Shown here: positions 1 through 64,000 of the stretch, one piece after another
Layout of the letters: every line of letters starts with the position of its first letter
Position numbering within the stretch: position 1 is the first letter of the stretch
NCBI GenBank assembly: GCA_041649135.1
Contig: JBAZNQ010000001.1
Span: 361,983 to 425,982, forward strand
Source of the DNA: Patescibacteria group bacterium
GTDB lineage: Bacteria; Patescibacteriota; Kazan-3B-28
Direction of reading: 5' to 3'
Length of the DNA: 64,000 nucleotides
Position numbers and translations under genes: made by a program
Notes under the pieces: generated by a model
Told to the model about the DNA's origin: nothing
The model's database searches: none
What the model saw: the letters and a program-made list of their open reading frames with translations, nothing else

Positions 1-2346
1 TTCACGTATTGTAGAATCCTTATGAACTATTTCCGGCTCACGACCACCCAACAATTGCTTCACTTGTCCGACCACCTCCGGACGCTGTCTAAACAATCGC
101 AACATATCAATCGCTCCCAGTTCTTCCCATCGTTTCCATAATTCAGCATCAAATTCCGTACCAACATTCTGGCGCATCGCTTCCATCGCTTCGGAGTACG
201 TCAGCCCATTCGCTCGATAGGCAGTCTCGGATCGTAATGCAGTATATTTGTAAGCAATCGAAACAATTCTTCCGATATCCGACGGCTTCCCATCGGGTTG
301 AGTCGCTACACCATATCCATCTTCTCCGTTAGCCCACAAATTAGCTTCTAGCGCCCCAATGTCAGCCCCCTTAAAATGTTCTCTCCCATCACCTGTCAAA
401 AATCCATCCAGCACCGCTCGGCCTTTTTTGGGCAGGGTTGTAATCTCTTTATAGTCAGTTACCCCCAATACACCCTGTCGACCAATTATTTCGGCATCCA
501 TTTTTGTTATCCCTAGGTCACAAAACATCGCCGCCAACGCCACTTGTCGTAAAAACTCTACCCGCTCTGCTTCATCCGTGATCCCTTGGTGATCCAACTC
601 TCTTTGGGCCAGCATCAGCGCATAACGAATAATATTTTCGGTTCTGTCTTGCCCGCCGATCGTCTCTGCTTTGCCACCGCAAGCTTCATACCGCGCGTCA
701 ACGCTTTTCAATAGCAAGAACAATGCGTCAACATATAGATCACGCCCTTTGGCAGTATGAGTTTCTAATTCTTGATTTTCACGCCTCAACTCTTCCAGTC
801 TCTCCCCTAAGTTGAGTCTGTCGCTCTCTACCATCAATCGCAGTAAATCCTGTGGGTCAAAAATTTTCCGACCCCGTCCTTGCTGCGGCAAAAGTAATTC
901 TCTTAAATGTTTCTTATTTGCCGCCAATGATGTCTGATTTCGTTCTGCTGAATATTCAAAATCTTGAGCAAATTTTTCATGAATATCCCGTTCTTTCGTC
1001 TCCATATGAAAATATGATTCTGCAGTCAATTTACGACTTTCATACAGATCGACTAGATACGCCACCACGAGCGGGTCGAATTCACTCCCAGCTTGCTGTT
1101 CCAACATCGCCACTACTTTCGCCATCGTCCAACCATTCTTGTACGGCCGGAAATCAAGCAGAGCGTCAACCACATCTGCAGCTTGTAATGCTCTGGCAAT
1201 TGGTGAAATCTCTGCCCCCTTCAGACCCCACGGTTCACGATCGCCACGTTTCTTACCGGCATCAAATTTATGTCCGTGCCCATAACCCTTGCCATCAGGG
1301 TTTTCGTGATGAAATGTCCCCTTGGTGATCCATGGACAATACTTGTCCAAGACCAGTAACAATTCATAGCCGCCACTAGCATGTTTGGTCATCGCCAAGA
1401 ATTCAGCATCGGTCAAAGCCCCGTCTTTATCCAAAATATCTTTTGGCAAGAGGATCTTGCCAACATCATGCAAATAGCCAGCCTGCACCAACCCTTGTAG
1501 ATACTCCGACGAAAATGGCCACATCGTGGTCGCCAACTCATGTGCCAATAACGTCAAACGGGTCGAGTGCCGACCGGTCCAATGGCTAGTGCCGTCGATC
1601 ACTTCCCTAATCGTCTCGACTGTTTTATCAAAAACTCCCGAGAAAACTCGACTCTGTTCCCGCAATTCAACATTTTTTTGGATCCCTTCTACTAGGCTAT
1701 AGATCTGCTCAATTTTTGCTTCTGCTTCCGGCGTCATGGCTACTTCTTGGGACGTCAATTTCCAGCCCACAAAATCCGCTACATATCTAAATTTCTCTTC
1801 TGGCGTAGTCGGTTGTTCTTCAAATACTTTCCCGCTCTCAACTCGAATACGAGTTGCCGTCAACCTCCGTTCATCTTCCGCCTCAATCCCAGCCACCAAC
1901 GAAGCTTCTGCATGCGCATCATCAGCCAAAATCTTTTCGGCGAACTTTCTGATCTGCAAAATCAGCCTGTCCACAGCTTCTCGATCTCCGACCGGAATCT
2001 CCTGCATCTGATGCGTTAGCTCTTCCTGAAGCTCGGGCGACAACCCTCTCAACCCCGCCAACATTAACTCTTGCATCAGTTGTTCCCGCTTTGGGTCAGG
2101 CACATCACCAACTGGCTCTATTTCGTCCAATCTAATCTCCGCCGCTGTCTTCTCCGAAGCATCCACCACAGCTTCCAAAGCGGCTGTATCTCCACCATCA
2201 TCAAGCACAACCGCTGCGTTCAACTCGCCCTCTGATAATTCATCAGCTGGTTTCTCAACATCTGGCACACCACCACCTCCCCGACCATGTTTGGGTGGTT
2301 CGGGTGGTATTTCCCCCTTACCTGATTTTCTCTGTTTAATCCCCAT
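1..2346 (-). CDS. HD-GYP-type metal-dependent phosphohydrolase, partial (3' end runs off the window)
   Basis: Minus-strand ORF with ATG at 2346 and no stop before position 1. Translation contains HDVGK and HHENPDGKGYGHG (HD...HHExxDGxGY) motifs typical of HD-GYP c-di-GMP phosphodiesterases. Confidence 0.6.
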   Translation of the reverse strand, partial: MGIKQRKSGKGEIPPEPPKHGRGGGGVPDVEKPADELSEGELNAAVVLDDGGDTAALEAVVDASEKTAAEIRLDEIEPVGDVPDPKREQLMQELMLAGLRGLSPELQEELTHQMQEIPVGDREAVDRLILQIRKFAEKILADDAHAEASLVAGIEAEDERRLTATRIRVESGKVFEEQPTTPEEKFRYVADFVGWKLTSQEVAMTPEAEAKIEQIYSLVEGIQKNVELREQSRVFSGVFDKTVETIREVIDGTSHWTGRHSTRLTLLAHELATTMWPFSSEYLQGLVQAGYLHDVGKILLPKDILDKDGALTDAEFLAMTKHASGGYELLLVLDKYCPWITKGTFHHENPDGKGYGHGHKFDAGKKRGDREPWGLKGAEISPIARALQAADVVDALLDFRPYKNGWTMAKVVAMLEQQAGSEFDPLVVAYLVDLYESRKLTAESYFHMETKERDIHEKFAQDFEYSAERNQTSLAANKKHLRELLLPQQGRGRKIFDPQDLLRLMVESDRLNLGERLEELRRENQELETHTAKGRDLYVDALFLLLKSVDARYEACGGKAETIGGQDRTENIIRYALMLAQRELDHQGITDEAERVEFLRQVALAAMFCDLGITKMDAEIIGRQGVLGVTDYKEITTLPKKGRAVLDGFLTGDGREHFKGADIGALEANLWANGEDGYGVATQPDGKPSDIGRIVSIAYKYTALRSETAYRANGLTYSEAMEAMRQNVGTEFDAELWKRWEELGAIDMLRLFRQRPEVVGQVKQLLGGREPEIVHKDSTIRE

Positions 2347-2498
2347 AACTTTTGATTATCCCTGATCTGTTGAAATCCCCCCAATCCCCTCTCTCATCAT
2401 TCCTTATAGCCTCCATTTTGTCTCTAATCTCTAATCTCTAACCCCAAAAACCCGCTTCCAGAGCGGCTAAATCATACCACAAACCTGAAATTTGTCAA

Positions 2499-2530
2499 AT
2501 GAAGAGCCCCGAGTTGCCTCGGGGCTCTTT
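2499..2530. terminator. GC-rich hairpin (gagccccgag/ctcggggctc) followed by a T-run
   Basis: Perfect 10-bp inverted repeat plus TTTTT, lying between a gene start and a gene end. Confidence 0.5.
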
Positions 2531-2560
2531 TTCTCTGATTAGACCAGCAGTTTTTTCTGC

Positions 2561-3451
2561 CTACTCTGCCGGATCATACTGCTCATGCCCCGAACCTTGC
2601 AGCGGATCGTGCGACAATAGCAGACTGTTCAGCCGCCCTAAGTCGAATATTTGCCCGGGCTGCACAAAGCCAGGGAACCCGTGCTGTTCCACCCTCCCAA
2701 CATACTGCCCGAAGTTGGAGTTGTAATGAACTAGCCACATCTTGGCTCGGATCGGATCAGGCAAGCCCTCAAGCTGATCAAGACGGGCATGCACTCCGCT
2801 CGCCTCTGTCTCGCCGTACGTCTCACAGTCATGAATAATGACGTCAGCCCACTCATATCTGGACATCATCAAGTCCGGAGTGAACCGAGTGTCGCCACTA
2901 TACATGAACCTGACATACCGTTCTCCATCGGGCACGCCCAGGGTTGCCACCAACTGCAAACCATACGACGGTTGCCAACTGGTGCCATTCATAAAGTGCC
3001 GAGTAGGAAACAGCATCATATCAAGATTTGGGCCCAACCGCACCCACTCCTCCAACCGAACCTCGATCGGTTCGAAGAAGGTTTCCAGACTAGCCTCCTG
3101 TCCTTCCAGTGTCTGCAGCCCAGGAGCTAGTGCCATCCACAGTAGCTCCCTGAAATTCCCCGCCGGCAGATACAATTTCAGCCGGGGTTTCAAGCTAAAG
3201 TAGTTCAACAACGCCAAGCCGGCCAAGCCGCCGACATGGTCTGGATGCAAGTGAGTGATCACTATCCAAGTGATCTCTCTCCGCCTACCTTTTAGCCGGT
3301 TGATGATGTCCATCCCGCCACCGCAGTCAACCAATAGACGACCAAGCGTGCCATCAAGCTCCGGCCAGCTGACCAGCAGACAGGTCTGCCCAAGTCCTGG
3401 AGGCGCCAGCATACTGCCGGTGCCAATAAACTCTACTCTCGGGGCGTCCAT
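2561..3451 (-). CDS. Metallo-beta-lactamase-fold hydrolase
   Basis: THLHPDHVGG (HxHxDH) motif. Confidence 0.7.
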   Translation of the reverse strand: MDAPRVEFIGTGSMLAPPGLGQTCLLVSWPELDGTLGRLLVDCGGGMDIINRLKGRRREITWIVITHLHPDHVGGLAGLALLNYFSLKPRLKLYLPAGNFRELLWMALAPGLQTLEGQEASLETFFEPIEVRLEEWVRLGPNLDMMLFPTRHFMNGTSWQPSYGLQLVATLGVPDGERYVRFMYSGDTRFTPDLMMSRYEWADVIIHDCETYGETEASGVHARLDQLEGLPDPIRAKMWLVHYNSNFGQYVGRVEQHGFPGFVQPGQIFDLGRLNSLLLSHDPLQGSGHEQYDPAE

Positions 3452-3639
3452 AACACACCTCCTTTAGATGTTGGATGTGCAACTGCCCCGAGGGGGCAGA
3501 AGGGGTTCTGGATAACCCAGAACTAATCAGAGTCAAAGTGCATAAGTAAACCCGAGCCAGCGTACTCTAGCCCAATTCTCCTGTCAACCCCGTAGAGAAT
3601 TTCGAAATATCCCGACCTAAAACAAATTTTGATATTTCT

Positions 3640-3722
3640 CATCTCTGTCATTGCGATGGCTCAAGCCCGCGGCAATCTTGGGTAGAGATTGCTTCGTCGA
3701 TGACGCTCCTCGCAATGACAGG
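3640..3722. repeat. MITE-like hairpin unit (gtcattgcga...cctcgcaatgac)
   Basis: Inverted repeat with GTCAT/ATGAC ends. Same family as 61615-61700 and 43790-43860. Confidence 0.5.
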
Positions 3723-3725
3723 TAG

Positions 3726-3838
3726 CTAACTAACCATCTCTCATCTCTCATCTCTCATCTCTCATCTCTCATCTCTCATCTCTCATCTCTCATCTCTCAT
3801 CTCTCATCTCTCATCTCTCATCTCTCATCTCTCATCTC
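3726..3838. repeat. Heptanucleotide tandem array (CTCTCAT)x~16
   Basis: Perfect 7-bp tandem repeat read directly from the sequence. It abuts the stop codon of the minus-strand ABC transporter gene. Confidence 0.95.
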
Positions 3839-5625
3839 TATTCCTCCAACATCGCCCCCTGCAAAGTGAACAATCGGCGATAATAGCCACTTTTCTTCAT
3901 CAGTTCTTCGTGAGTTCCCTGCTCGGTGATTTTTCCACCCTCTAACACAATTACCCGATTAGCTCTTTTTACCGTCGACAACCGATGAGCAATAATGATT
4001 GTCGTTTTGCCCTCGATCAATTTCCAGAGTGCTCCTTGGATCATTACCTCATTTTCTGAATCTAATGCACTAGTTGCTTCATCTAAAATCAAAATCGGAG
4101 CATCTTTCAACAACGCTCTCGCGATCGCTAATCGTTGTTTTTCTCCCCCCGATAATCTTACTCCGCGTTCACCGATCTTGGTCTTAAATTTATTTGGTAA
4201 CGACATCACAAACTTATATAAATTGGCTGCCTTGGTCGCATCAATAATGCTAGCCAAACTCGCCCGAGGACTACCGTATTTCAAGTTATATTGCAAAGTA
4301 TTATTTAACGCCGCCACTTCCTGCATCACCGTCCCGATATTCTGTCGCAATGAATTCTGTGTTACCCGACTGATGTCCTGACCATCAATTAGTACCCTGC
4401 CTTTGTCCGGATCATATAGTCGCAGCAGTAGCTTTGTTAGTGTTGATTTACCTACTCCCGATGGCCCGACGATCGCCACCACTTCGTGAGGAGTAATGGC
4501 CAAATTAAAGTTTTTGAATACCACTCGCTCACCCTTTTGCCGCTTGCTACTACGATACGTAAAATGAACTTTTTCGAACTTAATTGCCCCATCCTTAACT
4601 TTTAACGGTTTAGCATCCGTAGCATCATCTACTGTCGGTTTGATATCCCAAATTCTAAATAATCTCCCAATTGACACAAACCCTACCTGCAATTGATCGT
4701 AGATTTGGGTTAGCCAGCCTAACGGCCCAAACACTCGATCTAGATAGGACATAAATAGAATCAAATCACCAACCGACAGTTTCCTTTGCAACACCAAATA
4801 GCCACCATAGCCATACACCCATAGATGCGCCGACGTTGTCACCATATCTCTCACAATCCCAATCCCCCGAACTACCCGCTCCTGTCGTTTCCGAATTTCC
4901 AAACCACGGTCATATACCGAGCCCATCCTTTTAGCCTCATAATCCTGTCGACTAAATTCTTTTATCAACTGATAGTGGAACAAATTCTCCATAAAAATCT
5001 TTCCGCTCCGCTCCATCGTATTCCGATATCTTTTCTCCCAAAAACGTTTTATCTTAGCTCGCCAAATCGACAGTCCAATATAAATCGGTGCAGCGATCAT
5101 TAACCCCAACGACATTTTAAAATCGAACTTCATCAGCACAACCAACGCAACCACAAACGTAAATATGATTGGCAATATTTCAACTATCAAGTTGCGAGTA
5201 ATTCCAAACATTTCGTTTACCCCAGCACTAATCCGCTCCCGTAGTGCCCCCGGCGATGTTTTATCAAAAAAAGACACCGATAATGTTTGAAGCTTCTCAA
5301 ATGATTTTAGAGAAAAAAAATAAAAAGACTGTGAGCCAGCTATTGTCTGCATATAAGACTCTAGCGCGCTCATTAACTCATTCACAAACCACACCACCGC
5401 GAACATTCCCACTAACCACATCAACACCGCCACCGGTTCAGTCGGCTGAATTATCCGGTCAAACACCGCACTCAATTTCTGGGTAGTTAAGAAATTAACT
5501 ACCTCTCGATAAATCCACGGAGCCACCAACGACAACCCAGCCCCCGCCAATGCTAGCGCCGTGATTAACAACAAAGCCGGATACATCGGCTTCATTTCTA
5601 TTAATAATCGTTTAAGTCCCTTCAC
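3838..5625 (-). CDS. ABC exporter, fused permease and ATPase (MsbA/ABCB-like)
   Basis: N-terminal TM domain; Walker A GPSGVGKST; ABC signature LSGGEKQRLAIARA; Walker B ILILDEAT. Confidence 0.85.
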   Translation of the reverse strand: MKGLKRLLIEMKPMYPALLLITALALAGAGLSLVAPWIYREVVNFLTTQKLSAVFDRIIQPTEPVAVLMWLVGMFAVVWFVNELMSALESYMQTIAGSQSFYFFSLKSFEKLQTLSVSFFDKTSPGALRERISAGVNEMFGITRNLIVEILPIIFTFVVALVVLMKFDFKMSLGLMIAAPIYIGLSIWRAKIKRFWEKRYRNTMERSGKIFMENLFHYQLIKEFSRQDYEAKRMGSVYDRGLEIRKRQERVVRGIGIVRDMVTTSAHLWVYGYGGYLVLQRKLSVGDLILFMSYLDRVFGPLGWLTQIYDQLQVGFVSIGRLFRIWDIKPTVDDATDAKPLKVKDGAIKFEKVHFTYRSSKRQKGERVVFKNFNLAITPHEVVAIVGPSGVGKSTLTKLLLRLYDPDKGRVLIDGQDISRVTQNSLRQNIGTVMQEVAALNNTLQYNLKYGSPRASLASIIDATKAANLYKFVMSLPNKFKTKIGERGVRLSGGEKQRLAIARALLKDAPILILDEATSALDSENEVMIQGALWKLIEGKTTIIIAHRLSTVKRANRVIVLEGGKITEQGTHEELMKKSGYYRRLFTLQGAMLEE

Positions 5626-5836
5626 GCTTAAATTCTACCTTCTTACACTCCCTGCGCAATTCTAGTTTTTATTTGCAGTTATGTTACGATTTAGATACTG
5701 GCGTCGTGGGGAACGCCGGTTTTTAAAATACAAAAGCGGGCGATTTGGCTTTTCAGCCTCCTCTCACCCGCTTTATCGAATAAATTCTTGCACCAGACTA
5801 AACAACCGTTCAGTCCAGTGCAGAAAAAGTACAACA

Positions 5837-6412
5837 TTACCGACACTCCACCAACCAAACTTGGTTAGGCCAAACCGAGATCATGCCCTCCAATGATAAC
5901 GCTGCATCAGTATCGTATGCGATCAGGTAGCGACCCGAAGGCCAATCCGAGGCCACAAACCACGCAACTTCCTTGTCGTCCACCTTGATATCACCCGAGT
6001 ATCGCAATGCTTCGGTGGACCAGCCGGATTCTGTATTATCAATCGCTCTCACTCGTAGTGCCCGTTTGCCAAACACTTGTGCCAGTTGACCGGCTGGGTA
6101 AAAATAAAACTCAAACGAGCCGGTGGCACTATAGGCTTCGGCACCATACTTCCGCCATGTAGCATCCGTGGTGGCTGATATATCGAGGTACATCTCGCTC
6201 TTGCCTTCGAACACCTTAGATATAGCCACTACTGGCAACGGACTTCCCCAGTCTTGATCGATGTACGCCCCGATCTTGTCAGGACCGCTAAGAGATGAGA
6301 CTGGCTGATTATCTGCTGTCACCACCAAGGCCGGCTTGTGGATATTCATCCACCAATAAGCTCCAAGGAGGATGATCAGCAACACCACGAAAACCAAGAA
6401 TTTCTTGGCCAC
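5837..6412 (-). CDS. Hypothetical membrane-anchored protein
   Basis: N-terminal hydrophobic helix; no recognisable motif. Confidence 0.4.
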   Translation of the reverse strand: MAKKFLVFVVLLIILLGAYWWMNIHKPALVVTADNQPVSSLSGPDKIGAYIDQDWGSPLPVVAISKVFEGKSEMYLDISATTDATWRKYGAEAYSATGSFEFYFYPAGQLAQVFGKRALRVRAIDNTESGWSTEALRYSGDIKVDDKEVAWFVASDWPSGRYLIAYDTDAALSLEGMISVWPNQVWLVECR

Positions 6413-6546
6413 CGCACACCTCCATCAAGACTACAAGATGCCTCCACCTTATCAGAACTCTTCCATCAGTCAACCCCATCCTCATTCATGTCGTTGCGGA
6501 AGTTCCGAGACACCGAGGGACGACCAAACAGTTTCCTAAACCGTGA

Positions 6547-6645
6547 TTCACCATTCACCATTCACCATTCACTATTCACTATTCACTATTCACTATTCAC
6601 TATTCACTATTCACTATTCACTATTCACTATTCACTATTCACTAT
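6547..6645. repeat. Heptanucleotide tandem array (CACCATT)3(CACTATT)~11
   Basis: Read directly from the sequence. It abuts and overlaps the stop codon of minus-strand tgt. Confidence 0.95.
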
Positions 6646-7718
6646 CTCATGTACTCTCCAATGTATTCCCCCAGCCGCCCTTGGATGATCGCTTCACGCG
6701 CACCTCTGACTAATTCGTAATTATGATGCCAGTTGTGCACCATCAGCCCGCGAATCGCTTCGCGGTCTTTGGCTTTAAACTTTCGACGCAATTCCGCTCG
6801 GGAAATCCCTGACCGACAGGTCGGACACTGACAGCTCTCATCCAACACCCGCTCATCATTCTCAAATTGAGCGTTTTTGATGTCGTAATGTTTGCCGCCA
6901 CGCATCCACACCCGTCCGTGCCGACCTTCCCGCGTTGCCGCAATTCCATCAAAAGTATCCATGCCTTCACGAATTGTCATTAAGACATCAATCGGCTTAC
7001 AAATCCCCAACATATGTCTTGGTTTATTTTCCGGTAGTCGTCTGATGCAAAACTTCACCATCTTCACCATCGCCCTTCTTGGTTCATCCCATGCCAACCC
7101 GCCAATCGCTACTGCTGGAATTCCATTGCGCAATTGTCGAGTGGCGTCCCACAGACTAATCGTTCTTGCCAATTTATTTAATCCGCCCTGTACAATGTAA
7201 TACAATTTATCATCCACAATTCCGCGGGATTGTTTGTGCCAGACCATTGTCATAATCGCCGACCAAATAAATTGAAACGGATTTTTTGCCATCGTATAAA
7301 CTGTATTGTCAAGCGGCATTATCAAATCTACTCCCGCTTTATTTGCCCATTTCACCACTTCTCGAGGGGTAATGAAAGTTTTCTTACCGTTTAAATCAAA
7401 TCCAATCCCTGCAAAACTCTGCCGTAAATGTTTCCCTAGGCTTACCATCTGAAACCCACCCGAATCAGACATTACCGGACCTTGCCATTCAATTCCATCT
7501 CGCACATCACTTTTCCCTGCTTCTCGCATCCAAAATGTATTTCGAAGCAAAATCACATCTTTGGTCGAAGTGATCTCTTCGGGCTTAAATCCCCACTTCT
7601 CAAGAGCTGTTGTGAAATTCAAAGTCACACACGGTGTCTCAATCTCTCCATGCTCTGTCCGCAAAACCCCAGCCCTCGCCTGACCATCTTTGGCCGTTAT
7701 GTCAAATGACAATCCCAC
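6642..7718 (-). CDS. tgt: Queuine tRNA-ribosyltransferase
   Basis: DSGGFQ motif and C-terminal Zn site CQCPTC...H. Confidence 0.85.
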   Translation of the reverse strand: MGLSFDITAKDGQARAGVLRTEHGEIETPCVTLNFTTALEKWGFKPEEITSTKDVILLRNTFWMREAGKSDVRDGIEWQGPVMSDSGGFQMVSLGKHLRQSFAGIGFDLNGKKTFITPREVVKWANKAGVDLIMPLDNTVYTMAKNPFQFIWSAIMTMVWHKQSRGIVDDKLYYIVQGGLNKLARTISLWDATRQLRNGIPAVAIGGLAWDEPRRAMVKMVKFCIRRLPENKPRHMLGICKPIDVLMTIREGMDTFDGIAATREGRHGRVWMRGGKHYDIKNAQFENDERVLDESCQCPTCRSGISRAELRRKFKAKDREAIRGLMVHNWHHNYELVRGAREAIIQGRLGEYIGEYMR

Positions 7719-7792
7719 TTCGCTTCACCTCCTCTTAATCAAATTAGAACAAGGGCAGACTACCAAAAAATCCCCTCCCTGCCTACCCCCAA

Positions 7793-7832
7793 CTGTATTA
7801 CCTATTTGTACGATCGTACAAATAGGTAATAC
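7793..7832. promoter_or_regulatory. 38-bp perfect palindrome (gtattacctatttgtacgatcgtacaaataggtaatac), upstream of tgt
   Basis: Perfect dyad symmetry centred on CGATCG. A near-identical second copy lies at 50248-50288. Confidence 0.6.
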
Positions 7833-7844
7833 ACATCCCAAAAA

Positions 7845-7872
7845 GAAAACCGCCCTTTCAGGCGGCCTTCTT
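7845..7872 (-). terminator. Intrinsic terminator after rplL (ggccgcctgaaagggcggtttt + T-run on the minus strand)
   Basis: Hairpin followed by a T-rich tract on the minus strand. Confidence 0.6.
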
Positions 7873-7901
7873 GATATTACTTAATCACTAGATACTGAAT
7901 A

Positions 7902-8423
7902 CTATTGAAGTTCAACCTTTGCCCCGGCTTCTTCAAGTTTCTTCTTGATCTCTTCAGCATCAGCCTTCTTCACGTTTTCTTTCACCATCTTTGGAGCTGC
8001 TTCCACCAAATCTTTGGCTTCCTTCAATCCAAGTTCTGTGACTTCGCGAACAGCCTTAATCACGTTAATCTTGTTAGCACCGGCACTAACTAAGTTAACA
8101 TTATATTCCGTCTTTTCTTCAGCTGCAGGACCAGCGGCGGCACCACCAGCGGCGGCAACGGCAACTGGAGCAGCAGAAACACCAAACTTGTCTTCCAACA
8201 CTTTGACCAGTTCAGCCAATTCGAGCACGGTCATTTCGCTGACCATATCCAAAACTTTCTTGGCGTTACCGGACAACTTGCTCGCATCGACCTTCTTTTC
8301 CTCTTTGGCTGGTTCAGCCTTCACTTCTTCCACTTTTGGCTCCTCTACAGCAGCCGCCTCAACGGTCGCTTCCGCAACTTCTGGGGTCTGCTCTTCTGGA
8401 GTCGTATTTTGTTCGTCTGCCAT
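7902..8423 (-). CDS. rplL: Ribosomal protein L7/L12 with ~45-aa acidic N-terminal extension
   Basis: C-terminal domain ...[24 protein letters not shown]... matches L7/L12. Strong RBS (aaggag) before the ATG at 8423 supports the extended start. Confidence 0.85.
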
Positions 8424-8478
8424 ATATTCTCCTTAATTATTATTTACTAATTTCTATTACACTTCACTCACTCTTCAA

Positions 8479-9003
8479 CTATTTACTCGCTACCGCCTTT
8501 ATCACGTTATAAAACGACTGTAAATTGTAATTTATTCCGTACACGAAGTTTGCAATTGGTGCGTTCATACTTCCCACAACTCTGCCCATCAACTCTTCGT
8601 AAGATGGCAACATGGCCAATTGCATGATCATATTGGCTGGCACAATTTTCCCATCAATAATTCCTAAAGCAATGTGTACTCTGTCATCACTTTTTTTGGC
8701 AAACTCATACGCTAATTTTGAAACACTCACTTCATCAGCGTTACCCCAAACCAATCCGTAACTTTTACCAGTTTTATTTAAACTCAAGTCACCGTCGATG
8801 TCCGCCTGTTTGGCCGCGATCTGCACCAAAGTTGGCTTAACCACGGTATATTTCAAACCCTTAGCTCGCGCGGCTTTGCGAAAACTATCCAAATCCACCA
8901 TCGTGAGCTTATTGAAGTCAGTCACTACACTATTAGTGCTTTGCTTCAAAGCCTGTGTCAGCTCTTCAATAACTCCCGCTTTTTGTACCTTTGTCTTTGG
9001 CAT
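8479..9003 (-). CDS. rplJ: Ribosomal protein L10
   Basis: L10-like sequence immediately upstream of rplL. Confidence 0.8.
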   Translation of the reverse strand: MPKTKVQKAGVIEELTQALKQSTNSVVTDFNKLTMVDLDSFRKAARAKGLKYTVVKPTLVQIAAKQADIDGDLSLNKTGKSYGLVWGNADEVSVSKLAYEFAKKSDDRVHIALGIIDGKIVPANMIMQLAMLPSYEELMGRVVGSMNAPIANFVYGINYNLQSFYNVIKAVASK

Positions 9004-9351
9004 AAAAATTGATTTATAGTTTTATGGATTAATGGATAAATAGTCTATTGGTCTATAAGTCTACGTGTCTATTCGTCTACTCACAAAAACTCGTCTCCTT
9101 GTAGAGACGAATAATCTTCCCTCTAGATGCTAAATACTAGCCCCTAGATACTGATTACTCCTTTTCGGCAGGTCTTACCTCCTTGCCACTAGATGCTAGA
9201 TACTAGCCCCTAGCCGCTAATTCGTGCCCGCTGTCTCTAAAGGACAGGGGTATCTTACAAAACTCTATTCGAACCGTCAAGCCCTTTCGTATAATAGCCA
9301 CAGGGGGCAAATTTAATCGTCCCTTAACATTCCTGTACTGGGAGGCACGCA

Positions 9352-10155
9352 ATGATCAGAATCGCCAAGCCCGAGGTATTTTTAGTCGGTCAAACCGTCA
9401 TCAATGTCCCAGGCCTTACTGCCTATCTAGCCAAGACTGGCAATCTTGAGTTTCTCGAAACCATCGCCGAAGCCAGAGCCGAAGGGCTAGGAGATATGGA
9501 GGTTCTTTCCAGTTTCTTCGCCAAGCTCTGTTACCGATCGTTAACCTCCGGTAAGAACGACAACGTCAGCAAGATGCGGTCTATCAGAGACAACATCATC
9601 GGTACCATCGAATCTGGTCACGGCTCTGTCTTCGAACATGCCGTACTCAACTTTGTGCTTAGCGATGTCTCGCGAGTACTAACACACGAGCTCGTTCGTC
9701 ATCGAGTTAGTGTTGCCTACTCGCAAGAATCTGGCCGTTACTGCCGATTGAGTCCAACCAACACCGGCATCTACATACCGCCAGAGATTGCTGGCAACCC
9801 CGAAGCAGAAGTTCTTTTCGTGAATGCTGCCGAGCAAGCACTAGTCACCGTTGCGCAACTCTATGATGCCTTTGGCATTGATGAGTTCAATTTCCATACC
9901 AAGAAACAACTGACTTCAGCAATTCGGCGCATTGCTCCGACCGGCATTGCTAACGAGATTGGATTCTCCGTCAACCTGCGCGCCGTGCGACACATCATTA
10001 CGATGCGCACCAATCGCGGAGCCGAACGGGAAATCCGACTTGTTTTCGGTCAACTGGCCAACATCGTGAAAGACATCTGTCCGCTCCTCTTCCACGGTGG
10101 CGAGTGCGTTGATGTCGACGGACTGCCAGAGTGGACATTCCCCAAGCACCTTTAG
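9352..10155 (+). CDS. thyX: FAD-dependent thymidylate synthase ThyX
   Basis: ThyX signature RHRx7S (LVRHRVSVAYSQESGRY). RBS ggagg before the ATG. Confidence 0.8.
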   Translation: MIRIAKPEVFLVGQTVINVPGLTAYLAKTGNLEFLETIAEARAEGLGDMEVLSSFFAKLCYRSLTSGKNDNVSKMRSIRDNIIGTIESGHGSVFEHAVLNFVLSDVSRVLTHELVRHRVSVAYSQESGRYCRLSPTNTGIYIPPEIAGNPEAEVLFVNAAEQALVTVAQLYDAFGIDEFNFHTKKQLTSAIRRIAPTGIANEIGFSVNLRAVRHIITMRTNRGAEREIRLVFGQLANIVKDICPLLFHGGECVDVDGLPEWTFPKHL

Positions 10156-10170
10156 CCGTCAAACATCAAA

Positions 10171-10200
10171 TAAGCCCCGACCAAATGGTCGGGGCTTTTC
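10171..10200 (+). terminator. Intrinsic terminator after thyX (gccccgaccaaatggtcggggc + TTTT)
   Basis: Hairpin plus T-run. Confidence 0.7.
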
Positions 10201-10250
10201 TCGTAGAACGTTCGACGTCTGAAGAACGTTTGACGTTCCCAATGAGCAAC

Positions 10251-10862
10251 CTACTCCGCCTTCGGTAGAATCTCTTCCACCGCTTTGCGAATTCGTTGAT
10301 GCACCTCCTCTGGCGAACCAGTTGCGTCAATCTCGACCGCTTCTGGAAATTCATCAACCAGTTTGGTGTACTCCAGTTGCAGCCGATCCTGGAATGACAA
10401 GTTCTTGTCGTGCTCGTCGAGTGCGTCTCGTCCGGCTTCCATTCTGGTCCGTGCCGATTCGGTATCGAGATTCAGCCACAGCATTAAGTCCGGCACTGGA
10501 AACTTGCTGTTGGCTTGACGCAGTTGCTCGACATCCGCACCACCCGCCGCACCATAGGCATACGTTGAGTAGTAATATCTGTCACAGACCACTACTACTC
10601 CGGGTTGTCCCAAATGCTCTACCAGCTCGGGCAGATGTTCAGCCCGATCCTGGGTATAGAGCATCTGGAAATCGGTCGCCGGCAACATCGGTTCTTGCTT
10701 GTCTAACATCCGCCGAATCCGCCGACCATATTCGCTATCGGTTGGTTCACGCGTCTGCCAAACATCAAAACCGTGGCTCTTCAGCTGCTCCACTAACAGA
10801 GATACTTGCGTACCTTTGCCCACTCCATCGGGACCTTCTATGACAATAAACACTGATAACAC
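10251..10862 (-). CDS. tmk: Thymidylate kinase
   Basis: P-loop IVIEGPDGVGKGTQ; DRYYYSTYAYG (Tmk DRY-type motif). Confidence 0.8.
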   Translation of the reverse strand: MLSVFIVIEGPDGVGKGTQVSLLVEQLKSHGFDVWQTREPTDSEYGRRIRRMLDKQEPMLPATDFQMLYTQDRAEHLPELVEHLGQPGVVVVCDRYYYSTYAYGAAGGADVEQLRQANSKFPVPDLMLWLNLDTESARTRMEAGRDALDEHDKNLSFQDRLQLEYTKLVDEFPEAVEIDATGSPEEVHQRIRKAVEEILPKAE

Positions 10863-10889
10863 CTCCCATTTTTATTCCACCTTCAAGGT

Positions 10890-10962
10890 TCTAGCCTGTC
10901 GACCCGAACCCCCCACGCGTCTTAGCTTTCACATTACCGACTTCTCTAAAGTCAGCCCCCTA
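10890..10962 (-). repeat. In-frame duplicate of the dut 3' end (encodes GADFREVGNVKAKTRGGFGSTG*) directly behind the dcd-like TAG stop
   Basis: Near-identical nucleotide copy of 12168-12240. Codon-by-codon reading shows it is in the dcd frame after the TAG. Confidence 0.8.
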
Positions 10963-12117
10963 GTCTGACCATGAAGCAAAAAACTTCGCCAGTTTAATCG
11001 TCGACTGGTTGCCGTAATTACTACCCTTCCCCGCTACTCCGTACACCATTTTTGGTTCAGCATTTAAATGTTCAAACTTAAATCTTGCAATTAGTTGACC
11101 ATGTGACAACCGTACTGGTACAGCTGCTTTGTTGCGCACCTCACATACTGCCGTGTTGCCACCCACTTCACCGTGCACACCATACCCAAAACCGCGATCA
11201 AAAAACCCAGCATAGTGACTTCTAAGTTCTCCATGAACGTCTGCGAAAGAAACCATCTCTGCACACACTCCGACTGGTATTCGCACTTTCTCGATCGTTG
11301 TCAACAACGCAAACTCATCTGGTTCTAACCACAACCCCCCATGGTCATCAAGCTGTTTCACCCTGAAATAAGTTCTCGGTTCAATAGTACCCTTATCGGT
11401 TAGTGATATTGGCTTACGAGTTCCAGTAACAACCAAATTACTCGGATCACTTTTTAAATCAACCCTTACCATTAAGTGATCATCATCGATCACTGGTTCA
11501 AGTCCAGGATTTTCGATCAAGCCATATTGACCATGCAACTCGCGCAATGTTTGATTATCAAAAAATTTGCGCTCGCCCCGAAATATCCGCAGTTGCGTCA
11601 ATGATACTCCGCTCTGCAATTTGACATAAAAACTTTGCGGCACCAAAATTGCGAACAATTTGCCTTTATATCCGCGTGGCACAACATTAAACTGTGTCCC
11701 ACCTTCTACTAACACAATACAGTGCAAGTCAATTCTTCCTGCCGACGATTTGGGGTTAATATACCCCCATTCATCCGGCTGAAAATCCAGCCTCACCCCC
11801 AATTCAACCAAATAAGTTCCACTTGTAAGCGTCCGATTACGTGCGCACTCTTCTTCCGAATATGAATTATAGCCGTACTCTTCTATAAACGCCTGCGAAT
11901 TAAACCCGTCTTTCAAATCTGGTATCCCTGCCACCTCCCACATCCTGTTCCCCGTCCGTAAATCCAAAGAACACGGTTGGATATCGCTCGACTCAACCAT
12001 GCCCGTAATCCGACCTTGCTCCAGTAGTTCACGCAACTGCCAATCTACCAACACCGCTCCTTGCTGCGTTACGAGTGGTTCTTGTAAACCAATACCAACC
12101 AGTTGGGTTGATTCCAT
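10960..12117 (-). CDS. dCTP deaminase-like protein with tandem dUTPase/Dcd fold (long Dcd family)
   Basis: CSLDLRTG-type motif in the first half and a dUTPase-like motif in the second half; ~385 aa. Confidence 0.5.
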   Translation of the reverse strand: MESTQLVGIGLQEPLVTQQGAVLVDWQLRELLEQGRITGMVESSDIQPCSLDLRTGNRMWEVAGIPDLKDGFNSQAFIEEYGYNSYSEEECARNRTLTSGTYLVELGVRLDFQPDEWGYINPKSSAGRIDLHCIVLVEGGTQFNVVPRGYKGKLFAILVPQSFYVKLQSGVSLTQLRIFRGERKFFDNQTLRELHGQYGLIENPGLEPVIDDDHLMVRVDLKSDPSNLVVTGTRKPISLTDKGTIEPRTYFRVKQLDDHGGLWLEPDEFALLTTIEKVRIPVGVCAEMVSFADVHGELRSHYAGFFDRGFGYGVHGEVGGNTAVCEVRNKAAVPVRLSHGQLIARFKFEHLNAEPKMVYGVAGKGSNYGNQSTIKLAKFFASWSD

Positions 12118-12167
12118 AAAGCCCTCCCTCCCCCATTTAAAACCTGCTTTATTCTACCACACCGCAC

Positions 12168-12608
12168 TTATCCAGTACTGCCGAACCCCCCACGCGTCTT
12201 AGCTCTTACATTACCGACTTCTCTAAAGTCCGCTCTCCCTATCCTAACAAATGTTCCTTGAGCAAATCTTTCGCCCTTTTCAATGGTCAAAATCTGATCA
12301 CCCGTATTTAATACCTGCACCAGCACCTCGTCTTCGGCTCCGCAATAATCACTATCAATAATTCCCACCCCATGCGGCATCACTAATCCCATTTTTTTCT
12401 TCGGTGTCCCAGACCTCAAAGTCACCATTAAATAAAATCCTTTAGGTGTCTCCACAATTAAATTGGAGGGGACTCGCACCAGCTCTTTCGGCTGGATTTT
12501 GATATCCTCCCGAGCATAAATATCAAACGCTGCCGCACCACTTGTCTGGTACTCCGGCATCGGCAAACTCGAATCTACTCGTTTGATATTCACTCTCATA
12601 CCGGTCAT
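12168..12608 (-). CDS. dut: dUTP diphosphatase
   Basis: dUTPase motifs AGFD, RSG, GIIDSDYCGAED, RGGFGSTG. The start is probably MTGMRV at 12608, which has an RBS gggaggg. The ORF track extends a further 46 aa upstream; that extension is not supported. Confidence 0.8.
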   Translation of the reverse strand: MTGMRVNIKRVDSSLPMPEYQTSGAAAFDIYAREDIKIQPKELVRVPSNLIVETPKGFYLMVTLRSGTPKKKMGLVMPHGVGIIDSDYCGAEDEVLVQVLNTGDQILTIEKGERFAQGTFVRIGRADFREVGNVRAKTRGGFGSTG

Positions 12609-12654
12609 TATATCACCCTCCCTAGTCCCGATTGGCCATTGGAGCGAGGTCGTA

Positions 12655-12870
12655 TTGAATTGAGATAAATTGCCGTCGCGGGGGCATGTCTGACGAGAAC
12701 TTTGTTCGAGGAGTTTGCCCTTTAAGCGGTAAGACAATTTATCCAATGAACAGACCGAGCGAACACGGCCACGGCTTTGGTTACTTTCGCCAAGACGAAA
12801 GTAACGCCGGATCGAACGCCGGCGCAGCGTTCGCTAAACCAAACAGCCGGCTTTCGCCGGCTGCCTAAGA
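12655..12870. repeat. Repeat family B copy 1 (~220 nt, internal hairpins, terminator-like 3' stem-loop)
   Basis: The ~70-nt core (ggccacggctttggttactttcgccaagacgaaagtaacgccggatcgaacgccggcgcagcgttcg) is identical to 54050-54120. The flanks are ~70% identical. The terminal hairpins differ in sequence but both form. Confidence 0.8.
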
Positions 12871-12946
12871 ACAGAAACAAAAAATAATTTAAACCGACTG
12901 TAAATCAACCCTCACCCTTCCGTCATTGGGCATTGGATATTGGACA

Positions 12947-13765
12947 TTAAATTGACGATAAGTCAATTTTGATCCCCGGGCCCATCGTCGTCGCCATACT
13001 CATCCGTTTGATGTAAGCACCCTTCGATGTCGCTGGCTTAGCCGCTTGGATCGCACTAACGATCGCTTTGAAGTTTGTCATCAAGTCCTCCGACTTAAAT
13101 GAAACTTTGCCGAATCCAAGATGAATGATCGCATCTTTATCGAGCCGGAATTCTACTTTTCCTTTTTTGAATTCTTCAACCGCTTTGGCTGGATCAGCCG
13201 TTACAGTTCCCGACTTGGGATTTGGCATCAAGCCTTTTGTCCCTAGTGTCTGACCAAGTTTACCAACTTGTGCCATTACCGACGGAGTAGCAATTACTAA
13301 GTCAAAATCCAACCAACCGTCTTGAATTTTTTTGATCATTTCTTCCAATCCAACATGATCAGCTCCCGCCGCTTTGGCTTTTTTGGCTTCCGCTTCCTCG
13401 GCCAAAACTAAAATCTTGCGGGTTTTGCCGGTACCAGCTGGCATTGAAACTGTTCCGCGAATATTTTGCTCCGGCTTTTTTGGGTCCAACCCCATTTGGA
13501 TATGTAATTCCACCGTCGCATCAAATTTACTTGGGGACGTTTCCTGTGCCAGTTGGATCGCTTCAGTCGCCGAATACATTTTGTTCTTATCTACCTTCGG
13601 CAAAACAGCCAGATATTTTTTACCTCGCCCAAACTTCCGCACTTTTGACTTTGGTTGCTTGGCAACCACTCCGACCTTAGCGTCGGAGCTACTCTGCTTT
13701 TTCACCGCCTTCTTAGCGGTCACCTTCTTTTTCTGCTGTTCAGCAGAACCCTTTGGGTCTTCCAT
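12947..13765 (-). CDS. rplA: Ribosomal protein L1 with Lys-rich N-terminal extension
   Basis: L1 core (GTVSMPAGTGK...GLMPNPKSGTVT...). Start MEDPKG at 13765 has an RBS aggag. There is a ~45-aa K-rich extension. Confidence 0.85.
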   Translation of the reverse strand: MEDPKGSAEQQKKKVTAKKAVKKQSSSDAKVGVVAKQPKSKVRKFGRGKKYLAVLPKVDKNKMYSATEAIQLAQETSPSKFDATVELHIQMGLDPKKPEQNIRGTVSMPAGTGKTRKILVLAEEAEAKKAKAAGADHVGLEEMIKKIQDGWLDFDLVIATPSVMAQVGKLGQTLGTKGLMPNPKSGTVTADPAKAVEEFKKGKVEFRLDKDAIIHLGFGKVSFKSEDLMTNFKAIVSAIQAAKPATSKGAYIKRMSMATTMGPGIKIDLSSI

Positions 13766-13920
13766 AATTTTTACTCCTGCGTGGTTCAAACGCATTGCCG
13801 ACTAGCAACACTCCCACCTCAAAGTTATATATTGTGTCTAATTTTTACTGAAAGGAAAGAGAGCAGTAAGCTTGCCCCGACTTGTCGGGGTGGGCTTTGC
13901 CCATGAGCGTCGAGAGGAAA

Positions 13921-14358
13921 CTACTCGTGTCCTCTCGAGAGAGAATCTCTCTTGATCCAATTCCAATGGAACCACCAGAGCAACCAACCAATTACAACTG
14001 CTGGAATACTCTCGGTCGCTCTCCGACGAAATTCATTATCCTGTTGAATTGTAAACTGTTCTTTTTGCTGTTCTAGCGTCAAAGCCGTTACGGATTTATC
14101 AGACCCTTCTATGTCAGATGACATCCGATTGTAATCATATTGCACAAACTGCTGTGGCCAGACATACCGATTCATCGTTGCACCAATTCCGTTCACAACT
14201 CCGAAGATAAAAAAGAACAGACCCACTAACGCGAATAAATATAAATAAATTGTCCGAATCAAACCGTGTGCGTTTGCCATCCTATTACCCCCTGTGCTTA
14301 TGGCTGATATAGCAAAAATAACTATTAGTAGGAGAAAACCTCCCGCGGCTAGTATCAT
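13921..14358 (-). CDS. Hypothetical integral membrane protein (sits between rplK and rplA)
   Basis: Multiple hydrophobic segments; no motif. Confidence 0.4.
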   Translation of the reverse strand: MILAAGGFLLLIVIFAISAISTGGNRMANAHGLIRTIYLYLFALVGLFFFIFGVVNGIGATMNRYVWPQQFVQYDYNRMSSDIEGSDKSVTALTLEQQKEQFTIQQDNEFRRRATESIPAVVIGWLLWWFHWNWIKRDSLSRGHE

Positions 14359-14499
14359 ATTTTCAACCCCAGATCCTCGTCATTCTGGCAACTCTGCCGA
14401 AGAGCAGAGGCAACCAAAATCTTAAAAATTAATTGGCGAATTGACGAATTAAATTTCAACCCTCGTCCTTTCCTCTCCTCCATCCTTTGGTTAGATTGG

Positions 14500-14530
14500 T
14501 GCAGATTGGAAAAATTGGAATATTAAATCG
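14500..14530 (-). terminator. Palindromic hairpin atcgcagactagtctgcgat + TTTT after rplK
   Basis: Perfect palindrome flanked by A and T runs; bidirectional. Confidence 0.6.
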
Positions 14531-14534
14531 CAGA

Positions 14535-14960
14535 CTAGTCTGCGATTTTTACTCCCATATTCCGAGCCGTCCCAGCAATAATTTTCATCGCCGCTTCTAC
14601 GTCTAATGCGTTCATGTCTGGCATCTTCTTTTCAGCGATTTCCCGTAACTGGGCACGAGTAAGCGTCCCAACAGTCTCTTTGTTCGAAACTTTAGCACCC
14701 TTGTCGATCCCCAACGCCTTCTTGATAAATTCCGACGCTGGCGGTTGCTTCAAGATAAACTCAAACGACCGATCTTCGTAGATCGTAATCAGGGCTGGGA
14801 TCACATTCCCCATCAGGGATTTAGTCGCTTCATTATACTGATTACAAAAATCCATGATCGCAATGCCATGTGGCCCTAAAGCTGTACCCACCGGAGGGGC
14901 GGGGTTCGCTTTACCAGCTTCAAGCTGAAGCTTCACAACTGCTTTTACCTTCTTTGCCAT
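14535..14960 (-). CDS. rplK: Ribosomal protein L11
   Basis: L11 N-terminus [32 protein letters not shown]. Confidence 0.9.
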
Positions 14961-15134
14961 ACCTCGAGATTATTCCTTATCTGGAGCAATCTGTCAATCA
15001 AACCATTTGCCTACAACCTCAACCAAGACCATGAGCCAGAAAAATTCCTGTTTCTTATAATCAAGAACCATTGTGGCCAGTGAAGTAGAGCGAAGCTCAC
15101 TTCACGGCCATGAAGCGTGCTTTGCACTGCTTCA

Positions 15135-15210
15135 TGGAGCCGACTGTCGGATTCGGACCGACGACCTTTCGCTTACAAAGCGATTGCTCTACCAGCTGAG
15201 CTAAGTCGGC
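15135..15210 (-). tRNA. tRNA-Thr (anticodon TGT)
   Basis: Hand-folded cloverleaf; T-loop GGTCCGAATCC; anticodon loop TTTGTAA; CCA end. Confidence 0.7.
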
Positions 15211-15213
15211 CTC

Positions 15214-15299
15214 TGGTGCCGGGACTAGGATTCGAACCTAGGAAGGCGTGAGCCAACTGATTTACAGTCAGTCCCGTTTGACCGCTTCGGTATCCCGGC
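15214..15299 (-). tRNA. tRNA-Tyr (anticodon GTA), class II
   Basis: Long variable arm; anticodon loop CTGTAAA; T-loop GGTTCGAATCC; CCA end. Confidence 0.7.
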
Positions 15300-15531
15300 A
15301 TGCTATATAATTTTTCAATTGCTTCTTTAAATATTGTCTACCGGAGCCACCTTTCAAAAATTTCTCTCGCCCAACTGCATCCATTTTATGTTGGTAACCC
15401 TCAAAATAAATTAATCTCCATCCCCAATGATTATTCAGCTGATGTTCCTGTAGTCTTCTCCTTAGATCAGAAGTGTATCCAATATACCAAGAGTAACTGT
15501 ACTGATTTTCCAACACATAGACAACAAACAT
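15268..15531 (-). CDS. GIY-YIG nuclease-domain small protein
   Basis: YVLENQ...YIGYTSDLRRRLQEH (GIY-YIG motif). Its 3' end overlaps the 5' end of tRNA-Tyr by ~30 nt. Confidence 0.6.
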   Translation of the reverse strand: MFVVYVLENQYSYSWYIGYTSDLRRRLQEHQLNNHWGWRLIYFEGYQHKMDAVGREKFLKGGSGRQYLKKQLKNYIACRDTEAVKRD

Positions 15532-15642
15532 GATTTTTACATGGCCGCGCAAAGGGCATTCGCCCCGCCCGGCTCACACAAAACACCTATATTTCAATAT
15601 TTCTCGTGGCTGCGCCACGCGATGAGCGCAGCGAATTTTGCG

Positions 15643-15718
15643 TGGAGCCGTTGACCGGGATTGAACCGGTGACCCCCTCCTTACCATGGAGGTGCTCTAC
15701 CAGCTGAGCTACAACGGC
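15643..15718 (-). tRNA. tRNA-Thr (anticodon GGT)
   Basis: Hand-folded cloverleaf; anticodon loop ATGGTAA; T-loop GGTTCAATCC; CCA end. Confidence 0.7.
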
Positions 15719-15788
15719 AAACTCGTGTCTAGTGTCTAGAGATCAGCATCTAAAATTCCCATAGATACTAAATACTAGCCACTAGATA

Positions 15789-16367
15789 CTACTTAAGTTT
15801 CTCTTCCGCTTGTTTTAAAAGTTCTTGTGTCTGCTCATTCCTCGGATCCAAGATGATGGCCTTCTCATAAGCATCTGCCGCTTTCCGATATTTCTTAGTC
15901 ATAAAATAGGCCAACCCAAGATTTACTAACCGTGACGGAATTTTATCATTAATAGCGATCGACTTCTCATACGCATCGATTGCTCCATCGTAACTTTCCA
16001 TCTCGTAATACAGCAACCCAAGATTGTTGTAAAAAGTATCATTTTCCGGCTCCAGCTTCAACGCCTGCTTCAACGCCGACCTCGCATCCTTAAAGTTCTT
16101 TGATTGTAGATAGATCAGTCCCAACTTGTTGTACAATCCAGCATCATCCGGCTCCTTCCCCAAGATTTTCAAATACAGATTTTCAGCCTTCTTCAGCTCA
16201 CCTTTTTCAAAATGCTCATCCGCCAGCTCCCGTGGGGTTTTTTCTTTATCCTTCTCATCTACCACTCCATCAGCGTTTTTGTCAGCTGGAGTCAGATCCA
16301 CCGGCAACTTGCGAAGAACCATGATCAGAGCCAAGACAGTCGCCAAAAACACAATAACTTCCCACAT
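15789..16367 (-). CDS. TPR-repeat protein with N-terminal TM helix
   Basis: Several TPR-like 34-aa repeats (YNKLGLIYLQ..., YNNLGLLYYE..., LVNLGLAYFM...). Confidence 0.7.
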   Translation of the reverse strand: MWEVIVFLATVLALIMVLRKLPVDLTPADKNADGVVDEKDKEKTPRELADEHFEKGELKKAENLYLKILGKEPDDAGLYNKLGLIYLQSKNFKDARSALKQALKLEPENDTFYNNLGLLYYEMESYDGAIDAYEKSIAINDKIPSRLVNLGLAYFMTKKYRKAADAYEKAIILDPRNEQTQELLKQAEEKLK

Positions 16368-16473
16368 AAAATCAGGCCCTCCTTTAACCAGCCTAGTATA
16401 CAGGAATCAGCTTACAGAACAAGTAATAGCCGCCTTGTGTACGCAAGGCGGCTCGGCAATGAAATCGATGGAT

Positions 16474-17037
16474 TTAGTAGAGGCATGACTGCAGACCGTC
16501 GTTGCTCGGCAGATTCCAGTAATTCTGCCATGCCACATTCATTTCTGAATGTGAGTACGGCTTCATGCACCGGAATAAACGAACGATCAGTTTTTCACTT
16601 GATGCGCTGGACTCCGACAACAAACTTGGCTCCACACAATCCCAGTGCAACATAAACAGCATTTTTGCCTCGGCACCCTGCAATAGACCGCGCGCCGGCA
16701 AGTCTTGCGCCAAACGGTCAGCTTGCGGATTGGTGTAGAACCAGTACGCCACACCCTCAAGAAGTCCGATAGTTGTCTGCACCACGATCAGATGCATCTT
16801 GTTGATGTCAGCCAGCACCCGCTGGAATTCTACTTTAGTCAGCTTGCGCTTTTCGGTGTAACGAACACCGATGCCGTACACCTCGCTGTGCACCTTGCCC
16901 ATCTCGACAGTATCGCTGTACAGCCTCTTCAACCATTCGATTTCCTGCTCGTACTGCTTGGGCGTACACCCAAGTTCCTTCAGTTCTGTTGGCGGAGACT
17001 CATCCGTCTCTCTATCGTTCAACATGGTATCGCCCAT
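16474..17037 (-). CDS. Hypothetical protein
   Basis: ORF only. It shares a ~70-nt upstream repeat with the gene at 20269-20811. Confidence 0.35.
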   Translation of the reverse strand: MGDTMLNDRETDESPPTELKELGCTPKQYEQEIEWLKRLYSDTVEMGKVHSEVYGIGVRYTEKRKLTKVEFQRVLADINKMHLIVVQTTIGLLEGVAYWFYTNPQADRLAQDLPARGLLQGAEAKMLFMLHWDCVEPSLLSESSASSEKLIVRLFRCMKPYSHSEMNVAWQNYWNLPSNDGLQSCLY

Positions 17038-17230
17038 ACCTGCCTCGCAATAACAAGGGACACATCCAACGCCCCCTGTGGATTTACCGCCCCCACCATA
17101 CCGACAACCCCTCTCCCAGTCAACTAAGACCCCGTTGGGGTAAATCTAGCCAATTTATCCAATTTATTCCAATCTAACCAAAAAGATATTGGCGAAGATT
17201 GTTTAGATTGTCGAGATTGGTGATATTTAT

Positions 17231-18136
17231 CTACAGCGCCAGCAACAATGTATCGATCGCTCCTTTCAAATTCACATTATCCCGAATCTGCTTTACTGCT
17301 ATCTGCATCCGTTCTAGTCCTTTGACCGCTTTTTCATTCGGCAACATTTCCCTCCAAACCATCATCCCAGCCCGAATAAACTCCACCGCTTCATCGCGAT
17401 CTTTCAATTTTTCCGACCAACCAAATTTTGTTTCAACATCAGCCGTCTGCACTTTTTGCCAGAATGTCATCATTTCCTTATAGTCCACCCACCAAATCGA
17501 CATTTCTTCCCAATCTTTTACTTGCCCAGCACTCCCACCCGAAGCCGCAATTTGTTCGTCAGTAGCCTGTGGCACAATTTTTTTAATTTCTGCATCTGTC
17601 AGCGGACCGAATCTCACTACTTGTGCTCGTGACACGATCGTTGGCAACAACGCCTCTTCATTCGGCACGATCAAAATGATCACCGTGTCATCTCTCGGCT
17701 CTTCCAAAGTTTTCAACAACGCATTTTGAGCCGCATCATTTAAATTTTGGGCATCATCAATAATTGCCACTTTATATTTCGATACCATTGGCGACATCAT
17801 CAACCGTCGTGTCAGTTCCCGCATTGCCCCAATCCATTCCCTGGTCTTTTCTTTACTGACCTCATCTAAAATCTGCGAATACCAAAACGTATCCGGATGA
17901 TTTTGTGTTGCTGGTGGCTGGTGGCTAGTGGCTAGTGGCTGACTATGCAAATATTGTGCCAACGCTTTCGCCGCCGTCCTTCTTCCCACACCCTTCGGCC
18001 CAGCAAATATCAACGCTTGCGGCAAATTTCCCGACTCCAAAGTCGCCAACAACCATTTCTTGGCTGTTGCCTGTCCCTCCAAATCAGAAAACACCTCCTT
18101 CACTTCCATAATCCGATTATACCAGCCCATACCCAC
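17231..18136 (-). CDS. holB: DNA polymerase III delta-prime subunit
   Basis: AAA+-like GPKGVGRRTAA; LLKTLEEP; IVSRAQVVRF sensor motif. Contains an intragenic (GGCTAGT)-type heptamer repeat at ~17905-17940. The true start may be the ATG at 18109. Confidence 0.6.
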   Translation of the reverse strand: MGMGWYNRIMEVKEVFSDLEGQATAKKWLLATLESGNLPQALIFAGPKGVGRRTAAKALAQYLHSQPLATSHQPPATQNHPDTFWYSQILDEVSKEKTREWIGAMRELTRRLMMSPMVSKYKVAIIDDAQNLNDAAQNALLKTLEEPRDDTVIILIVPNEEALLPTIVSRAQVVRFGPLTDAEIKKIVPQATDEQIAASGGSAGQVKDWEEMSIWWVDYKEMMTFWQKVQTADVETKFGWSEKLKDRDEAVEFIRAGMMVWREMLPNEKAVKGLERMQIAVKQIRDNVNLKGAIDTLLLAL

Positions 18137-18149
18137 TTACCCCCTTCCC

Positions 18150-18420
18150 CCTCGAATCAAACTCGTTATCGCAAAGCAAAATCCGGCTAGTTTAGCGCGA
18201 GCCCTGAACCCCGACTACCCGAGAATATCAACCAGTCGGGGTGAATCGGCTCAAACATAAGCCAGACAGCCAAGATTTTGCTATTGCGATAGAGTTTGGT
18301 AAGCGGAGGTGAGTTTTTCTGTCAGTTTTTGCTCATTCAAAAACTGACCGCCCAGCGCGCGGGGGCGTAGACCGCGCATAAAAGAAGACCGCCCTTTCGG
18401 GCGGTTCTTGAAAACAAAGT
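18150..18420. ncRNA. Repeat family A copy 1: candidate structured RNA/element (~250 nt), with a minus-strand terminator hairpin at 18385-18415
   Basis: Three copies (with 18975-19250 and 43560-43785) showing compensatory substitutions in at least four helices. Confidence 0.5.
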
Positions 18421-18423
18421 TGC

Positions 18424-18903
18424 CTAAACCGCTTTCGGCTTCTTGTACTTGTAATCCCCAAACGCCAACAAAGGCATGAAGATAAATGACAAAAACACCA
18501 ACCCAACAGTAAACGCCACGTCTTGCCCAAACACTCTCGCCAATTCTCTGCACATCCAAATAGCAATGACGATATTCACAAACGGCACGAACAGCAAAAG
18601 CAACCACCACCACGGCTTACCGATCATCTCCAACGCAACATAAATATTGTAAAAGGGAATAATTGCCGCCCAGCCGGGTTTATTGGCTTTGGTAAAAATT
18701 ACCCAAGTCGACACCAACATCAACGCACCAATCGCCCAATTCCACCACATGTGTGTCGCCGCTTCAAATCCACCCAACCAACCGCTCATCCAACCACCGC
18801 CCCAACCCAATGCCGTTACTGCACCAGCAGTCGTATCCAAATCATCCAACTTCACATCTTTTAGTTGATTTAACAAATCACCGATCGTCTCCGCATTTTC
18901 CAT
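18424..18903 (-). CDS. Hypothetical 4-TM membrane protein, flanked on both sides by family A repeat copies
   Basis: Hydrophobic segments; Trp-rich. Confidence 0.5.
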   Translation of the reverse strand: MENAETIGDLLNQLKDVKLDDLDTTAGAVTALGWGGGWMSGWLGGFEAATHMWWNWAIGALMLVSTWVIFTKANKPGWAAIIPFYNIYVALEMIGKPWWWLLLLFVPFVNIVIAIWMCRELARVFGQDVAFTVGLVFLSFIFMPLLAFGDYKYKKPKAV

Positions 18904-18974
18904 AAAAATTCTGTTTTAAAAATGATATCTTTCGTATTGTAATCCAGCGCCCCTCCTTCAAGCAAACCCCAGAT

Positions 18975-19250
18975 TCTTTTCCCCCTTGAGTAAAGTTTGT
19001 CCTCGCCAAGCAAAATCCTGCCAGTCTAGCGCGAGCCCTGAACCCCGAGCCCCCGATAATATTGGTATCGGGGTGAATCGGCTCGAATATAAGCCAGACG
19101 ACCGAGATTTTGTTATGGCGACAAAACTTTATGAGCGGGGGTGAGTTTTTCTGTCAGTTTTTGCTCATTCAAAAACTGACCGCCCAGCGCACGGGAGCGT
19201 AGACCGCGCATAAAACAAAACAGCCGCCTTACGGCGGCTGCCTAAAAACA
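18975..19250. ncRNA. Repeat family A copy 2
   Basis: See copy 1. Terminator hairpin cagccgccttacggcggctg lies just after the clpP stop. Confidence 0.5.
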
Positions 19251-19261
19251 TAGAGGATTAA

Positions 19262-19858
19262 TTATTTTACCACCAAAGTCCGATGTTCGATCACTTCATC
19301 AATCAATCCATATTCTTTCGCCTCCGGCGCTTCCATAAAGAAATCCCTGTCGGTATCTTTTTCGATTCTGTCAATTTTCTGTCCGCTATGATGTGCCAAT
19401 AATTCATTCAACTTGCTTTTCCACTTCAGAATTTCTTTAGCGTGAATTTCAATATCACTCGCCTGTCCTGATGCTCCACCTAAAACTTGATGAATCATCA
19501 CCCGAGAATTTGGCAAAGCAAATCTCTTTCCTTTTGCACCACCTGCGAGTAATACCGCTCCCATCGAAGCCGCCATCCCCACACAAATTGTACTGATGTC
19601 CGGTTTGATGTGTTGCATCGTGTCATAAATCGCCATTCCGTCAGAAACTGAACCACCGGGGCTATTGATATATAGCGCAATATCTTTCTTCGTGTCTTCG
19701 CTTTCCAAAAACAATAACTGGGCGATTACTGAATTCGCCAGCTCATCATCAATCGGGCCACCGATAAAAATAATCCGATCCTTTAGAAGCCGCGAGTAAA
19801 TATCATACGCTCGCTCGCCTAACGGACTCTTGTCTATCACCATCGGTATCAAACTCAT
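19262..19858 (-). CDS. clpP: ATP-dependent Clp protease proteolytic subunit
   Basis: Ser/His/Asp catalytic context ([14 protein letters not shown]). Confidence 0.9.
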
Positions 19859-19939
19859 AGCTGTAAAAATTAACTCCTATACCCCACAAGTATAGCAGGT
19901 TAGCGGGTCGGCAGGTAAGCAAGTCAGCTCAACCCCCGC

Positions 19940-20075
19940 CCCCATTTGTCATTCCGGATTTAGTCCGGAATCCATTTTCCCCGTCATCCCGCCATACTCA
20001 AGTGATGGCGGGATCCATTTTCCCCTTGTCATTGCGAGAAGTCCCGAGCCAGTCGAGGGACGACACGGCAATCTA
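19940..20075. repeat. Tandem MITE-like hairpin units (gtcattccgga...tccggaat; gtcatcccgcc...ggcgggat)
   Basis: GTCAT + variable paired stem + CC(ATTTTCCCC) modules. Confidence 0.6.
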
Positions 20076-20268
20076 TCCTTTATCACTCCAAGCGTAACTG
20101 AAGGATCTAGACGACAGTTGCATTTAATAACCACATTCTTGGCCAAATATTGAACGGCCGTTCAATATTCTGTCATATCCCAAATAAAAAAGCCGTCATC
20201 TCGCAGGACAACGGCTAACTTAGCGTGTCATATACGCCCCAATCTCGAGGTCACCATCTGCCAACGAA

Positions 20269-20811
20269 TCACTTCCAGCTGATGGTAAGAGAAGCACCAC
20301 CATGACTCTCTCCCGCACCAGAATGAGTAAAGTCAACCCGAAAACCTTTGCTGCGAAGAAATACGAGCATCATCTCAACCTCTTCTCTCGAATCTTCATT
20401 CACTGGGACACCCCGAAATTGGACATAGTGCTGTCCCCCTGCGGCAGCCCTTTCGATTCCGGGTCTCCAACTGTTCTCAAAGCAATATTCTAATCCCCCA
20501 GATACGCTTGCGATTCGTTCTCGCCTTACACGTTCAGCATCCCTCCCAAGCTCCTCTCTGGTCTTAGTGATGCCTCGTGCATCATCAGCATTGAAACCGG
20601 TCGATGATATCACGCCGCTGCCGGTGCAGTTATCCTCTGGCCAAAACATGCTTCGAAGAATGATAGCGATAACGGCAATAGCAGCAATACCACCAAGTAC
20701 GCCACCAACGACTCGTAATGGTACGGGAACATTATCGTCACCCATTACAGCGCCGGCTACAATCATTAGGGCAATCCCCAACAAGATGACAGCCAACTGG
20801 CGCATAGTCAC
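20269..20811 (-). CDS. Hypothetical membrane-anchored protein
   Basis: N-terminal TM helices. Confidence 0.4.
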   Translation of the reverse strand: MTMRQLAVILLGIALMIVAGAVMGDDNVPVPLRVVGGVLGGIAAIAVIAIILRSMFWPEDNCTGSGVISSTGFNADDARGITKTREELGRDAERVRRERIASVSGGLEYCFENSWRPGIERAAAGGQHYVQFRGVPVNEDSREEVEMMLVFLRSKGFRVDFTHSGAGESHGGASLTISWK

Positions 20812-21224
20812 ACCTCCTTTGGTTTGTTAAGTTACCACTTTCGTTTTACGCCAAAACCCGCTCCCAGTCAATCAAAAACCCCGTCTGGGTAAATCTAGCC
20901 AATTTATCCAATTTATTCCCCGCCCGCCGACGGGCAGGCAATCTAACCAAAGAAATTGTTGAGATTGTCATGGACCCTTCGTAGCTTCAGCGAAGTAGGG
21001 GCGAAGATTGTTTAGATTGTCGCAGACCCTTTGTCTTGTCCACCATAGCTTCTTGACCGTCGTAGCCTTGGCATAGTCAATTGACCAGAATCGTATAATA
21101 AATAACCAGCCCGTCATCCTGAATTTATTTCAGGATCTAGACAAGAACAAAAACATTTCTGTTCCTGTCCCATTGGTTAGATTGGGGAAATTGGTGAGAT
21201 TACTTCGTCGCTAGTTCTGCTAAT

Positions 21225-21437
21225 CTATTGATCGCCTTTTCGTAGCTCTGCCAGTAGCAGAGCGAAGACCACCCCGTAGCCTTGCTCGAAGGGTGGCGTT
21301 CTACCGCGTGGCTATTTCAGCAAGTTTGTCGATGGCTTTTCTCGAACCAAGCATCCGCTTCAACCGTTCTTTCCTCGCAGATTACTCGAAGAGTAATTGG
21401 AGATCCTTCCGAAGCCTTGGCGTAGGAGGACTACCTT
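21225..21437. repeat. Two to three degenerate tandem copies of the tig 3' end (pseudo-fragments)
   Basis: 21318-21378 encodes ...KERLKRMLGSRKAIDKLAEIATR*, compared with the tig C-terminus RERLQRMLGSRKAIDRLVEMVTQ*. A further, more decayed copy lies at ~21240-21300. Confidence 0.7.
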
Positions 21438-22724
21438 TTACTGTGTCACCATCTCAACCAACCTATCAATAGCCTTACGCGAACCGAGCATACGTTGCAG
21501 TCGCTCACGACCATTACTATTTTTCCCATATTCCTTTTCAATATTTTCCCCATCCTGCGGATAGATTTCCTTCAACTTTTTCATTTCCGCTTCCACATCC
21601 TCCTCTGTTGCTTCGATCTTCTCCGCATCGCGAAACGCCTCCAACGCCAATCCGATCCGAACTCTCTGCTCGGCTTGTTCCCGCCATTGGCTCTTCAAAC
21701 CCGCTTCATTGACATTCGCTTTTTTCAAATAGTCCTCAAAACTCATACCGGAATGTTCCGCCTGATGTTTCAAATCATGCACCATACTGTCTAATTCCTG
21801 CTCTATCATTTCCTCCGGCAAATCGATCTTCGCGACCTTCACCAATTCCAATAGCGCATTCTCCCGCACACCCTCTTCCGCTTTCTTAGTCGCTTCCTCT
21901 TCCAAATATTTTTTAATATCCGCCTTCAACACTTCCAGATTTTCCTGCCCCGCATGCTTCTTGGCAAACTCATCATTGATTTCCGGATAATTCACCGCCT
22001 TCACCAAATTCATTTTCACCTTGAACATGGCTTTCTTACCCGCTAAATCTTTATTGTGATAATCGGCTGGGAAAGTTACTTCCACATCTTTCTCTTCGCC
22101 CTTCCCCAGTCCCACTAATCCTTCTTCAAATCCGGGAATAAAAACTTTATCTCCCAAAATCAACGGATGCTTCTTGGAAGCACCGCCTTCAAATGGCTTG
22201 CCGTCTACAAATCCATCAAAATCAATTTCCGCCCAATCACCCATCTGCGCGACCCGTTCCACTTCCTGAAACTCCACCGCTTTCTTTTGCAAACTTTTCA
22301 ACACCCCTTCCACCTGCTCATCCCCTACGCTCTCAACTCTCTTCTCTAGTTTTATCTTCGAATAATCTCCCAACACCACTTCTGGCAATACCGCCACCTC
22401 CGCCGTAAATTCCAGCGGCTCGTTTAAATTCCCTTTTTCCACAGAAATTTTCGGGAATGCGATCGGCCGCAAATTCTCCTGCCGAACGGCAGAAGGATAA
22501 AACTGCTCCACCGCCAGCTCGATCGCTTCGCTAATCACGCGGGCTTCGCCCGCTTTTGCGATCACCACATCCCTCGGCGCCTTCCCCTCCCTAAATCCGT
22601 CTATCTTAATCGTGGTAGAAACTTTTTCTGCCGCCTTATCCAAAACCCCCTGCCACTCCGTCATCTCCAGAGCAATGGCTAATTTAACATGATTCTTCTC
22701 CCCGTTAGATTTAGTGATTTTCAT
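21438..22724 (-). CDS. tig: Trigger factor
   Basis: Trigger-factor domain order and motifs; FKBP-like PPIase region FDGFVDGKPFEGG; classic tig...clpP neighbourhood. Confidence 0.85.
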   Translation of the reverse strand: MKITKSNGEKNHVKLAIALEMTEWQGVLDKAAEKVSTTIKIDGFREGKAPRDVVIAKAGEARVISEAIELAVEQFYPSAVRQENLRPIAFPKISVEKGNLNEPLEFTAEVAVLPEVVLGDYSKIKLEKRVESVGDEQVEGVLKSLQKKAVEFQEVERVAQMGDWAEIDFDGFVDGKPFEGGASKKHPLILGDKVFIPGFEEGLVGLGKGEEKDVEVTFPADYHNKDLAGKKAMFKVKMNLVKAVNYPEINDEFAKKHAGQENLEVLKADIKKYLEEEATKKAEEGVRENALLELVKVAKIDLPEEMIEQELDSMVHDLKHQAEHSGMSFEDYLKKANVNEAGLKSQWREQAEQRVRIGLALEAFRDAEKIEATEEDVEAEMKKLKEIYPQDGENIEKEYGKNSNGRERLQRMLGSRKAIDRLVEMVTQ

Positions 22725-22794
22725 ACCCAGATATATTGAGCTGAAGCCTTTATAAAGTCAATTTTACAGTACCTAGTATGCCATAATAATAGAT

Positions 22795-24126
22795 ATGGAA
22801 CCTAATAGCTTATTTAATCCAGCCACCACCATGCCTGCGCTAGCGGGGAGAGAGATTAACATTGCTCCATTGGGCGCCACCAACATGGCTCGAGAATTCG
22901 ATGGATCATGGGATTTTCGTGGCGCCAAGACCAAATCTTATACGCATGGGCTCCATAGTTACCCCGCTATGTTTATTCCGCAGGTAGCACGACGGCTGGT
23001 TCAATCATACAGTCGACCGGGTGACAAAATTTGCGACATTTTTTGCGGCTCAGGTACTACCCTCGTTGAAAGTATTGTTTTGGGACGCGATGCAATCGGA
23101 ATAGACCTAAACCCGCTCGCCGTTTTTTTAGCAAAAGTAAAAACCACTCCAATTAATCCCTCCCTTCTCACAAAAGCATACTTTCATATCGTCGAAAAGT
23201 ATCATCAGCCCGACATTGTAGGCATTACAATACCAGAATTTCCTAATCTAAATTTCTGGTTTAACGAAACTACCATCGCACAACTGGCCAAGCTCAAATA
23301 TGTCATTCGCAAAACCACATCTGGAGATACAAGAGATTTCTTCATGGCAACTTTCAGTGAGGTAGTTCGTTTAGTATCAAACACCAAGAATGGTGAATTT
23401 AAGCTAGTGCGAATGTCGAGTGAAAAACTACGAGACTGGAATCCAAATGTCCTAAATATGTTCCGCAAGAAAGCCGAGAACAATATTGCGGGTATGTCAG
23501 ATTTTTTTCACGAAGTACCCAGTGATCACCGTGCCACAATCATCATCGGAGACTCTTCTCAAGACAATAAAATACCAAAAAACTCCATAGACTTGATACT
23601 CACCTCTCCGCCATATGGTGATAGCCGGACAACAGTGGCATACGGACAATTCTCAAGATTATCGTCACAGTGGATAGATTTATTCGAAGACCCCTCCGAG
23701 GCATCAAAAGTAGACAATCAACTGCTCGGTGGCAACAAGATTGGTGATTTATCACACAATCTACAATCCGTACACTTAATAGCCGCTTTAGAGACTATCG
23801 CACAACAAGACATCTCTCGAGCCAAAGAAGTATTGAGCTTTTTTATTGGGTTAAACCGATGCGTTGAACAAGCGCACTCCATCTTAAAACCCAACCGCCA
23901 CATGTGTGTTGTAATCGGAAATCGTCTAGTAAAACAAGTCCGCATACCCACAGACATCATTATTGCTGAACTTGGAAACGAAATCGGTTTTACATGCGAG
24001 ACCATTATGGCTCGCAATATCCCCGGAAAAAAGATGCCAATACGGAACTCTCCAACCAATATAGCGGGACAACTGGCAGATACCATGAATCAAGAAAGTA
24101 TCGTCGTTCTTCGTAAACTCAAATAA
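22795..24126 (+). CDS. Type II DNA methyltransferase (N4-cytosine or N6-adenine, SPPY; alpha-like motif order I...IV)
   Basis: Motif I DIFCGSGTT at ~aa 80; motif IV TSPPYGD at ~aa 270. Confidence 0.75.
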   Translation: MEPNSLFNPATTMPALAGREINIAPLGATNMAREFDGSWDFRGAKTKSYTHGLHSYPAMFIPQVARRLVQSYSRPGDKICDIFCGSGTTLVESIVLGRDAIGIDLNPLAVFLAKVKTTPINPSLLTKAYFHIVEKYHQPDIVGITIPEFPNLNFWFNETTIAQLAKLKYVIRKTTSGDTRDFFMATFSEVVRLVSNTKNGEFKLVRMSSEKLRDWNPNVLNMFRKKAENNIAGMSDFFHEVPSDHRATIIIGDSSQDNKIPKNSIDLILTSPPYGDSRTTVAYGQFSRLSSQWIDLFEDPSEASKVDNQLLGGNKIGDLSHNLQSVHLIAALETIAQQDISRAKEVLSFFIGLNRCVEQAHSILKPNRHMCVVIGNRLVKQVRIPTDIIIAELGNEIGFTCETIMARNIPGKKMPIRNSPTNIAGQLADTMNQESIVVLRKLK

Positions 24127-24805
24127 GTTTACGAAATGTGCTAAAAACTTCTTTGAAGTCCTTTAAAGGCAATCTAAACGCTGAGCCATGGTCATGAGGC
24201 CTGCCGTCAGGATACCTCCCCATCCTAATGTCGTATTTCATCTTTGCAATAAATCGGTCAAAGTTACCACCCTTACACAGATATGCCTCTTTGTAGGCAA
24301 ACTGTTCTTTGCCGTTATTGTCTTTCTTGGCTTCTGCCAACACTAAAATAACACCTCGACCTACCTTTTTGATAAAGCTATCTTCCAGTTTTGTCCTATC
24401 ATAAGAAACCACCAGTGACTTATGTTTAAACACAATTAGTTCACTATCTTTCTTGTTATCGACCAACCGATATCCTTGCTTATTGGCAACCCGCGTCACT
24501 GTTTGATGCAACACCTTTTTCCCATCTGTAGGACGAGGATACCCAAACTTATCCAATAATTTAGAATTCAAACCAGTATCCGGCTTACGAGTAAACAAAG
24601 TCACCATCGAACCGGTCTCGCGCCTTTGAGCCTTGAGCTCCATCACGCCAAAATCTGGCAGAGCAATATTGTTTTCCGTTATTCCAAGATAATCCTCAAT
24701 AGTCTTGCCGATCCCCGTATTGTGCAATCGGTTTGACTTTATCCAACCCTTGTTGGAAAGATCTTTTAGTTTTTTCTTTATCTGAACAAAAGTAAACTTT
24801 TTCAT
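24119..24805 (-). CDS. Type II restriction endonuclease, MvaI/BcnI-like (PD-(D/E)XK)
   Basis: ITENNIALPDFGVMELK (D-x-E-x-K) and C-terminal GRPHDHG...RLP match my memory of the BcnI/MvaI family. Convergent with the methylase, overlapping by 8 nt. Confidence 0.6.
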   Translation of the reverse strand: MKKFTFVQIKKKLKDLSNKGWIKSNRLHNTGIGKTIEDYLGITENNIALPDFGVMELKAQRRETGSMVTLFTRKPDTGLNSKLLDKFGYPRPTDGKKVLHQTVTRVANKQGYRLVDNKKDSELIVFKHKSLVVSYDRTKLEDSFIKKVGRGVILVLAEAKKDNNGKEQFAYKEAYLCKGGNFDRFIAKMKYDIRMGRYPDGRPHDHGSAFRLPLKDFKEVFSTFRKLI

Positions 24806-25026
24806 AAATTCTCCATAAAAAAATTAATCGACTTTTTATACATACGCGAAAGTTTGTTGAGTTCGATAATATCCAGCCGTCTCTCTCCCGCCTCCACCTT
24901 CGACACAAACGACTGTGGCTTCCCTAATTTTTGAGCCACCTCTTTTTGCGTTAAACCGGCAGACAATCTTGCCTGCTTTAGTTTCTCCACTAACTTCTGA
25001 TATTCCCCCGAGTAAATTGATTTCAT
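24802..25026 (-). CDS. HTH XRE-family controller (C) protein of the R-M system
   Basis: LTQKEVAQKLGKPQSFVSKVE helix-turn-helix. Its 3' end overlaps the start of the endonuclease gene by 4 nt. Confidence 0.7.
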   Translation of the reverse strand: MKSIYSGEYQKLVEKLKQARLSAGLTQKEVAQKLGKPQSFVSKVEAGERRLDIIELNKLSRMYKKSINFFMENL

Positions 25027-25090
25027 AAATGGGAGCTCAACGCCCCCATGCTATATCCCAAAATCGAATATCCCAAAACAGGATATCTTT

Positions 25091-25834
25091 TTATCCCATA
25101 GTCTCAATATCCTCGTAAACTTTGGTCAATAGATCAGTATAATATGTCACTGCGCTCTTAATAGACGCTAGCTTCAAACGAAGACTAGTTGAAAGATCGC
25201 CTTTCATAAACGTTTTCTGAATATACTCAAAATCTTTTGGACTATAATGCTTGCCATCACCATGCACATAGCTGTTACGTCGCGAATACAACCAATCTGC
25301 ATACCCAATAATACTATTCGGTTGTTCTTTGCTACGCTGAGTCTTGGCAAATATCTTCCCGTCCGCACCCACTCTCGGTTGATTACTCACAGCCTTCCAA
25401 GCCAAACATTTATCTAAAATTTTACACAGTTTCACGGAATGTCTTTGGCGTAGCAGATTGCCACGGGTTAGATCTTTCATTTTATCCACTACTGTCTCGT
25501 AAGAACGGTCCTTCATAAAAATTATTTCGAAGACTTCTTTTTTAGAAATTGGCTCCTCATCCACCAGCCTCAAAATTTCTTCTCTCAAATTGGGATTATT
25601 GATTGACAACCAAAGCAATAACTTGTCCACCAGATAATCAAAACGATCGACCAAATTCACATAAACAAGCTTTTGAAGATGTTTACGGTTCGCTTCAGTC
25701 TTGATTTTGTTCAGCTCAGCAATTGCCGATTGAATATCATTATGGCAAAAATCCAAAAAAACCTCTATGTCATTTAGAGGCTCTATGGTAGCCAAGTTGC
25801 CTACATCAATTTTGTGAAGAGATTTTTCTGACAT
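25091..25834 (-). CDS. HEPN-motif protein (putative RNase toxin / Abi effector)
   Basis: C-terminal RRNSYVHG (R-x4-H HEPN motif). Located in the defence island. Confidence 0.5.
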   Translation of the reverse strand: MSEKSLHKIDVGNLATIEPLNDIEVFLDFCHNDIQSAIAELNKIKTEANRKHLQKLVYVNLVDRFDYLVDKLLLWLSINNPNLREEILRLVDEEPISKKEVFEIIFMKDRSYETVVDKMKDLTRGNLLRQRHSVKLCKILDKCLAWKAVSNQPRVGADGKIFAKTQRSKEQPNSIIGYADWLYSRRNSYVHGDGKHYSPKDFEYIQKTFMKGDLSTSLRLKLASIKSAVTYYTDLLTKVYEDIETMG

Positions 25835-25839
25835 ATCAA

Positions 25840-26034
25840 TCAGGATGAAACGTTTCTCCTAATAAACAGCGAATCAACAAATTTGTCCTTCTCTGAATCC
25901 GACATTGAAGGATCAAGAGACTCCTTTAGAATCCGACGCGCCTCATCAAGAGAGATAAGATCACTTGCCATAAGAGTATTGATAACATTCAGTATCAATT
26001 TGATAGGATCAAATGGTCCTAGTAATACATTCAT
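25840..26034 (-). CDS. 64-aa protein co-transcribed upstream of the HEPN gene (candidate antitoxin or partner)
   Basis: Own TATAAT and RBS aggag; ends 5 nt before the HEPN start. Confidence 0.45.
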   Translation of the reverse strand: MNVLLGPFDPIKLILNVINTLMASDLISLDEARRILKESLDPSMSDSEKDKFVDSLFIRRNVSS

Positions 26035-26229
26035 GGATGCACTCCTAACAGTAAATTATAATCACTTCCCTTTTGCCCAGATTATACCCCCGTCTCAACC
26101 TCCTGTATAATCGGCTCTCTTACCCCCATGTAATACACCAACGCCACCCTCACCCAAAGTGCTATAATGCCTGCGTCCAGATTGTAACTTTCCAGTCAGG
26201 CGCAGGCTAAACCAAAAGGAGTAAGACTT

Positions 26230-26583
26230 ATGTCCACAGGAATGAACGCCTCTGAACCGGTCACCGAAATCTTCGGAAAAACCAACATCGGTGGCTACGC
26301 CATCTGTCCAGCCGCTAATCTGGAAGATGGTCGGCACTTTGAGAAGCTCGCCATCCCCGAATGCGAGTTGGAACGACTAGCCGATAGGCTCCACCTTACT
26401 TCACAGGAGCTCCAAGAACTGCTGACCACCAAGGCTGGCGAGCTCACGCTCAAACAGCTCGTCGCTGTTCTGCATTTCATCCGCACCCTCTGGAGTTCAG
26501 ACGACGGCAAGGTCGTTAACTTCGAGCTCTCCGTCGGTCCTATCGACCCAGAGTTCCTCGGCAACTACGACCCGCCCCAGTAA
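26230..26583 (+). CDS. Hypothetical protein, divergent from the HEPN operon
   Basis: Two TATAAT boxes; RBS aaaggag; terminator at 26600-26640. Confidence 0.5.
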   Translation: MSTGMNASEPVTEIFGKTNIGGYAICPAANLEDGRHFEKLAIPECELERLADRLHLTSQELQELLTTKAGELTLKQLVAVLHFIRTLWSSDDGKVVNFELSVGPIDPEFLGNYDPPQ

Positions 26584-26599
26584 TGCTCCGCATCCAAAA

Positions 26600-26640
26600 A
26601 CGAAACCTCGGTCCGCGCCAACCGAGGTTTTTATTTTTGT
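26600..26640. terminator. Bidirectional terminator (aaacctcggt...accgaggttt + T-run)
   Basis: Inverted repeat flanked by A and T runs. Confidence 0.7.
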
Positions 26641-26657
26641 CCCATCGATCACCCTAC

Positions 26658-27239
26658 CTAAACCAATTCAAAATGAAAATATTCCCCCCTCGAACCCAAT
26701 TTAAATCCATGACTAGCCATTAGGTCAACAAGATATTTTTGCAATTCCCCGCAACGTCTTCCTTCTTCGTCTACGCTCTCATCATAAAAACCCATCAGCA
26801 AAGATTCCGGCCCATCATTTAATTTTCTTAAATAGATTTCTGAATTTGTCTTCTCGTCCCAAATGGCAACATCCACCGCTCTCCCCGTGCTATGCGGTAT
26901 TGTTTTTATATTTAAAAGCCGATCTGTCATTTCTTGACCGTATTTCTCCACTCTTTTTCGATAAACCAAATTATAAATTTCGGACGACCTATAGCCTTCT
27001 TTGATGTATAGCCGCCAACCCCTTTTCTGCAGCTCCTTATCTACCTCTAAAAGTGCTGGAATAATTGCCTCATCAACATAAATCTGGTCATCAATCATCC
27101 CCGCTTCTATGAGTTCCTCCTTGGTCAAATTGTAATCTGCATATCTGTTCCAATAAAAACTGCTCCCCAGCAGCCCATATGCGCGAATCGACACCAAATG
27201 AAGATCTTTCATATCCCCAGTATACCAACCCCCCGCCAC
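26658..27239 (-). CDS. D-Ala-D-Ala dipeptidase / peptidase M15 (VanX-like)
   Basis: SxHxxGxAVD (IPHSTGRAVD) and ExxH (EYFHFE) motifs. Confidence 0.65.
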   Translation of the reverse strand: MAGGWYTGDMKDLHLVSIRAYGLLGSSFYWNRYADYNLTKEELIEAGMIDDQIYVDEAIIPALLEVDKELQKRGWRLYIKEGYRSSEIYNLVYRKRVEKYGQEMTDRLLNIKTIPHSTGRAVDVAIWDEKTNSEIYLRKLNDGPESLLMGFYDESVDEEGRRCGELQKYLVDLMASHGFKLGSRGEYFHFELV

Positions 27240-27613
27240 TCACCTCTTCCCCAACCCAAAACCCCACTCCGAAAGTTAGCCATCTACCGAAGCATTTTCA
27301 ACTAAAAAACGGATTCGCTATTTTTTCTCAACCAAGAGATAGATAGACAGTACGCCGATCGCCGCCGCCAAGCCTATCATCACCCAAGCTAAGTTGGTCT
27401 CTCCGATATAAGCAATCTCATTAACGATAACTCCGACTGCAATAACGAGAGCCAGCCAAATTAAATACTTCATACTTATATTTTATAGATAATTAATATC
27501 CTAGCCAAGTAGAAGCTTCTAAAAAATATCTTCCACTCCAAAATCAGCCCCACCTTTGATTTCCCATACCGAGGGTGTAGAATACTGGTAACTTTCGCTC
27601 AAGGAGGTGATTT

Positions 27614-28216
27614 ATGAGCGGACTGTTCATTGGCATTTCAGTAGACCCAGACCAAGCGGTTGCATGTCTAGACTCCGCTAGACAGATTTGGTCACGCCAT
27701 CCCTATATCCGCTGGTTCTCACCAGAATCATTACACTGCACTTTGGCCGACGTAGAGATTGAAACCAAGCAGTTTCACTGCGTCGCCCGCACAATGATGC
27801 AAGGTGTGATGGAACGAGTTAGTCTGGCATACCAGCAATTCTCAACAACCGTAAACCAATTCGCATGGTTCGGTTCAAAAAAGATACTGGTACTGACTAA
27901 CCCACAGGGCAACACCAACCTCAAATTGGCGCAGCTGTCCCGTACTTTAATTCGACGACTTCGAGGTCAAAGACTTAAAGTCACGCAGGGGCAACCATTC
28001 TGTGCCCACGTCAGTCTGGGCGAGCGGGATATGGCTGAAACCGTTGTGGATATTCACAGCTCCATCTATAACCCGCCCCCCACTCAACAACTTGTTCTTC
28101 GCCTCAACGTGAACAATCTTAGTCTCTACCGAGTCATCGCCCACCGCCAATACGAGATTGTATATACCGTTGAGCTCAAAACGCCCAAACAGGCATGCGA
28201 ACTGGCAATGGGATAG
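27614..28216 (+). CDS. 2H phosphoesterase (LigT/ThpR-like 2'-5' RNA ligase / cyclic phosphodiesterase)
   Basis: Two H-x-T/S-x motifs (LHCTLA and AHVSLG). Confidence 0.65.
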   Translation: MSGLFIGISVDPDQAVACLDSARQIWSRHPYIRWFSPESLHCTLADVEIETKQFHCVARTMMQGVMERVSLAYQQFSTTVNQFAWFGSKKILVLTNPQGNTNLKLAQLSRTLIRRLRGQRLKVTQGQPFCAHVSLGERDMAETVVDIHSSIYNPPPTQQLVLRLNVNNLSLYRVIAHRQYEIVYTVELKTPKQACELAMG

Positions 28217-28227
28217 ATAAGCAAAAG

Positions 28228-28252
28228 CCGAGGCATACGCCTCGGCTTTTAT
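28228..28252. terminator. Hairpin aaagccgaggc...gcctcggcttt
   Basis: Perfect inverted repeat flanked by A and T runs. Confidence 0.65.
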
Positions 28253-28378
28253 ACTTCTCCCTCGTCCCTAGGTGGAGATGGGAGCAGGTCAGCTTGGTTC
28301 TGTCATCCGACAGAACTCGACTTCGTTGACTGACCGTTGAGGGAAGAACACACCTCGTTCTTTCCTCAAGAGCGTTAG

Positions 28379-28578
28379 TTAGACAGCGGCTTCGTCAGAC
28401 TTGACCTCTTCACCAGCCACAGCTGGAGTTTCGGCTTCTTCGACTTCGTCATCAGCCTCGTCAGTTCCGGCCGCATCAGCAGCTGGAGCGTCATCAGTTA
28501 CAACAGCGTCATCGGCTGGGGTAACTGGAGTCTCAACGATCTCTTCATTTTCCAATGGGGCGTTGTTCATGTCAGTCA
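28379..28578 (-). CDS. Small highly acidic protein (~66 aa, D/E/A/T-rich)
   Basis: Start MTDMNN with RBS ggag. The ORF track offers a longer N-terminus, which I reject. Confidence 0.45.
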
Positions 28579-29006
28579 TGATAATTTCTCCACGGATTAA
28601 CCTTGATATATCACGTAATCCCCAATCCTGCTGTCCAGCCGGATTGCGTGCGTTCACCTTACCACCCCCTATCAGATATAGCAACCTTATTCTTTATCAG
28701 GCACACTCACCTCACACCCCAGCTACAACTTCATACTGACTTTGACTAACCTCACACCTCAAGCTAAGATAACCATGGAGATTAGGAAGCCGTCGGTGTT
28801 CGAGTCTCCTGCGAGGACCGTCCATCGGCGGAAAAAATCCCGCGGGGGCAAGCCATGCGGCATCCTATATCCAAGGCGGCTTTCAGCCGCCTTATTTTTT
28901 ATTCACAAGCCCCGCGCTACTCGCGCGGGGCTTCTTCACCTATTTCCTTCACTTCGTAGATCATCCCGAAGCCTTGTGCGGAGGGTGACTTCACTCCTCC
29001 CCAACC

Positions 29007-29807
29007 TTAATTTTGGTCAGTTGGTTTGGATTGAATCGAAACCGGAATATTAAATTTCTTCGCCAATCCCTCCAACGCCCGCAATGCCTCCATCGGCACC
29101 ATAAAGACAACCGTGTTTGATTGGTCAGAACTAATGTCGTTAATGGATTGCAAAGTCCGCAAGTGCAGTGCGCCATCAGCGGAAGACAACGTCCTTGCCG
29201 CCTTCGCCATATTTTCTGACGCCACCACTTCACCCTCGGCTTTAATAATGACTGCTCGTTTCTCGCGCTCGGCTTCGGCCTGCTTACCGATCACCCGCTT
29301 CATTTCTTCCGGCAAAGTAATGTCTTTCAGCTCAACATTATTAACCTTGATTCCCCACGGATCCGTGTCCTTGTCGATCACCATTCGAATTTCTTCCGAT
29401 ACCCGATCTCTTTCTGACAACAATTCGTCCAAATTAACTTTGCCTACGGCATTACGCATCGTCGTTTGCGCCAACTGCGATACCGCGTAATAAAAATTCT
29501 CAACTTCCAACACTGCCTTATCGGCTGCGCTGACTTTGTAATAGATAACAGCATTTACGCTAACCGAAATATTATCTTTAGTAATCGCTTCCTGCGTTGG
29601 CACATCCACCGCTTTCACCCGAATATCAATTTTGCGATATGACTGAAAAATCGGCCACACCAATCGCCAACCCGGCTCCATAATTCCGGAATATCTTCCC
29701 AACGTAAACTTCACCCCTTTTTGATATTGGTTGATCTGTTTAATAGACACTAAAACGATCAACACAACCAGCCACCCCAAATTCCATAAAAAGAATTCCA
29801 TTTTCAA
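29007..29807 (-). CDS. SPFH/band-7 (stomatin/HflC-like) membrane protein
   Basis: N-terminal TM helix plus SPFH-domain-like sequence. Confidence 0.7.
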   Translation of the reverse strand: MKMEFFLWNLGWLVVLIVLVSIKQINQYQKGVKFTLGRYSGIMEPGWRLVWPIFQSYRKIDIRVKAVDVPTQEAITKDNISVSVNAVIYYKVSAADKAVLEVENFYYAVSQLAQTTMRNAVGKVNLDELLSERDRVSEEIRMVIDKDTDPWGIKVNNVELKDITLPEEMKRVIGKQAEAEREKRAVIIKAEGEVVASENMAKAARTLSSADGALHLRTLQSINDISSDQSNTVVFMVPMEALRALEGLAKKFNIPVSIQSKPTDQN

Positions 29808-29838
29808 AATCTCCTCTTTATCTTATATTTCCACGACC

Positions 29839-31134
29839 TTATCTTACGCTTCTTTCGGAAAACTTCTGCTGCGGCTCTTCCCCCTCCATCATCAACAAAT
29901 CTCTCATCAGCTCGCATGCTTCCGGTATCCGACGCAACCTCTCACGAGCATTCGAGACCAGTTGTCTTACATATTCTCTAGTTACACCCCCCTTTAGCAT
30001 TGTTCCTACTTCCGCCAGTACACGCATATCACCGCCCCTGTCTAAACCATAATGTAATCTGACTGCTTGGTATTGGAGATCTGATAAAGTCTTTCTCATG
30101 ATCGCATCCAACCTCCGCCAAATGATCATTTTATCAGATTCGTTAGCTGGATCACCACTCTCCGAATTTGCTATCTGATTGGCTGCCGTCACCGCTCTTC
30201 CCTGTTCCAAAGCAAACGCTGCCGGTCTGTCCAGTTCAAATATTTCTTGCGCGGCTCGGCAAACCTCCTGCCAATCCTCCAAAGTAATTCCTATTTCTTT
30301 TGCAACTTCATCTCCCGCCGGTATCCGTTGTTCCTCACCCATAACTTGTTCCATATATTTTCTTCCGAGACGAAGACGAGCCACCGCATATTCCGGAAGA
30401 CGTACTAACGGCACCTGTTCGATTATCGCTCTTCGCATTGCTTGACTAATCCACCAAGTTGCATAAGTTGACAGTTTGAACCCCCTGCTCAAATCAAATT
30501 TCTCAATCGCCGTCATCAAACCGATAGTTCCTTCCTGAATCAGATCTGCTAGCGGCAACCCGCGACCTTGATATCGTGCCGCAATATTCGCGACTAACCG
30601 CAAATTAGCCTCAACCAACTCATCAGAAGCCGCCCTTTCTCCCCTATGTTCTAACAACCAACGTTCCTCTTCTGGCGTTAACAAATCATGACTCCCAATT
30701 TCATCAAAAATAAATTGTTCTGCCGGATCTCCGACCAACGAGTTTACTGTACGCTTGCTTCTCCGCCTTCCACTATCAACACCACCGTAGGCTTGTTCTA
30801 GTTTAATCTTCGCACAAATCAACCCGACTAGTTCTGGATGTAACAGAACCCGCTCGCCACCATCATCATCATGAACCCAATCTTCATTCTCACCGTTATC
30901 ACTAATCTTTTTCGCCAATCGTTCCAATCTTTCAACTGGAACATCCAGCTCATCAGCCAAGTCGTCAGCAACAACATAATTTCCGACTGGTTCTGCCTTG
31001 TCCAATAACTCACCCACCACACACTCAACCATGGCTGCTGGCTTAACCAACGACAACTCATCCGATACGCTACTCGGATTTCCCACGCCCCCCTCCCACC
31101 CTACTCTTTGGCGTCTGGTCATAATATTGACCAA
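29839..31134 (-). CDS. rpoD: RNA polymerase sigma-70 factor (RpoD-like)
   Basis: Region 2 DLIQEGTIGLMTAIEKFD...YATWWISQA; region 4 HTH. Confidence 0.8.
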   Translation of the reverse strand: MVNIMTRRQRVGWEGGVGNPSSVSDELSLVKPAAMVECVVGELLDKAEPVGNYVVADDLADELDVPVERLERLAKKISDNGENEDWVHDDDGGERVLLHPELVGLICAKIKLEQAYGGVDSGRRRSKRTVNSLVGDPAEQFIFDEIGSHDLLTPEEERWLLEHRGERAASDELVEANLRLVANIAARYQGRGLPLADLIQEGTIGLMTAIEKFDLSRGFKLSTYATWWISQAMRRAIIEQVPLVRLPEYAVARLRLGRKYMEQVMGEEQRIPAGDEVAKEIGITLEDWQEVCRAAQEIFELDRPAAFALEQGRAVTAANQIANSESGDPANESDKMIIWRRLDAIMRKTLSDLQYQAVRLHYGLDRGGDMRVLAEVGTMLKGGVTREYVRQLVSNARERLRRIPEACELMRDLLMMEGEEPQQKFSERSVR

Positions 31135-31207
31135 TTATGATACGTCCAGCCTGATAAATCAAGCTGACAGAAGTTTGTGAACCTCGCTCTCTTTTCTCTA
31201 CCCTGCT

Positions 31208-31564
31208 CTACTGGCTCGGTCCCTGATTCCACGGCGCCTGCTGATCGCTAGCACCTGTACCAGTTGTTTCTAAACCCTGGTCACTCGGACCAGTTCCCCA
31301 CGGCGTCTGATTGGCAGACGCAGATGAACTACCGGTATTATCGGTGTTCTTATTCACAGACTGATCATCTCCCGTTATTACCGGTGTCACTATCGTATTC
31401 GGGTTAGTTACAGTTTCTAGGTCATCGGTCAGCTCATTTACTAAATTGTGCCTCGTCCCATCAGACTGATAGCTAACCACCGCTACCGTCCCACCGACTG
31501 CCAACACTCCCACCACTACCGCGATCAGCCAATGTTCTATGAGCCAAGCTATTAAAATCGGCAT
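31208..31564 (-). CDS. Small membrane-anchored low-complexity protein
   Basis: N-terminal TM helices followed by a T/S/G/D-rich tail. Confidence 0.4.
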   Translation of the reverse strand: MPILIAWLIEHWLIAVVVGVLAVGGTVAVVSYQSDGTRHNLVNELTDDLETVTNPNTIVTPVITGDDQSVNKNTDNTGSSSASANQTPWGTGPSDQGLETTGTGASDQQAPWNQGPSQ

Positions 31565-34114
31565 CTATCCTCCCGCTATCACATTGATACTATCCTCACT
31601 CTGACTGTTGTCATTTTTGATCAACTTCACCGTGACTGTATGTTGCTTGCCATCAAGCTTGGGCGATTTAATGATTTGTTTGAATGGCGCCGAAGTGATT
31701 TGCCCGACTACCGTACTGTCATACACAAATTCAATTCGCTTCACAGCAGCGATATTTTTCACCGATGCACTAACTTCAAAATCCCCCGTTATTTTTGTCC
31801 CATCGATCGGACTAGCAATCGTAATGTCTGGTAGGAGACTGCCGTCCAGCGGTCCGCTATAAGTTTCCGTTGGAACATTATTGTAGCCATGCGCAGTTGC
31901 CCACGTTATCACCGGATTTTCCCAATTCGAGCTACTTGGTCGTTCCGAATGTATCACAGCAAACACTTTATTTTCAGTTAATTCTGCTTGTGCATTCGCT
32001 GGCGCCAATTTACTAGCATCAGCCTTCATCACTTTTTTTACCACGTGCACATCATCGGTATCAGTCGGCACGCTCCAACTTGCAAACACTTCTGATTTAG
32101 TCGTCGGTGTCACTCCATCTACCGGCAATTTGCCGGACAATGCGTCCACCATCACATCTCGAATCCCATCCGGTCTGGCAAAAGCTTTATTCGGTACCCC
32201 AGACAGAGCTGATCGCATATATCGATTCCAAATTGGCGCCGCCACCAATCCCGAAGCTGCCGTCATCGATTCATTGCGATTGTTGCCTGCCCAGACTCCT
32301 GTCACTAAATCCGGTGTGTACCCGATCGTCCAACCGTCTATGTAATCATTAGTCGTTCCGGTCTTAGCCGCAACTGTTCTGCCTGATAATGTCAGCAAAC
32401 CGCCAGTCCCGAATATCCGTGCCCGCGCGCTATCATCCGACAAAATATTATTGATCAAATATGCCACTTGCGGATCCAGCACTTGCTTGGATTTTTCTGG
32501 TTCGTTTTCCTCCAGTACTCGGCCAAATTTATCTTCTACTTTTAATACCGCCATTGTTGGAGTCAGATTTCCACCAGTCGCAAACACACCGTAGGCTCTC
32601 GTTAGATCAAGCAACGTCACTTCACCACCACCCAATGTCAAAGATAAACCATATCGATCTGCTCCGCCGTTTAATGTCGTAATCCCCATGTCATGAGCGG
32701 TATCGATCGTTTGATCCACTCCCGCATACGCCAAAGTTTTTACCGCCGGAATGTTAATCGAATTGGCCAGCGCTTCCCGAATTGAAATCGGTCCCTGAAA
32801 CGTACCATCGTAGTTACGCGGACGATAACCCTGACCAAAATCCGTTGACACATCAGTTAGCATCGTCGCCGGCGCATAATCTTTTTTAAATGCGGTCGCG
32901 TACACGATCGGTTTTATCGCACTACCCGGCTGACGCTCTCGAACTGCCACGTTCACGTTACCTTCCGCTTCCATATCAAAATAATCCTTGCTTCCCACCA
33001 TCGCCAAGATCTCGCCGGTGTTCGGATCCAATGACACCAGCGCCGCATTGCCAGCATTGTATTTCTTCAAATTCGATTCTGCCAAACCAGCAATAATGTC
33101 TTCCGCCGCTTTTTGTTTCTCCACATCCAAAGTAGTTGTGATCCTCAAGCCTCCTTCTTCTAATATCTTTTCGCCATACTTCGCCGCTAGCAGTTCTTTG
33201 ACATACATCACAAAGTGCGGTGCCCGAATACTATCTCGTCTCGGAATAAATTTAATCTCCGCCACTTTGGCCGCATCATATTCACTTTTAGTGATGTAGC
33301 CCTGATTCTGCATCTGCATGAGCACCAAGTCTTTTCTCGCCATCAATAGATCTGGATTCTGACCATACGGCGAATACCGACTCGGTGCCTGTGGCAATGC
33401 CGCTAATACCGCCGCCTCCGGCAAAGTGATATCTTTCGCGTCTTTCCCAAAATAAGTTTGCGCCGCCTGCTGAATACCATATGCCCCGCTTCCGTACGGA
33501 ATTTCGTTGAGGTACAATTCCAAAATTTTATCCTTCGGATAAATCGCTTCGATCTCGAACGCTAAGATCAACTCTTTCGCTTTTCTGGTAATTGTCCGTG
33601 TATCGGACAATATCGCATTCTTTACAAATTGTTGAGTGATCGTCGAACCACCTTGAAAACCTTTACCGGTTAAAGGTTTAATAATTACCCCGCGTAAGAA
33701 ACCTTTAATATCAAATCCGTTATGATGATAGAAATCTTTGTCTTCGATCGCGACTGTCGCCTGCTTGATATCTTCTGGCATATCAGCATACGCGATCGTT
33801 GTCCGATTTTTCCCATTCGAAATGTCATATAACACCGCCCCATCTCGATCAAATACTTTAGTCGAGTCCGTTGCCGCATAAATTACCAATCGAGCCGGAT
33901 TCGGTAAACCGATCGAGAACGCCGCCATTGAGAAACTGAATACAAACAGTACACCGACAAATACCGCCAAAAACAATCGGGATGGTGTATCGACGCCGTA
34001 TCTACCGAGCATGGTAAACACCCGCTTTTTGGTTTTGCGGGCAATAGCTCGCGCCTTCATCTTCCGGCGAAGTTTCTCATACTCGCTCGGTCCAAATGGC
34101 ATTAATTCACTCAT
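31565..34114 (-). CDS. Penicillin-binding protein 1A (bifunctional glycosyltransferase/transpeptidase)
   Basis: GT51 motifs (EDKDFYHHNG, TITQQ) and transpeptidase motifs (SAIKP, SINIP, KTGT). Confidence 0.85.
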   Translation of the reverse strand: MSELMPFGPSEYEKLRRKMKARAIARKTKKRVFTMLGRYGVDTPSRLFLAVFVGVLFVFSFSMAAFSIGLPNPARLVIYAATDSTKVFDRDGAVLYDISNGKNRTTIAYADMPEDIKQATVAIEDKDFYHHNGFDIKGFLRGVIIKPLTGKGFQGGSTITQQFVKNAILSDTRTITRKAKELILAFEIEAIYPKDKILELYLNEIPYGSGAYGIQQAAQTYFGKDAKDITLPEAAVLAALPQAPSRYSPYGQNPDLLMARKDLVLMQMQNQGYITKSEYDAAKVAEIKFIPRRDSIRAPHFVMYVKELLAAKYGEKILEEGGLRITTTLDVEKQKAAEDIIAGLAESNLKKYNAGNAALVSLDPNTGEILAMVGSKDYFDMEAEGNVNVAVRERQPGSAIKPIVYATAFKKDYAPATMLTDVSTDFGQGYRPRNYDGTFQGPISIREALANSINIPAVKTLAYAGVDQTIDTAHDMGITTLNGGADRYGLSLTLGGGEVTLLDLTRAYGVFATGGNLTPTMAVLKVEDKFGRVLEENEPEKSKQVLDPQVAYLINNILSDDSARARIFGTGGLLTLSGRTVAAKTGTTNDYIDGWTIGYTPDLVTGVWAGNNRNESMTAASGLVAAPIWNRYMRSALSGVPNKAFARPDGIRDVMVDALSGKLPVDGVTPTTKSEVFASWSVPTDTDDVHVVKKVMKADASKLAPANAQAELTENKVFAVIHSERPSSSNWENPVITWATAHGYNNVPTETYSGPLDGSLLPDITIASPIDGTKITGDFEVSASVKNIAAVKRIEFVYDSTVVGQITSAPFKQIIKSPKLDGKQHTVTVKLIKNDNSQSEDSINVIAGG

Positions 34115-34253
34115 AGGCAGACTTATAGATTAATGGACAGATGGACTTATAGATCAAAATCTATCGATTAGTCTATTCGTCTACTGGTCTATCTGTCCAG
34201 CCAACTCCTATTATATCACCCCAAGCTAAGAGCCATTCTGATACAATATCAGG

Positions 34254-34712
34254 GTGAACAGACCATCTGGGCAAGTTGAAGTTGTCGCTTCTGGCCTCGT
34301 GATAAATCCCGAAGGTAAGATTTTGCTTGTTCGCTCACCCAAATGGAATAACACTTGGGTCATTCCCGGCGGTCACGTTGATTACCGCGAGAAGTTAACA
34401 GACGCCGCCGTGCGTGAAGTAAAGGAAGAAACCGGATTAGATACCAATGCTCTTTATTGTGTCAGCACAGGGAATCTAGTTGACGATCCGACCTTCCCTC
34501 GCGCCTGTCAATTAGTGTTCTTCCACTTTGTCTGTCAAGCCCACACCTCCGAATGCCAAATCGATAACCGCGAAGCTGTTGAATTCGCTTGGTTTACTCA
34601 AGAGGAAGTATTACAGCAAAATCTTGCAAGCCTAGTAGCACCCACAATCCAAAACTATATTGATGGGGTAAAAATTCCTATCGCCGAAGCTATATTCCAG
34701 CCCCGCGACTGA
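34254..34712 (+). CDS. NUDIX hydrolase
   Basis: Nudix box GGHVDYREKLTDAAVREVKEETGL. Confidence 0.8.
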   Translation: MNRPSGQVEVVASGLVINPEGKILLVRSPKWNNTWVIPGGHVDYREKLTDAAVREVKEETGLDTNALYCVSTGNLVDDPTFPRACQLVFFHFVCQAHTSECQIDNREAVEFAWFTQEEVLQQNLASLVAPTIQNYIDGVKIPIAEAIFQPRD

Positions 34713-34724
34713 TACAATAAAACC

Positions 34725-35924
34725 ATGAAGAAACTCAATCAACCAGAATTAGACGAGTTCTTAAGCCGTAGAGTAGAAAGCATTATCGGTGAGAAAGAAC
34801 TTCGTGCCAAACTGATGTCCGGTAAGAAACTCCGGATCAAATATGGTGTTGATGTTACTGCCCCGTTCTTACATATCGGCCACGCCGTTAACCTTTGGAT
34901 GATGCGCGAGCTCCAAGACTTGGGGCATACAGTCATTTTCCTGATCGGCGGGATGACTACTCGCATCGGCGATCCAACTGGTAAATCAGAGACTCGCAAA
35001 ATCATATCCACCAAAGATATTCAAAAAAATACTAAAGAGTTTATCAAACAAGTCAGCAAAATTCTCCGCACAGACAAATCCGTCTTTGAAATCCGCAACA
35101 ACTACGATTGGTTTGGGAAAATGAAAGCCGAAGAATTTTTGAGCCTACTCTCGCAAGTTACTCATGCCCAACTCATTGAACGAGATATGTTCCAAAAACG
35201 AATTAAGGAGGGCAAGGAAATCCGTATGCACGAGATGCTTTATCCAATTCTCCAAGGCTACGACTCTGTCGTACTTAAATCCGACCTCACTATTGTCGGC
35301 AATGATCAGCTCTTCAACGAAAAGATGGGACGCTTCTTCCAAGAGAAATTCCGCCAAGCCCCGCAAGCCATCATCACGACCAAAATCACCCCTGGACTGG
35401 ATGGAGTACAAAAGCAAAGCAAAAGTCTGGGTAATTACATCGCTATTACTGATATTGCCAAAGATATGTTTGGCAAACTCATGAGCCTGCCGGACAGCTT
35501 GGTCAAATCCTATTTTTATGTCTACACTAGCATTCCCGATTCAGACATTAAAAAAATGTTCAGAACTCTACACCCCCGCGACTTTAAGATGCGCTTGGCT
35601 CACACCATCGTTTCGATGTATCACGGAGTTAAAGCCGCCGACAGAGCCCAATCCGATTTCGTATCTGTTTTCCAAAAACATGATTTGCCAAAAGACCTTC
35701 CTTCGGCAACTCTCTCCAAACCAATGCCGATCATGGAGTTGTTGGCCAAACACAAATTAGCCAGCTCCAATTCCGACGCTCGCCGACTGATCCAACAAGG
35801 TGGTGTAAAGTTAGACGACCAAACTATCACCGACATCAATTTTTCTGTTATGCCACCCAAACGCGTTGGCAAAACCTCTCTAGTTCTCCAAGTCGGCAAA
35901 CGCCGCTTCCTGAAATTGAAATAA
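34725..35924 (+). CDS. tyrS: Tyrosyl-tRNA synthetase
   Basis: HIGH motif (FLHIGH); KMSKS-like KQSKS; C-terminal S4 domain. Confidence 0.8.
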   Translation: MKKLNQPELDEFLSRRVESIIGEKELRAKLMSGKKLRIKYGVDVTAPFLHIGHAVNLWMMRELQDLGHTVIFLIGGMTTRIGDPTGKSETRKIISTKDIQKNTKEFIKQVSKILRTDKSVFEIRNNYDWFGKMKAEEFLSLLSQVTHAQLIERDMFQKRIKEGKEIRMHEMLYPILQGYDSVVLKSDLTIVGNDQLFNEKMGRFFQEKFRQAPQAIITTKITPGLDGVQKQSKSLGNYIAITDIAKDMFGKLMSLPDSLVKSYFYVYTSIPDSDIKKMFRTLHPRDFKMRLAHTIVSMYHGVKAADRAQSDFVSVFQKHDLPKDLPSATLSKPMPIMELLAKHKLASSNSDARRLIQQGGVKLDDQTITDINFSVMPPKRVGKTSLVLQVGKRRFLKLK

Positions 35925-35954
35925 CCCCCATCCATCATTCTCTAGCTTAACCAG

Positions 35955-36075
35955 AGAATCCCCGCCCTTATTTTCGTCATTCCCGCGCAGGCGGGAATCC
36001 AGAAAAGAACAAGAAAAAATATTTTTGTTTCTGTCTAGATTCCGGATCAAGTCCGGAATGACAGGAAAAAGAAGA
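35955..36075. repeat. MITE-like element (gtcattcccgcgcaggcgggaatcc ... attccggatcaagtccggaatgac)
   Basis: Two terminal hairpins flank an A/T-rich, roughly palindromic core. Same family as 40195-40288 and 62795-62925. Confidence 0.7.
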
Positions 36076-36551
36076 CCGCCCTTTCGGGCGACCTTCTCCA
36101 AAACCAAAACATCAAAATCTAATCCACTACCATCAAAATTTTCGCTAACCAAACCGATTCATCCTCTGTGTTATTACAAACAAACTTATATATCCCCAAG
36201 CGAGCCTTGCGAGATAAATTATTAAAAGCCAAGTAAGCTTTGGAAAATACTCCGTACATTTTGTGCTACGTTGTTAGTATTGCCAGTTTGTCTGGTCCGG
36301 TAAACGGCTGACCGCTTCCGAAGCCGACTGTTTGGATGAGTCTCCCTCCGAAACTCCATCCCAGTAAAGTCAATAACTTTTGTATTTTTCATTCTGGGTG
36401 CACATTTCTTAATATGACACCCCCCAATCCATTTGATTCTATTATACCGCAAAATCACCTCCCAGTCAAGATTTTTCCGCTCCCAGACCTGATAATTCCC
36501 ACTTTTCCTCCTATGGACACCCACAGAAACTAGATTCCCGCCTTCGCGGGA

Positions 36552-38801
36552 ATGACAGCTTGGGGTCTAGATGACAAAATAAAAGCGCTTACAAAGCGCC
36601 ACCGCAACTATTCACTTATCACTTTTAACTTTTCACTTCCCCTTATGCTCTCCCCTGCCAGCAAACTCGACTCCCTCCCCCACATCGGGCCCGCTCTCGC
36701 TTCCCAATTAGCTGTCTTGGGTATTTTGACTGTTGAGGACTTGATCTATTATTTCCCTCGGGCATGGGAAGATTTAAGCCAACTAGCTGAAGTCGCCCAT
36801 CTCATCCCAGACGGTCAGCGTCGGACTGTTAAAGCCACCCTAATTAATCTCAAAACTTTCCGCTCCCCCTACAAACGAATGACCCTCACCCAAGGAATCG
36901 CCCGTGATGCTAGCGGAGAACTGCCGGTAATTTGGTTCAACCAGCCATTTTTACGCAACACTCTCAAAACCGACACCGAATATTTTCTTACCGGCAAAGT
37001 TGAAAACCGTTCCGGCAAATTATCTTTGGTTGCTCCCGATTTTGAACGCGTCAGCGATGTCCCGATCCATAGTCTGCGAATTGTACCGGTCTACCCAGAA
37101 ACTGGTCGGCTAACCACTAAAGTCTTTCGCCGACTATGCGCCAATCTCGCTCCCATCATTCATCAAATCGAAGATTACTTACCAGATACTATTCTGGCGC
37201 AATATCATTTGTTACCACTTTCCGAAGCTCTGCTCCATCTTCATTTTCCCGCTTCATTAGAGTATCTTCAGCGGGCCAAAGACCGACTAGCTTTTGACGA
37301 GCTCCTGCTTACCCAACTCGCCGTCCAGGGCGTAAAACAATTTTTGAAATCATCTGACGCTCTGCCCATTCCCCAAGACATCGATTTCATCAAATCAATT
37401 TTAGCCAAACTCCCTTACCAATTAACCATTGGTCAGAAAAAAGCCCTCTGGGAAATTGTTCAGGATTTGAGCGACACCAAGCCGACCAATCGCCTACTCG
37501 AAGGCGATGTCGGTTCTGGCAAAACTATCGTGATCGCGATTGCGATGATGTTAGCCGCGAAATATCATTTCCAATCCGCTCTCATGGCTCCGACTGAAGT
37601 CTTGGCTTATCAACATTATCATTCCCTTGAACCACTACTGACCCAATTTGGGATTACCTGCCGTCTGTTCACCCAAAGCTTCAAACTAGGACCAGAATCA
37701 GCCGATGTTACCATCGGAACTCACACTTTAATTCAAGACGCAACCAAATTTGATAATCTCAATCTCGTCATCATTGATGAGCAACATCGCTTTGGCGTCA
37801 AACAACGAGAAAAACTAAAACACAAATCCGCCGACGATCAAGATAGTCAGGTGGGCAAGGGACCTGCCCGCCACACTGCGTCTAATGAAAATGCGGCTGG
37901 GCCTGCCCGCCCCACTGCGTCGTTAGGAAATGAGGCTGGGTCTACCCGCCACATTGCATCTAAAGACGCTGTGGGCTGGGTTCCGCATTTCCTCTCTCTG
38001 ACCGCCACTCCCATCCCCCGTTCTCTCGCCCTAACCTTGTTTGGTGATTTAGATTTATCAGTCATTACCATGCGTCCAGTTGGTCGCCTACCTATCAAAA
38101 CCTCCGTCATTACCAACCAGCAACGCGGACAGGTTTATAAATTGATTCAGCAGGAGATTGATGCCAATCGGCAAGCTTTTGTTATCACTCCTCTGATTGC
38201 TGATTCAGATCGACTGGCTGTGAAATCCGCCGAAAAAGAATTTAAGAATATTCAATCGCTCTTCCCGCACGCTCGCGTCGGGCTCTTACACGGTCGGCTA
38301 ACTACTGACAAGAAACAAGCTGTGATGGATGATTTTAAAAATCAACGTTTAGATATTTTAGTTGCGACTACCGTCATCGAGGTTGGTGTCGATATTCCCA
38401 ATGCCACCGTCATGTTAATTGAAGGAGCGGAAAGATTTGGTCTGGCCCAACTTCATCAGCTCCGTGGTCGAGTTGGTCGTGGACAAGCGCAATCATATTG
38501 TTTCGTTACCCCAACCGACACCAATGATGAAATTACAAAACGTCTCCAAATTTTCGCCAACAACGTCGATGGTTTTAAGTTAGCCGAGATGGATCTACAA
38601 ATGCGCGGTCCGGGGAGTCTTTTTGGCAAAGTTCAATCCGGCTTTGTTCGCTATCGTCTGGCCGACTGGACCGATGCCAAAGCGATCAAAATCGCCCAAG
38701 ATGCCGCCTTAGAAATTTTGAGCCAAAGTCCTGACCTCTCCAAATATCCAGAGCTAAAGAAAAAAGTTAATATTGAAAGTGTCATTGCTCATTCCGAGTA
38801 A
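36552..38801 (+). CDS. recG: ATP-dependent DNA helicase RecG
   Basis: GSGKT, DEQH, TATPIPR and the RecG wedge region. Contains an in-frame 3 x 33-nt tandem repeat at ~37855-37965. The start may be a downstream Met. Confidence 0.8.
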   Translation: MTAWGLDDKIKALTKRHRNYSLITFNFSLPLMLSPASKLDSLPHIGPALASQLAVLGILTVEDLIYYFPRAWEDLSQLAEVAHLIPDGQRRTVKATLINLKTFRSPYKRMTLTQGIARDASGELPVIWFNQPFLRNTLKTDTEYFLTGKVENRSGKLSLVAPDFERVSDVPIHSLRIVPVYPETGRLTTKVFRRLCANLAPIIHQIEDYLPDTILAQYHLLPLSEALLHLHFPASLEYLQRAKDRLAFDELLLTQLAVQGVKQFLKSSDALPIPQDIDFIKSILAKLPYQLTIGQKKALWEIVQDLSDTKPTNRLLEGDVGSGKTIVIAIAMMLAAKYHFQSALMAPTEVLAYQHYHSLEPLLTQFGITCRLFTQSFKLGPESADVTIGTHTLIQDATKFDNLNLVIIDEQHRFGVKQREKLKHKSADDQDSQVGKGPARHTASNENAAGPARPTASLGNEAGSTRHIASKDAVGWVPHFLSLTATPIPRSLALTLFGDLDLSVITMRPVGRLPIKTSVITNQQRGQVYKLIQQEIDANRQAFVITPLIADSDRLAVKSAEKEFKNIQSLFPHARVGLLHGRLTTDKKQAVMDDFKNQRLDILVATTVIEVGVDIPNATVMLIEGAERFGLAQLHQLRGRVGRGQAQSYCFVTPTDTNDEITKRLQIFANNVDGFKLAEMDLQMRGPGSLFGKVQSGFVRYRLADWTDAKAIKIAQDAALEILSQSPDLSKYPELKKKVNIESVIAHSE

Positions 38802-38822
38802 TGACAAATCATCAAATCGCAG

Positions 38823-38945
38823 TCTCCCTTTTGTCATTCCGAGCCCTTCAGTTCTTCAGGACAGGCTCCGCGAGGAATCTAGTTCCGGTTTACCGGAACG
38901 CCTATCGGCTAGATCCTTCGATTCGCTTCGCTCACTCGGGATGAC
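38823..38945. repeat. Long imperfect hairpin (tgtcattccgag...ctcgggatgacaa), MITE-like
   Basis: Terminal 13-bp inverted repeats with GTCAT ends. Confidence 0.55.
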
Positions 38946-39001
38946 AATACTTTGGTTAGATTGGTCTAGATTGGTGAGATTGGTCAGATTAATATATAGC
39001 T

Positions 39002-39532
39002 ATGCGTGTTCGCATCACTGGTGGACAATTTGGTAGCCGATTCATTAAAACTCTGCCTTCCTTGAGACCAACTTCCGATTTAGTTCGCAAAGCTTTGTTC
39101 GATATCCTAGGTGAGCAAATTCAAGAGGCTAATTTTTTGGAGCTATTTGCTGGTTGTGGCGCCGTTGGTATCGAAGCCTTGAGCCGTGGTGCTAAAACCG
39201 TCTTGATGGTCGAGAAAAACCGTCAGCACTACCAGCTCATTAAAGACAACCTTACCGATTTGAAATCCGACCTCACCACTAACGCCACCGTTCGCCAAAT
39301 GGACGTCAAAGATTTTCTTACCGCCAACCAATACCAATACGATTTAGTTTTTGCTGATCCGTGGTATGACAATGAACCCGACATCACCGACTGGGACAAT
39401 CTGCTTGCCCCCAACGGAATTTTGATTTTAGAACACAGCTCATTAAAACCAGCTCCTGAAAATCCCAAACTACAAAACATTAATCATAAACGTTATGGAG
39501 ACACCGCTCTCACCTTTTACCTTCACGCCTAA
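39002..39532 (+). CDS. rsmD: 16S rRNA (guanine-N2)-methyltransferase RsmD-like
   Basis: Class I methylase fold (ELFAGCGAVGIEA); ADPWY (DPPY-like) motif. Confidence 0.65.
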   Translation: MRVRITGGQFGSRFIKTLPSLRPTSDLVRKALFDILGEQIQEANFLELFAGCGAVGIEALSRGAKTVLMVEKNRQHYQLIKDNLTDLKSDLTTNATVRQMDVKDFLTANQYQYDLVFADPWYDNEPDITDWDNLLAPNGILILEHSSLKPAPENPKLQNINHKRYGDTALTFYLHA

Positions 39533-40178
39533 GCCAGATTGGTTTGAACAATACAAATACTATCTGCTGGCAATCTTGCTGATCATCATGACCGGCGGTT
39601 TATATTTAATTCTCACTCCACCAAAAGCTAGTTTGGCTAGTGATGCCGATACCGTACTGGTTGCTTCTGACGAATCTGCAACATCAACTATTGCTGGTGA
39701 TCAGATCGTGATTGATATTTCCGGCGGTGTTATCAAGACCGGCGTTTATTGGTTGGCTACCGGCAGTATCATTGAAGACGCCATTAGTTCTGCTGGCGGC
39801 TTCAGCCGATCAGCCGATCTGGATGCGGTCGGGAAAAATATTAATCGGGCCCAAGAACTCACCAATCATGGCAAAGTTTACATTCCCAAAATCGGCGATA
39901 CCAACATTGTCTACACCAACCCTTCTGCTGGCTCCTCCACTAGTTCATCGCAGACCCCCCAAAGCCTTGGCGACGGGGAAACCACGAGTCTGATTAACAT
40001 CAACACCGCCGATAATGCCGAACTCGATTTGCTCCCCGGCATCGGCGAGATCCTCTCCCAGCGCATCATTGACTACCGACTCCAAAATGGTAACTTTACC
40101 AGTATTGACGACCTCAAAAAAATTGCCGGTATTAACGACAGTCGTTTCGAGCAACTCAAAGATCTAGTAACAATCTAA
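39495..40178 (+). CDS. comEA: ComEA-like competence protein (SLBB + helix-hairpin-helix)
   Basis: C-terminal INTADNAELDLLPGIGEILSQRIIDYR (HhH) motif. Confidence 0.65.
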   Translation: METPLSPFTFTPKPDWFEQYKYYLLAILLIIMTGGLYLILTPPKASLASDADTVLVASDESATSTIAGDQIVIDISGGVIKTGVYWLATGSIIEDAISSAGGFSRSADLDAVGKNINRAQELTNHGKVYIPKIGDTNIVYTNPSAGSSTSSSQTPQSLGDGETTSLININTADNAELDLLPGIGEILSQRIIDYRLQNGNFTSIDDLKKIAGINDSRFEQLKDLVTI

Positions 40179-40194
40179 CAAGACTCTATCTCGT

Positions 40195-40288
40195 CGTGTC
40201 ATTCCCGCGTAGGCGGGAATCCAGACAGAAAAAGAAAAATTGTTTTTTGTTTTTTCTAGATTCCCGCCTACGCGGGAATGACAACTTG
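40195..40288. repeat. MITE-like element (gtcattcccgcgtaggcgggaatcc ... attcccgcctacgcgggaatgac)
   Basis: Nested hairpins and an A/T-rich palindromic core. Confidence 0.7.
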
Positions 40289-40289
40289 T

Positions 40290-40373
40290 GGGCGTGTGGC
40301 GAAATGGTATACGCACTAGCTTTAGGAGCTAGCGGGGCAACCCATGAAGGTTCAAGTCCTTTCACGCCCACCA
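40290..40373 (+). tRNA. tRNA-Leu (anticodon TAG), class II
   Basis: Acceptor GGGCGTG/CACGCCC; anticodon loop TTTAGGA; long variable arm; CCA end. Followed by a terminator at 40383-40412. Confidence 0.7.
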
Positions 40374-40559
40374 AAACAAAGCGAAGCCTTGAGGCTTTGT
40401 TTTGTTTTTATGAGTACAAAAAGGACGAGAAGCAATGTCCGCCAAAATGAAATCTATATCGCAAGAGGCTGATGACCTATTTGCGATGAGACTGAACGCG
40501 AGGAGATTCAACCCACCAGTTTTTATACTCGCTTGACACGAATTTTGTATTCCTATAAC

Positions 40560-40785
40560 CTAAAAACCGAGGAGCGTTTCATCGCACCTCACCTAATGTC
40601 CCTTACTGATACCGAGAGGGATGGAGATGCCGCCACTTTCAACAGGGCAACTATGGTAAGGTTTTCCTTCCCTTGCTCTCCACCCATAAGGGTCATAGAC
40701 ACCATCTGGGTGTCCGACATCTACCTGACCCTCGGTCACAAAGTTGGCGGACCCGCGACGCACCAGTCGCGGGTCTTTTTCTTGG
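40560..40785 (+). ncRNA. Candidate small RNA (sigma-70-like promoter TTGACA-15-TATAAC; strong terminator gacccgcgacgcaccagtcgcgggtc + TTTTT)
   Basis: No credible ORF. Promoter-like and terminator elements bracket ~220 nt. Confidence 0.3.
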
Positions 40786-40911
40786 TCTTGAATTTGAAAA
40801 TCAAGCGGTTTTTGGGTATAATGAGACCGTTTTTAATTGGAACACGCTCGTTAATAAATTGGGGTCGAAAACGTTATCATCTCGTCATATATTCCTAAGG
40901 CAAAAATTACA

Positions 40912-41610
40912 ATGACATCAGACAATTTGCTTACTACTTGGGGGCAAGCAGTCTTAAATCCTTTGCAGGATATTTGGACTCGCTTTGTTATCTTCTTGCC
41001 CAGCTTGGTAGGTGCGATTATCATCCTACTGGTGGGTTGGATTGTGGCGGCCGGTCTTGATCGGATCGTTACTCAAATCCTCAAGCAATTGAAGATTGAC
41101 TCTGCTCTCAATAAGGTTGGTGCCAAGACTTTCTTTGAAAAGGCTGGCGTTGACCTGCAGTTCTCCGAATTAATCGGAAACTTAGTAAGATGGACCGTCT
41201 TGTTGATTGCCTTCTTGGCTACGGCCGATGTTTTGGGTCTTTCCAAAGTGACTGATTTCTTAAACAGCATTTTGGTTTACTTGCCAAACATCTTCGTGGC
41301 TGTTGGTATCCTGCTGATTGGTATTCTGGCCGCTCACTTCTTCGCGGGCATTGTCCGCGGTACTGTGGGTGCCGCTAGAGTACATACAGCGAGACTGCTT
41401 GGTTCAGTTACCAAGTGGGTCATTTACTTCTTTACCATCGCCGTTGCTTTGCAACAGCTTGGTATCGCCGCTATCTTGATTGACCGTTTCCTTACCGCCC
41501 TCTTCTTTATGTTGGCGTTGGCTGGAGGCTTAGCCTTTGGTCTGGGTGGTCAAAAACAAGCCAGCGACATGTTGGACGATTTCCGCAGGGACATTGGCCA
41601 CAAGAAATAA
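40912..41610 (+). CDS. Hypothetical polytopic membrane protein
   Basis: Promoter TTGAAA-17-TATAAT at ~40796-40824; four or more TM helices. Confidence 0.5.
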   Translation: MTSDNLLTTWGQAVLNPLQDIWTRFVIFLPSLVGAIIILLVGWIVAAGLDRIVTQILKQLKIDSALNKVGAKTFFEKAGVDLQFSELIGNLVRWTVLLIAFLATADVLGLSKVTDFLNSILVYLPNIFVAVGILLIGILAAHFFAGIVRGTVGAARVHTARLLGSVTKWVIYFFTIAVALQQLGIAAILIDRFLTALFFMLALAGGLAFGLGGQKQASDMLDDFRRDIGHKK

Positions 41611-41624
41611 ATTGTGTTCTAACA

Positions 41625-41660
41625 CAAATTTAAAATCCCCCGACTCGGTTGGGGGATTTT
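41625..41660. terminator. Bidirectional terminator aaaatcccccgactcggttgggggatttt
   Basis: Perfect hairpin with A and T runs on both sides. Confidence 0.7.
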
Positions 41661-41748
41661 AAATTACCCACATGAACTGTCATTCTGGTAAGCCCAGCCC
41701 CTAAGGAGTCCCGACGTATCCAGAATGACAACTGCTAAGGAAGAGTTC

Positions 41749-41795
41749 TATTGGCTATTGGCTATTGGCTATTGGCTATTGGCTAGTGGCTAAAC
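41749..41795. repeat. Heptanucleotide tandem array (TGGCTAT)x~6
   Basis: Read directly from the sequence. It abuts the htrA stop codon. Confidence 0.9.
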
Positions 41796-41798
41796 TCT

Positions 41799-42935
41799 CT
41801 ACAGCTTATCCAACGTTGCCGTTACTGTTTTCGTTACACCTTGCCGCAACAACTTGATTGTCACTTTATCCCCCGGCTTGTATTTCTGTAAAATAGTCGA
41901 CAAGTCGTTGGTCTCCGTTACTGCCTCACCATTAATCGACACAATAATATCGTCTTCCTTAATCCCCGCCACGCTGGCCGGACTGCCGGAAGCCACCGCC
42001 GATTCGCCGGATGGACCGCTAGCGATTAAAGCACCCTGTGTCGCTGACAAATTATTGGCTGATGCTAAATCGGCATCAATCGGAATATATCTTACCCCCA
42101 ACCGTGGTCGGACAATCTCGCCTCCCGCTGCAACTGCTGAAATCTGACTCTTCACACTATTGATTGGAATTGCGAACCCGACCGACTGTGCCTGTGTATC
42201 CACCGCCGTGTTAATCCCGATCACCTGCCCCGATAGATTCACTAACGGACCACCGGAATTACCGGGATTAATCGCCGCGTCAGTCTGAATTAAGTTATCC
42301 AATTTTTCACTACCGCTCGCATCGCCAGCCGTGATACTTCGGTTCAAACCACTAATGATTCCCGTGGTCACCGTATTTTGATACTGACCCAACGCATTAC
42401 CAATCGCGATCACTTTTTGCCCCAACGCCAATTTAGCTGAATCACCAAATGTTACCACCGGCAAATTGCTAGCCGAAATTTTCATCAACGCCAAATCAGC
42501 CGATGGATCTCTGGCCACTACTGTTGCTGAATACTCTTTGCCTGCATTAGTGGTTATTGAATAAGTGGCGGTTTCACTACTAACCACATGTTTGTTGGTT
42601 ACGATCAAACCATCACTCCTGACAATAAACCCAGACCCGCCCCCGGTTTGCTGATACGTTCCACCAAAGATACTCCGAACCGTTTGCGTACTAGTTACTG
42701 CCACTACTGACGGCAAAACTTTCTGAACTGCCGCCTCGGTACTATCCTCACCACTTGTTAATGTCGTTCCAGTACCGTTGAGATTACTTACATCGGTACT
42801 TGTCATCACCGTACCATCAGTATTCTTAATAATTTTATAATCACCCAGCCACAACCAGCCAGATAGTGTAATAACCCCGCCCACTGCACCGGATACCACC
42901 AACATACCAATTTGTTTCCAATTTATTTGCTTCAT
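41799..42935 (-). CDS. htrA: HtrA/DegP-family serine protease with PDZ domain
   Basis: GNSGGPLVN catalytic-Ser motif; His/Asp context; C-terminal PDZ. Confidence 0.85.
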   Translation of the reverse strand: MKQINWKQIGMLVVSGAVGGVITLSGWLWLGDYKIIKNTDGTVMTSTDVSNLNGTGTTLTSGEDSTEAAVQKVLPSVVAVTSTQTVRSIFGGTYQQTGGGSGFIVRSDGLIVTNKHVVSSETATYSITTNAGKEYSATVVARDPSADLALMKISASNLPVVTFGDSAKLALGQKVIAIGNALGQYQNTVTTGIISGLNRSITAGDASGSEKLDNLIQTDAAINPGNSGGPLVNLSGQVIGINTAVDTQAQSVGFAIPINSVKSQISAVAAGGEIVRPRLGVRYIPIDADLASANNLSATQGALIASGPSGESAVASGSPASVAGIKEDDIIVSINGEAVTETNDLSTILQKYKPGDKVTIKLLRQGVTKTVTATLDKL

Positions 42936-43061
42936 AAATATCCCCTACAAATTAACTTATTAAGTGTATCCCTCCCTAGATACTAGATACTAACATATCA
43001 TTCTACCAACCTGAAAAATAACTGAAACTCCCACGACCATCATGAGTGATAGAATATAGCC

Positions 43062-43481
43062 ATGATAAATCATCAGCGCTGGTCAGTCGAATCTGCTCAA
43101 GCTGCTGCCGTCAACGGTACTTTGCAAGAGTGGCTAATAGCCTACCTCCGCAATGAAGGTAACAACGAGAAGCTTGCTCGTGTCATTGAAGAGCAGACAA
43201 ATGTCATCACTATCCAGCCTCCTAGACTGATCTCATTACAGCGAATGAAAATCATGGTCGGACCACCAAATAGTGGTCGCAAATGGACTGATTCAAAATG
43301 GGAAGTTAATATCAAGAAATTTGTGCACCTTATTCAGACAGGCTGGAATCCGCCACCAATCATTTTAACCGACTACTGGGGCACACCCAACGCTATTACT
43401 GACGGTAACCACCGCTATGAAGCATTGAAACGACTAGGATATAAAAAGTATTGGGCTATTCAACTAAAGAACAAGCGGTAA
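43062..43481 (+). CDS. ParB-like nuclease-domain protein
   Basis: DGNHRYEA (ParB/Srx DGxHR motif). Confidence 0.55.
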   Translation: MINHQRWSVESAQAAAVNGTLQEWLIAYLRNEGNNEKLARVIEEQTNVITIQPPRLISLQRMKIMVGPPNSGRKWTDSKWEVNIKKFVHLIQTGWNPPPIILTDYWGTPNAITDGNHRYEALKRLGYKKYWAIQLKNKR

Positions 43482-43559
43482 TATTCCTTACGCCAGTATC
43501 TTCTCCGCCATCGGAAGCTTGGAATGTGTCTTAACTCCCCTTCGAGCAAATCTCGTCAT

Positions 43560-43785
43560 CGGAAAATAAAATCAAGCCAAATCTGGCGCAAGCCTTGAGT
43601 CCTGATAACCCGTTTAATATTTACGTCAGGACGAATCGGCTTGGATATAAGCCAGATGACTGGATTTTATTATTGCGATAGAGATTCGTGAGCAGGGGTG
43701 AGTTTTCCTGTTCGCTTTTGCTCACTCAAAAGCGAACCGCCCAGCGCGCGGTGGCGTAGACCGCGCATAAAATTAATAAGATTCT
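43560..43785. ncRNA. Repeat family A copy 3
   Basis: See 18150-18420. This is the most divergent copy and the source of the covariation evidence. Confidence 0.5.
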
Positions 43786-43872
43786 GGATAATCCAGAATG
43801 ACGGAAAAACCAAGAAATAAGATTGCTTCGTCGCAAACTCCTCGCAATGACAAAGAGAAAGAAAAAACAAAG

Positions 43873-44661
43873 CTACTGCAAGACTACCAACCAATCCACC
43901 AAAAACACCGCCACCAAAGTCAGCACCACCAACCCGATATACTCCACCGCTACCCGCACCGTTAACGTGCCCTTAAGATAGTGAACGATGAAATCGACAA
44001 ATAAGTAAAACAACATCGCCACCAAAAACGTTTTCAAAAACACTCCCCGATGCCAGAAACTGGTTATCCAAGTTACTTGCTGTAACACCAATAACATAAT
44101 AATGGTGTACAACCATTTCCTTCGACTTTCGATGCGTTCTCTCCAAAATCGCAGATTAACCGCCAAAATCACTTCCAAAGAAATCGCCACCAACAGGAAC
44201 ACCAATTGCCAACTATATAGATCGCTAGCCATCAGCATGCTGGCAGTCAGGAAGAAGAACGCCAACAAGTCAATAAAATCAAGTAGCGAGAAAAATCTGA
44301 TCGGCCAATTTCCTTCCTGCAAATAGCTCTCGTACAAGATCAACAAACCCAACACTACCGCCGTAATCACTATCGCCGAAACTTGAAACGCCGTACTGCT
44401 TAGCAGATTAAATACCACAAACCCCACGCCAGCCGCGACTATCCAAACCACTTCGGTTAACAGCCACAACCAGTTTCGCCATTCCCGATCAAAACTACTA
44501 ATCCACCACACCCCCAAAGTCAGGACCACCAAAGTCGCTACCACCCACGCTATTAAATACTGTGGCGAATAGAACAAACACTGCAACAGCCCGTACACAA
44601 GGAGTGTGGTGATAAGAACCTTGCGGTTATTCCACAACCATGTCCGGGCTGTTTCTAACAT
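43873..44661 (-). CDS. Hypothetical polytopic membrane protein
   Basis: Seven or more hydrophobic helices. Confidence 0.5.
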   Translation of the reverse strand: MLETARTWLWNNRKVLITTLLVYGLLQCLFYSPQYLIAWVVATLVVLTLGVWWISSFDREWRNWLWLLTEVVWIVAAGVGFVVFNLLSSTAFQVSAIVITAVVLGLLILYESYLQEGNWPIRFFSLLDFIDLLAFFFLTASMLMASDLYSWQLVFLLVAISLEVILAVNLRFWRERIESRRKWLYTIIMLLVLQQVTWITSFWHRGVFLKTFLVAMLFYLFVDFIVHYLKGTLTVRVAVEYIGLVVLTLVAVFLVDWLVVLQ

Positions 44662-44668
44662 AAGTTAA

Positions 44669-46072
44669 TTATTGGGTTGGATAATCTGCCCCCAATATTA
44701 CTCTGGCTTCCGTACCAGCTGGTAGCGTAACTGTTTCAGTTGAAACCGTTGCTCCCAAGCTATTTGCTAGCGCTTGCAACGATGCCGACAAACTGGCATC
44801 ACCGTAAACCATCGTTTTGGCAATTCCCTTCGTCGAATTATTCGCTACCTTGGTAATGGTATGACCAGCTGTTCTTAGCTTCTCGGCCGCCTTTCCAGCC
44901 AGACCGGTTACGCTCGTACCATTTAGAACTTCAACCTTTAACGGTGTCGCCTCAACTTCAGGTTCCGTTTGATCTGATGGTGATTTAGCCAGAGTCTCCG
45001 ATACGAATGTCTCGATCTTGCCGTAATCATCACCAACTGGACGCAAGACATACGCTCCGGCATCATTCTTGCCGCCATACAGCAGACCAGACGCTTCATC
45101 CATCACTTTATTAGTGATCATCGTTGGATCAAAGTCGGCCAACAATTTCATTACTCGGATCAGCTCATCTTTGCTTAAGTTGGTCATCAAATGATCTTTG
45201 ATGATATCGTTAATTTCCAACATTTTGGTTGGTGCTGTTAGCAAGTTCAGATCACTTGCCTTAGCCCGAATCGCCATTAACAAATCTTGCTGCCTTCTGG
45301 CCCTATCAAAGTCCGATGTACTATGACGCGACCGAGCATACTTGAGCGCCATCTCACCATCCATGGTGTAACTGCCAGCCTTCACTTCGAACAATTGGAC
45401 ACCATCGCCACTATCCGCCGGATAACTCGAATCTACCAAGTCTTTCTTAACTTCTATTTTTACTCCGCCCAGTTCATCAACCAGTTGTTTAAAACCAGCA
45501 AAATCGATCTGCAGATAATACGGGATCGCCAAACCAGTCAAATCTTCAACCGTCTTAGTCAACGTGCCCGGCCCATCGCTATTTTGCGACCGACCAGTTT
45601 CGTAAACTGCGTTAATCTTCATCGTTCCCAATCCCGATGCAGTTACCTGCAAATCTCGTGGGATCGAAAACATGGTCAGATATTTATCGTTGGTGTTGTA
45701 GCTGGCCAGCATTAACGTATCAGTCAAATTCGGACCATCGTGAGTCGGGTCACCCGGGATCCCCATCATCAAAATATTCACCCTACCGTCAGTCTCACCA
45801 ATCAGTTTGGTAGTTTTAATATTAAACAAAGTTGCCAACCAATTATTGTCAGCCAACTGCAAACCGGTTATCGCCGCTCTGGCACCAAACCAACCCACCG
45901 TCAGTAGTACGACCACAATCCCAACCACCAACCATCCCTTACCTCCCCCCCGACGAGTACGGGTGGAACGACGCGGCCTTGGTGTTGGCTCGGTATCGTC
46001 AGCGGATGACACTTTCTTTGCTACTCGGACGCTGACCTCACGAGCTGGCAAATCTTCTTTTCTTCTGACCAT
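44669..46072 (-). CDS. LytR-CpsA-Psr (LCP) family protein
   Basis: LCP core motifs (DTLMLAS, FSIPRDL) and C-terminal LytR_C-like region. Confidence 0.7.
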   Translation of the reverse strand: MVRRKEDLPAREVSVRVAKKVSSADDTEPTPRPRRSTRTRRGGGKGWLVVGIVVVLLTVGWFGARAAITGLQLADNNWLATLFNIKTTKLIGETDGRVNILMMGIPGDPTHDGPNLTDTLMLASYNTNDKYLTMFSIPRDLQVTASGLGTMKINAVYETGRSQNSDGPGTLTKTVEDLTGLAIPYYLQIDFAGFKQLVDELGGVKIEVKKDLVDSSYPADSGDGVQLFEVKAGSYTMDGEMALKYARSRHSTSDFDRARRQQDLLMAIRAKASDLNLLTAPTKMLEINDIIKDHLMTNLSKDELIRVMKLLADFDPTMITNKVMDEASGLLYGGKNDAGAYVLRPVGDDYGKIETFVSETLAKSPSDQTEPEVEATPLKVEVLNGTSVTGLAGKAAEKLRTAGHTITKVANNSTKGIAKTMVYGDASLSASLQALANSLGATVSTETVTLPAGTEARVILGADYPTQ

Positions 46073-46178
46073 ATGGCGTATTAGTTAACCTAATTTATTG
46101 CTCACAAAAGCATACCCAATATATCACAAAACCCCTTACCCAAAAATTGGCAATTCTCCGCTCTTATCCTTACAATGA

Positions 46179-47177
46179 GTGGAGATGAAATCTCCTCGGA
46201 CTCTTTATCGTACTCCCGGCCGGATAATTGTCTTCGCTACTATCGGAGCTGTTTTGCTCATTTTGATCGGTACTGGGATCGCTCTGAACCAAGCCGGCTT
46301 TACGCTGGCTGCTTTCGCCGGCTATGTTAGCGAGACTGTCAGCCGACTGGCGGGCGCGAATCTTATTGTTAAAGTCGACCGCACCACGTTACCAGCCGAT
46401 GGCAAAGCTACCACCACCATTTACGTTACAGCCAACCACGAATTCCCCATCACCGCCAAAGTAACTTCTGGTGGTGGAGAAGTTGTTGCCGCTGCTAATT
46501 CATCAACTGATTTTGTCTACACCACCAGCACTACTGTCGGTACTGTTGTCATCAATATTACCTCTGGCAGTTTAAGCGAAGACTTGGAATTAACTCTTGT
46601 CGACCCCATTGTCCCAGCTAATCCCACTATCATTGCGCCAAACGACGGCAGCACCACCAACAATCCCAAACCAGAGATCGTCGGGACTGGTCCGATCAAC
46701 ACCAAAATCTTGATCACTACCAATGGCTCGCTCAATACCACTCTTCAAACTGACGACAAAGGCAACTTCCGTGGCTCCCTAGACAAGCCATTATATAGTG
46801 GCAAGCACACCTTAAGCACCGTTGCCCAAACCGAACTTGGTGTCATCAGCCAAGTCAGTAATCTCGTTACTATCACGGTCGAAACCGATCCCGTCAAACT
46901 CGATACCACCCACATTCGCACCACCCCAACCAAAATTTTGGCCAGCGATAGCTTCGGCCTGTTTGTTCCAGTCTCGCTCAACACTTCTCGGGTAGTCGCC
47001 GAACTACAAGGGCAAAGCTTTGAACTACAAAATCTACACAAAACTAGTATCTTTACCGGCACTCTGCCTGCCCCAGATCAATCCGGTCTCTATACCGGCA
47101 ATTTAATTCTCTATGATTTAGCCAATAGCGGTACTCGATTTGACCGCTCCTTTACTATTGTTGTGATCTCCTCATAG
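46179..47177 (+). CDS. Membrane-anchored T/S-rich Ig-like repeat surface protein
   Basis: N-terminal TM helix; beta-rich T/S/V repeats. Confidence 0.45.
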   Translation: MEMKSPRTLYRTPGRIIVFATIGAVLLILIGTGIALNQAGFTLAAFAGYVSETVSRLAGANLIVKVDRTTLPADGKATTTIYVTANHEFPITAKVTSGGGEVVAAANSSTDFVYTTSTTVGTVVINITSGSLSEDLELTLVDPIVPANPTIIAPNDGSTTNNPKPEIVGTGPINTKILITTNGSLNTTLQTDDKGNFRGSLDKPLYSGKHTLSTVAQTELGVISQVSNLVTITVETDPVKLDTTHIRTTPTKILASDSFGLFVPVSLNTSRVVAELQGQSFELQNLHKTSIFTGTLPAPDQSGLYTGNLILYDLANSGTRFDRSFTIVVISS

Positions 47178-47565
47178 ATTGATCCCGTTAGAAATTTACC
47201 GGACACATCCTGAAACCCAACTCAAGTTAGCACAAGCGCCATTCGCAAAATGATCATTCAAATCACATTTATGGCCTCATCGGATTTCTAACGGGATTGA
47301 CAAATCACCTATTCTGTGATTAATTACAAGAGGTCACCAAGCTTGCGCAAGGTAGCTGTTTTTAATTGAAATAGCAAGTTAATGAACATCGCGCCAGTTA
47401 ATCCTAGCTGGCTCATATCATTAAACGGACCGACCTATTAGTAAGCCAAATAAATCCCGCCCGACCAAACTCTCTGATCGACTCAAAAGTCGGCGGGCAC
47501 AACCAGTCATCAACCAACCACCGGCCATCCACCCGGAGGTTTCGTCTGCCCAACCCAAACATTCT

Positions 47566-48642
47566 TTGCGTAATCTTGGCTTCGGCTCAATGAGAAAATT
47601 TAGTGTTCCAAAAGTCTCTCTCCGCCACGCCAGACGTTCTCTCCAAAGCTTCAGCAGCCATTGGGCAATTATTGTATTGGCGATCGGTGTAGTTTTAGTG
47701 GGCGCTTGGCCACGAGCTCAAGTCAGCGCTAGTGATGTTAGTCATCGTAGCCGAACCGTCGCCCAGCTAGCTTCAGCCGAATACTTTAACGAAAATGTTG
47801 CTTACGACGAAGTTATCACTACGGTTGGTGATAATAACGACTATTTATTCAAAACTGGTGCTACTGAAACTATCATCACTCGCAACACCCGTACTGAAAC
47901 TATTTTTTATGATACCAAATCGGGTGAATCAGTCGCTTCAGTCGCTCGTGATTTTGGCTTAAGCCCCGATACTGTTCGTTATGTTAACAAACTTTCCAGT
48001 AATGCCCTGAAGGTTGGACAAAAACTGAAGATTCCACCAATTGATGGTATTTACGTTACCGTTCAGAAAAATGATACCTTAAGCGGTATCGCCAAAAAAT
48101 ACAAAACCGCTCTAGCCGATATCCGCAAATACAACAATTTGCCAGAAGGCGAACCGATCTTCTCCGGACAAGAAATTTTGGTTCCCGGTGTCGTCGCCCC
48201 CAAAACCACCACATCCGGTAGTGGCAGCAGTATTACTTCAAGCACCGGTGCGTTAGCCACCGCTCTACCGGGTGGCGGACAATTTATCTGGCCCACCGAA
48301 AGTCCCACTCACTTTATCTCGCAGGGATACAAAAATTATCACCGTGCCGTTGACCTCAACCGTCTCAATGGCTGGGGTATCTATGCTTCTGCCGCCGGTG
48401 TAGTCAGAACCTACTCTACTCGCTATGGTTACGGCAACTACATCGATATTAACCATGGTAATGGTTACGTTACCCGTTATGGCCACTTGAGCCAATTTAA
48501 AGTCAAAACCGGCGACTACGTTCAGCAAGGTCAGTTGATCGGTATCATGGGTTCTACTGGCCGGTCCACCGGCCCTCACCTTCACTTTGAAATCCGCAAA
48601 AACGACGCTCCCCAAAATCCATTGAACTACTTGCCCCGTTAG
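47566..48642 (+). CDS. LysM-domain M23 metallopeptidase
   Basis: Two LysM motifs; M23 motifs HRAVDL and GPHLHFE. Confidence 0.8.
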   Translation: MRNLGFGSMRKFSVPKVSLRHARRSLQSFSSHWAIIVLAIGVVLVGAWPRAQVSASDVSHRSRTVAQLASAEYFNENVAYDEVITTVGDNNDYLFKTGATETIITRNTRTETIFYDTKSGESVASVARDFGLSPDTVRYVNKLSSNALKVGQKLKIPPIDGIYVTVQKNDTLSGIAKKYKTALADIRKYNNLPEGEPIFSGQEILVPGVVAPKTTTSGSGSSITSSTGALATALPGGGQFIWPTESPTHFISQGYKNYHRAVDLNRLNGWGIYASAAGVVRTYSTRYGYGNYIDINHGNGYVTRYGHLSQFKVKTGDYVQQGQLIGIMGSTGRSTGPHLHFEIRKNDAPQNPLNYLPR

Positions 48643-48844
48643 AAGAGGGCTTAGCCATAGTTTCTAATCGGGACCTCCCGAGATAGTTAAGCAATCTAAT
48701 CAATCTCACCCCTACTTCGCTGAAGCTACGAAGGGTCTACGACAATCTTCACCGATCTGACCAATCTTTTGGTTAGATTGGAACAAATTGGATAGATTAT
48801 TTTGTCGATGGCAATCGACAAGAATATGTCGCACAATATAAACA

Positions 48845-49765
48845 ATGAGCAATAATTTCAAAGACTACATTCAGGATTTTCTCGACCACCTTGAGGTTGA
48901 AAAAAACCGTAGCCCCAAAACCCTAGAGAACTATCAACATTACCTAGACCGGTTTAATACTTTCGCCAAAGAATCTGGGCAACCATCGCTCTCGCCTGCT
49001 AACATCACTCTGCCATTAGTCCGTAAATATCGTTTGTATCTAAATCGTGTTACTGACAGCAAAGGCGAACCATTAAAACTTTCCACCCAAAATTATCACA
49101 TCATTGCCCTGCGGGCTTTTCTGAAATTCTTGGCCAAACAGGATATCAAAACTTTGTCCGCCGAAAAGATCGAACTCGGCAAGACTCCTCAACGCACGGT
49201 CGATTTTCTAGAAATTGACGAAGTTGAAAGATTGTTTGAAGCCGTCCCCAAAAACGACAAGCTCATCAGTCTGCGAGACGAGGCCATTCTCCAAACCTTA
49301 TTCTCCACCGGCTTACGCGTTTCCGAACTTTGCAGTTTAAGCCGCGATAAAATTAACCTCGATCGCGGTGAATTTATGGTTCGTGGAAAAGGCAACAAAC
49401 CCCGCATCGTCTTTCTCTCACCCGATGCCAAAGCCGCCATCTCGCTTTATCTCAAAAAACGTCCCGACAACAACGAATTTGTTTTCATTTCTCACGGCAT
49501 TAATTCAAATGCCGAAAGCTTAACTCCCCGTTCAGTCCAGCGAATTATTCAAAAATATGCCATCAAAGCTGGCCTAGTAAAAAAAGTCACACCCCATACC
49601 TTACGCCATTCCTACGCTACTGACTTATTAATTAACGGCGCCGATATCCGCTCCGTCCAAGCCCTGCTCGGTCATTCCTCCATCACCACCACGCAGGTCT
49701 ACACCCACATCACCAACCGCCAACTCGGCGAGGTGCACAAGGCATTTCACGGGAGAAGAAAATAA
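48845..49765 (+). CDS. Tyrosine recombinase XerC/XerD
   Basis: R...HxxR...Y catalytic motifs (HTLRHSYAT, LLGHSSITTTQVYTH). Confidence 0.8.
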   Translation: MSNNFKDYIQDFLDHLEVEKNRSPKTLENYQHYLDRFNTFAKESGQPSLSPANITLPLVRKYRLYLNRVTDSKGEPLKLSTQNYHIIALRAFLKFLAKQDIKTLSAEKIELGKTPQRTVDFLEIDEVERLFEAVPKNDKLISLRDEAILQTLFSTGLRVSELCSLSRDKINLDRGEFMVRGKGNKPRIVFLSPDAKAAISLYLKKRPDNNEFVFISHGINSNAESLTPRSVQRIIQKYAIKAGLVKKVTPHTLRHSYATDLLINGADIRSVQALLGHSSITTTQVYTHITNRQLGEVHKAFHGRRK

Positions 49766-49833
49766 CACATACGCAACATACACCACGCCCCAGGGTCAAA
49801 GCCACATGCGTTCCACTTGTCACGCCGGAGATG

Positions 49834-50139
49834 CTAGCTGATCCGTTCTGTCCCGTCACCTGAAAAATCTTCGGAAACGTCCATCCCGTACAGTTCGCGC
49901 AGCTCACCATACACCCTATTCAGATCATTGCTATCACCCATCCTCCTAATCGCCGCCTTTCGGCCAATATGGTTTACAGAGATCGGTCTGTCAAATCCGC
50001 CAGAGCAATCTTGCATCCCGGGTTCCGCAAACTGAAAAGTACCCGACTCGAAACGTTCCCGATCAACCACCTCTTGCCGGTCTTCCTCGATGACTGCATC
50101 CTTAGGACGCTGCCTCTCGTAGTCCTCAAATAATCCCAT
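49834..50139 (-). CDS. Hypothetical protein
   Basis: ORF only; the 38-bp palindrome lies ~110 nt upstream. Confidence 0.35.
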   Translation of the reverse strand: MGLFEDYERQRPKDAVIEEDRQEVVDRERFESGTFQFAEPGMQDCSGGFDRPISVNHIGRKAAIRRMGDSNDLNRVYGELRELYGMDVSEDFSGDGTERIS

Positions 50140-50247
50140 TATGCCTAAGTTTAATACCTATAACATCGTTGCGAGCGTATCAAAAAATGCGCCCCCAGTC
50201 AAGCTTTTTGACGCCCCTAGATTATAGCCCGCCGCAAACAATAGCCT

Positions 50248-50288
50248 GTATTACGTATATGTACGATCGTACATATTCGTAATACAAA
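50248..50288. promoter_or_regulatory. Second copy of the long palindrome (ttacgtatatgtacgatcgtacatattcgtaa)
   Basis: Shares the TGTACGATCGTACA core and GTATTAC...GTAATAC arms with 7793-7832. Confidence 0.6.
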
Positions 50289-50349
50289 CATATTAAACAA
50301 AACAAATAAAAAAGGGCGTACGTTTTCACACACGCCCGAACCCCGATGT

Positions 50350-50880
50350 TCACGCACCCAGAGCAAGTTCCAACGAACTTGCCTCGGCATGCCCGCGCAA
50401 TTCCGTATCTTTTTGGGAGCATAACTCTCCCAACTTTCCGCAAAATTCGCACAGGCACTCCAGATTCCCAGACGCCCAATTGCCACCGATGACAGCCGCA
50501 AAAGTGGCAATCAGTTTCCCGTAGTGGGCATCACTCGGTATACGAGCTACCGCTTCCGCCACTTCTGCTGCCGTTGGATGTGAAGCAAGCAATCGTTTTC
50601 CTTCATCTTCCGTTAGTAGACCCATCGCTCGATTCACTACTGGGAATATGGCCAGCATCTCGCCCAGCTCACCAAGCGGGCCCGACCATTCGCCCCCCGA
50701 AAAAATTCGCATCGCCCCACGAGCCCGTCTCGCCTGCTTCTCCACCTCCCGCAAACGGGAGATGTCTGTCTGGCACAATATTCCTCCTTTTGCCAGATCC
50801 TCCAGCACAGGCACAAGCTGCTTACAGCATATGGCCAAACACAGCCAGTCACTAGCGATCATCTGCTTCTCCTTCGACAA
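50350..50880 (-). CDS. Hypothetical Cys-rich protein
   Basis: ORF only. Confidence 0.35.
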   Translation of the reverse strand: MSKEKQMIASDWLCLAICCKQLVPVLEDLAKGGILCQTDISRLREVEKQARRARGAMRIFSGGEWSGPLGELGEMLAIFPVVNRAMGLLTEDEGKRLLASHPTAAEVAEAVARIPSDAHYGKLIATFAAVIGGNWASGNLECLCEFCGKLGELCSQKDTELRGHAEASSLELALGA

Positions 50881-50932
50881 GGTTCAAATGAGCTCATTCT
50901 AAGCCCAACTGGCTCTAAGTCAAATTCTCACA

Positions 50933-51703
50933 CTAGCTTAATTGCCCCAGCACAGAAAGCGACTTTATCCGCCGATCGGTCGTATATTCTACAAACTCCG
51001 ACATCAGTCGAGACACTTCCTCGGCTATTTCACTGCCTACCTTCACTTTCCCAATCGCATCTAACGGATACCTTTGCAGCAATCGCAATAATTTAATCCC
51101 ATCACAGGATATTTCCGGTGCAAAATCGTCTTGATTTTTCCCGTCGCAGAATACGCCACCCAACCGATAACTAAAATGTAGCTGGTTGTCTTCGCTTAGC
51201 TCCCGCCCCGACACCACACACCGATACAGCTCCGGCGCAAATCCCAATCCTGTTAAAAGCTTTATTTCAAAATAAGTCTTTAAAATATTTAATGGCAAAA
51301 TATTATCCTCAATCGCCGACAAGCCTTCTCGCAACAAACTAAATACTTCCGGCACATCCCCCGAGGGGGTTCCGTCGGAAATGGTTTCTTCGATCAACTT
51401 ATCCACTAGCTCACAAAAGTAAAACATCAGTCCCGTTTCTTGTAATGTCGGTTCACTCGCGACTCGCGACTCGCGACTTGCGACTGCCCCGACCACAATG
51501 TCCAAATTCCTTCCCTCTGCTAGTTCTAATTGATTGTCCGCAAACATATCTAACCAACCAGCCAGCTTTGCTCTAGGTCTCCGCACCCCCTTTGCCACCA
51601 CTCGCATTTTCCCCCTATCGGAAGTTAGGATCGTTAAAATCCGGTCGGCCTCACCGAAATTCACTTTCCTGATTACGATCCCCCGAGTTCTTGTTGTGGG
51701 CAT
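50933..51703 (-). CDS. recO: DNA repair protein RecO
   Basis: N-terminal OB-fold (GIVIRKVNFGEADRILTILT). Contains a (CGACTCG)x4 heptamer repeat at 51455-51490. Confidence 0.65.
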   Translation of the reverse strand: MPTTRTRGIVIRKVNFGEADRILTILTSDRGKMRVVAKGVRRPRAKLAGWLDMFADNQLELAEGRNLDIVVGAVASRESRVASEPTLQETGLMFYFCELVDKLIEETISDGTPSGDVPEVFSLLREGLSAIEDNILPLNILKTYFEIKLLTGLGFAPELYRCVVSGRELSEDNQLHFSYRLGGVFCDGKNQDDFAPEISCDGIKLLRLLQRYPLDAIGKVKVGSEIAEEVSRLMSEFVEYTTDRRIKSLSVLGQLS

Positions 51704-51731
51704 AATCCAATCGTAACAAAAAAGGCGGGTT

Positions 51732-52289
51732 CTAACCCGCCTCTACTCCACGGCCCAACAGGTGCTTCAAAATGTTGTACGAAGTCATGGCTCCGTTAAT
51801 CGCCCGATGCGGATAAGGTTCCGGCCGGATCCCGAGCAGAATGGCAATATCACTCAGACCAAGCTTCTCGGGGCATCGGTCGCGCAACCCAGACCAAGCA
51901 AGAGTCCACTCATCAATCCGATGATAGTCCATCGGGTCCTCAATGCCGGTTTTGCGAAATGCCTCAGCAATAAAAGCATAGTCAAATGTTGGATTGTGAG
52001 CAGCAAATATGGCGCCCCTCACCAGTTCAGCATACTGCTCCATTGCCTCTCGCAGTGAAACCGCATCCCGCCAGTCGTGCGCATTGTAGCCGTTTATTCT
52101 CTCTGCTTCTTCAGTGATGCGCTCTGGATATTCTGGCCGAACTTTGATGGACAAGGTACTCACGATCTCTAAACCGGGTTGAGCGATCACGACCAGACCA
52201 ATCTCGATGATCTCATGGGAAGCAACATCTATCCCAGTCGTCTCGACATCAGTAATAGCAATGTTCCTCTCGCAGATCCCCATTGCCAA
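51732..52289 (-). CDS. DEDDh 3'-5' exonuclease (DnaQ/epsilon-like)
   Basis: ITDVETTG (Exo I motif); FAAHNPTFD (Exo II motif). Confidence 0.7.
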   Translation of the reverse strand: MAMGICERNIAITDVETTGIDVASHEIIEIGLVVIAQPGLEIVSTLSIKVRPEYPERITEEAERINGYNAHDWRDAVSLREAMEQYAELVRGAIFAAHNPTFDYAFIAEAFRKTGIEDPMDYHRIDEWTLAWSGLRDRCPEKLGLSDIAILLGIRPEPYPHRAINGAMTSYNILKHLLGRGVEAG

Positions 52290-52373
52290 TACCTCCTTCA
52301 GTAAAATCTACTAGACACCCCATGCTACCACAACCCAACTTCCCCCATCAATCAGACTCTGCTACTATGAGCT

Positions 52374-52970
52374 GTGGAAATCGAGTCAAAAATCTATACC
52401 CGAACAGGCGATTCTGGCACTACTGGCCTGTATAAAGGCCCGTCTACCCGCAATGCTACTCAAAGTGTTGTAGGCGGCGGGCAGGTTAGCAAATCCTCTC
52501 TCCGCGTTGCCACCTATGGCATGGTGGACGAGCTGAATGCCACTGTATCCGCGGCGAAAGCTTTTAGTAATCATGAAGATATCAAAAAACTGCTCGGACG
52601 AATTCAGCACAAATTAATGAACATCGCCTCGATTTTGGCGTCCGAACAAAGCAACCCCCCCAAAGAAACTTTACCGATACTTTCCGAATTAGATGTTATC
52701 GGGCTCGAACGTTGTATCGATTACTTTACTCATGAACTTCCGCCGATCAGTAATTTTATTATCGCAGGGCTTAACCAAGCCGGCGCAATGTTGGATGTCG
52801 CCAGAACTGTTTGCCGCCGTACTGAACGACAAATCGTTTTATTATCCGACACCGAATCAGTTCCTCCTGTTATCCAAAAGTTTCTCAATCGTCTGTCCGA
52901 CCTATTATTTGTCCTTGAACGCTACGAACACCACCAAAGCGGATTTGGTGATGTGATGTGGGAGAAGTAA
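52374..52970 (+). CDS. ATP:cob(I)alamin adenosyltransferase, PduO-type
   Basis: KIYTRTGDSGTT hallmark. Confidence 0.7.
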   Translation: MEIESKIYTRTGDSGTTGLYKGPSTRNATQSVVGGGQVSKSSLRVATYGMVDELNATVSAAKAFSNHEDIKKLLGRIQHKLMNIASILASEQSNPPKETLPILSELDVIGLERCIDYFTHELPPISNFIIAGLNQAGAMLDVARTVCRRTERQIVLLSDTESVPPVIQKFLNRLSDLLFVLERYEHHQSGFGDVMWEK

Positions 52971-53046
52971 TCTCTACCTCCAACCAAAAGCACAAACCAT
53001 CTTGGTGATTGATGATTGGTGATTGGATATTACGGCAAAGCCGTTC

Positions 53047-53123
53047 TGGTGGGCGTGCCTGGATTCGAACCAGGGACCTCTGTCTTATCAGGACAGCGCT
53101 CTAACCAACTGAGCTACACGCCC
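53047..53123 (-). tRNA. tRNA-Ile (anticodon GAT)
   Basis: Anticodon loop CTGATAA; T-loop GGTTCGAATCC; CCA end. Confidence 0.75.
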
Positions 53124-53208
53124 GTTCGTCCAAGCGACAATAGGACACGACTAGATTAGCAAAAAATCCGCTTCCAATCAATCCGATTTTTCGAGGTATA
53201 ATTCAGAT

Positions 53209-53430
53209 ATGAGATGGTGGCTATTCTTTATTTTTGTCGGCATTGGTCTACCGTGGACGATCTATTATAAAAAACTTGCCGAATTAGTTGGCTACAAAAT
53301 TGCTTGGGCAGAAAAATACCTCGGCGGCGGTGGCACCTATACTGCTTACTTTATCTTTGGTATAGTCTTTATCATCCTAGGTTTTCTCATTGGTTTTGGG
53401 ATAATCGACCTAGGTTGGTTCGGAATGTAA
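53209..53430 (+). CDS. Small two-TM membrane protein
   Basis: ORF with hydrophobic helices. Confidence 0.35.
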   Translation: MRWWLFFIFVGIGLPWTIYYKKLAELVGYKIAWAEKYLGGGGTYTAYFIFGIVFIILGFLIGFGIIDLGWFGM

Positions 53431-53437
53431 TTGACAA

Positions 53438-53513
53438 GGGCCCGTAGTTCATCTGGTAGAACGCCACATTTGCAATGTGGAGGTAAGCGGTTCGAGTCCG
53501 CTCGGGTCCACCA
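53438..53513 (+). tRNA. tRNA-Ala (anticodon TGC)
   Basis: G3:U70 identity pair; anticodon loop TTTGCAA; T-loop GGTTCGAGTCC; CCA end. Confidence 0.75.
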
Positions 53514-53573
53514 AAAACAAATAAAAAAATAAGCCTTTTGTTAACGCAGTGGCTTTTAACTGCGGAGACCTCG

Positions 53574-53843
53574 TCAACTCGTAGCCTCATTCAAGACTTG
53601 GTGCGAACACCGCTCTTGTCTTATTCGTTCATGTTCAGAACGCCAATAGTGGCTGTAAGGCAACAGAGCCATGGCAACAAACAACGCACCGCTCAACCAA
53701 CCTGTTGTCGCATCGCCAGTATGAATGAATGTGATAAGCCCAACGACACAACCCCACCATGCTAGTGCCACCAAGTGTTGCACGATTGCCAACCACAAGG
53801 GGACGAGTACGAGAGACATGCGCATGCTACACCTCCGAATCAA
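53574..53843 (-). CDS. Small membrane protein
   Basis: ORF with hydrophobic helices. Confidence 0.35.
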   Translation of the reverse strand: MIRRCSMRMSLVLVPLWLAIVQHLVALAWWGCVVGLITFIHTGDATTGWLSGALFVAMALLPYSHYWRSEHERIRQERCSHQVLNEATS

Positions 53844-53944
53844 GGTACCCCTACCCTACTATAAAATCCGCTCCCAAGCAATACTTCTCCTCTTTGAGCC
53901 AATTGTGCCTTGTTTTAATCCGGCCCTTCAACGGAGGGGCGTTC

Positions 53945-54165
53945 TGAATTGAGCTAAATTGGCGCAGGCGTAGGCATGTCTGACGAGGTGGCAACCGAGA
54001 AGTTTGCCGATAGCGAAGAAAGCCAATTTAGCCAATGAATAGACCCGTAGTTGCGGGCCACGGCTTTGGTTACTTTCGCCAAGACGAAAGTAACGCCGGA
54101 TCGAACGCCGGCGCAGCGTTCGAAACTACAAACACCGCCTTTCAGCGGTGCTCATATTTTCTAAC
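53945..54165. repeat. Repeat family B copy 2 (directly downstream of the 16S 3' end)
   Basis: See 12655-12870. Confidence 0.8.
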
Positions 54166-54414
54166 CAGAAAGTACCCAGAGAGCTTTCACGTTTAAACCA
54201 CAAGTTGTCGTCTAAACGTGCGACCGTGTTCTATAGAAGATAGAACTGCAACCAAGCTTTCACTTGGTCAGTAATCTCCCTAGAAAGGAGGTATTCCATC
54301 CCCACCTTCCGGTAGGGATACCTTGTTACGACTTCACCCCGATCATGAGCTCCACCTTAGGCCTCTTGCGAAGATTTCGGATGTTTCTCACTTTCTTGGT
54401 GTGACGGGCGGTGA

Positions 54415-55199
54415 TTGCGATTAGGTAGTTTCTATCGCTCCCCACTGGACGTGCGTGTCTAGCGCATCCAGCGAGTCTCTATGTCGTATTAATCCGATTC
54501 TAGCTATCCCTGTAGCGGTTAGATGTTCTTTCCGCTCTATCATTTCTGCAACTTCACAAAACTTTTCGAATTGTAATTTTTTCTTGGCTTGAAGCGGGTA
54601 ACTTCGGAAGAAAGGAATAATCTTATTCCTGATATCCGAGAAGTTGCTCACTTTGTACTTCACGTGTGGTTGCCATTTATCGAACTTTTCGTATTCCAAG
54701 CGATAAATGTTGCCACAACCAAGTGTTGCTTTAATTTTCTCCAAGATAGCTTCATCATCTTCCCGAAGTTCAATCTCGAAAATCAATCGAACTTCCGGTA
54801 AACGACTGCCGTTTTTATTGACTGTGATGCAAAAACATCCTTCTCCGTCAACAAATCCGACAATATAGTTTGGATCTAACATAGAGTTCACCCCTTCATC
54901 TGCTCTTATTATAGAACAAACTACTACGGGCTCAGCTGACTTCCTTTTGACCATAACAACTACACTCGTCAAAAGGATCTCCCTGGGTCACACATTGGGC
55001 TATTTCTGACATTCCTACGCGAGCTCTTCTATGGTTTCTTCTCTTGCGTACACGGCAAGATCGAAACGCTCTTAAATGCGTAAGACTACCATTTGCATAT
55101 TGGCTCCTTCAGGCTTTTCCTTACGGAAGAAGCCCTAGCCTTAGCTATAAAGTCGGATTCTCACCGACTAGTCCAATGCGCTGCCAGGCGCATTTATTT
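54415..55199 (-). other. Intervening sequence (intron-like, probably group I) in 16S at ...CUUGUACA|CACCGCCCGUC
   Basis: The flanking exon sequence reconstitutes the universal CTTGTACACACCGCCCGTCACACC when 54415-55199 is removed. The insert carries a LAGLIDADG ORF. Confidence 0.75.
54421..54972 (-). CDS. LAGLIDADG homing endonuclease (single-motif)
   Basis: NYIVGFVDGEGCF motif. The real start is probably the Met at ~54882. Confidence 0.75.
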   Translation of the reverse strand: MTSVVVMVKRKSAEPVVVCSIIRADEGVNSMLDPNYIVGFVDGEGCFCITVNKNGSRLPEVRLIFEIELREDDEAILEKIKATLGCGNIYRLEYEKFDKWQPHVKYKVSNFSDIRNKIIPFFRSYPLQAKKKLQFEKFCEVAEMIERKEHLTATGIARIGLIRHRDSLDALDTHVQWGAIETT

Positions 55200-55624
55200 T
55201 GTACAAGACCCGAGAACGTATTCACCGCAACATGGCTGATTTGCGGTTACTAGCGATTCCGGCTTCATGGGGTCGAGTTGCAGACCCCAATCCGAACTGG
55301 GGGTAGTTTTGCTGGGTTTGGCTCCACCTTACGGCTTAGCGTCCCATTGTGACCTACCCATTGTAGCACGTGTGTCGCCCAAGATATAAAGGCCACGCTG
55401 ATTTGACGTCATCCCCACCTTCCTCCGTGTTAACCACGGCAGTCTCGCCAGACACTTGTAACTGGCAATAGGGGTTGCGCTCGTTATCCGACTTAACGGT
55501 ACATTTCACAACACGAGCTGACGACAACCGTGCAGCACCTGTCTCTGCTGTCTTGCGAGGGGCTCTATTTCTAGTGCCTTTCAGCAGGATGTCAAATCTT
55601 GGTGAGGTGCCCGGCTTACCATCC

Positions 55625-55679
<55 letters not shown>

Positions 55680-55780
55680 TAGTCTTGCGACCGTACTCCC
55701 CAGGCGGGATACTTAACGCGTTAGCTTCGTCACTGGGGGGGTCGAAGCCACCAATGACTAGTATCCATCGTTTAGGGCGT

Positions 55781-55814
<34 letters not shown>

Positions 55815-56202
55815 ACGCTTTCGTCCATGAGTGTCAGGGCCGGCCCAGTTGTCTGCCTTCGCCTTTGGTGTTCCTTATCGTATCAACGGATATTACCCCT
55901 ACTCGATAAGTTCCGACAACCTCTACCGGCCTCAAGACCAACAGTTTCCAACACCTTCCCTCGGTTGAGCCGAGATATTTAACGTTGGACTTGTTGATCC
56001 ACCTGCGGACCCTTTACGCCCAGTGAATCCGAATAACGCTTGGCGCCTACGTATTACCGCTGCTGCTGGCACGTAGTTAGCAGCGCCTTATTCGCTTAGT
56101 ACCGTCATAATCTTCCTAAGCAAAAGAAGTTTACAAACCGAAGTCCGTCTTCCTTCACGCGGCATTGCTCCATCAGGCTTTCGCCCATTGTGGAAAATCC
56201 CT

Positions 56203-56247
<45 letters not shown>

Positions 56248-56772
56248 CTGGGGGGTCACCCTCTCAAGCCCCCTACCGATCAGTGCCTTGGTAGGCCTTT
56301 ACCCCACCAACAAGCTAATCGGACGCAGGTCTCTCTTCGAGCGATAAATCTTTCCTCTTACGAGAATATCCAGAATTATCCTGCCTTTCGGCAGGTTATG
56401 CTGAACTCGAAGGTAAGTCCCCACGTGTTACTCAGCCGTTCGCCATGGTACCCTTGCGGGCCATTCAACTTGCATGTGTTAGGCATGCCGCCAGCGTTAA
56501 TCCTGAGCTAGGATCAAACTCTCAAAAAAGTATATTTTTATTCCACTTCTGGAATTTAAAGTTTTGAATTCACGAAGCTCTCTAAGTACTCTCTAGTTGG
56601 AAAAGTACGACTAGTTGAGAGTCGCGCTATCCACCAGAGGCCAAATAAAACCAAGATTCCGGTTACCGGAATCCGCAAGGTTTACAGTTCGACCTGACTG
56701 GAAAAGATTAATACAACTCTAGTGGGTATTTTAATCCCCACCACCACCCCTGTCAACACTCTAATTTCAAAG

Positions 56773-56800
56773 GCGGCGTTCAGCTGAACGCCGCCTTATA
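56773..56800. terminator. Hairpin aaggcggcgttcagctgaacgccgcctt
   Basis: Perfect inverted repeat. Confidence 0.6.
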
Positions 56801-56813
56801 ACCTGTTCAAGGT

Positions 56814-58040
56814 TCATACACCAACCTGATCTCCTCCCTCCAGAGCCGAGTTCGTCCACGGCCCACCGTGACCAATCGACTGTCTGGCTCCACAAGCACA
56901 GCAATTCCAAGTCACCCGATGACTGCTAACTCTCAACAGCTCATTGCAGTATTCGCACCGCTTATTCGGGTGAACACCGAAGTTTTCCACTACGGTCCCG
57001 CACCCCTTGCGTATACATTGGTGACCTTCTGCCGTCTTCCGTGTTTTCCATCCACAAGCTGGACAATAATAGACCACCGCTTCTTCGGCATTAACTGACA
57101 CCAAGCCGCCATCACTAACGTAAGCGGCAGTCTGCAGATTTCCGAACGCACTCCCCGTCCTCTTCTGCCACCATGTCAGAAAGACCAGTGCCATCAGTGC
57201 CGTCAAGCCAACCATCACCAAAATCATCCAGAAGGCTGGCCCCCAACGCAATGCGATCGTCTGTGTTGCCATTATTGCAGTTCCGAGATCATTGAGCGAA
57301 CGATCAAAATCTGCCATAGCCGCAGACCACGCATCGGTCGCAACTGGTTGTGGTGTATCTTGCGACATCCGCCCGAACATCACCGCACTAGGCGTCAATC
57401 CCGCCATCAGCCACAACTGGACTACAAGGTACACCCCGACTGGGATTGCCATACCAGCAATATTGCGTCGATCGTGCAACCACCAGCCGACTAAACCGAA
57501 TCCAGCCGCCATGGCCAAATAGACCAACACCCACCATCCGCTGATGTTCAAAGAGTCTGTCCCAGCATCGCTGGTAAAAACGAGTCCGTTGGCAACCGTT
57601 GGTGCAACATACACCATCACGTTCATCAGACCCGTGACGGTAAATGAATTGATGTTGGAGCCCAACACCATCCCGATGCAAGTTGCAACACTAGCGAACA
57701 CGAGTGGCACTAGCGCCAACACCCACAACATCCCACTTCGAAATGGTCGACTAAAAATCGCCGACCACCACGATTCGTTCCCTTCCATCACACTACCTCC
57801 ATACGACGTTTCAGAATCAGAATACTCCTCCGCCCGTGTCTGACTATCATCAATCACAGGCCGCTGAACAACTGGCGGTAGTGATGCTATCACAACATCA
57901 CTACCCGCCGCAGTAATCATCGAAGTTTCTTTTTGGTCACGATGCTGACCGCAATCGCTCGTAGCGGTTTTTGTGGGTGTCTTGGTGGATGGAGATGTGG
58001 GTGGAAGTGTGAATGTCCAGCTATAGGCATTCTCATCCAA
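56814..58040 (-). CDS. Membrane protein with C-terminal Cys-rich zinc-ribbon domain
   Basis: Multiple TM helices; CPACG...C..C...CEYC...CCACG. Confidence 0.5.
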   Translation of the reverse strand: MDENAYSWTFTLPPTSPSTKTPTKTATSDCGQHRDQKETSMITAAGSDVVIASLPPVVQRPVIDDSQTRAEEYSDSETSYGGSVMEGNESWWSAIFSRPFRSGMLWVLALVPLVFASVATCIGMVLGSNINSFTVTGLMNVMVYVAPTVANGLVFTSDAGTDSLNISGWWVLVYLAMAAGFGLVGWWLHDRRNIAGMAIPVGVYLVVQLWLMAGLTPSAVMFGRMSQDTPQPVATDAWSAAMADFDRSLNDLGTAIMATQTIALRWGPAFWMILVMVGLTALMALVFLTWWQKRTGSAFGNLQTAAYVSDGGLVSVNAEEAVVYYCPACGWKTRKTAEGHQCIRKGCGTVVENFGVHPNKRCEYCNELLRVSSHRVTWNCCACGARQSIGHGGPWTNSALEGGDQVGV

Positions 58041-58076
58041 CGGTTCAGCTCCACCATCTGATTTATACCACGATGG

Positions 58077-58514
58077 TCAAAACCAGATAATCAACCACAT
58101 ACCGCCAACCGAGGCTACCACAGGGAACAGGACACTCACTAAGATGAACAGCCCCGATTCTTCCCAGACAAGACGAAACGTCCATGGTTGCCCACCCCAG
58201 TTCTGCCCTAACACCCACAGCCACGCAACGGCCAGCCAGGCCAACATCGGCACTGTCAATGCCACACTCTTGCGACGATCGCCCGTTAATAGTTCAACTA
58301 ACATACAACCGCCCGCCATAAATACCACACCGACAACGCTCGAAACATCATACAAACTCTGCACATCACCGATCGTCGCTCTGAATGCGTCAATACAAGC
58401 CGACGCGATAGCACCTAGCAAAAACGGTACCATCGCCCATAACCACAGCTTCTTATCGCAAAATGGCCGGACGAAGATTGTTGACCACCACGATTCGTAT
58501 TGTTCCTCCATCAC
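58077..58514 (-). CDS. Membrane protein, N-terminal paralog of 56814-58040
   Basis: Shared ESWWS(A/T)IF(S/V)RPF motif. Confidence 0.45.
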   Translation of the reverse strand: MMEEQYESWWSTIFVRPFCDKKLWLWAMVPFLLGAIASACIDAFRATIGDVQSLYDVSSVVGVVFMAGGCMLVELLTGDRRKSVALTVPMLAWLAVAWLWVLGQNWGGQPWTFRLVWEESGLFILVSVLFPVVASVGGMWLIIWF

Positions 58515-58627
58515 GTCACCCCTACGGTTTTTTCACACTACGAAGCCGCACCATACTGGTGTATTTTCAAAGTACACGAATAAACCAGCCATTATATGCC
58601 AGTTTATTTTCAAATTACAAGAATTTT

Positions 58628-60349
58628 TTAGACAGTAACTTTCGATACCACCGTCTTATCTACCGCCGATGGATCAAATACTGTCTTTCGTTCTTTATCC
58701 GTCACATGGAAACCAAGATATTTCCCCAACATTAATCTTGTTTCCGCATCAATTGCCGGAATCGAACCAAAGATAATACCGGAAATCGGCACCAACACCC
58801 ATTGCAAAATCATTTCCAGCGCCCGCATCTTGCCATACTTCTTTGGTCGAGCCGGAATTAGTTTTAAGGAAATCATCGTCGAAATCACCACCCCGATCCA
58901 AGTAATACTTAATAGATCTCGCGCCAATACTGGCAGATGATACGCCAAAATACTGCTCCTAAAATCAATATTCATTAAAATCGGCAACCATCCACCCAGC
59001 GCAATCAAAAGTGATGAACTCGCCCACGACACATGCCCCTCCAACATCCTGAACGGATGGATGATCCGCTGATACCAGGTCATTTGATTCCGAGTGGTAA
59101 AAAACTTCTCCACCGCATACGGAAAATGTTCAATCCCCCATGCCCATCGCCGCTTCTGAATATATTGTGCCTTCAATGTCTCCCAGTAAGTTTTGCCTAA
59201 CACCGCATCCATCGACACCGGTGTAAAAATCGGAATCACTTTATGATTCCCATTGTAATGATAATACGCCCGATAAAACTGTTTGGAATCTTCCGACACC
59301 ACACTTCTGTCCCAAAAATCAATATCCACCAACGTTTTCAAACTCATCGCTTGCGATGAGAAATTCACCAGCCGATACGGCCGAGTTGATTCGATCATCT
59401 GCCAGTAAGACGAACCAAACGCCACCAATCGGTTGATTGCTGGTACATCCCAAATATTGTTATTAAACAACGGGATCGGCTGATAACTTCTAAATGTCCG
59501 CTCCGGCGTCAAAATGTAATTGTAAGTCACGTTGGCAAAATATTGCCGAGAGGCCAACGTATCGGCATCAAAACACGACACCACTACGTTGTCGTAAGCG
59601 ATACCATGTTCATCTGTATATTTCTGTAACACTTTTCCCGCCTGATAAACATTCGCACCTTTAGCTTTCATTTCACCCACTATCCCGTCCGGATGAACCG
59701 ATACGAGAATATCCATAAACGCGCCGGCAAACTTTTCCTGAATTCTTCGTGCCACTTCCTGCGCCGGCTCACCCGCTCTTCCCTCTAGCGCCAACACGAT
59801 CAGAATCTTATTTTTGGGATAATTACTTTCAAAACACGACCGAACCGACGCCTCCACTACTTCGTAACTCTCCTTATAAACCGCAAAAATTACCGCATGC
59901 ACCACCTCTTTCCAATGCTTCTGTGCCGCCGGTAATACCCGAATTTTTTCTACCTGTTCCCACTCGTCCCGCAGTTTGCGAGCTTCAAACCATTTTGCCA
60001 AATAAAACTGCCGAAACAGCCGATTAGCAAAGGCTTCCAGATTTTCGGTTTCGTGCAATCTCGCCAACCAGTCAATCTTCATCGCCCTTTGCATATGCAT
60101 ATAGCCGAATACCAAATGTCCACCCATCACCAATGCTTTCACCAACCAATAAACATCAAACAGAATAATAAAATAGGCTACCCCAACCGGCCAGACAAAA
60201 GACATCACAAATGGCATTAATAAAATGGACCACGTCGTGGCCCCCGGCAAAATCTCCCAAAATCTTCTAGCAGCTCTAGTCATTGACAAAAAGTTAACAG
60301 TTAACAGTGAATAGTAATGGTGTCGCAAACGACGATTAAGATATATCAA
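58628..60349 (-). CDS. Processive family-2 glycosyltransferase (cellulose/chitin/hyaluronan-synthase-like)
   Basis: DxD (CFDADT); Q-R-R-R-W (QKRRWAWG) motif; multiple TM helices. Confidence 0.7.
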   Translation of the reverse strand: MIYLNRRLRHHYYSLLTVNFLSMTRAARRFWEILPGATTWSILLMPFVMSFVWPVGVAYFIILFDVYWLVKALVMGGHLVFGYMHMQRAMKIDWLARLHETENLEAFANRLFRQFYLAKWFEARKLRDEWEQVEKIRVLPAAQKHWKEVVHAVIFAVYKESYEVVEASVRSCFESNYPKNKILIVLALEGRAGEPAQEVARRIQEKFAGAFMDILVSVHPDGIVGEMKAKGANVYQAGKVLQKYTDEHGIAYDNVVVSCFDADTLASRQYFANVTYNYILTPERTFRSYQPIPLFNNNIWDVPAINRLVAFGSSYWQMIESTRPYRLVNFSSQAMSLKTLVDIDFWDRSVVSEDSKQFYRAYYHYNGNHKVIPIFTPVSMDAVLGKTYWETLKAQYIQKRRWAWGIEHFPYAVEKFFTTRNQMTWYQRIIHPFRMLEGHVSWASSSLLIALGGWLPILMNIDFRSSILAYHLPVLARDLLSITWIGVVISTMISLKLIPARPKKYGKMRALEMILQWVLVPISGIIFGSIPAIDAETRLMLGKYLGFHVTDKERKTVFDPSAVDKTVVSKVTV

Positions 60350-60398
60350 ACAATCTTCCTCAATTGTTCACTATTAACTCTTAACTATTCACCGCCCC

Positions 60399-60791
60399 CT
60401 AAAGTCCCGTCACAAACGATACCAAATATAATGTCACCGCCAGCAATAATATCTGAATAAAGATATTTGAACCGATCAACATCCAGCTGGCAAAAATATC
60501 TTTCTTATACATCCGAAACGCTAATATTGTATTCAATACTAACCAACCCGTGTTGCTCAACGGCCAAATATAATCGCTAACGAAACTAAACGGCCCTAAA
60601 TTAAACGGAATCGGGATGGTTAATGCGATCGGATACGGCGCGATCATAAAATGCCACATTACCCAAAAAACCACATGCAAAATCACCGCGATCCAAACAA
60701 ACACAAATAAGCTTTCTTCCCGCCGCTTAAACCGGCTCCATTGTAACCATGGCACCGTATCACCACCCAAATTTAGAAACTGAATCTTCAT
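60399..60791 (-). CDS. Hypothetical membrane protein
   Basis: ORF with hydrophobic helices. Confidence 0.4.
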   Translation of the reverse strand: MKIQFLNLGGDTVPWLQWSRFKRREESLFVFVWIAVILHVVFWVMWHFMIAPYPIALTIPIPFNLGPFSFVSDYIWPLSNTGWLVLNTILAFRMYKKDIFASWMLIGSNIFIQILLLAVTLYLVSFVTGL

Positions 60792-60907
60792 AGGTTAGAC
60801 AAATAGACTAATGGACACATAGACTTATCGACACGCAGATACATAAACATATAGACTCACTAACCTACCTATCTATTAGTCTACTAGTCTATCCGTCTAT
60901 TAGTCTG

Positions 60908-61420
60908 CTAGTCCTTCTGTCCCCAACCAGAAATCATCATCAGAATCAACGGCAATACCAATAACCAAGCCTGATAGTCCACCAGCTGTTTCGCTAGCTT
61001 TGAGCTGGCATAAATTTGGTCCAATTGGTCTTGCGGGACAAACCCCAGCAAAGCCGAGGCGATCACTGCCGCCGTCAATAGCCCATAAGCTATCAGTACC
61101 AGATAGGACATAAATCCAATACCGACAGAATCTGGATGGATCAGTACGCCACCCCTCAAAGCGATTATCAGCATTACTGCCGCAAATAAGGCAATTTGCA
61201 CCGTCAGGACTGAAACATTACCACTGACGAACTGTTCATTTAAAACACTTCCACCCTGCTTTGTCAAGACTTGGTAAAGCGCCTCGCCCCAGCGATCTGC
61301 CACTATCATCCCAGCGTAGGCTGCTAATAACGTTACTACTACTTTCTCCCGCAACATCAAAGAGTAGACGACACTCGCGCCCCCAAATACCAACAGAACT
61401 AAATCCCAACTCGGTACCAT
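60908..61420 (-). CDS. Hypothetical membrane protein
   Basis: ORF with hydrophobic helices. Confidence 0.4.
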   Translation of the reverse strand: MVPSWDLVLLVFGGASVVYSLMLREKVVVTLLAAYAGMIVADRWGEALYQVLTKQGGSVLNEQFVSGNVSVLTVQIALFAAVMLIIALRGGVLIHPDSVGIGFMSYLVLIAYGLLTAAVIASALLGFVPQDQLDQIYASSKLAKQLVDYQAWLLVLPLILMMISGWGQKD

Positions 61421-61614
61421 AATAAAAACCTAGTTTCATCATAACAAACCAGCCAAGAAAAGTTAATTTATTCTCCCCCTCCGCCACTGGAACATATGGG
61501 TCCAATCTCACCAATCTTCACAAATCTAAGCAATCTAAACAAAAAAAAGACTCTATACCCTCCCAAGGCGGGTAGACAAACCAAAATGCCTGAAAAACCA
61601 GAAAAAGTAAAGAC

Positions 61615-61700
61615 AGCCTTCTCTAGTCATTGCGAGGAATGTAATGACGAAGCAATCTTTATAACAGATTGCCGCGCGACGCTCGCAATGACAAAAAAGA
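61615..61700. repeat. MITE-like hairpin (gtcattgcgagg...ctcgcaatgac)
   Basis: Inverted repeats with GTCAT/ATGAC ends. Confidence 0.6.
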
Positions 61701-61703
61701 CGA

Positions 61704-62801
61704 TTAATCTCTAAATTCTTTATCCAAATCCTGCAACAGCCGCCGTTGTTTAATCGTCAATCTCTCCGGCACATCAATATCAATCTGTAAATATAAACTG
61801 CCGTTCGCCCCACCACTCTGACGCACACCATGATCTTTCACCCGCAAAATCTCACCCGCTCTAGTACTAGGCGGAACTTTGATATTGATCTCACCAAATA
61901 ACGTTTTGAATTTCACGCTTCCACCTAAAACCGCCGTCGTAAACGGAATTGTCATTGTTTTATACAAATCCATCCCCGACCGACGATATTCGCGATTTGG
62001 TCGAATTCGTACGGACATAAATAAGTCACCGGTTTTACCACCACGCAATCCGGCATTACCTTCCTCGCGTACTCGAATAGTCTGACCCTCATCAATCCCA
62101 GCGGGAATTTTAATTTTCACTTCTTTTTGCTGACGCATTCGACCAGACCCGCGACAATTCCGACATTCTTTTTCTGGTACTTCACCTATACCACGACAAG
62201 TTGGACAAGTCTGGCTCTGACGAACCGCTCCGAAAACTGTTTGGCGTGCGACCTCAATTCGCCCCGCACCGCCACACTTACTACAACTGGCCTGTTTTTT
62301 AGTTGTCGAACCAGTCCCATCACAAGTCTTACACGCAAGTTCTTTATTGATCAAAATGGTTTTTTCTCCGCCAAAGATAGCCTCTTCAAAACTTAATTCC
62401 ATCACCACTTCAATATCCTCACCCCGCAAGATATCCTCCTTGTTGCGTTTGCGACCACCCCGCGGACTCCCACCAAAAAATGTTTCAAAAATATCTTCAA
62501 ATCCGGTTCCGCCAAAATTACTAAAATCAAAACCACCAAAACCAGCGCCACTTTGCGGGCCAGCCCCATTCCCGAAAGTTTGACCATATTGGTCATATTG
62601 CCGGCGTTTATCTTCATCCGCCAACACCTGATATGCTTCGTTTATTTCTTTGAATTTCTTTTCCGCTTCTGCCCCTTTCGCTTTGTCCGGATGATATCTT
62701 AAAGCCAGCTTCCGATAAGCCCTCTTTATCTCCTCCGTCGAAGCACCTTTCGGCACTCCCAAAATATTGTAATAGTCTTTACCCATACTCTTTGAAGTCA
62801 T
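61704..62801 (-). CDS. dnaJ: Chaperone DnaJ
   Basis: J-domain with HPD; G/F-rich region; 4 x CxxCxGxG zinc finger. Confidence 0.9.
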
Positions 62802-62925
62802 CCCCGCCTCCGAGCGGGGATCCAGACAAAAACAGAAAAACTTTTTATTTTACTTTCCTTGGCCGCGTCCTGCAGACTTGTCCGCAGGCAGGCTGGATTC
62901 TCCGATCAAGCCGGAGAATGACTCA
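62795..62925. repeat. MITE-like element (gtcatccccgcctccgagcggggatcc ... attctccgatcaagccggagaatgac)
   Basis: Same architecture as 35955-36075 and 40195-40288. Confidence 0.65.
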
Positions 62926-62994
62926 CCAGAGAAACACCACCAGCTACCCCAATTGGTGAGATTGGTGAGATTGTTCAGATTGGATAGATTATTT

Positions 62995-63720
62995 TCAGCT
63001 CGCCGGCACCTGTACTTTGCCGTCATAAGCATCAATCGATAATTGCAACAAATCACCCGACGAATCAGTCGCCCGATAAGTAATAAACCAGTTCAAATAC
63101 TGACCCACTGGTTTGCCTAGGATCACTGATACCTCAAACTTTGGATGCTGTGTCCGGAAAGCCGCACCGCCATTGGTCTCCGCCAATTTCAACGCATCAA
63201 CATACGACAGCTTCCAGAATTGATACGGCACCGGGATCAAACTGAACGGCAATTCCATATCAGTTTGTGGCATCAAAAATCTCTTAATCCCCTCGCCGTT
63301 ATGCGGCACATTCACCATATAGTAGTACTTGGTATCAGTTGGCGAAACGAAAATGTAATAGTTGGTGACAAGACCCGATGAATCCGACAACGAATTCACA
63401 AACTTCATTGATACCAACTGCAGTATTACATCACTCTTCAGTTCCTTGATTGATGCCGTAGCTTTAGTTAGCTCTTGCTGTAACAGCGGTCGAGTCGCAT
63501 CCGGATCTGGCAGATCACCACTTTGACTCGTCTGATCGCCAGTTGTTTGATTGGTAATGTTGGCGATAGAGTTATTCACCGCTTCATTATTAGTGATCTC
63601 GTTATTAGTATCATCCGTAGATCCTCGTCGACAACTCGCCGCCGACAAAGACACCATTACCATGGCGCCAACGGTTAACAATACCAGAATGCTAGCGTAT
63701 TTTTTCATTAATTTCCCCAA
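62995..63720 (-). CDS. Putative lipoprotein
   Basis: Signal peptide with lipobox-like LSAASC. Confidence 0.5.
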   Translation of the reverse strand: MGKLMKKYASILVLLTVGAMVMVSLSAASCRRGSTDDTNNEITNNEAVNNSIANITNQTTGDQTSQSGDLPDPDATRPLLQQELTKATASIKELKSDVILQLVSMKFVNSLSDSSGLVTNYYIFVSPTDTKYYYMVNVPHNGEGIKRFLMPQTDMELPFSLIPVPYQFWKLSYVDALKLAETNGGAAFRTQHPKFEVSVILGKPVGQYLNWFITYRATDSSGDLLQLSIDAYDGKVQVPAS

Positions 63721-64000
63721 ACGATGCTACAACACTAGCATATTATTTCTTAAGCATTTAGACCAGCCCCACAAAATATCAACGTGCTTCCTCGATGCCT
63801 CGGAAAGACAAATTTTACTTTTGTGTCCCCGAGGAACCGAGGGGCTACCATAACTGTTCACTATTCACCATTCACTTTTAACTATTCTCTCCCTCGTCCT
63901 TCTTCTCATCCATCGGCTCTTGCGTAAAATCTGCTTCCTTCGCTCCGCCTTCTCCTGATTGGTTAGATTGGTCAGATTGTTGAGATTGGTTAGATTGCCC

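What the first reader, a model, noticed from the sequence alone, without database searches (positions are those of the whole stretch)
18150..19250. Three-copy ~250-nt element with compensatory base changes: candidate novel structured RNA family
Copies lie at 18150-18420, 18975-19250 and 43560-43785. Copies 1 and 2 are close in sequence; copy 3 has drifted. Several imperfect inverted repeats are nevertheless preserved by paired changes. In the first hairpin, cagtttttgctcattcaaaaactg becomes tcgcttttgctcactcaaaagcga: the stem bases change in pairs while the loop gctcaytc is unchanged. A second hairpin has three different stems (ccccgact...agtcgggg, ccccgata...tatcgggg, gtcctga...tcaggac). A long-range closing helix also covaries (gcaaagcaaaatc/gattttgctattgc against ataaaatc/gattttat). 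A fourth helix covaries as gtctagc/gccagac against atctggc/gccagat. The conserved single-stranded stretches are GGTGAGTTTT, CGCCCAGCGC and GCGTAGACCGCGCATAAAA. Copies 1 and 2 bracket one small membrane-protein gene in the same orientation, and each follows a minus-strand terminator hairpin. Copy 3 lies behind another membrane-protein gene in the same relative orientation. It is not tRNA, tmRNA, RNase P, SRP RNA or 5S rRNA by motif inspection.
Basis: seen in the sequence. Interest (0 to 1): 0.78.

Follow-up and report, generated by a model that had tools for sequence, protein, structure and literature searches.

The report
Multi-copy pseudoknotted intergenic RNA-like element
A previously undescribed ~240-base element, repeated in the gaps between genes of a small group of ultra-small (Patescibacteria/CPR) bacteria, keeps a long stem and a pseudoknot intact through many paired mutations; it is most likely a new structured non-coding RNA of unknown job.

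Summary
The window holds five members of the family, not three, all on the + strand: 18145-18384, 18979-19216, 43535-43773, 12623-12840 and 53885-54130. Related members occur in at least four other Patescibacteria genomes (loci L144, L151, L156 and L166).

No Rfam family matches, and there is no match in the phage or plasmid collections.

The three reported copies are only 77-84% identical. Even so, 96% of 216 pair cells stay paired, and 18 of 72 pairs changed on both sides. Slid controls gave 0-3 such pairs, and none of 500 shuffles reached the observed values.

I revised the fold:
- A terminal C-run:G-run helix (P0) closes a ~145-nt rod.
- An H-type pseudoknot follows: a 4-nt strand, a U-rich linker, an 11-bp hairpin with an invariant U4:A4 tract, and a loop that pairs back to the 4-nt strand.
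- That pseudoknot helix occurs in four fully complementary versions: UGAG:CUCA, UGUC:GACA, CAUC:GAUG and CGCC:GGCG.
- A small hairpin (P7) and an AUAAAA tail complete the element.

Every member lies antisense to its neighbours. Its 3' end abuts the stop codon or terminator of a convergent gene or rRNA.

Sites differ between genomes and the modules are mosaic, which points to spread by duplication.

Function, transcribed strand, and whether the folded molecule is RNA or single-stranded DNA remain untested.

The parts
18145..18384 (+). Copy 1 (type I), in the DUF5684-holB spacer. Sub-parts: P0 5' strand 18147-18151; rod (P1a-P4) 18157-18299; P0 3' G-run 18305-18309; pseudoknot S1 5' strand 18310-18313; U-rich L1 18314-18320; P6 18321-18331/18338-18348 with loop 18332-18337 (S1 3' strand 18332-18335); linker 18349-18356; P7 18357-18362/18372-18377; AUAAAA tail 18378-18383.
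18979..19216 (+). Copy 2 (type I), in the clpP-DUF5684 spacer. Pseudoknot core at 19142-19180. This spacer holds no element in relatives L144, L150, L151, L153 and L154.
43535..43773 (+). Copy 3 (type I, most diverged). It lies between the 3' end of a + strand 139-aa gene and the 3' end of the minus-strand DUF5656 gene. Pseudoknot core at 43699-43737. It carries L1 U->C together with a P6 U-A->C-G change.
12623..12840 (+). Fourth member (type II 3' domain), in the rplA-dut spacer. It has the rod apex CAUGUCUGA...GAGUUUGC, the invariant strand ACGGCUUUGG, a 9-10 bp P6 with loop CCAAGA, and P7 CGAACG/CGUUCG. It is syntenic with L156:10436-10651.
53885..54130 (+). Fifth member (type II), about 130 nt beyond the 3' end of the minus-strand 16S rRNA gene and before a small minus-strand membrane-protein ORF.
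18388..18405 (-). Intrinsic terminator of the DUF5684 gene, directly abutting the tail of copy 1. Its loop is GAAA on the gene strand.
19218..19243 (-). Intrinsic terminator after clpP, abutting the tail of copy 2 (loop GUAA). It is nearly identical to the hairpins next to the fourth member and L151A, apart from compensatory changes, so it may travel with the element.
43781..43799 (-). Terminator-like hairpin after the DUF5656 gene, abutting copy 3.
12843..12862 (-). Terminator hairpin (loop GAAA on the gene strand) abutting the fourth member.
54134..54151 (-). Terminator-like hairpin between the 16S rRNA 3' end and the fifth member.
18116..18124 (-). Probable holB promoter (TGGTATAAT), 6 nt before the ATG at 18109, which would give a leaderless mRNA. 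It is conserved as TGGTACAAT / GGGTATAAT in L144 and L151. It lies about 20 nt outside the 5' end of copy 1. Its near-symmetric -10 could also fire towards the element; that last step is inference.
   Evidence: sequence read directly

Best explanation
SHOWN:
- This is a lineage-restricted family of ~180-260-nt intergenic elements in a clade of Patescibacteria (candidate division Kazan relatives).
- There are several copies per genome, and their fold is under selection.
- The fold is as follows. A C-run:G-run helix (P0) closes a ~145-nt imperfect rod (P1a-P4). Then comes an H-type pseudoknot made of S1 (4 bp), a 7-8-nt U-rich linker, and an 11-bp P6 whose top is an invariant G-C plus four U-A pairs. 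In its 6-nt loop, the first four bases form S1. A 7-9-nt linker, the P7 hairpin and an A-rich tail follow.
- The family spreads by duplication into new spacers and exchanges modules between copies.

INFERRED (most likely):
- The folded molecule is an RNA read from the window + strand, antisense to the neighbouring genes.
- It may start from the near-symmetric -10 box of the adjacent divergent promoter.
- It may be trimmed back to the stable hairpin it shares with the convergent gene.
- The U-run probably lies in the major groove of the A-U tract of P6 as U.A-U triples, as in SAM-II, preQ1-II and telomerase pseudoknots. That would give a rigid P0-S1-P6 coaxial stack.
- I propose that this stack is a protein-binding or decay-resistant scaffold.

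The biological role is not known.
For: Repeat and family:
-. All members are linked by nhmmer at E from 1e-5 to 1e-33.
- CM scores: 53.5 and 51.9 bits in L151; 32 and 20.7 bits in L166.

Covariation:
- 72 pairs, 96.3% paired, 18 changed on both sides vs 0-3 in slid controls, 0/500 shuffles.
- pseudoknot core from 5 distinct sequences, 15 pairs, 100% paired, 9 changed on both sides, S1 3 of 4.
- L144/L151A add a fourth S1 version, CAUC:GAUG.
- The strict motif scan hit only family members in 1.2 Mb of sequence, scanned on both strands.
- The relaxed scan gave 1 hit in 2.08 Mb of unrelated strand sequence and 0 in reversed controls.

Triplex hints:
- The four U-A pairs and the U-run never vary.
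- U-run length tracks A-tract length (5/5, 4/4, 6/5).
- Copy 3 changes L1 U->C together with P6 U-A->C-G.

Strand:
- The element strand has GC skew of -0.03 to +0.15, against a background of -0.13 to -0.23 on the same strand.
- It folds 4-19 kcal/mol better than the opposite strand in the five relatives tested, L144, L151A, L151B, L166C and L166D (L156 was not tested).
- P6 in L166C has a G.U pair that would be an A.C mismatch on the other strand.

Not coding:
- ORFs differ between copies, and the indels are not multiples of three.

Spread:
- The clpP-DUF5684 spacer is filled only in this lineage.
- Occupied spacers differ between genomes.
- Modules are mosaic.

No known family:
-.
Against: - There are no expression data.
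- On the + strand the flanking hairpins lack a U-tract, so they are not terminators for a + strand RNA. Their loops are GNRA on the gene strand.
- No conserved promoter lies upstream of the element. Divergent firing from the neighbour's -10 box is conjecture.
- In the three reported window copies the opposite strand folds 2-8 kcal/mol better.
- G.U versus A.C counts in those copies are balanced.
- The triplex register is ambiguous, and L166C needs a one-base shift.
- The type II members (the fourth, the fifth and L156) have no room for the U-linker, so the pseudoknot is not universal.
- The sample is about 11 distinct sequences from about 5 genomes.
Confidence: 0.5

Rival explanations
1. The functional strand is the gene-sense (window minus) strand. 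On this reading the element is a generic intercistronic or 3'-UTR module placed right after a gene's stop codon or terminator. When the terminator is read through, it folds into the mirror-image pseudoknot plus rod. It would then block exonucleases, act as an RNase III processing site, or insulate the next (leaderless) transcription unit.
For: - Every member begins 0-130 nt after the end of an upstream co-oriented gene or rRNA.
- In L166C the P6 hairpin starts at the rplL stop codon.
- Terminator loops are GNRA on this strand, and the hairpin seems to travel with the element.
- The window copies fold slightly better on this strand.
- All S1 pairs are Watson-Crick, so the pseudoknot can form on either strand.
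- The rplA-dut copy is conserved in synteny.
Against: - Most copies lie behind an efficient-looking terminator, so little sense transcript would reach them.
- The relatives fold much better on the other strand, and their G>C skew favours the other strand.
- The G.U pair in L166C P6 becomes A.C on this strand.
- The linker U->C change paired with U-A->C-G is isosteric only for a U-strand triplex.
- Presence is sporadic across orthologous spacers, which argues against a needed cis function.
Confidence: 0.2
2. It is a non-autonomous mobile DNA, REPIN-like. On this reading it is mobilised as folded single-stranded DNA by a transposase encoded elsewhere in the genome. The fold would be kept because the enzyme recognises it, with no RNA role.
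For: - Multi-copy and extragenic, with different spacers occupied in different genomes.
- A filled site versus empty sites at clpP-DUF5684.
- Mosaic modules.
- All five window copies lie on one strand of a region with uniform strong GC skew, meaning a single replication direction. That is what lagging-strand-template transposition would produce.
- REPINs also show frequent compensatory changes in a long hairpin and persist vertically (PMC3116915).
- The CAAAAUC/GAUUUUG core of P1 is conserved in sequence in most type I members.
Against: - No transposase, TnpB, IscB or reverse transcriptase was found among the large ORFs of the window.
- There are no terminal inverted repeats, no target duplication, and no conserved flanking target motif (flanks read).
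- No REP-type GTAG core is shared across the subtypes.
- Copies are 16-24% diverged yet still fully folded.
- A pseudoknot with four covarying versions has no known role in single-strand DNA transposition.
- The rplA-dut copy is syntenic across distant relatives.
Confidence: 0.2
3. It is the scaffold of a guide RNA (omega-RNA-like) for a TnpB/IscB-type nuclease encoded elsewhere. On this reading the variable sequence after the AUAAAA tail would be the guide.
For: - Its size of ~240 nt, with multiple stems plus a pseudoknot and a possible triple helix, resembles the ISDra2 omega RNA. That RNA is 247 nt, with a 116-nt core of four stems, a pseudoknot and a triple helix (PMC10097598).
- It is multi-copy.
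- The sequence just 3' of the tail differs between copies.
Against: - In omega RNA the pseudoknot uses the bases next to the 3' guide. Here it joins a hairpin loop to an upstream strand, and P7 and the tail intervene before the 3' flank.
- There is no tnpB or tnpA in the window or in the fetched loci.
- There is no conserved target-adjacent motif at the other end.
- L166C has no P7 or tail at all.
Confidence: 0.07

Closest known systems
REPIN / REP elements (mobilised by RAYT transposases)
   Same: - Multi-copy, extragenic and often next to gene 3' ends.
- A long imperfect hairpin kept by compensatory changes.
- Long vertical persistence (PMC3116915).
   Different: - Here there are ~240 nt in two domains, one of them a pseudoknot.
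- No shared REP core such as GTAG.
- Only a few copies per 10-60 kb were seen.
- No RAYT was seen.
- Copies differ by 16-24%.
H-type pseudoknots with a U-rich loop 1 lying in the major groove of an A-U stem (SAM-II/SAM-V and preQ1-II riboswitch aptamers; telomerase RNA pseudoknot). This comparison rests on my own knowledge of those structures.
   Same: - The same order of parts: S1 strand, U-run, A/U-rich S2, loop pairing back, short loop 3.
- An invariant U/A tract.
- One change consistent with a C+.G-C replacement.
   Different: - No Rfam match to any of them.
- It is not in a 5' UTR on its own strand.
- S2 is 11 bp.
- It is embedded in a much larger RNA with a 145-nt rod.
- The triplex is inferred, not shown.
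TnpB / Cas12 omega-RNA and guide-RNA scaffolds
   Same: - Similar length.
- Several stems with a pseudoknot and a triple helix.
- Associated with multi-copy elements.
   Different: - The pseudoknot topology differs.
- No nuclease or transposase gene nearby.
- No target-adjacent motif.
Modular intergenic repeats (BOX, ERIC, Correia/NEMIS). This comparison rests on my own knowledge.
   Same: - Mosaic modules.
- Intergenic location.
- Predicted stable folds.
- Can supply or sit next to terminators.
   Different: - Those elements have terminal inverted repeats or boxA/B/C modules, and no covarying pseudoknot.
- They are unrelated in sequence.

Membership tests
Any Rfam 15 family (including tRNA, tmRNA, RNase P, SRP, 6S, HEARO/IscB omega RNA, SAM-II/V, preQ1-II) | A covariance-model match at or near the family's gathering score | tested here: not met
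   At gathering thresholds the window gave only rRNA, tRNAs and one group II fragment. The E<=10 scan of 17800-19600 gave only terminator-like noise below 20 bits. L144, L151 and L166 gave only tRNAs. The region 53850-56600 gave no hit on the fifth member.
REPIN / REP | A long hairpin formed by two inverted conserved cores, kept by compensatory changes | tested here: met
   The rod (P1a-P4) has 46 pairs, 14 of them changed on both sides. The P1 core CAAAAUC/GAUUUUG recurs in most members.
REPIN / REP | A short conserved REP core (GTAG-type) shared by all copies, at high copy number | tested here: not met
   GTAG occurs only in the P7 loop of the type I window copies. Other subtypes have GCAG or UGUA at that position. 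Only 5 copies were found in 64 kb.
REPIN / REP | A single-copy RAYT (TnpA-REP) gene in the same genome | not testable with these tools
   Only 64 kb of the genome and loci of about 20 kb or less from relatives could be read. No such gene was found among the ORFs scanned.
MITE | Terminal inverted repeats and a target-site duplication | tested here: not met
   The ends are ...TCCCC(C)TYGAG on the left and ...CATAAAA on the right, which are not complementary. The flanks share no direct repeat.
IS200/IS605 PATE carrying a TnpB omega RNA | A pseudoknot formed by the bases just 5' of a 3' guide; a conserved target-adjacent motif flanking the left end; similar subterminal hairpins at both ends | tested here: not met
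   The pseudoknot joins the P6 loop to an upstream strand, whereas the omega-RNA pseudoknot uses bases -5 to -3 next to the guide. The left flanks differ between copies: CCCCT, TCTTT, TTAAC, TTCCA, CCTCA. The left-end region and P7 are unrelated.
IS200/IS605 PATE carrying a TnpB omega RNA | tnpB or tnpA present in the genome | not testable with these tools
   None in the window or the fetched loci. Complete genomes could not be read.
Riboswitch or 5'-leader cis-regulator | Lies upstream of, and on the same strand as, a functionally coherent set of genes | tested here: not met
   On the element strand no gene follows. On the other strand the downstream genes are holB, DUF5684, dut, a TPR protein, tgt, DUF4145 and a small membrane protein. 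Copy 3 has none.
Integron attC site | A 57-141-nt imperfect palindrome with R''(RYYYAAC) and R'(GTTRRRY) boxes, next to promoterless cassettes | tested here: not met
   There are no R boxes at the base of the rod (sequence read). The neighbours are housekeeping genes with their own promoters.
Protein-coding small ORF | A conserved reading frame across copies | tested here: not met
   The 52-aa ORF in copy 2 and the 52-aa ORF in L151A are unrelated. Copies differ by 1- and 2-nt indels.

The most novel reading that the evidence does not exclude
A new class of bacterial non-coding RNA specific to a Patescibacteria clade. It would be a ~240-nt RNA whose core is a triplex-stabilised H-type pseudoknot stacked on a terminal helix and a 145-nt rod. 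It would be made antisense to its neighbours, kept in several diverged paralogues per tiny genome, and able to colonise new intergenic spacers. That would make it an RNA-centred, self-propagating element, or a scaffold for an unknown protein partner, in organisms whose RNA biology is almost unexplored.
Probability: 0.3. Interest if true: 0.8.

Novelty: new variant of a known kind. Interest (0 to 1): 0.66.

Why it matters
Patescibacteria (CPR) have tiny genomes of roughly 0.5-1 Mb, cannot be grown alone, and have almost no described regulatory RNAs. Despite that, this lineage spends 1-2% of the sequence examined on one elaborately folded element that is kept intact through 16-24% sequence divergence.

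If it is an RNA, it is a new structured family with a well-supported pseudoknot. It would be ready for R-scape analysis, chemical probing and pull-down of a partner protein.

If it is mobile, it would be a rare non-autonomous element whose fold, rather than terminal repeats, is what selection preserves. It would also be a marker for tracing genome dynamics in uncultured lineages.

Either way, it gives a covariance-model seed for annotating these genomes.

Tried and rejected
1. Public-collection pattern scans.
- GGTGAGTTTT..CCGCCCAGCGC gave only chance hits in the viral and metagenome collections.
- As a result, no whole-genome census was possible.

2. nhmmer with the 3-copy profile found nothing in relatives. 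Members appeared only with the covariance model run with filters off, and with single-sequence nhmmer.

3. The RNAalifold helix 'P5' (GGGUG:CGCCC) was dropped for type I members. It competes with P0 and S1 for the same G-run, never covaries, and its 3' strand is absent in L144, L151A, L166C and L166D. A P5 does covary in type II members.

4. The apparent 'flipped' P6 loop in L144 (GGAUGAGC vs GCUCAUUC) was first read as an inversion. It is explained instead by covariation of the pseudoknot helix.

5. Pairing of the U-run with the AUAAAA tail was rejected. The tail is invariant while copy 3 changes the U-run.

6. A 5'-UTR or Shine-Dalgarno role for the G-run on the gene strand was rejected. No start codon follows at a fixed distance, and holB and dut appear leaderless from promoters lying beyond the element.

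7. An internal promoter (YTYGAR-20 nt-CAAAAT) was considered and rejected, because it would exclude half of the covarying rod from the transcript.

9. The phage and plasmid collections gave no match.

10. The literature searches run (Patescibacteria / structured or non-coding RNA; TnpB omega RNA; REPINs) turned up no description of this element.
Full report
**1. The observation**

Reading the sequence and aligning the three stretches confirms three + strand copies. A profile built from them finds exactly those three at E<1e-88 and nothing else at that level.

They are not close copies. Identity is 83.8% between copies 1 and 2, and 76-77% between either of them and copy 3.

RNAalifold on either strand predicts 62-65 pairs, 12-13 of which changed on both sides.

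**2. Setting**

The host is a Patescibacteria (CPR) MAG.
- The neighbouring genes are DUF5684 and DUF5656 membrane proteins, holB, clpP, tig and ribosomal proteins.
- The same sequence occurs in ENA and JGI contigs.
- The closest named ClpP relatives are 'candidate division Kazan'.

Around copies 1 and 2 every gene is on the minus strand. Each copy sits between the intrinsic terminator of the upstream gene and the promoter of the next gene.

holB appears leaderless: TGGTATAAT lies 6 nt before its ATG, and the same arrangement is conserved in relatives. That start assignment is my inference.

No transposase, TnpB/IscB or reverse transcriptase is among the large ORFs.

GC skew is -0.1 to -0.3 across the whole window whatever the gene direction. 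The window therefore lies in a single replication arm.

**3. Not a known family**

- Rfam 15 gives nothing on the element, either at gathering thresholds or at E<=10.
- Related loci give only tRNAs.
- The phage and plasmid collections have no match.
- The literature searches I ran found no description of it.

**4. More members**

My first collection scans failed. One was wasted on a GC-rich pattern. I therefore walked through relatives using the neighbouring proteins.

The gene order clpP-DUF5684-holB-TPR is conserved, but the spacers are not:
- Some relatives are compact (L153, L154, and the P0006 contig).
- Some hold an unrelated antisense zinc-ribbon ORF (L142, L166).
- Some hold the element.

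With its filters off, the 3-copy covariance model R1 finds:
- L151:4379-4567 (53.5 bits) and L151:5568-5776 (51.9 bits)
- L166:17766-17941 (32 bits) and L166:8992-9138 (20.7 bits)
- L144:10538-10654 (19.3 bits)

In the window itself it finds a weak fourth member in the rplA-dut spacer.

A motif from the rod apex (CATGTCTGA..AGTTTGC) then revealed a fifth member at 53885-54130 (with its adjoining terminator hairpin at 54134-54151). Shuffles expected 0.00 hits for this motif.

Single-sequence nhmmer links all members transitively, at E from 1e-5 to 1e-33. It also adds L156/L157:10436-10651, which is in the same rplA-dut spacer as the window's fourth member.

So the family has both a syntenic, apparently inherited copy and lineage-specific copies. 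For example, the clpP-DUF5684 spacer is filled only here.

Modules are mosaic. The fourth member shares its P7, linker and terminator with L151A, and its rod apex with L151B, L166C and L166D.

**5. Revised structure**

Three changes to the RNAalifold picture follow from the wider set.

(a) *P0 and P1a.* The conserved left end (TCCCC(C)...) pairs with the G-run just before 'UGAG'; I call this helix P0. It covaries as CCCCC:GGGGG versus CCCCU:AGGGG. The rod extends outward by a further helix, P1a, which covaries at 5 of its 8 pairs.

(b) *The pseudoknot.* The four bases after the G-run pair with the first four bases of the P6 loop. Across members this helix (S1) reads UGAG:CUCA, UGUC:GACA, CAUC:GAUG and CGCC:GGCG.
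- The geometry is nearly constant: L1 of 7-8 nt, P6 of 11 bp, a 6-nt loop, and a 2-nt loop 3.
- On five distinct cores, all 75 pair cells are paired and 9 of 15 pairs changed on both sides, against 1-4 in slid controls. S1 covaries at 3 of 4 pairs.
- A strict scan for this arrangement found only family members in 1.2 Mb of sequence, scanned on both strands. A relaxed scan gave 1 hit in 2.08 Mb of unrelated strand sequence and none in reversed controls.
- This also explains why the L144 loop looked like the reverse complement of the window loop.

(c) *P5.* RNAalifold's P5 competes with P0 and S1 and is not supported outside the window's type I copies.

On the full 3-copy alignment the revised structure has 72 pairs and 96.3% of cells paired. 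18 pairs changed on both sides, against 0-3 in slid controls, and 0/500 shuffles reach the observed values.

Type II members (the fourth, the fifth and L156) have a different 3' domain:
- P5, P6 and P7 covary.
- The strand ACGGCUUUGG and the loop CCAAGA are invariant.
- There is no space for a linker, so the classical pseudoknot is not universal.

**6. A triple helix? (inference)**

The top of P6 is an invariant G-C followed by four U-A pairs, and L1 always starts with a U-run of matching length.

In copy 3 the fifth U of L1 is a C, and the fifth pair of P6 has changed from U-A to C-G. That is the isosteric C+.G-C replacement expected if L1 lies in the major groove.

This is a single event, and L166C needs a shifted register. 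The triplex is therefore a hypothesis.

It resembles the SAM-II, preQ1-II and telomerase pseudoknots (my own knowledge). The TnpB omega RNA also combines a pseudoknot with a triple helix, but its topology is different.

**7. Which strand, and RNA or DNA?**

For the + strand:
- Element-strand GC skew is -0.03 to +0.15, against -0.13 to -0.23 for the surrounding sequence on the same strand.
- The five relatives tested (L144, L151A, L151B, L166C, L166D) fold 4-19 kcal/mol better on this strand; L156 was not tested.
- A G.U pair in L166C P6 would be an A.C mismatch on the other strand.
- The triplex logic applies only to this strand.

Against the + strand:
- The adjoining hairpins are terminators only for the gene strand, with GNRA loops on that strand.
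- No conserved + strand promoter exists.
- The window copies fold 2-8 kcal/mol better on the other strand.

Compensatory change in hairpins is also typical of REPINs, which are mobilised as single-stranded DNA (PMC3116915). The data therefore prove a selected single-strand fold, not an RNA.

I rate the alternatives as follows:
- + strand RNA: about 0.5
- Gene-strand RNA: about 0.2
- DNA-level mobile element: about 0.2
- Guide-RNA scaffold: below 0.1

**8. Verdict**

This is a real, previously uncatalogued family of structured elements with a well-supported pseudoknot. It is restricted, as far as I could sample, to one Patescibacteria clade, is present in several diverged copies per genome, and can spread to new spacers.

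Its function is unknown. The link to membrane-protein genes is incidental.

Noticed in passing
window 54283-56529 (minus strand): The 16S rRNA gene is interrupted. Rfam aligns 55148-56529, but the true 3' end (reverse complement of ...GGATGGAATACCTCCTTTCT) lies at about 54283. The intervening ~850 nt hold a 183-aa ORF (54421-54972) with a LAGLIDADG-like motif (NYIVGFVDGEGCF) and a weak 'group-II-D1D4-1' Rfam hit at 54891-54974.
   Followed up: partly
window 18109-18124 and 12600-12625 (minus strand); L144:10775-10803; L151:4625-4654: holB and dut appear to be leaderless. A TATAAT box (often TGnTATAAT) sits 6-7 nt before the ATG, and this is conserved in relatives. The gene callers placed the holB start further upstream.
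   Followed up: partly
L142:~645-805 and L166:10700-10945 (minus strand of each locus): In two relatives the spacer that holds the element here instead carries a small antisense ORF. It encodes a zinc-ribbon-like peptide with CPxCG...CxxCG motifs.
   Followed up: no
L142:~880-945 and L151:~5865-5925 (minus strand of each locus): A second conserved, hairpin-forming intergenic motif (GAAAUYRCGGCUUAGCRAUUUCCGGUUKGAU, flanked by CCCG...CGGGG) lies upstream of holB in one genome and upstream of the TPR gene in another. It is unrelated to the main element.
   Followed up: no
window 1-64000: GC skew is strongly negative (-0.11 to -0.29) in every 4-kb bin, including stretches where genes are on the + strand. 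The window therefore lies in a single replication arm with unusually strong strand asymmetry.
   Followed up: no
window 40179-40532: This is the most strongly structured spacer in the window (z of -12 to -15 on both strands). It surrounds the 81-nt tRNA at 40290-40370. CM R1 gave only weak hits there. It could be an intron-bearing or tandem tRNA region.
   Followed up: no
window 17905-17945: A short tandem repeat (gctggtggctggtggctagtggctagtggctg) lies inside the 5' part of the holB-like ORF.
   Followed up: no
L151:4575-4640 (minus strand): The left-end motif of the element (CCCATCGA(G/A)TCAATTGCG) occurs twice in tandem next to L151A. This may be a remnant of a second, deleted copy.
   Followed up: no
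window 5626-5836, 7719-7901, 28217-28400, 41611-41798: Several other spacers fold far better than shuffled sequence (z of -5 to -9). They were not examined. For a reduced genome this one has many long intergenic regions.
   Followed up: no

What the first reader, a model, noticed from the sequence alone, without database searches (positions are those of the whole stretch)
22795..26640. Compact defence island: alpha-class SPPY methylase, MvaI/BcnI-like endonuclease, C-protein, HEPN pair
The methylase has motif I (FCGSGTT) N-terminal to motif IV (SPPY), the order reported for M.MvaI/M.BcnIB-type N4-cytosine enzymes. The 228-aa endonuclease has a PD-(D/E)XK core (PDFGVMELK). It resembles what I recall of the BcnI/MvaI family (CCSGG/CCWGG cutters). 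An XRE-type HTH controller overlaps the endonuclease start by 4 nt. Immediately next to it is the HEPN pair, then a divergently transcribed 117-aa unknown. Downstream are a VanX-like M15 peptidase, a LigT-like enzyme and a small hyper-acidic protein.
Basis: partly seen in the sequence, partly recalled or inferred. Interest (0 to 1): 0.55.

Follow-up and report, generated by a model that had tools for sequence, protein, structure and literature searches.

The report
MvaI-like restriction system plus HEPN-like pair
A low-GC 3.3-kb island in a Patescibacteria genome carries an ordinary MvaI-type restriction-modification system with its controller protein and operator, and beside it an uncharacterised HEPN-like protein with a small partner, so most of it is a new member of known kinds.

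Summary
Window 22795-26034 carries a convergent M (443 aa) and R (228 aa) pair, an XRE C gene whose stop overlaps the R start by 4 nt, and a two-gene cassette of 64 aa and 247 aa.

- **R:** it is a clear MvaI/BcnI-family enzyme (Pfam 9e-39). All four MvaI catalytic residues and all eleven MvaI base-contact residues are identical. Both histidines that give BcnI its S specificity are absent. I therefore predict CC/WGG cleavage.
- **M:** motif I (FCGSG) precedes SPPY by 188 aa.
- **Site avoidance:** CCWGG is the second most depleted of 512 pentamer classes in the window.
- **Linkage:** M lies adjacent and convergent to R in 70 of 74 related loci.
- **C-box:** a real one exists at 25053-25086. Its half-sites co-vary across C homologues.
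- **Independence of modules:** the pair is never next to an RM system in relatives, so it looks like a separate module.

Overall the RM part is ordinary and already annotated, and the pair is an undescribed small family.

The parts
22763..22790 (+). Promoter-like site for M (TTTACA-16-AATAAT), ending 4 nt before the M start codon
   Evidence: Consensus scan, 10 of 12 matches. The M-tig spacer is 96% identical in L007. Function is inferred.
22795..24126 (+). M: amino-methyltransferase, 443 aa, FCGSG at residue 83 and SPPY at residue 271. Predicted N4-cytosine methylase for CCWGG.
   Evidence: Pfam N6_N4_Mtase 4e-21 and PADLOC MTase_II 3e-128. The motif order and the 186-188 aa spacing between motifs hold in all 64 homologues checked. 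M is convergent and adjacent to R in 70 of 74 related loci. NCBI names it 'DNA methyltransferase'.
24119..24805 (-). R: MvaI/BcnI-family monomer-type restriction endonuclease, 228 aa. Predicted CC/WGG.
   Evidence: Pfam PF15515 9e-39. PDB R.MvaI 1.4e-21 and R.BcnI 1.4e-14, with alignments. The MvaI catalytic residues E36, D50, E55 and K57, and the contacts R25, N28, T29, T68, T102, D207, R209, H223, D224, H225 and R230, are all identical. BcnI H77 and H219 are T and A here.
24802..25026 (-). C: XRE-type controller protein, 74 aa. Its stop overlaps the R start (ATGA).
   Evidence: HTH_3 3e-14. PADLOC Control_protein models 3e-5 to 9e-3. PDB C.BclI 4e-5, C.AhdI 8e-4, C.Esp1396I 5e-3. A homologue lies directly upstream of R in 23 of 69 related loci.
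25031..25047 (-). Hairpin GGGGGC-GTTGA-GCTCCC just upstream of the C start codon
   Evidence: RNA fold of 25020-25095: -22.1 kcal/mol, z -2.2. In L007 the stem is kept and the loop is changed. Its role is unknown.
25053..25086 (-). C-box: two overlapping 19-bp palindromes, ATATCC-N7-GGATAT (25086-25068) and ATATTC-N7-GGATAT (25071-25053), in a 15-nt register
   Evidence: Repeats found. The box is 34/34 identical in L007 while the genes are 83-88% identical, and homology with L007 starts exactly here. The same 6-N7-6-N9-6 layout with co-varying half-sites (ATAACC/GGTTAT, ATATTC/GAATAT) lies upstream of C homologues. Thirteen of 24 have 2 or fewer mismatches, against 2.4% of random windows.
25091..25834 (-). 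HEPN-like protein, 247 aa. Invariant motifs are NRKHLQ, LRxRHS and YSRRNxxVH (Rx4H). Putative RNase toxin or effector.
25840..26034 (-). Small partner, 64 aa, three helices. Putative antitoxin or adaptor of the HEPN-like protein.
   Evidence: A homologue lies immediately upstream, 0-29 nt apart or overlapping, in all 7 close-clade genome loci and in L001-L003. It is absent from the distant clade. The family has about 30 members, all at least 50% identical. AF2 pLDDT 83. The gene is not called in the NCBI record.
26081..26109 (-). Promoter-like site (TATACA-17-TATAAT) upstream of the 64-aa gene
   Evidence: Consensus scan, 10 of 12 matches. Function is inferred.

Best explanation
Two independent defence-type modules sit side by side in a low-GC island next to the trigger-factor gene of a Patescibacteria genome.

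**Module 1: a Type IIP restriction-modification system of the MvaI kind.**
- M probably methylates N4 of the inner cytosine of CCWGG. It appears to be transcribed from its own promoter.
- R is a single-active-site PD-(D/E)XK enzyme. By analogy with MvaI it would act as a monomer and cut CC/WGG one strand at a time.
- R expression depends on the upstream C protein. C binds the two overlapping palindromes of the C-box. R translation is coupled to C through the ATGA overlap. This arrangement delays and caps R expression relative to M.

**Module 2: a two-gene cassette.**
- A 247-aa HEPN-like protein, a probable metal-independent RNase using the RRNxxVH motif, is preceded by a co-translated 64-aa three-helix partner.
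- The partner most likely keeps the HEPN-like protein inactive, giving toxin-antitoxin or abortive-infection behaviour.

**Shown versus inferred**
- Shown: family memberships, residue conservation, gene linkage, operator conservation, site avoidance.
- Inferred: recognition sequence, m4C chemistry, the regulatory logic of C, RNase activity, and the antitoxin role.
For: **R**
- Pfam 9e-39.
- All MvaI catalytic and base-contact residues are identical. The BcnI S-specific histidines are absent.
- These residues are invariant across 20 R homologues.

**M**
- SPPY and FCGSG are conserved, with PADLOC 3e-128.
- M is convergent and adjacent to R in 70 of 74 loci.

**Site avoidance**
- CCWGG is observed 20 times against about 80 expected. 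It ranks second of 512 pentamer classes.
- In 476 kb of R-positive contigs, CCWGG O/E is 0.51 against 0.81 for CCSGG.

**C and the C-box**
-.
- The regulatory role of C proteins is described in PMC3874152.

**The pair**
- The small partner co-occurs strictly with the close clade.
- The Rx4H motif is invariant.
- Recurrent weak HEPN_RiboL-PSP hits cover the motif region.
- The family is rare and phyletically patchy: 37 of 185,579 species genomes and 103 clusters in 1.84 billion representatives.
- It is absent from viral contigs.
- Its neighbours are TA or defence genes: HepT-MNT in L013 and L014.
- In L007 an AriA/OLD-like ATPase occupies the same slot.
Against: - No biochemical or methylome data exist, so specificity is by analogy with MvaI at about 33% identity.
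- CCWGG avoidance is not specific. CTSAG is even more depleted in the window, and R-negative Patescibacteria loci also show CCWGG O/E 0.68.
- The window's 247-aa protein hits no Pfam, NCBIfam, PADLOC or PDB sequence model.
- Foldseek against PDB is not significant.
- The profile against PDB and hhalign against a HepT sequence found nothing.
- More distant family members have no conserved partner. That fits poorly with a constitutively toxic protein.
Confidence: 0.78

Rival explanations
1. The RM system recognises CCSGG (BcnI-like) or relaxed CCNGG rather than CCWGG.
For: The family contains both specificities. CCSGG is also depleted in the window, with O/E 0.46-0.5.
Against: R is closer to MvaI than to BcnI (1.4e-21 against 1.4e-14). 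It keeps MvaI R209, which reads the central T. It has T and A where BcnI has H77 and H219. CCWGG is twice as depleted as CCSGG, both in the window and in R-positive contigs.
Confidence: 0.12
2. The 247-aa protein is not a HEPN RNase. It is a helical protein of another function, for example a regulator or scaffold. The 64-aa gene is then simply a co-transcribed accessory, so the cassette is not a toxin-antitoxin or abortive-infection module.
Confidence: 0.3
3. The HEPN-like pair is functionally coupled to the RM system. It could act as a PrrC-like second line that fires when the RM system is inhibited, or through read-through transcription into the C-R operon.
For: The four genes share a strand, with only 64 nt and no predicted terminator between the 247-aa stop and the C start. 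HEPN-type nucleases guarded by RM systems are known from established knowledge (PrrC-EcoprrI).
Against: None of the HEPN-family loci examined carries this RM system. The closest RM relative, L007, has an unrelated AriA/OLD-like ATPase in that slot, and homology breaks exactly at the C-box.
Confidence: 0.08

Closest known systems
MvaI restriction-modification system (Kocuria varians; R.MvaI PDB 2OA9/2OAA; CC/WGG, M.MvaI makes m4C on the inner C)
   Same: Same Pfam family. All catalytic and base-contact residues described for R.MvaI are identical. Similar protein size (228 aa here; the 2OA9 chain is 249 aa). A partner methylase with TSPPY.
   Different: Only about one third sequence identity to R.MvaI. 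The host is a Patescibacteria MAG. It has a separate C protein and C-box. Whether MvaI has these was not checked. Activity is untested.
BcnI (CC/SGG; PDB 2ODH/2ODI)
   Same: Same family and same monomer-type fold class.
   Different: The two histidines (H77, H219) that read the central S pair are T and A here. HDR is HDH here. The match is weaker.
C-protein/C-box controlled RM systems (C.PvuII, C.AhdI, C.Esp1396I, C.BclI)
   Same: A small XRE HTH upstream of and overlapping R. Two adjacent palindromic operator sites just upstream of the C gene. Weak but real sequence similarity to solved C proteins (mechanism from PMC3874152).
   Different: The half-site is ATATCC/GGATAT with a 7-nt spacer, not the GACT/AGTC-type box recalled from memory. 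The two palindromes overlap by 4 nt. The promoter elements could not be placed with confidence.
HEPN toxins of HEPN-MNT (HepT-MntA) toxin-antitoxin systems and the Pfam RiboL-PSP-HEPN family (PF18735)
   Different: About twice the size of HepT, with two further invariant R/H motifs (NRKH, RxRHS). The partner is a 64-aa three-helix protein, not an MNT nucleotidyltransferase. No significant sequence match to any HEPN model.

Membership tests
MvaI/BcnI restriction endonuclease family (PF15515) | Full-length match to the family model above the curated threshold | tested here: met
   134 bits against a cut-off of 25, E 9e-39, covering profile positions 2-227 of 227.
MvaI/BcnI restriction endonuclease family (PF15515) | Catalytic E...D-X4-E-X-K residues (MvaI E36, D50, E55, K57) | tested here: met
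   E37, D51, E56 and K58 align to them (residue list from PMC1874612). They are invariant in 20 homologues.
MvaI/BcnI restriction endonuclease family (PF15515) | MvaI-type (W) rather than BcnI-type (S) readout of the central base pair | tested here: met
   The R209 equivalent (R194) is present. The BcnI H77 and H219 positions are T72 and A209. The HDH triad is present. This is a sequence inference only.
MvaI/BcnI restriction endonuclease family (PF15515) | Monomeric enzyme cutting CC/WGG with 1-nt 5' overhangs | not testable with these tools
   Needs enzyme assays.
N4-cytosine/N6-adenine amino-methyltransferases (PF01555), alpha-type order | Family match, an FxGxG AdoMet motif, and an (S/D/N)PP(Y/F) catalytic motif | tested here: met
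   76 bits against a cut-off of 26.7. FCGSG at residue 83 and SPPY at residue 271.
N4-cytosine/N6-adenine amino-methyltransferases (PF01555), alpha-type order | Motif I N-terminal to motif IV, with a long insert (putative TRD) between them | tested here: met
   188 aa lie between the motifs here, and 186-188 aa in the 64 homologues. The Pfam model, which is in beta order, matches in two permuted pieces. Alpha was not strictly separated from gamma.
N4-cytosine/N6-adenine amino-methyltransferases (PF01555), alpha-type order | The product is N4-methylcytosine at CCWGG | not testable with these tools
   Inferred from SPPY and from the MvaI-type partner. Needs methylome sequencing or an in vitro assay.
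RM controller (C) proteins | A small XRE HTH gene immediately upstream of, and co-oriented with, R | tested here: met
   HTH_3 3e-14, with a 4-nt overlap with R. The same arrangement is found in 23 of 69 related loci.
RM controller (C) proteins | A C-box: paired palindromic operators just upstream of the C gene | tested here: met
   Window 25053-25086. The layout is conserved, with compensatory half-site changes across homologues. It is enriched against random windows.
RM controller (C) proteins | Activates and then represses its own and R transcription | not testable with these tools
   Needs reporter fusions or EMSA.
HEPN superfamily | A conserved Rx4-6H motif | tested here: met
   R186-N-S-Y-V-H191. 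R185, R186, N187, V190 and H191 are invariant in 38 sequences.
HEPN superfamily | HEPN four-helix-bundle fold | tested here: inconclusive
HEPN superfamily | A significant sequence match to a curated HEPN family model | tested here: not met
   The window protein has no hit. Twelve of 38 relatives hit PF18735 only below threshold, at most 19 bits against a cut-off of 28.4.
HEPN-MNT (HepT-MntA) toxin-antitoxin | An adjacent MNT nucleotidyltransferase antitoxin | tested here: not met
   The partner is a 64-aa three-helix protein with no NTase domain and no informative fold match.

The most novel reading that the evidence does not exclude
The 64-aa and 247-aa cassette defines a previously undescribed HEPN-like toxin-antitoxin or abortive-infection family. 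It is largely confined to Patescibacteria in its two-gene form. Its composite active site would be built from three invariant R/H motifs (NRKH, RxRHS, RRNxxVH), and a new type of small three-helix neutraliser would bind the clade-specific N-terminal extension.
Probability: 0.35. Interest if true: 0.45.

Novelty: new member of a known kind. Interest (0 to 1): 0.3.

Why it matters
The RM part adds a confidently predicted CCWGG/m4C system, with a defined C-box, to a phylum that has almost no experimental genetics. Knowing the restriction barrier and its protecting methylase is practically useful for anyone trying to transform or co-culture these episymbionts.

The co-varying C-box half-sites give a ready-made specificity series for studying C-protein and operator recognition.

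The HEPN-like pair is a small family without Pfam coverage that could be added to defence and TA catalogues if toxicity is shown.

None of this changes current concepts.

Tried and rejected
**Searches on the 247-aa protein that found nothing**
- Sequence searches against Pfam, NCBIfam, PADLOC and PDB.
- Family profile against PDB.
- hhalign against a HepT sequence: probability 2.5%.
- Foldseek against PDB: nothing significant.
- The afdb50 library was unavailable.
- A profile search of 1.84 billion representatives found only the same small family. Its most distant members did not bridge to a known HEPN Pfam family.

**Other negative results**
- A conserved third partner of the HEPN-like gene: none found. 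The apparent Rhodobacteraceae neighbour is UvrB, which is plain synteny.
- An RNA gene in the GC-rich stretch 26035-26600: no Rfam or tRNA hit.
- Viral contigs: no HEPN-family member and only one distant R relative.
- The M.MvaI motif order could not be cited, because the 1989 and 1995 papers are not held. It remains a recollection.

**Ideas considered and dropped**
- An 8-codon upstream mini-ORF (ATG at 25049) as a leaderless start for C. Its position relative to the likely -10 element does not fit, and only three substitutions were available to judge it.
- Placing the -35 and -10 elements of the C promoter. The result was ambiguous: TTGAGA-16-TATCCT in the window, and TTGACA-17-GATATT only in L007.
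- Comparing CCWGG depletion in R-positive and R-negative contigs as a specificity test. The contrast is only modest, 0.51 against 0.68.
Full report
**1. What is there**

- M lies at 22795-24126 (+, 443 aa).
- R lies at 24119-24805 (-, 228 aa). It is convergent with M, and their 3' ends overlap by 8 nt.
- C lies at 24802-25026 (-, 74 aa). It overlaps the R start by ATGA.
- After a 64-nt spacer comes a 247-aa ORF (25091-25834, -), preceded by a 64-aa ORF (25840-26034, -).
- After a 195-nt spacer comes a divergent 117-aa ORF (26230-26583, +).

The source is a 521-kb contig of a Patescibacteria MAG. NCBI already names R "MvaI/BcnI family restriction endonuclease", M "DNA methyltransferase" and C "helix-turn-helix transcriptional regulator". 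The 64-aa gene is not called in the NCBI record.

The stretch 22795-26034 has GC 0.409 against 0.466 for the window. That is the lowest 0.3% of same-size windows. ORF117 is at 0.56. The compositional island is therefore M through the 64-aa gene.

**2. The restriction-modification system**

*R: family and catalytic residues.*
- R matches Pfam MvaI_BcnI end to end (E 9e-39).
- It matches the solved enzymes R.MvaI (1.4e-21) and R.BcnI (1.4e-14).
- I used the residue lists in the MvaI structure paper (PMC1874612) and the alignment. PDB chain numbering is paper numbering plus 3.
- Every catalytic residue has an identical counterpart: E36, D50, E55 and K57 correspond to E37, D51, E56 and K58.
- Every base-contacting residue also has an identical counterpart: R25, N28, T29, T68, T102, D207, R209, H223, D224, H225 and R230 correspond to R26, N29, T30, T69, T102, D192, R194, H204, D205, H206 and R211.
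- All of these except N29 (invariant) and T102 (≥90% conserved) are invariant in an alignment of 20 homologues.

*R: predicted specificity.*
- BcnI reads its central C:G pair with H77 and H219 (PMC3089477). Those positions are T72 and A209 here, as in MvaI.
- I therefore predict CC/WGG rather than CC/SGG. This is an inference from sequence.

*M.*
- M has FCGSG at residue 83 and SPPY at residue 271. The order is fixed, and the motif spacing is 186-188 aa in all 64 homologues checked.
- It matches a full-length PADLOC type II MTase model at 3e-128.
- SPPY is the catalytic motif typical of N4-cytosine enzymes (established knowledge).
- M.MvaI methylates N4 of the inner cytosines (PMC1874612).

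*Site avoidance.*
- CCWGG occurs 20 times in the window against about 80 expected. It is the second most depleted of 512 pentamer classes.
- This fits the prediction but is not specific. CTSAG is even rarer.
- R-negative Patescibacteria loci also show mild CCWGG depletion: O/E 0.68, against 0.51 in 476 kb of R-positive contigs, where CCSGG is 0.81.

*Linkage.*
- The family is abundant in groundwater metagenomes, with at least 536 relatives.
- In 70 of 74 related loci with enough downstream DNA, an M homologue (55-87% identity) lies convergent and abutting R.

**3. Controller and C-box**

*The C protein.*
- C is an XRE HTH (HTH_3 3e-14).
- It shows modest similarity to solved controller proteins: C.BclI 4e-5, C.AhdI 8e-4, C.Esp1396I 5e-3.

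*The operator.*
- Just upstream, on the gene strand, lies ATATCC-tgttttg-GGATAT-tcgattttg-GGATAT. This is two 19-bp palindromes in a 15-nt register that share ATAT (25086-25053).
- In the closest relative, L007 (R 84% identical), this 34-bp box is 34/34 identical. The C, R and M genes are 88, 83 and 84% identical. Homology to the window begins exactly at the box.
- Upstream of more distant C homologues the same 6-N7-6-N9-6 layout recurs with compensating half-site changes: ATAACC/GGTTAT/GGTTAT in L074, L102 and L109, and ATATTC/GCATAT/GAATAT in L055, L113 and L119.
- Thirteen of 24 C-upstream regions fit with 2 or fewer mismatches, against 2.4% of random 100-nt windows from the same loci.
- This is good comparative evidence for a protein-binding operator.

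*Expected behaviour.*
- C proteins bind such operators cooperatively. They activate and then repress C-R transcription, which delays R relative to M. This comes from the literature (PMC3874152) and was not tested here.
- I could not place the promoter hexamers with confidence.
- A hairpin at 25047-25031 abuts the C start codon. Its role is unknown.

**4. The "HEPN pair"**

*Sequence evidence on the 247-aa protein.*
- It hits nothing in Pfam, NCBIfam, PADLOC or PDB by sequence.
- It has 94 homologues, all unannotated.
- Invariant motifs are NRKHLQ (residues 49-54), LRxRHS (128-133) and GYADWLYSRRNxxVHG (177-192). The last contains the R-N-x3-H form of the HEPN Rx4-6H signature.
- Twelve of 38 relatives give sub-threshold hits to Pfam HEPN_RiboL-PSP. 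These always fall over the C-terminal half that carries the motif.

*Structural evidence.*
- The AlphaFold model is confident (pLDDT 91).
- Against this, Foldseek, a family profile against PDB, and hhalign against a HepT sequence were all non-significant.
- I rate HEPN-superfamily membership as probable, about 0.7, and not established.

*The 64-aa protein.*
- It is not a HEPN domain. It is a three-helix protein (pLDDT 83) with no informative structural neighbour.
- It is nevertheless a genuine partner. A homologue (50-73% identical) lies immediately upstream of, or overlapping, every close-clade relative examined: 7 genome loci plus L001-L003.
- Its family of about 30 members mirrors that clade. 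Only this clade carries the roughly 30-residue N-terminal extension.
- More distant relatives have no conserved neighbour.

*Distribution and context.*
- The family is rare and patchy: 37 of 185,579 species genomes across at least five phyla, and 103 clusters in 1.84 billion representatives.
- It is absent from 2.9 million viral contigs.
- Its neighbours include HepT-MNT pairs, GIY-YIG genes and a rolling-circle Rep.
- All of this fits a mobile toxin-antitoxin or abortive-infection module.

**5. Are the two modules one system?**

Probably not.
- No HEPN-family locus carries this RM system.
- The closest RM relative, L007, keeps tig-M-R-C in synteny. Where the window has the pair, L007 has an AriA/OLD/GajA-like ATPase (PADLOC 1e-24), and the breakpoint is at the C-box.
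- The slot beside the RM system therefore looks like a variable defence-gene position.
- Read-through from the pair into C-R cannot be excluded, because no terminator was predicted between them.
- The VanX-like, LigT-like and acidic genes have no defence signal. They lie beyond a bidirectional terminator at 26602-26631. I do not count them, or ORF117, as part of the island.

**6. Comparison and verdict**

- The RM system is a new member of the MvaI kind with a classical C-protein circuit. It is already correctly named at family level in the public record.
- Added here are the predicted specificity, the operator, and the linkage statistics.
- The pair is an undescribed small family that works most like a HEPN toxin with a non-MNT neutraliser. 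It fails the sequence-model test for any curated HEPN family, and it fails the HEPN-MNT test.
- Overall this is a new member of known kinds, of modest interest.
- The most unusual thing seen lies outside the window. In nearly all relatives the methylase is a fusion of about 620 aa, with a complete LexA (DNA-binding plus S24 peptidase) joined to the MTase, behind a conserved promoter block. The window's M lacks this part.

Noticed in passing
L008-L011 and most of L049-L125 (relatives of the window's RM); e.g. L008:5684-7549: In nearly all related MvaI-like RM loci the methylase is a fusion of about 620 aa. A complete LexA (LexA_DNA_bind plus Peptidase_S24, with AAG, GNSM and LKR motifs) is joined to the N4/N6 MTase. 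Only the window and L007 have the short 443-aa form. This could link RM control to RecA or the SOS response. A five-term full-text search (LexA, methyltransferase, restriction-modification, fusion, Peptidase_S24) listed no paper whose title or abstract concerns such a fusion.
   Followed up: partly
90 nt upstream of the LexA-MTase fusion genes in L051-L125: There is a strongly conserved promoter block: TGTGGATAAC (a perfect DnaA-box sequence on the other strand), then CTTGTATACwTTCTAwTTATTTTCTATAAT, with the ATG about 7 nt after the -10 element (leaderless-like). This could be the operator of the LexA domain.
   Followed up: no
whole window 1-64000: The five most depleted of 512 pentamer classes are all pseudo-palindromes: CTSAG (O/E 0.17), CCWGG (0.25), CCSGG (0.46), CASTG (0.46) and GCWGC (0.53). 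GGCC is also halved. This suggests several present or past RM pressures. No second amino-MTase or C5-MTase motif pair was seen in the window.
   Followed up: partly
window 25840-26034 (-): The conserved 64-aa partner gene is missing from the NCBI annotation, between WC553_01980 and WC553_01985. JGI, ENA and Logan do call it.
   Followed up: yes
window 26230-26583 (+): ORF117 has GC 0.56 in a 0.47 genome and forms a one-member cluster at 90% identity in the 15-billion-protein collection; no homology search was run on it. It has no Pfam, NCBIfam or PADLOC hit, and no Rfam or tRNA signal. Whether it is a real gene is open.
   Followed up: partly
whole window: GC skew is negative in all 64 one-kb windows (down to -0.35), and the cumulative skew falls monotonically. 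The window lies wholly on one replichore, with no origin or terminus signal.
   Followed up: no
P0291, P0298, P0299 (distant relatives of the 247-aa protein): The most distant family members are 320-350 aa long and carry a weak C-terminal DeoR/Mga-like winged-HTH match.
   Followed up: no
L007:83-1252 and L011:7667-9523: Other defence genes flank the same RM cassette in relatives. In L007 an AriA/OLD/GajA-like ATPase sits in the slot held by the HEPN-like pair in the window. In L011 an OLD-family nuclease lies beside the RM system.
   Followed up: yes
window 25031-25047 (-): A hairpin GGGGGC-GTTGA-GCTCCC lies directly before the C start codon. In L007 the stem is kept while the loop differs (GTTGA against ATTAA). 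It could be a translational or attenuation element.
   Followed up: partly

What the first reader, a model, noticed from the sequence alone, without database searches (positions are those of the whole stretch)
25091..26034. HEPN-motif protein with a co-transcribed 64-aa upstream ORF, next to an R-M system: candidate toxin-antitoxin or abortive-infection module
The 247-aa protein carries a C-terminal RRNSYVHG, which matches the HEPN RNase R-x4-H motif. A 64-aa ORF ends 5 nt before its start. That small ORF has its own TATAAT (gtgattataat) and RBS aggag, with no terminator between the two genes. This is the layout of two-gene HEPN toxin modules. However, the small partner is not a MNT nucleotidyltransferase (it is too short and has no GS/DxD motif), so the pairing would be a new variant. 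A 2H phosphoesterase (LigT-like, able to process 2',3'-cyclic phosphate ends) lies 1.8 kb away, but that link is purely speculative.
Basis: partly seen in the sequence, partly recalled or inferred. Interest (0 to 1): 0.7.

Follow-up and report, generated by a model that had tools for sequence, protein, structure and literature searches.

The report
HEPN-like RNase with swappable small partner
A Patescibacteria genome carries, in a foreign-looking island next to a restriction-modification system, a two-gene cassette: a previously unclassified HEPN-type (probable RNase) protein and a 64-residue partner that elsewhere sits in front of membrane proteins or a protease; it is a plausible but untested toxin-antitoxin or phage-defence module.

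Summary
On the minus strand a 64-aa ORF (26034..25840) ends 5 nt before a 247-aa ORF (25834..25091) that carries RRNSYVHG.

The 247-aa protein matches no curated family above threshold. Three lines of evidence place it in the HEPN superfamily:
- R186-N187-x3-H191 is invariant in 45 homologues and lies at the end of a helix, where HEPN motifs lie.
- 14 of 45 members give sub-threshold hits to PF18735 (HEPN_RiboL-PSP), and 13 of 45 to PADLOC DzbB.

The 64-aa ORF is a real gene: an acidic three-helix protein with 94 clusters. It accompanies only the closest HEPN clade. More distant family members, found in several phyla, stand alone. The same small protein also precedes a 2-TM protein family and, at one locus, a trypsin-like protease. 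This is partner swapping of the kind seen in TA and defence modules.

In 4 of 9 distinct contexts the pair abuts a type II R-M system, of three different families. In this window the pair and the R-M genes form the lowest-GC stretch. The LigT link has no support.

Verdict: a new variant of a known kind. Toxicity and defence are untested.

The parts
26081..26109 (-). Promoter-like site, TATACA-17 nt-TATAAT, upstream of the small ORF
   Evidence: Consensus scan, 10 of 12 matches. Such sites are not enriched over shuffles, so this is plausible only.
26042..26065 (-). Second -10-like element, gtgatTATAAT (26065-26055), and Shine-Dalgarno AGGAG (26046-26042), 7 nt before the ATG of the small ORF
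   Evidence: Read directly from the minus-strand sequence.
25840..26034 (-). Small partner gene: 64 aa, acidic (pI 4.8), predicted three-helix protein. It belongs to a family of 60-69-aa proteins that precede interchangeable downstream genes.
   Evidence: ORF. Conserved at 52-73% identity upstream of every close HEPN homologue. 94 clusters. AF2 pLDDT 82 with helices 10-23, 29-39 and 46-57. pI.
25091..25834 (-). HEPN-like protein: 247 aa, basic (pI 8.75), a member of a small family that no library has curated
25259..25282 (-). Codons for RRNSYVHG (residues 185-192). This is the R-N-x3-H HEPN motif, at the C-terminal end of helix 175-191.
   Evidence: R185, R186, N187, V190 and H191 are invariant in 45 sequences. 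Helix boundaries. The position matches the published HEPN description (PMC3710099).
25753..25834 (-). Codons for the N-terminal ~27-residue extension of the HEPN protein. It is present only in homologues that have the small partner and contains I-D-V-G-N-L.
   Evidence: Alignment A1. N-termini listed. Motif count 25 of 27 in the near clade against 2 of 67 in the distant clade.
25053..25082 (.). Two direct repeats, ATATCCCAAAA, plus an inverted ATATCC/GGATAT, in the 64-nt gap between the HEPN stop and the C-protein gene. This is a candidate C-box operator of the neighbouring R-M system.
   Evidence: the repeat finder family D1. Sequence. The function is inferred.
24802..25026 (-). C (controller) protein of the R-M system: 74 aa, HTH_3
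   Evidence: Pfam PF01381, E 2.9e-14. PADLOC Control_protein hits.
24119..24805 (-). Type II restriction endonuclease of the MvaI/BcnI family. It overlaps the C gene by 4 nt.
   Evidence: PF15515, E 9e-39. PADLOC REase_II.
22795..24126 (+). N4/N6 DNA methyltransferase, convergent with the REase gene and overlapping it by 8 nt
   Evidence: PF01555, E 4e-21. PADLOC MTase_II, E 3e-128.

Best explanation
The two ORFs form a self-contained two-gene conflict module of the toxin-antitoxin / abortive-infection type. It arrived by horizontal transfer together with a type II R-M cassette.

The 247-aa protein is a divergent HEPN-superfamily protein. It probably acts as a metal-independent RNase, with R186, N187 and H191 as the catalytic motif, and probably works as a dimer as other HEPN RNases do.

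The 64-aa acidic three-helix protein is made from the same transcript, and translation of the HEPN gene is coupled to it. I propose that it binds the HEPN protein, probably through the N-terminal extension that only partnered HEPN proteins have. Binding would keep the RNase inactive or tie its activation to a signal. Loss or displacement of the small protein would then release RNA cleavage and stop growth. Phage infection, loss of the island, or failure of the neighbouring R-M system could each cause this.

Shown here: gene reality and conservation, the pairing, motif invariance, HEPN-like fold, partner swapping, R-M adjacency and foreign composition.

Inferred only: RNase activity, toxicity, physical binding, which partner neutralises which, and any role in defence.
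For: HEPN identity:
- R186-N187-x3-H191 is invariant in 45 homologues that fall as low as 31% identity.
- The motif ends helix 175-191 and is followed by a loop. Anantharaman et al. place Rx4-6H in the same position, with N, D or H after the R and an insert between helices 2 and 3 (PMC3710099).
- 14 of 45 members hit PF18735 HEPN_RiboL-PSP over the motif-bearing region (best E 0.0013). Two hit HEPN_Apea and one hits HEPN_MAE_28990.
- 13 of 45 hit PADLOC DzbB (best E 2.4e-5) and two hit RTasHEPN.

Pairing:
- The small ORF is present and abuts or overlaps the HEPN gene in all near-clade loci. The spacing ranges from a 5-nt gap to a 29-nt overlap.
- There is no usable Shine-Dalgarno sequence for the HEPN gene.
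- The charges are opposite: pI 4.8 against 8.75.

Modularity:
- The same small-protein family (52-66% identical) precedes a 2-TM protein family, with 1-8-nt gaps or a short overlap, in L057-L068.
- In L056 it precedes a trypsin-like protease (Trypsin_2, E 2e-7).
- Its C-terminal tail differs by partner type: F/Y at position 52 in 31 of 94 clusters.
- Partner swapping is a recognised hallmark of TA and defence modules (PMC8832971, PMC10440598).

Mobility and defence context:
- The pair is adjacent to type II R-M systems of three families in 4 of 9 distinct contexts. These are MvaI/BcnI here, EcoO109I in L003, and NgoPII in L049/L052/L055 and, divergently, in L053. Co-directional gaps are 15-64 nt.
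- Other contexts hold a rolling-circle Rep gene, GIY-YIG genes, HepT/MNT pairs and tRNA-Gln.
- The island 22795-26034 has GC 0.409. That ties for the lowest of all 3.3-kb windows in the 64 kb (second of 304 by rank; mean 0.466, sd 0.018).
- The family is rare and patchy: 41 loci among 185,579 species genomes.
Against: - No curated HEPN model reaches threshold. The best PF18735 score is 18.6 bits against a cut-off of 28.4, and the window protein itself gives no HEPN hit.
- Most of the HEPN family has no small partner and no conserved neighbour. Four Rhodobacterales (Roseobacter/Paracoccus-group) loci keep the gene next to uvrB, which suggests stable inheritance. The protein is therefore not intrinsically dependent on an antitoxin and may not be toxic.
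- Nothing was found in phage, plasmid or viral-contig collections.
- In Dazbog, the only tested system with a weakly similar protein, deleting dzbB could not be transformed (possibly toxic). That makes DzbB look like the protective partner rather than the toxin.
Confidence: 0.5

Rival explanations
1. R-M-coupled back-up nuclease (PrrC/EcoprrI logic). The HEPN protein and its small partner would be an accessory of the adjacent type II R-M system. They would be co-transcribed with it and held silent while the R-M system works. They would be released as a suicidal RNase when a phage disables restriction or when the R-M genes are lost.
For: Three different R-M families sit next to the pair. Several are co-directional with gaps of 15-64 nt, which looks operon-like: L003 is M-R-small-HEPN, L049 and L055 are R-M-small-HEPN, and the window is small-HEPN-C-R with no terminator between. 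The whole block in the window shares one low-GC composition. At least 16 HEPN clades are already known to be linked to R-M systems (PMC3710099).
Against: Five of nine distinct contexts have no R-M genes. The R-M families and orientations differ, and L053 is divergent, which argues against a specific protein-protein coupling. The C/REase unit in the window has its own operator-like repeats and promoter-like site. There is no ABC-ATPase or other sensor domain as in PrrC/RloC.
Confidence: 0.2
2. Non-toxic role. The HEPN-like protein would be an RNA-binding, RNA-processing or regulatory protein, or the protective/regulatory half of a system, as DzbB appears to be. The small protein would be an adaptor or chaperone that it shares with membrane proteins. 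The cassette would not kill or arrest the cell.
For: Most family members are solitary genes in housekeeping surroundings, and the position next to uvrB is kept in four Rhodobacterales (Roseobacter/Paracoccus-group) genomes. A dzbB deletion was not transformable, so the weakly similar DzbB behaves as a protector. Distant relatives carry a C-terminal winged-helix-like region, and a TM-wHTH gene follows the HEPN gene in L007 and L055, which hints at regulation. The most common partner of the small protein is a 2-TM protein of unknown function.
Against: An invariant R-N-x3-H motif is the signature of catalytically active HEPN RNases; non-catalytic HEPN domains usually lose it (PMC3710099). The extreme rarity, patchy phyletic spread and foreign composition fit an accessory or conflict gene. 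Swapping between a HEPN protein, a membrane protein and a protease resembles effector exchange.
Confidence: 0.2
3. The protein is not HEPN at all. It would be an unrelated helical-bundle protein whose RRNxxVH happens to resemble the motif.
Confidence: 0.07

Closest known systems
RiboL-PSP-HEPN family (Pfam PF18735) and the C-terminal region of DzbB of the Dazbog defence system (PADLOC PDLC03836)
   Same: These are the only curated profiles that members of the family hit repeatedly: 14 of 45 and 13 of 45 members. The matched stretch covers the motif-bearing C-terminal half. PF18735-type HEPN domains occur in phage-defence systems such as PD-T4-2 and ApeA (PMC10952713).
   Different: All hits are below the curated threshold, and the window protein itself gives none. 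There is no fusion to an L-PSP endoRNase. No DUF262/ParB partner (DzbA-like) appears in any neighbourhood. The architecture differs: DzbB is about 341 aa with the similarity at its C-terminus, whereas here the domain makes up the whole protein.
HepT-MntA (HEPN-MNT, type VII toxin-antitoxin)
   Different: The partner here is a 64-aa three-helix protein, not a nucleotidyltransferase. It lies upstream and is translationally coupled. The residue two positions after H191 is D, not the tyrosine that MntA AMPylates (RRNSYVHGD). The HEPN protein is about 110 residues longer, with a large insert between core helices 2 and 3.
R-M-linked HEPN proteins (PrrC/RloC, ApeA, EC042_2821 and others; Anantharaman et al. 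2013)
   Same: A HEPN gene lies next to, and co-directional with, restriction-modification genes. The literature interprets this layout as a second, RNA-directed line of defence.
   Different: Those clades are mostly tied to type I or other multi-subunit systems, or are fused to ATPase, REase or wHTH domains. Here the R-M systems are small type II cassettes of three unrelated families, the link is facultative (4 of 9 contexts), and the HEPN protein carries its own small partner.
Hyperpromiscuous antitoxin domains (Panacea/PanA; NetFlax network)
   Same: One small partner family is found upstream of unrelated downstream proteins: a HEPN-like protein, a 2-TM protein and a trypsin-like protease. 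A variable tail correlates with partner type. This is the same partner-swapping logic as in PMC8832971 and PMC10440598.
   Different: There is no sequence or fold relationship to Panacea (DUF4065). The protein is far smaller (about 60 aa). Neutralisation has not been shown, and it is not known which gene, if any, is the toxin.

Membership tests
HEPN superfamily | A conserved Rx4-6H motif with a polar residue (N, D or H) directly after the R | tested here: met
   R186-N187-S-Y-V-H191. R186, N187 and H191 are invariant in 45 homologues. The criterion comes from PMC3710099.
HEPN superfamily | The motif lies at the end of core helix 3 and the start of the loop to helix 4, in an all-alpha up-down bundle with an insert between helices 2 and 3 | tested here: met
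   In the AF2 model (pLDDT 92.6), helix 175-191 ends with the motif and a loop follows at 192-198. The long helices are 11-43, 47-79 and 222-246. Residues 80-174 form the insert. This rests on a model, not an experimental structure.
HEPN superfamily | Structural similarity to solved HEPN domains | tested here: met
HEPN superfamily | A conserved acidic residue in helix 2, usually as Ex3[KR] | tested here: inconclusive
   D66 is invariant, and D70 is nearly invariant and followed by K71, in helix 47-79. The spacing is not the canonical Ex3[KR], and proximity to the motif could not be measured.
HEPN superfamily | A match to a curated HEPN profile above its threshold | tested here: not met
   The window protein gives no HEPN hit. 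Among homologues the best PF18735 score is 18.6 bits against a cut-off of 28.4, although 14 of 45 members give sub-threshold hits.
HEPN superfamily | Metal-independent endoribonuclease activity that depends on R and H | not testable with these tools
   This needs biochemistry.
HepT-MntA (type VII TA) | An adjacent MNT nucleotidyltransferase antitoxin | tested here: not met
   The partner is a 64-aa three-helix protein with no NTase profile hit. No MNT gene lies in the window locus.
HepT-MntA (type VII TA) | An Rx4HxY motif whose tyrosine is AMPylated | tested here: not met
   The sequence is R-N-S-Y-V-H-G-D, and the residue two after H191 is D193. The tyrosine criterion comes from the mutant names in 7ae2 (H107A-Y109F) and from my own knowledge of the HepT literature.
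Type II toxin-antitoxin module (generic) | Two small co-directional genes, abutting or overlapping, with the upstream product acidic and the downstream product basic | tested here: met
   A 5-nt gap in the window and 17-29-nt overlaps in homologues. pI 4.8 against 8.75.
Type II toxin-antitoxin module (generic) | An antitoxin with a DNA-binding domain (RHH, HTH, AbrB and the like) for autoregulation | tested here: not met
   No Pfam, NCBIfam or PADLOC domain. The three-helix model has no significant structural analogue.
Type II toxin-antitoxin module (generic) | Obligate co-occurrence of the two genes | tested here: not met
   More than 30 distant HEPN homologues lack the small gene. About two thirds of small-protein clusters are of the non-HEPN-partner type by C-terminal signature.
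Type II toxin-antitoxin module (generic) | Toxicity of one product that the other neutralises | not testable with these tools
   This needs expression experiments.
Dazbog (DzbA/DzbB) | A two-gene system that includes a DUF262 (ParB-like) protein | tested here: not met
   No DUF262 appears among neighbours of the window locus or of any homologous locus. There is only weak DzbB profile similarity.
PrrC/RloC-type R-M-linked anticodon nuclease | An N-terminal ABC-ATPase domain, with the gene embedded in a type I R-M operon | tested here: not met
   No ATPase domain. The neighbouring R-M systems are type II.

The most novel reading that the evidence does not exclude
The ~60-aa 'GPFDP' protein would define a previously undescribed, phylum-spanning class of two-gene modules. 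In this class one small cytosolic partner is combined with interchangeable effectors: most often a 2-TM membrane protein, in one Patescibacteria clade a HEPN RNase, and occasionally a trypsin-like protease. The partner would recognise the effectors through a short shared N-terminal peptide (G-x-I-[DEN]-L). The HEPN version would have been recruited repeatedly as an RNA-directed second layer next to type II R-M cassettes in CPR bacteria, which have few other known defences.
Probability: 0.3. Interest if true: 0.72.

Novelty: new variant of a known kind. Interest (0 to 1): 0.55.

Why it matters
HEPN RNases are the effectors of many immune and toxin systems, including Cas13, Csm6, RnlA, HepT, PrrC and ApeA. 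How each one is held in check is the central mechanistic question.

This locus offers three things:
- A HEPN branch that no library recognises.
- A new kind of partner: a 64-aa three-helix protein rather than a nucleotidyltransferase, an ATPase or a DNA-binding antitoxin.
- Evidence that the same partner serves unrelated downstream proteins, which makes it a candidate for a new promiscuous regulator or antitoxin family.

It also adds a candidate second defence layer to Patescibacteria (CPR), whose small genomes are thought to rely mainly on R-M systems. All components are short and easy to test in E. coli.

If toxicity or defence is not found, the value falls to an annotation improvement: three unannotated protein families with defined boundaries and motifs.

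Tried and rejected
- Direct profile searches of the 247-aa and 64-aa proteins against Pfam, NCBIfam, PADLOC and PHROGs gave nothing meaningful.
- Sequence search of the PDB with the single protein gave nothing. With the family profile, the only hit was 9iaq_A, an XRE-type HTH protein, at E 0.02 over the insert region. I judge it spurious because the predicted secondary structure there is not a helix-turn-helix.
- Foldseek against the PDB had no hit below E 0.5, although HepT chains recur in the list.
- The AlphaFold-database library was not available.
- hhalign of the family profile against single HepT and AbiU2 sequences taken from neighbouring loci gave less than 4% probability. This is uninformative, because single-sequence templates are too weak.
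- A search for a conserved neighbour across 41 genome loci found none apart from uvrB synteny within the Rhodobacterales loci.
- An HMM search for the small ORF upstream of distant homologues found none. The short upstream ORFs seen there (for example 59 aa in L010) look like noise, and in L009 the upstream 'ORF' is a tRNA-Gln gene.
- The LigT/2H link is rejected. The 2H gene is on the other strand with three called genes in between, has the host's GC content, and has no counterpart near any homologue.
- A type III (RNA antitoxin) or other ncRNA explanation is rejected: there are no tandem repeats and no Rfam match in 22000-28500.
- Phage or plasmid carriage was not found in IMG/VR, INPHARED or PLSDB.
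Full report
**1. What is in the sequence**

The finding lies on the minus strand. A 64-aa ORF (26034..25840) is followed after 5 nt by a 247-aa ORF (25834..25091). Residues 185-192 of the large protein read RRNSYVHG (window 25282..25259).

Upstream of the small ORF are two -10-like elements. One is TATAAT at 26060-26055 within 'gtgattataat'. The other is TATACA-17-TATAAT at 26109..26081. AGGAG lies 7 nt before the ATG. Promoter-like matches are not enriched over shuffles, so the promoter is only plausible.

The large gene has no Shine-Dalgarno sequence at a usable distance. In homologues its start overlaps the end of the small ORF by 17-29 nt. This points to translational coupling.

Downstream on the same strand, after a 64-nt gap, come a 74-aa HTH_3 controller protein and an MvaI/BcnI-family restriction endonuclease. 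The gap holds two ATATCCCAAAA repeats and an ATATCC/GGATAT inverted repeat. A convergent N4/N6 methyltransferase completes the R-M system. The organism is a Patescibacteria (CPR) metagenome-assembled genome.

**2. Is the large protein HEPN?**

It hits no model of Pfam, NCBIfam, PADLOC or PHROGs, and no PDB sequence. It belongs to a small, compact family. There are 94 clusters in the 5.8-billion-protein set and 103 representatives at 50% identity among 1.84 billion proteins. There are 41 loci among 185,579 species genomes, spread over Patescibacteria, Alpha-, Gamma- and Zetaproteobacteria (including Burkholderiales and Nitrosospira lineages), Verrucomicrobiota, Nitrospirota and others.

In an alignment of 45 members (down to 31% identity), R185, R186, N187, V190 and H191 are invariant. 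So are R50, H52, Q54, D66, K135 and R154; R131, H132 and S133 are nearly invariant (≥90%).

The AlphaFold2 model is confident (pLDDT 92.6, pTM 0.89). It is all-alpha, with long helices at 11-43, 47-79, 175-191 and 222-246. The motif forms the last turn of helix 175-191 and a loop follows. [quoted passage not shown] Here the insert is residues 80-174.

Scanning every member of the alignment separately shows a recurrent sub-threshold signal. Fourteen of 45 hit PF18735 HEPN_RiboL-PSP (best E 0.0013), over the motif-bearing part of both protein and profile. Two hit HEPN_Apea and one hits HEPN_MAE_28990. The next most frequent unrelated family is hit by only three members. In PADLOC, 13 of 45 hit DzbB of Dazbog (best E 2.4e-5) and two hit RTasHEPN.

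Taken together I put HEPN membership at about 0.85. I put catalytic RNase activity at about 0.6, inferred from motif invariance alone.

**3. Is the 64-aa ORF a gene, and is it a partner?**

tblastn and an HMM find it directly upstream of the HEPN gene in every locus of the nearest clade (HEPN identity 52% or more). These are L003-L008, L011, L044-L055 and the window. It is found in none of the more than 30 distant loci.

It is 52-73% identical across these loci, which matches the divergence of the HEPN gene. A profile search finds 94 clusters of 55-100 aa, most of them 60-69 aa, with invariant G6, D9, L13 and K49.

The model shows three helices (10-23, 29-39, 46-57; pLDDT 82) and has no informative structural analogue. 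The protein is acidic (pI 4.8) and the HEPN protein is basic (pI 8.75).

HEPN proteins that have the partner also carry an N-terminal extension of about 25 residues that the solitary ones lack.

**4. Partner swapping**

Loci found through the small protein show that it is not tied to HEPN.
- In L057, L058, L059/L060, L061/L062, L063 and L064/L065 it is followed, after a 1-8-nt gap (by a short overlap in L058), by members of one family of 87-120-aa proteins with two predicted transmembrane helices.
- In L067/L068 the same 2-TM domain carries a C-terminal winged-helix-like tail.
- In L056 the small protein is followed after 15 nt by a trypsin-like protease (Trypsin_2, E 2e-7).
- In L069 it is followed by a single-TM coiled-coil protein.
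- In L066 nothing is adjacent.
- In L061 the order is small, 2-TM, then a HEPN_AbiU2 gene.

The first ~45 residues of the small protein stay 52-66% identical across partner types. The C-terminal helix differs: F/Y at position 52 and F at 57 in the HEPN-linked type. Thirty-one of 94 clusters have an aromatic residue at position 52.

The N-terminal extension of partnered HEPN proteins (…K-I-D-V-x-N-L…, G-K-I-E-L/F in some) resembles the N-terminus of the 2-TM partners (G-x-I-[DEN]-L-x-x-V). This pattern was defined after the fact and is short, so I treat it only as a lead for the docking site.

One small upstream partner exchanged among unrelated downstream proteins is the behaviour described for promiscuous antitoxins and defence modules (PMC8832971, PMC10440598).

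**5. Genomic context**

Among nine distinct near-clade contexts with enough flanking sequence, four have a type II R-M system immediately adjacent, and three unrelated R-M families are involved.
- The window has C plus MvaI/BcnI REase, 64 nt downstream.
- L003 has N4/N6 MTase, then EcoO109I REase, then a 35-nt gap, then the small gene and the HEPN gene.
- L049/L050/L052 and L055 have NgoPII REase, then C5 MTase, then a 15-36-nt gap, then the small gene and the HEPN gene.
- L053 has the NgoPII/C5 pair divergent from the cassette.

If about 3% of gene positions abut an R-M gene (my assumption), four of nine has a probability of about 1e-4. However, the NgoPII cases may share one ancestral linkage, so I count at least three independent associations.

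The other contexts contain a rolling-circle Rep gene, GIY-YIG genes, HepT/MNT pairs and nearby tRNA-Gln genes, or ordinary genes.

In the window, the block 22795-26034 (MTase, REase, C, HEPN, small) has GC 0.409. That ties for the lowest of all 3.3-kb windows in the 64 kb (second of 304 by rank; mean 0.466, sd 0.018). GC rises sharply at 26.0-26.6 kb. The five genes therefore look like one acquired island.

Distant, solitary family members show no defence enrichment. Four Rhodobacterales (Roseobacter/Paracoccus-group) loci keep the gene next to uvrB. Nothing was found on viral contigs, phages or plasmids.

**6. Interpretation**

The best-supported reading (confidence 0.5) is a two-gene conflict module.
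- The effector is a HEPN-type RNase.
- Its synthesis is coupled to a small acidic partner that binds it, probably at the N-terminal extension, and controls it.
- The pair is carried with type II R-M cassettes as a composite defence or addiction island.

The shown and inferred steps are separated in the explanation section.

The main rivals are as follows.
- A genuinely R-M-dependent back-up nuclease on the PrrC model (0.2). The tight co-directional spacing favours it. The facultative and heterogeneous R-M linkage disfavours it.
- A non-toxic RNA-binding or regulatory role (0.2). Solitary and syntenic family members favour it, as does the observation that a dzbB deletion could not be transformed in the Dazbog study. 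The invariant catalytic motif and the rare, patchy, foreign-looking distribution disfavour it.
- The protein is not HEPN (0.07).

Whether the small protein is an antitoxin, a sensor or an adaptor cannot be decided. The existence of many partner-less HEPN homologues argues against a simple obligate antitoxin.

**7. Comparison with what is known**

The module works like a HEPN toxin module and its structure resembles HepT. It is not a HepT-MntA system: it has no MNT, no Rx4HxY tyrosine, a different gene order and a larger protein.

Its nearest sequence relatives are the RiboL-PSP-HEPN family and the C-terminal part of DzbB. It lacks their defining partners (L-PSP fusion, DUF262).

R-M-linked HEPN genes are a known theme, with at least 16 clades. 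This family, its link to small type II cassettes, and its 64-aa partner are not in any library searched here.

**8. Verdict**

Novelty: a new variant of a known kind, meaning an unclassified HEPN branch with a new, promiscuous small partner. Interest is 0.55. It is testable and mechanistically open, but it sits within a well-populated class, and all functional claims are still inferred.

Noticed in passing
L057 1268-1758; L058 1049-1550; L059 5001-5490; L061 5001-5449; L063 5001-5482; L064 5001-5563; L067 2455-3176: The small-protein family most often precedes, with a 1-8-nt gap (or, in L058, a short overlap), an unannotated family of 87-120-aa proteins with two predicted TM helices. L067 has an extra C-terminal winged-helix-like tail (183 aa). 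This cassette has no Pfam or PADLOC annotation and occurs in several phyla, including a 4.7-Mb contig whose neighbouring genes carry Por_Secre_tail (T9SS-type) domains.
   Followed up: partly
L056 5001-5918: Here the small-protein homologue is followed after 15 nt by a trypsin-like serine protease (Trypsin_2, E 2e-7; weak PADLOC hits to RT-Protease and LmuA protease regions). This is a third, unrelated downstream partner.
   Followed up: partly
L061 5001-6048 (same in L062): The order is small protein, 87-aa 2-TM protein, then a HEPN_AbiU2 gene (196 aa). A ClpB-like AAA+ protein and a Pif1 helicase follow. The locus looks like a defence island in which the small/2-TM pair sits beside a different HEPN family.
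   Followed up: no
L007 1160-1456; L055 3240-3536; proteins P0168, P0175, P0180: A 98-aa protein with an N-terminal TM segment and a winged helix (HTH_24/DeoR-like) starts 16 nt after the HEPN gene in one sub-clade. Distant HEPN-family members of 323-351 aa carry a weak C-terminal DeoR-like wHTH. A wHTH therefore recurs with this family in three architectures.
   Followed up: partly
window 25027-25090: The 64-nt gap before the C-protein gene holds two direct ATATCCCAAAA repeats (25053-25082), an ATATCC...GGATAT inverted repeat and a weak promoter-like site (25107..25080). These are a likely C-box operator. The C gene has no obvious Shine-Dalgarno sequence.
   Followed up: partly
window 22795-26034: The R-M genes and the HEPN pair together form the lowest-GC 3.3-kb stretch of the window (0.409 against a mean of 0.466). 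They lie beside the trigger-factor gene, and GC jumps sharply at about 26.0-26.6 kb. They are probably one horizontally acquired island.
   Followed up: yes
L009 5913-5986; L004 3408-3480; L005 103-175: A tRNA-Gln(ttg) gene lies 45 nt to 2.3 kb upstream of the HEPN gene in three Patescibacteria loci. In L004/L046 the interval holds a rolling-circle Rep gene and a 652-aa unknown gene. This suggests insertion at a tRNA hotspot.
   Followed up: no
L008 5947-6737: In this Moraniibacteriota MAG the HEPN gene is split into two overlapping ORFs (201 and 70 aa), while the small ORF is intact. This is either a decaying copy or an assembly error.
   Followed up: no
L018, L021, L029, L030 (downstream convergent gene): In four Rhodobacterales (Roseobacter/Paracoccus-group) genomes the solitary HEPN-family gene is convergent with uvrB. 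The synteny is conserved across genera, which is unusual for a mobile toxin gene.
   Followed up: no
window 26230-26583 (+): A 117-aa ORF lies divergent from the small gene. Its GC is unusually high (0.559; GC3 0.68), it has no family hit, and it is called as a gene in the source assemblies. Its function is unknown.
   Followed up: no
L049 146-340; L052 105-314: An unannotated 64-69-aa gene precedes the NgoPII REase gene by 4 nt. It sits where a controller protein would be but has no HTH profile hit.
   Followed up: no
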